Shown: positions 1 to 5,241, numbered from the stretch's first letter. The stretch: 5,241 bases of DNA from an archaeon (GCA_024275415.1 JAJRZD010000097.1:1-5241); one strand, 5' to 3'. Notes: a model not told the origin generated them from the letters alone. Made by a program: numbers and translations.

Positions 1-447
1 AACGACTGTCATGCTTGTGCTGATCTCGTACAGCTCGACCAGCCCGATCGAAACTGTAGTTTTGCTTGTGTCAGCCTGCGGGACAGTGAAACTCTGCAGG
101 CTTGCGTAATATGATCCCGCAGGACTGAAAACATATATGTTCGAACCCATTGCATATGTATCAGACGTTGTGAACGCACCATTCGACGGCACGACAGGTT
201 CCCAATTCGTCAAGTCATCAGACACGTATATTGTGTCGTTCACTTTCGTGTTCGATCCCTTTCCGATCAAGACGCCTGAGATGTATACCGGCTCTCCTGT
301 GCCATCATCATCATCTGGCTCTGGTGGAAACACGCTAAAAGGCGTAGTGAGAATGAAGCTAATCAGCAATAGTACTGCTACAGCTCCTACAGCAATTCCT
401 GCGCCCTGCATTACACTCCCAGAGAAGCTATTCTTTTTCTTACCCAT
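1..447 (-). CDS. Hypothetical membrane-anchored, extracellular beta-rich protein (N-terminal 149 aa only; runs off the left edge)
   Basis: Manual translation from the ATG at 447-445 is open to base 1: MGKKKNSFSGSVMQGAGIAVGAVAVLLISFILTTPFSVFPPEPDDDGTGEPVYISGVLIGKGSNTKVNDTIYVSDDLTNWEPVVPSNGAFTTSDTYAMGSNIYVFSPAGSYYASLQSFTVPQADTSKTTVSIGLVELYEISTSMTVV. It has a basic N-terminus, one hydrophobic segment (~aa 15-31), a Pro/Asp linker, and then a Ser/Thr/Val/Tyr-rich region. A GGAGGAG SD lies at 463-457, 9 nt before the ATG, with an upstream BRE-TATA. The ORF track omits it because it has no stop in the window. Confidence 0.85.
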   Translation of the reverse strand, partial: MGKKKNSFSGSVMQGAGIAVGAVAVLLLISFILTTPFSVFPPEPDDDDGTGEPVYISGVLIGKGSNTKVNDTIYVSDDLTNWEPVVPSNGAFTTSDTYAMGSNIYVFSPAGSYYASLQSFTVPQADTSKTTVSIGLVELYEISTSMTVV

Positions 448-551
448 GTTGTACAACTCCTCCCTCGCAATCCCTCCATCCAGTCGCGTAGGGCGGAGGG
501 AAACCCTACGCTTGGATGTTGGCCACTACGTCCTCCCGACGGTTGACGTAT
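448..551 (-). promoter_or_regulatory. Structured ~100-nt 5' UTR (two hairpins plus possible pseudoknot), candidate cis-regulatory RNA
   Basis: Minus-strand RNA: UACGUC-AACCGUCGGGAG-GACGUA (550-527), then CAUCCA-A-GCGUAGGG-UUUCCCUCCG-CCCUACGC-GAC-UGGAUG (518-477), then GAGGGAUUGCGAGGGAGGAG-UUGUACAAC-AUG. It contains perfect 6-bp, 6-bp and 8-bp stems, and the loop is complementary to downstream GGAGGGA and GAGGGAGG. The start point is inferred from TATA spacing. Confidence 0.6.
457..463 (-). promoter_or_regulatory. Shine-Dalgarno site of the left-edge gene
   Basis: GGAGGAG on the minus strand, 9 nt upstream of the ATG at 447. Confidence 0.7.
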
Positions 552-573
552 ATTCTATTACTATAATCACAAG

Positions 574-587
574 TATTTAAATTTACC
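574..587 (-). promoter_or_regulatory. Archaeal promoter: BRE plus TATA box driving the left-edge gene
   Basis: The minus strand reads GGTAAA (587-582, fits BRE consensus RNWAAW) directly followed by TTTAAATA (581-574). Standard spacing puts the TSS near 551-549, where TA initiator steps occur. Confidence 0.7.
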
Positions 588-606
588 ACTGCCAGTGGTG
601 GTAAAT
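581..606. repeat. Perfect 9-bp inverted repeat with 8-bp spacer (candidate operator)
   Basis: ATTTACCAC (581-589) - TGCCAGTG - GTGGTAAAT (598-606). It contains a nested ACCACT-GCC-AGTGGT (585-599). The repeat is directly visible; the operator role is inferred. Confidence 0.6.
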
Positions 607-666
607 CTGATGTATTAGAATAACAGACCGCATCATAATATCCTTATTAGAATGGTTTCCATCTAC

Positions 667-672
667 GAGGTG
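667..672 (+). promoter_or_regulatory. Shine-Dalgarno site of the hydrolase gene
   Basis: GAGGTG lies 9 nt upstream of the ATG at 682, supporting that start. Confidence 0.7.
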
Positions 673-681
673 TGAGTCAAG

Positions 682-1524
682 ATGAGATATGAGAAGAGCT
701 CTTACATCGGATACGATGGACTTAGGATGACAATGCCCATGTGGTTGCCGGATGATGACCGACCAAGAGCTCTTATCATAGCAATCCATAGTCTTGGTAG
801 TCATGGTTATACGCTCAGATTCATTGGAGAATATTTTGCTGAACGTGGGTTTGCAGTCTTTGCTCCAGATATGAGAGGATTCGGGAACTACTCAGGCTTG
901 AAAGGTCATGTCATGAACTTCGACGAGTATATCGAAGACATGTACAATATTGTAATGCAAGTCAAGGATCGATATCTGAACAAGATCACTTTCCTCCTTG
1001 GACACTCACTGGGAGGACAACATGTCATCCGGTATGTAACCACATACCCAAAGGATGTCGATGGCATAATCCTTGAGTGTCCATCAGTATCGGAGAGTCT
1101 AAATATTCCCATAACAAAATACATTGCAGGCCGCTTTTTGTCAATCCTGAATGTGAAGACCTATTTCACGAACGAAACGGATTTCAATTATGCATCCCAT
1201 GACCCCGAAGTGATAAAGGCCCATGAGGATGACCCACTCAGATTTGATCAGGTCACTCCCAGATTCGGAATAGAGGCTCTGAAGGCTACCAAGAAGGCTT
1301 TTGCTTGTGCGCCTGAGATAATTCTGCCTGCACTGGTTCTTCAGGCAGGTGATGACAAGATGGTCAACCCTGAAACGACAAAGGAGTTCTTTGACATGCT
1401 TGGATCCACAGACAAGACATGGATCATCTATGAGGGTTTTTACCACGAGCTGCATGCTGAATTGGAGCGTGAGAGAGTTCTTGGTGATATAGAAAAGTGG
1501 TTGGAAGTCAGGCTTCCAACCTAG
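682..1524 (+). CDS. Alpha/beta-fold hydrolase, monoacylglycerol lipase/lysophospholipase-like (Hydrolase_4 type), 280 aa
   Basis: Nucleophile elbow GHSLGG (Ser109, nt 1006-1008), D-x-RG-x-G motif (DMRGFG), acid residue in QAGDDKMV (Asp225), His in FYHELHAE (His255), and the DPL cap motif. An SD is present. Confidence 0.93.
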   Translation: MRYEKSSYIGYDGLRMTMPMWLPDDDRPRALIIAIHSLGSHGYTLRFIGEYFAERGFAVFAPDMRGFGNYSGLKGHVMNFDEYIEDMYNIVMQVKDRYLNKITFLLGHSLGGQHVIRYVTTYPKDVDGIILECPSVSESLNIPITKYIAGRFLSILNVKTYFTNETDFNYASHDPEVIKAHEDDPLRFDQVTPRFGIEALKATKKAFACAPEIILPALVLQAGDDKMVNPETTKEFFDMLGSTDKTWIIYEGFYHELHAELERERVLGDIEKWLEVRLPT

Positions 1525-1530
1525 AAATGC

Positions 1531-4347
1531 TCATTCTTTGGAGTGCCCAAAGATTATGTGGGGAGGAATAAACAGAGCCGGTAAACTGGTAACCACTATC
1601 AAGATCCAGTCCTCAATAGCAAGAGGCATGGTCTGAAAGAGTGGTTGCATGAATGGTGCGTAGATTGTGAGTAGTGTCAGTGTTACCGAGAGCAATATGG
1701 CACCCATCAGATAATTCGATTCTCTAATTGTGGTTCGCCAGATTGGGTGATATTCATCTCTGCAATTCCATACAAACAGAAGTTCAAAAGATACAACACT
1801 TGCAAAGACAGTGGTTCGTGCATGTTTTAGGATCTCAGACCAAAGAACACCACTTGGTGCCAACCCGGTTCTCCATTCAACATCTGTAAGGAGAGGGACA
1901 GTGATCCCGGGAATGACACCACCACTCAAACGCCATAGTGAAAACAGAAAGACCGTGGTAGATGCAAGAAAGGCAAAGAACCCGGCGATGAGGATGAAAG
2001 ATACCATTCCACGATCCATCATTCTTGAGCCTGGCTTTCTGGGAGGGCGTTCCATTACACCCTTCTCAGGTGGGTCTACTCCAAGAGCCAGAGCTGGGAA
2101 CCCGTCCGTTGCAAGGTTCAGCCATAGTATCTGTATTGCCGTGATAGGTAATGGTAGTCCAATCATGATGATTGTGAATACCAAGAACAACTCGTCAAAG
2201 TTCGCTGCAAGCAGGAATCTCACGAATTTCCTGATGTTAGAGTATATCTCTCGTCCTTTCTCCACTGCTGAAACGATGGTAGCAAAGTTGTCATCTGTGA
2301 GGATGACATCAGAAGCTTCTTTCGTGACATCTGCACCACGAATGCCCATGGATATCCCGACATCAGCCGCCTTGACAGCAGGAGCATCATTCACACCGTC
2401 TCCTGTCATCGCAACAATTTCATTCAATGCTTTCAAGGCGTTAACAATCTGAAGTTTATGTTCCGGTGCAACTCTGGCAAAAACATTGCAGTCCCTGACA
2501 CACTCGATGAACTCTCCTTCTGACATCTGGTCAATCTCAGCGCCAGTAAGCACCTGACCGTCTGCATCGACGAGACCAACATCCCGAGCAATTGCTCTTG
2601 CTGTTAGCTTGTGATCTCCGGTAATCATGATGGGTCGAATGCCAGCTTTCTTGCAGACCTCAATTGCATCACGAACCTCGTCACGGGGTGGGTCTATCAT
2701 CCCGACCAGAGCAACAAAGATGAGATCCTTCTCGACTTTCTCAGGTTCCCAATCCGGAATCTCATTCTCGATTGGGCGATATGCCAAGGCAAGTACCCTC
2801 AAAGCATTCTCTGCAAATCTTGCGTTCATTTCAAGAATCTTTTGTCTTTGAGAATCAGTAAGAGGAACGATTGACCCATTAGTACTGATGCGTGTACATA
2901 GTGAAAGGAGAATCTCAGGAGCTCCCTTCGCGAAGGCATAGTGCTTTCCATCCGATCCCGCATTGATAGAGGTCATTCTCTTGCGAGCAGAATCGAATGA
3001 GATCTCAGAAACCTCTGAATATTCCTGAAGGGTCGCTTCATAGGATACACCACCTTTCTCTGCAACGACCAGCAGGGCACCCTCCGTAGGATCACCGATG
3101 ACAGACCAGTCAGCTTTTCCTGATGGATCCTCCTGCAAAATGGTATTATTGCACAACTGACCAATCTTCAGAGCAAGTGTGAGATTGGAATCACTCAATG
3201 GATTGATGGTCTGGTCATTTAGGATGAATTCGCCAGCGCGGTTGTACCCTACACCTGTGACCTCGACTTCATTGTCGTCGATGTATATCGATCTGACAGT
3301 CATCTCGTTCTTCGTGATTGTTCCCGTCTTATCTGAGCAGATGATGGTGGTAGACCCCAGAGTTTCGACACTAGGAAGTCTTCGCACAATCGCGTTCTGT
3401 CTAACCATCCGTTGGACACCGATGGCTAAAGTGATGGTAACTACAGCTGGTAAACCTTCGGGAATGGCCGATACTGCTAATGCTATGGCAGCCATGAGTT
3501 CTTCAATCAGGCTATCTGAAACATTTCGTATCACTTCAGCAGCGAAGACGATAATGGTCATGATGATAATCACTGTACCAAGCTTCTTCCCCAGGTCGTC
3601 CAAGTCTATCTGGAGCGGGGTCATATCCTTCTCGCTTTCTTGAACCATCTCTGCAATTTTCCCGAACTGGGTTCTCATACCGGTTTCGGTGACTATTGCT
3701 CTACCCTTTCCAGCCGTCACCACAGTCCCTTGAAAGACCATATTCTTCATATCGCCTACGACCGGTCGGTCAAGATGGATAGGTTCCGTGACCTTTCGTA
3801 CCGCATGGGATTCACCTGTCAATGGTGCCTCGTCAGCAGCGAGACCCACAGAATAAATCACTCGTGCATCCGCAGGAACAAGGTCTCCCGCTTCAAAACC
3901 AATCAAGTCACCAGGAACGAGCTCACGAGATTCGATCGTTTTCCAGAAACCATCTCTCATGACCTTTGCGCGAGGAGCGGCCATCTGTTTGAGCGCTTCC
4001 AGTGCTTGCTCAGATTTGAATTCCTGTACGAACCCGAAGACCGCATTGAAAATCACTATCGCAGTGATAACAAACGCATCAATCAACCCACCTTCTTCAT
4101 GTGCACCAGGTATGAACGATGCCACCAGTGAGATGAGGATGGCAATCAAAAGGATTATCACCATAGGATCCATGAACTGATTAAGAAACATACGAAGTGG
4201 GCTAATGCCACCAGTTTCAACAAGCTCATTGGGCCCATATGTTTCAAAGCGCTTGATTGCTTCATTAGAAGATAGTCCCGTGTCTGATGTGTCAAGGGAA
4301 GCCTTGACATAATCGACATCATTAGAGTACCAATGATCATCAACCAT
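1531..4347 (-). CDS. P-type ATPase, type IIA (SERCA-like Ca2+-transporting ATPase)
   Basis: Motifs TGES (3819-3808), PEGL (3462-3451), phosphorylation site DKTGT (3333-3319), KGAPE, DPPR, TGD, GDGVND (2403-2386), TM5 AANFDE and TM6 NLATDG, with about 10 hydrophobic segments. The start is placed at ATG 4347 because a GGAGA SD (4359-4355) lies 7 nt upstream. The ORF-track start at 4374 is a TTG. Confidence 0.96.
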   Translation of the reverse strand: MVDDHWYSNDVDYVKASLDTSDTGLSSNEAIKRFETYGPNELVETGGISPLRMFLNQFMDPMVIILLIAILISLVASFIPGAHEEGGLIDAFVITAIVIFNAVFGFVQEFKSEQALEALKQMAAPRAKVMRDGFWKTIESRELVPGDLIGFEAGDLVPADARVIYSVGLAADEAPLTGESHAVRKVTEPIHLDRPVVGDMKNMVFQGTVVTAGKGRAIVTETGMRTQFGKIAEMVQESEKDMTPLQIDLDDLGKKLGTVIIIMTIIVFAAEVIRNVSDSLIEELMAAIALAVSAIPEGLPAVVTITLAIGVQRMVRQNAIVRRLPSVETLGSTTIICSDKTGTITKNEMTVRSIYIDDNEVEVTGVGYNRAGEFILNDQTINPLSDSNLTLALKIGQLCNNTILQEDPSGKADWSVIGDPTEGALLVVAEKGGVSYEATLQEYSEVSEISFDSARKRMTSINAGSDGKHYAFAKGAPEILLSLCTRISTNGSIVPLTDSQRQKILEMNARFAENALRVLALAYRPIENEIPDWEPEKVEKDLIFVALVGMIDPPRDEVRDAIEVCKKAGIRPIMITGDHKLTARAIARDVGLVDADGQVLTGAEIDQMSEGEFIECVRDCNVFARVAPEHKLQIVNALKALNEIVAMTGDGVNDAPAVKAADVGISMGIRGADVTKEASDVILTDDNFATIVSAVEKGREIYSNIRKFVRFLLAANFDELFLVFTIIMIGLPLPITAIQILWLNLATDGFPALALGVDPPEKGVMERPPRKPGSRMMDRGMVSFILIAGFFAFLASTTVFLFSLWRLSGGVIPGITVPLLTDVEWRTGLAPSGVLWSEILKHARTTVFASVVSFELLFVWNCRDEYHPIWRTTIRESNYLMGAILLSVTLTLLTIYAPFMQPLFQTMPLAIEDWILIVVTSLPALFIPPHIIFGHSKE

Positions 4348-4354
4348 TTTGTCT

Positions 4355-4359
4355 TCTCC
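4355..4359 (-). promoter_or_regulatory. Shine-Dalgarno site of the ATPase gene
   Basis: GGAGA lies 7 nt upstream of the ATG at 4347. Confidence 0.55.
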
Positions 4360-4413
4360 AGGCGAGAACATCAACCTTAGAGTTGCTCAGGTGAGGACAG
4401 CCAAATGAGAGAA

Positions 4414-4455
4414 GAAAAAGATATCGGAGCGCTCACACGCATTTCGAAAAAGATA
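4414..4455. repeat. 10-bp direct repeat GAAAAAGATA x2 (32-nt period) in the divergent intergenic region
   Basis: Exact copies at 4414-4423 and 4446-4455. Short palindromes GAGCGCTC (4427-4434) and TTTCGAAA (4442-4449) lie within the same stretch. Function unknown. Confidence 0.4.
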
Positions 4456-4497
4456 ATTGACTATTGGGATGCATCCTTGACTTACTGAGGGATGTTT

Positions 4498-5169
4498 ATG
4501 ACTGAGAAAGCAAAATACAGTTTCAAATGTCTGGGAAAAGAATGTGAAACTCAAGCATGTCACCTTAGAGAGCAAATAACTGTCACTCTCGGGGACATCT
4601 CGAGATGGACAGCTGGAGGACAATTGCAGCACATCATTGACAAGCTGATAGTATTTCCAGACCGAGAGGAGAACAATCTCCTTGCCATTGCTGTGCTCAA
4701 AAAGCCTCTGAAGGAGAACCCAGAAAAGTCAGCCTGTTTCTTCTATGACGAAGAAACAAAGAGCTGTGGCATTCTCTATTCAAAGCCTATCTCATGCAGG
4801 ACATACCCTCTTGCATATAATGGCAGCAAGTATTTCGTGAGTGACAAGAACTGCCCTGGCGTGGGGAAGGGCGAGGTGACAAAAGAAGCGTTGAAAGCTG
4901 CAAAGGAACTAGCTGAACAGGAACACACTGAGAGACTATTCACAAGACACGTTCTACCTGGTTTCTATTCAGTAATTATGAATACTGTCGCTATCCAGAA
5001 CCAGATGGCTATGAGCAACCTATCCGAAGAGGATAGAGCAAAGCTAGAAGAGCTAATGAAAAAAGCAGCGCCCGAACCGCCTGTACCAGAAACCCCGCAT
5101 ACAGAAACAGGGCAGGAGGGGTCAGAGAACGGTACGAGCCAACCCTCATCGAATGTCAATGATGAATAG
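4498..5169 (+). CDS. YkgJ-family cysteine-cluster protein (putative Zn or Fe-S binding; CxxCxxCC-like family)
   Basis: N-terminal C-x4-C-x4-CH, then C-FF, C-GILYSKPISCRTYP (family pattern C.IY..RP..C..YP) and CPGVGKG. The start is placed at ATG 4498 because GAGGGA (4487-4492) overlaps the ORF-track ATG at 4492 but is properly spaced for 4498. The C-terminal tail is Pro/Glu/Ser-rich and low-complexity. Confidence 0.85.
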   Translation: MTEKAKYSFKCLGKECETQACHLREQITVTLGDISRWTAGGQLQHIIDKLIVFPDREENNLLAIAVLKKPLKENPEKSACFFYDEETKSCGILYSKPISCRTYPLAYNGSKYFVSDKNCPGVGKGEVTKEALKAAKELAEQEHTERLFTRHVLPGFYSVIMNTVAIQNQMAMSNLSEEDRAKLEELMKKAAPEPPVPETPHTETGQEGSENGTSQPSSNVNDE

Positions 5170-5241
5170 ATCCTTTGGGGAATAAGTCAGGACTTCAAGA
5201 CCATCGGATGTTATTGCAGCAAGATCCTCAATGCGCACTCC
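5146..5241 (-). CDS. Xaa-Pro aminopeptidase/prolidase (M24 family), C-terminal 31 aa only; gene enters from the right edge
   Basis: Manual translation 5241->5146: GVRIEDLAAITSDGLEVLTYSPKDLFIIDIR*. It matches the characteristic M24B C-terminus GVRIED...T..G.E.LT..PK, including the metal-ligand Glu. Not in the ORF track. Confidence 0.88.
   Translation of the reverse strand, partial: GVRIEDLAAITSDGLEVLTYSPKDLFIIDIR

What the first reader, a model, noticed from the sequence alone, without database searches (positions are those of the whole stretch)
448..518. Candidate translational RNA switch: pseudoknot versus Shine-Dalgarno sequestration in an archaeal leader
Seen in sequence: an 8-bp GC-rich stem (GCGUAGGG 511-504 / CCCUACGC 493-486) closes the loop UUUCCCUCCG (503-494). 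State A: loop UCCCUCCG pairs with UGGAGGGA (478-471; 8 bp including one G-U). This gives H-type pseudoknot geometry (L1 = 2 nt, L2 = 0, L3 = 7 nt GACUGGA) and leaves the SD free. State B: the lower stem CAUCCA/UGGAUG (518-513 / 482-477) forms and uses two bases needed for State A. The loop UUUCCCUC can then pair with GAGGGAGG (466-459), which covers the SD. The two states are mutually exclusive. Established: translational riboswitches such as preQ1, SAM-II and SAM-V control SD access through H-type pseudoknots, and few riboswitch classes are known in archaea. Inference: this may be an undescribed ligand-, protein- or temperature-responsive switch. I recognise no known aptamer consensus in it.
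Basis: partly seen in the sequence, partly recalled or inferred. Interest (0 to 1): 0.72.

Follow-up and report, generated by a model that had tools for sequence, protein, structure and literature searches.

The report
Conserved folded mRNA leader in Thorarchaeota
The hairpin is real: it belongs to a conserved, folded, untranslated mRNA leader in front of a rare surface-protein gene of Thorarchaeota (Asgard archaea), and its loop copies the ribosome's mRNA-docking sequence, so it probably tunes translation or mRNA lifetime, but nothing shows that it senses a ligand.

Summary
Observation confirmed.

The hairpin lies about 30 nt downstream of the predicted transcription start, in a roughly 100-nt 5' UTR. 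The gene encodes an N-terminally membrane-anchored, tandem beta-sandwich surface protein. I found it in 4 of 400 Asgard genomes.

- **Conservation.** Two orthologous leaders (genome G016; ENA contig L035) keep the same hairpin with almost completely different stem sequences: 7 of 15 pairs changed on both sides, 0 of 500 shuffles as good.
- **Selection.** The loop CCCUCCG, an upstream GGAGGGA box and the block GCGAGGGAGGAGU (with the SD) are 27/27 invariant. Synonymous sites in the adjacent coding region are near saturation (6 of 48 identical).
- **Other features.** A second, 5'-terminal hairpin and the promoter are conserved too. A fourth orthologue (G010) lacks the main hairpin and both boxes.
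- **No known family.** Rfam gives no hit. A covariance model finds no further copy in 86 family genomes.

I read it as an undescribed cis-acting leader working through SD/anti-SD-like pairing. The hairpin-versus-pseudoknot alternative is energetically and sterically plausible. The loop fits the decoy box (7-8 bp) better than the real SD (5 bp core), and loop-SD pairing in cis looks strained. A ligand or temperature trigger is unsupported. Only three examples exist.

The parts
585..602 (-). Inverted repeat ACCAC-N8-GTGGT directly upstream of BRE; likely a transcription-factor site of this gene's promoter
   Evidence: The arms are kept in window, G016 and (one mismatch) G010 although the divergent neighbour genes differ. 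Function is inferred.
574..587 (-). BRE-like GGTAAA plus TATA box TTTAAATA
   Evidence: Nearly invariant in all four orthologous upstream regions. It is the only A/T-rich box upstream of the AUG.
548..552 (-). Conserved TATAC, 21 nt after the TATA box: predicted transcription start region
   Evidence: TATAC is invariant in four sequences, 18-21 nt after the TATA box. Placing the start here rests on the usual archaeal TATA-to-start spacing (established knowledge). It is not mapped.
527..550 (-). P1: 5'-terminal hairpin of the leader
   Evidence: A hairpin forms at this position in all four leaders with different sequences: -9.1 to -19.1 kcal/mol, z -2.5 to -4.4.
477..518 (-). P2: two-part hairpin. 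Lower stem 518-513/482-477, 1x3 internal loop, upper stem 511-504/493-486, loop 503-494
   Evidence: z = -5.8. 7 of 15 pairs changed on both sides across three sequences, 0/500 shuffles as good. RNAalifold gives the same consensus.
494..500 (-). Invariant loop CCCUCCG, which contains the CCUCC core of the 16S rRNA 3' tail (an anti-SD mimic)
   Evidence: 7/7 invariant while the flanking stem positions are replaced. The 16S 3' end of family member G010 reads AUCACCUCCU.
471..477 (-). Box 1: invariant GGAGGGA, an SD-like sequence 27-30 nt before the AUG. It is the best complement of the loop
   Evidence: 7/7 invariant. Loop:box1 duplex -13.3 to -14.5 kcal/mol. It pairs with the 16S tail as well as the real SD does, -10.4 to -10.7. 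No start codon follows at a usable distance (sequence).
456..468 (-). Box 2: invariant GCGAGGGAGGAGU containing the Shine-Dalgarno sequence (GGAGGAG 463-457)
   Evidence: 13/13 invariant. GGAGG lies at -16 and GGAG at -13 from the AUG. In this genome GGAGG peaks at -15 to -12 and GGAG at -13/-12 upstream of long ORFs.
1..447 (-). Start (AUG 447-445) and first 149 codons of the regulated gene, cut by the contig end. It encodes a membrane-anchored tandem beta-sandwich surface protein
   Evidence: Full-length orthologues are 313-323 aa. The AlphaFold model has pLDDT 83 and shows an N-terminal helix plus beta-sandwiches. The best PDB matches are Gram-positive pilins BcpA and SpaD, and SlaB also matches. 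No Pfam family.

Best explanation
Positions 550-448 (minus strand) are the roughly 100-nt 5' untranslated leader of a rare Thorarchaeial surface-protein gene. The leader is a conserved, undescribed cis-acting RNA element.

**Architecture**
- A hairpin (P1) sits at the very 5' end.
- A long two-part hairpin (P2) follows. Its loop displays CCCUCCG, a copy of the ribosomal anti-SD core.
- An SD-like decoy box (GGAGGGA) lies immediately 3' of P2.
- The real SD lies 4-6 nt further on.

**Most likely mechanism (inferred, not shown)**
The loop, the decoy box, the real SD and the 16S rRNA tail compete for each other. The RNA can either close the lower stem of P2, giving an extended hairpin with a free loop, or open it and pair the loop with the decoy box, giving an H-type pseudoknot. 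This sets how well 30S subunits reach the SD. P1 and P2 probably also shield the 5' end from 5'-to-3' exonucleases.

The structure, the conservation and the selection are shown. The two-state behaviour, its direction (on or off) and any trigger are inferred.
For: - **Structure is conserved.** P2 covaries: 7 of 15 pairs changed on both sides, 90.9% of cells paired, 0/500 shuffles as good, slid controls 25-48%. RNAalifold gives the same helix. z = -5.8, -5.8 and -2.9 in the three leaders. P1 forms at the predicted 5' end in all four leaders with different sequences.
- **Sequence-specific selection.** The loop (7 nt), box 1 (7 nt) and box 2 (13 nt) are invariant. Four-fold synonymous sites of the adjacent CDS are identical in all three at only 6 of 48.
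- **Not coding.** A 2-nt length difference in the spacer between the boxes shifts the reading frame in L035, yet the boxes stay identical. There is no conserved upstream start codon.
- **Link to the ribosome.** The loop contains CCUCC, as does the 16S tail AUCACCUCCU of a family member. About 27% of long ORFs in this genome carry an SD core at -22 to -4, against 8% in a control window, and the leader's GGAG at -13 falls on that motif's peak (GGAGG at -16 lies one base outside its own peak).
- **Complementarity.** Loop:box1 is 7-8 contiguous pairs, -13.3 to -14.5 kcal/mol. Its end pair changes from G-U to G-C in L035.
- **Two states are close in energy.** The extended hairpin is -22.6 to -25.7 kcal/mol. 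The upper stem plus loop:box1 stacks sum to about -36 to -38 before a pseudoknot penalty of about 10, which is my rough estimate.
- **Placement.** The only BRE/TATA lies upstream of the hairpin and is conserved in four sequences.
Against: - There are only three examples, from three genera, and no further copy in 86 family genomes. Loop-box pairing cannot be tested by covariation because both sides never vary.
- The fourth orthologue (G010), and apparently contig L187, do without P2 and the boxes. The element is therefore dispensable for the gene.
- There is no transcript, start-site or probing data, and no RNA run was listed.
- In nested-fold ensembles the SD is not strongly sequestered in the window: P(unpaired) is 0.42.
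- The pseudoknot energies are back-of-envelope.
- The anti-SD of the window's own genome could not be read, because its 16S copy is truncated.
Confidence: 0.5

Rival explanations
1. Constitutive stabiliser and expression leader with no switching. P1 and P2 are 5' protective hairpins for an abundant surface-protein mRNA. Box 1 is a STAB-SD-like site where a 30S subunit parks and blocks 5'-to-3' exonucleases, as in Bacillus thuringiensis cry3A.
For: - P1 sits at the predicted 5' end in all four leaders.
- Distant homologues of the gene also have long, hairpin-containing leaders of unrelated sequence.
- Box 1 pairs with the 16S tail as well as the real SD does (-10.4 to -10.7 against -10.0 kcal/mol), but it lies too far from the AUG to start translation.
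- STAB-SD is described as an SD-like 5' UTR sequence that binds 16S rRNA and blocks RNase J1 (PMC4113751).
- The product looks like a pilin- or S-layer-type surface protein.
Against: - It does not explain why the loop is invariant and exactly complementary to box 1. A protective hairpin needs no particular loop.
- In the extended hairpin, two bases of box 1's SD core are inside the lower stem.
- Archaeal 5'-to-3' exonuclease protection by a parked 30S subunit is untested (my knowledge).
Confidence: 0.2
2. Operator for an RNA-binding protein. This could be a dedicated regulator, a ribosomal protein or the gene's own pathway. The protein would recognise the C-rich loop on its stem, or would stabilise one of the two folds, as S15 does on the E. 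coli rpsO hairpin/pseudoknot leader.
For: An invariant loop on a freely covarying stem is the classic signature of a protein-recognised hairpin. The element travels with the gene and its conserved promoter into different genomic neighbourhoods.
Against: - No candidate protein is encoded next to it consistently. The only conserved neighbour is a downstream membrane-anchored protein of unknown function.
- There is no K-turn: the 3-nt bulge is GAC, CAA or UCA and is not followed by GA.
- There is no bulge-helix-bulge geometry.
- It does not explain the exact complementarity between the loop and box 1.
Confidence: 0.15
3. A true riboswitch or RNA thermometer. A small ligand, a metal ion or temperature shifts the hairpin/pseudoknot balance and thereby SD access.
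For: Very small H-type pseudoknot aptamers exist (preQ1-I, preQ1-II, SAM-II, SAM-V; established knowledge). The geometry here is sterically acceptable for an H-type pseudoknot (my inference): L1 2-3 nt, L2 0, L3 7-8 nt, stems 8 and 7-8 bp. The two states are close in estimated energy.
Against: - No Rfam model scores, even at E up to 10.
- Every conserved unpaired base is accounted for by SD/anti-SD-type complementarity. No additional conserved junction or loop bases would line a pocket.
- The regulated gene is a surface protein of unknown function, not a transporter or a biosynthetic enzyme.
- One orthologue lacks the element.
- Only three copies are known and the motif is unique in its genome, unlike typical riboswitch regulons.
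Confidence: 0.1
4. Not an RNA element at all. The region would be an N-terminal coding extension, or a chance palindrome.
For: The frame upstream of the AUG is open for 19-27 codons in the orthologues (open_frame_aa values). G016 and L035 have in-frame GUG codons upstream.
Against: - Stem changes are compensatory at the RNA level.
- The 2-nt indel between the boxes breaks the frame in L035, yet the nucleotide blocks stay identical.
- The window has no conserved upstream start codon.
- The conserved N-terminus MGKK..FSGS begins at the AUG in all four.
- z = -5.8 against shuffles.
Confidence: 0.03

Closest known systems
SD-sequestering H-type pseudoknot riboswitches (preQ1-II RF01054, SAM-II RF00521, SAM-V RF01826, preQ1-I RF00522)
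   Same: A short leader just upstream of the start codon. A hairpin loop could pair with a downstream purine run to give an H-type pseudoknot next to the SD.
   Different: - No match to any Rfam model.
- In those riboswitches the pseudoknot contains and hides the SD. Here the best-fitting pseudoknot uses a decoy box and leaves the SD free.
- No conserved pocket bases and no metabolite-related gene.
- No ligand is known or suggested.
E. coli rpsO (ribosomal protein S15) translational operator
   Same: A leader that alternates between a hairpin form and a pseudoknot overlapping the ribosome-binding region. The balance decides translation (established knowledge, not tested here).
   Different: The rpsO pseudoknot is fixed by S15 and traps the 30S subunit. 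Here no protein partner is known, the gene is not ribosomal, and the organism is an archaeon. There is no sequence similarity.
STAB-SD 5' mRNA stabiliser of Bacillus thuringiensis cry3A (PMC4113751)
   Same: An SD-like sequence in the 5' UTR that is too far from the start codon to initiate translation, yet is complementary to the 16S 3' end. It belongs to a highly expressed structural-type gene.
   Different: STAB-SD sits near the processed 5' end and has no partner hairpin. Here the SD-like box directly follows a hairpin whose loop is its exact complement. It has been demonstrated only in Gram-positive bacteria.
Archaeal anti-SD regulators acting in trans (Methanosarcina mazei sRNA154 and sRNA41 type), and anti-SD leaders noted earlier in this scan
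   Same: A C-rich anti-SD-like sequence displayed in a hairpin loop and able to mask ribosome-binding sites.
   Different: Here the anti-SD mimic is on the same mRNA, 30-45 nt upstream of its own SD. It is restricted to one gene family.

Membership tests
Any Rfam 15 family (including preQ1-I/II/III, SAM-II, SAM-V, fluoride, ROSE, fourU) | Covariance-model score at or near the family's gathering threshold | tested here: not met
   cmscan of the whole window at E up to 10 returns only a chance SNORD34 hit at 4555-4645. The orthologous leaders L035, L036 and L004 give nothing in the leader at E up to 5.
Riboswitch (generic) | A conserved aptamer core: invariant unpaired bases at junctions or loops beyond what base pairing explains | tested here: not met
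   In the three-sequence alignment the only invariant unpaired blocks are the loop CCCUCCG and the two purine boxes. These are mutually complementary and SD/anti-SD-like. The bulge, the linkers and the spacer before the AUG all vary.
Riboswitch (generic) | Ligand-dependent structural change | not testable with these tools
   Needs in-line probing or SHAPE with candidate ligands.
Riboswitch (generic) | Recurrent association with genes of one metabolic or transport pathway | tested here: not met
   Found only before one family of membrane-anchored beta-sandwich proteins with no Pfam domain. No other copy in the window's own genome or in 86 family genomes.
H-type pseudoknot | Loop of stem 1 pairs with sequence 3' of stem 1, with loop lengths able to span the grooves | tested here: inconclusive
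   Complementarity of 7-8 bp is present in all three, with L1 2-3 nt, L2 0 and L3 7-8 nt. Both partners are invariant, so there is no covariation test. No pseudoknot folding program or probing was available.
Conserved structured cis-regulatory 5' leader | Located between the transcription start and the start codon of the same gene in orthologues | tested here: inconclusive
   Conserved BRE/TATA and a TATAC start motif lie upstream of P1 in four orthologues, and there is no other promoter-like box before the AUG. The start site is predicted, not mapped.
Conserved structured cis-regulatory 5' leader | Helices supported by compensatory changes | tested here: met
   7 of 15 P2 pairs changed on both sides. 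0/500 shuffles are as good and slid controls fall to 25-48% paired. RNAalifold agrees.
STAB-SD-type stabiliser | SD-like sequence complementary to the 16S 3' end, in the 5' UTR, not followed by a start codon | tested here: met
   Box 1 against AUCACCUCCU gives -10.4 to -10.7 kcal/mol. It lies 27-30 nt before the AUG with no usable start codon after it.
STAB-SD-type stabiliser | 30S binding that protects the mRNA from 5'-to-3' decay | not testable with these tools
   Needs toeprinting and half-life measurements.
L7Ae K-turn leader / BHB splicing motif | K-turn: a 3-nt bulge followed by tandem G-A pairs. BHB: two 3-nt bulges separated by 4 bp | tested here: not met
   The bulge is GAC, CAA or UCA and is followed by UGG or CUG. 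There is a single bulge, 8-9 bp from the loop.

The most novel reading that the evidence does not exclude
An Asgard-specific 'ribosome-mimic' switch. A hairpin loop that copies the 16S anti-SD toggles between a decoy SD, forming a pseudoknot with translation on, and the real SD or the free state. The toggle would respond to a cellular signal: a ligand, an ion, temperature, free 30S concentration or a protein. This would be the first riboswitch-like translational control element described in the closest archaeal relatives of eukaryotes.
Probability: 0.12. Interest if true: 0.8.

Novelty: new variant of a known kind. Interest (0 to 1): 0.45.

Why it matters
Very few cis-regulatory RNAs are known in archaea. 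I found no paper describing one in Asgard archaea.

This leader is a compact, testable example: about 100 nt, with two covarying hairpins and three invariant blocks. All of its conserved bases are tied to the SD/anti-SD interaction. It therefore bears on how translation initiation is tuned in a lineage whose ribosome is otherwise eukaryote-like.

Its practical weight is limited. Only three copies are known, it precedes a rare accessory surface-protein gene, and the mechanism is inferred.

Tried and rejected
- **Rfam.** Scans of the window and of three orthologous loci gave nothing in the leader.
- **Covariance model.** Model R1 (P2 to AUG) was searched in 86 genomes of the family. Only the two training loci scored. 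The hits of about 20 bits are SDs inside the 3' ends of upstream coding genes.
- **Own genome.** A scan for hairpins with CCUCC in the loop found no second copy of the motif.
- **Pattern scan (loop...box1...box2).** In metagenome contigs it returned 120 hits, all low-complexity or unrelated, apart from the known L035 and a rumen bacterial leader. In viral contigs it returned one GC-rich coding hit.
- **Protein searches for more orthologues.**
  - The word-indexed search found 3 proteins.
  - The exhaustive profile search found only distant relatives, plus one fragment.
  - The metagenome and viral scans found none.
  - The phylum search found the gene in 4 of 400 genomes.
  - The N-terminal fragment search found only P0005.
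- **Sequencing runs.** No RNA holder was listed, and no run at all was listed.
- **Terminator scan.** No intrinsic-terminator-like site in 300-800.
- **Readings rejected on the sequence.** K-turn, bulge-helix-bulge, an upstream ORF and an N-terminal extension.
- **Own 16S 3' end.** Not assembled. A family member's was used instead.
- **Pseudoknot-aware folding.** pKiss and IPknot were not available. Only stack-sum estimates were made.

Full report
**1. What is in the sequence**

The finding lies on the minus strand of a 5,241-nt window. The window is a complete small contig (C81) of a 3.5-Mb, 127-contig genome. A gene starts at AUG 447-445 and runs off the contig end after 149 codons.

- Upper stem 511-504 / 493-486.
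- Ten-base loop 503-494.
- Lower stem 518-513 / 482-477.
- Loop complementarity to 478-471 and to 466-459.

The 42-nt hairpin folds at -23.1 kcal/mol. That is z = -5.8, and no dinucleotide shuffle out of 200 does as well.

**2. Organism and gene**

Relatives of the encoded protein sit in contigs titled Candidatus Thorarchaeota. Earlier notes of this scan on other pieces of the same genome say the same.

The protein has no Pfam family. Full-length orthologues are 313-323 aa. An AlphaFold model of the G010 orthologue, built on a 12-sequence alignment, has mean pLDDT 83. It shows an N-terminal membrane helix followed by tandem beta-sandwiches. Foldseek's best solved matches are Gram-positive pilins (BcpA, SpaD, FimP), and the S-layer protein SlaB also matches. 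I read it as a surface protein.

The gene is very patchy:
- 3 of 86 genomes of the family, each in a different genus.
- 4 of 400 genomes of the phylum.
- 3 clusters among 5.8 billion protein clusters.

Its genomic neighbours differ in each genome. The gene therefore travels as a cassette with its own upstream region.

**3. The leader is conserved as a structure**

Three other upstream regions could be read: G016 (L003/L036), an ENA contig (L035) and G010 (L004).

G016 and L035 have the same two-part hairpin, but the upper stem is almost entirely rewritten:

| Leader | 5' arm | 3' arm |
|---|---|---|
| Window | GCGUAGGG | CCCUACGC |
| G016 | CCGUGAGG | CCUCGCGG |
| L035 | GGAGCAGG | CCUGCUCC |

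The lower stem has one double change, U-A to G-C. On the three-sequence alignment:
- 90.9% of cells are standard pairs.
- 7 of 15 pairs have changes on both sides.
- 0 of 500 column shuffles reach these values.
- Sliding the 3' partners by 1-3 columns drops pairing to 25-48%.

RNAalifold finds the same consensus helix without being told. The hairpins of G016 and L035 have z = -5.8 and -2.9. G-U pairs in the G016 and L035 stems would be A-C mismatches on the other strand, so the structure belongs to the mRNA-sense strand.

**4. Sequence-specific selection on the unpaired blocks**

While the stems are rewritten, three blocks are identical in all three leaders:
- The loop CCCUCCG (7 nt).
- GGAGGGA directly after the hairpin (box 1, 7 nt).
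- GCGAGGGAGGAGU ending 9 nt before the AUG (box 2, 13 nt, containing the SD).

For comparison, I took four-fold degenerate sites at invariant amino acids in the first 149 codons. They are identical in all three at only 6 of 48 sites. Pairwise identity is 27%, 27% and 46%, close to saturation. Twenty-seven of 27 invariant bases in the leader is therefore strong purifying selection, not recent common descent.

The blocks are not coding. L035 has a 6-nt spacer between the boxes instead of 4 nt. That shifts the frame, yet box 1 and the loop keep their nucleotides. No upstream start codon is conserved. The conserved N-terminus begins at the AUG.

**5. Promoter and extent of the leader**

All four upstream regions share:
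- An inverted repeat ACCAC-N8-GTGGT.
- A BRE-like GGTAAA and a TATA box (TTTAAATA at 581-574).
- The motif TATAC, 18-21 nt after the TATA box.

With the usual archaeal spacing, transcription should start at about 551-548. There is no other A/T-rich box between there and the AUG. This placement is an inference. No start site is mapped, and no sequencing run was listed for this DNA.

Right at the predicted 5' end all four leaders form a hairpin (P1; window 550-527). The sequences differ, with energies of -9.1 to -19.1 kcal/mol and z of -2.5 to -4.4.

**6. The exception**

G010, the most divergent orthologue (54% protein identity), has P1 only, built from CCCUCC/GGGAGG. A short unstructured stretch follows with a GGUGA SD. 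It has no P2 and no boxes.

The 576-nt contig L187 has a window-like ectodomain (90% identity) behind a G010-like N-terminus and leader stub. The P2/box module is therefore optional for this gene.

**7. Link to the ribosome**

The window's own 16S gene is truncated. In family member G010 the 16S 3' end reads AUCACCUCCU.

In the window's genome, SD cores are enriched upstream of long ORFs: 27% at -22 to -4, against 8% in a control window. GGAGG peaks at -15 to -12 and GGAG at -13/-12. The leader's GGAGG starts at -16 and its GGAG at -13, so box 2 is a credible SD.

The loop contains the CCUCC core of the 16S tail. Box 1 pairs with that tail as well as box 2 does (-10.4 to -10.7 against -10.0 kcal/mol). 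However, box 1 lies 27-30 nt before the AUG with no start codon after it.

**8. Which pairings are plausible**

| Pairing | Contiguous pairs | Duplex energy (kcal/mol) | Conservation |
|---|---|---|---|
| Loop : box 1 | 7-8 in all three | -13.3 to -14.5 | End pair G-U in two leaders, G-C in L035 |
| Loop : box 2 | 5-bp core | -10.1 to -13.7 | Flanking pairs not conserved |

Loop:box1 together with the upper stem would be a classical H-type pseudoknot: L1 2-3 nt, L2 0, L3 7-8 nt. I judge these lengths sterically acceptable (inference). It cannot coexist with the covarying lower stem, which uses two of the same bases and would leave no linker.

Rough energies:
- Extended hairpin: -22.6 to -25.7 kcal/mol.
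- Pseudoknot stacks: about -36 to -38, minus a pseudoknot penalty of about 10 kcal/mol (my estimate). This gives roughly -25 to -28.

His 'State B' detail is less so. With the full 14-bp hairpin formed, only about 10 nt connect its base to the SD, which is marginal for reaching the loop. In nested folds of the window the SD is unpaired with probability 0.42.

**9. What it is not**

- No Rfam family matches the window or the orthologous leaders.
- No K-turn: the bulge is GAC, CAA or UCA, with no G-A pairs after it.
- No bulge-helix-bulge.
- No terminator-like site.
- A covariance model of P2-to-AUG finds no other copy in 86 family genomes. Its 20-bit hits are SDs inside coding gene ends.
- The motif is unique in its own genome.
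- Nothing resembles an aptamer. Every conserved unpaired base is explained by SD/anti-SD-type complementarity, and the gene is not metabolic.

**10. Verdict**

I am about 90% confident that this is a real, selected RNA structure. It is best described as an undescribed cis-acting leader that works through competition among an anti-SD mimic, a decoy SD, the real SD and the ribosome. It probably also protects the 5' end.

A constitutive stabiliser of the STAB-SD type (PMC4113751) and a protein operator are live rivals. A ligand or temperature riboswitch is possible but has no positive evidence.

I found no paper describing such an element in Asgard archaea. With three copies and no experiment, interest is moderate.

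Noticed in passing
window 585-602 (minus strand), with the equivalent sites in L036:4852-4869 and L004:1402-1419: An inverted repeat ACCAC-N8-GTGGT abuts the BRE/TATA of the surface-protein gene. It is conserved across orthologues whose divergent neighbours differ, so it is probably a transcription-factor site. Between the TATA box and the start, L035 and G016 also carry an ATACA-N4-TGTAT palindrome.
   Followed up: partly
L164:1255-1310 (16S rRNA 3' end of family member G010); L162 around 1500-1545 (G025): The 16S 3' end of these Thorarchaeota is interrupted. G010 has an extra hairpin-forming stretch of about 29 nt between helix 45 and the AUCACCUCCU tail. In G025 the sequence departs from the 16S model inside helix 45, which looks intron-like.
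   Followed up: no
L111:940-1021 (also L085, L124, L060; rumen metagenome contigs): These bacterial leaders have a similar logic. A short hairpin CCUG-ucaCCCUCCG-CAGG is followed by the hairpin CUCCCUC-uuga-GGAGGGAG and then a GGAGGGAGG SD, in front of a GatZ/KbaZ-like gene. They have no Rfam hit.
   Followed up: partly
L187:1-160: This 576-nt ENA contig carries a copy whose ectodomain is 90% identical to the window's protein. Its N-terminus and leader stub resemble G010's instead, and the AUG is replaced (AGA/ATA with an in-frame TAG just before). It is a recombinant, a pseudogene or an assembly error.
   Followed up: partly
L191:1-6891 (56-kb ENA contig), L188, L189, L190: Distant homologues of the surface protein (25-27% identity) sit in rows of small same-strand ORFs of unknown function, or next to an Rce1-like CPBP protease. 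They too have long hairpin-containing leaders, of unrelated sequence. This may point to a mobile or viral origin of the gene family.
   Followed up: no
L037:4022-4576 and L035:1147-1713: The gene directly downstream of the surface-protein gene is another N-terminally anchored protein without a Pfam family. It is weakly conserved between G010 and L035 (27% over 70 aa, E 7e-7), which suggests a two-gene unit.
   Followed up: partly
window 4555-4645 (minus strand): A weak C/D-box-like match (SNORD34 model, 18.9 bits, E = 7, far below the gathering score) lies between the P-type ATPase gene and the CxxCxxCC-domain gene. It is probably chance.
   Followed up: no
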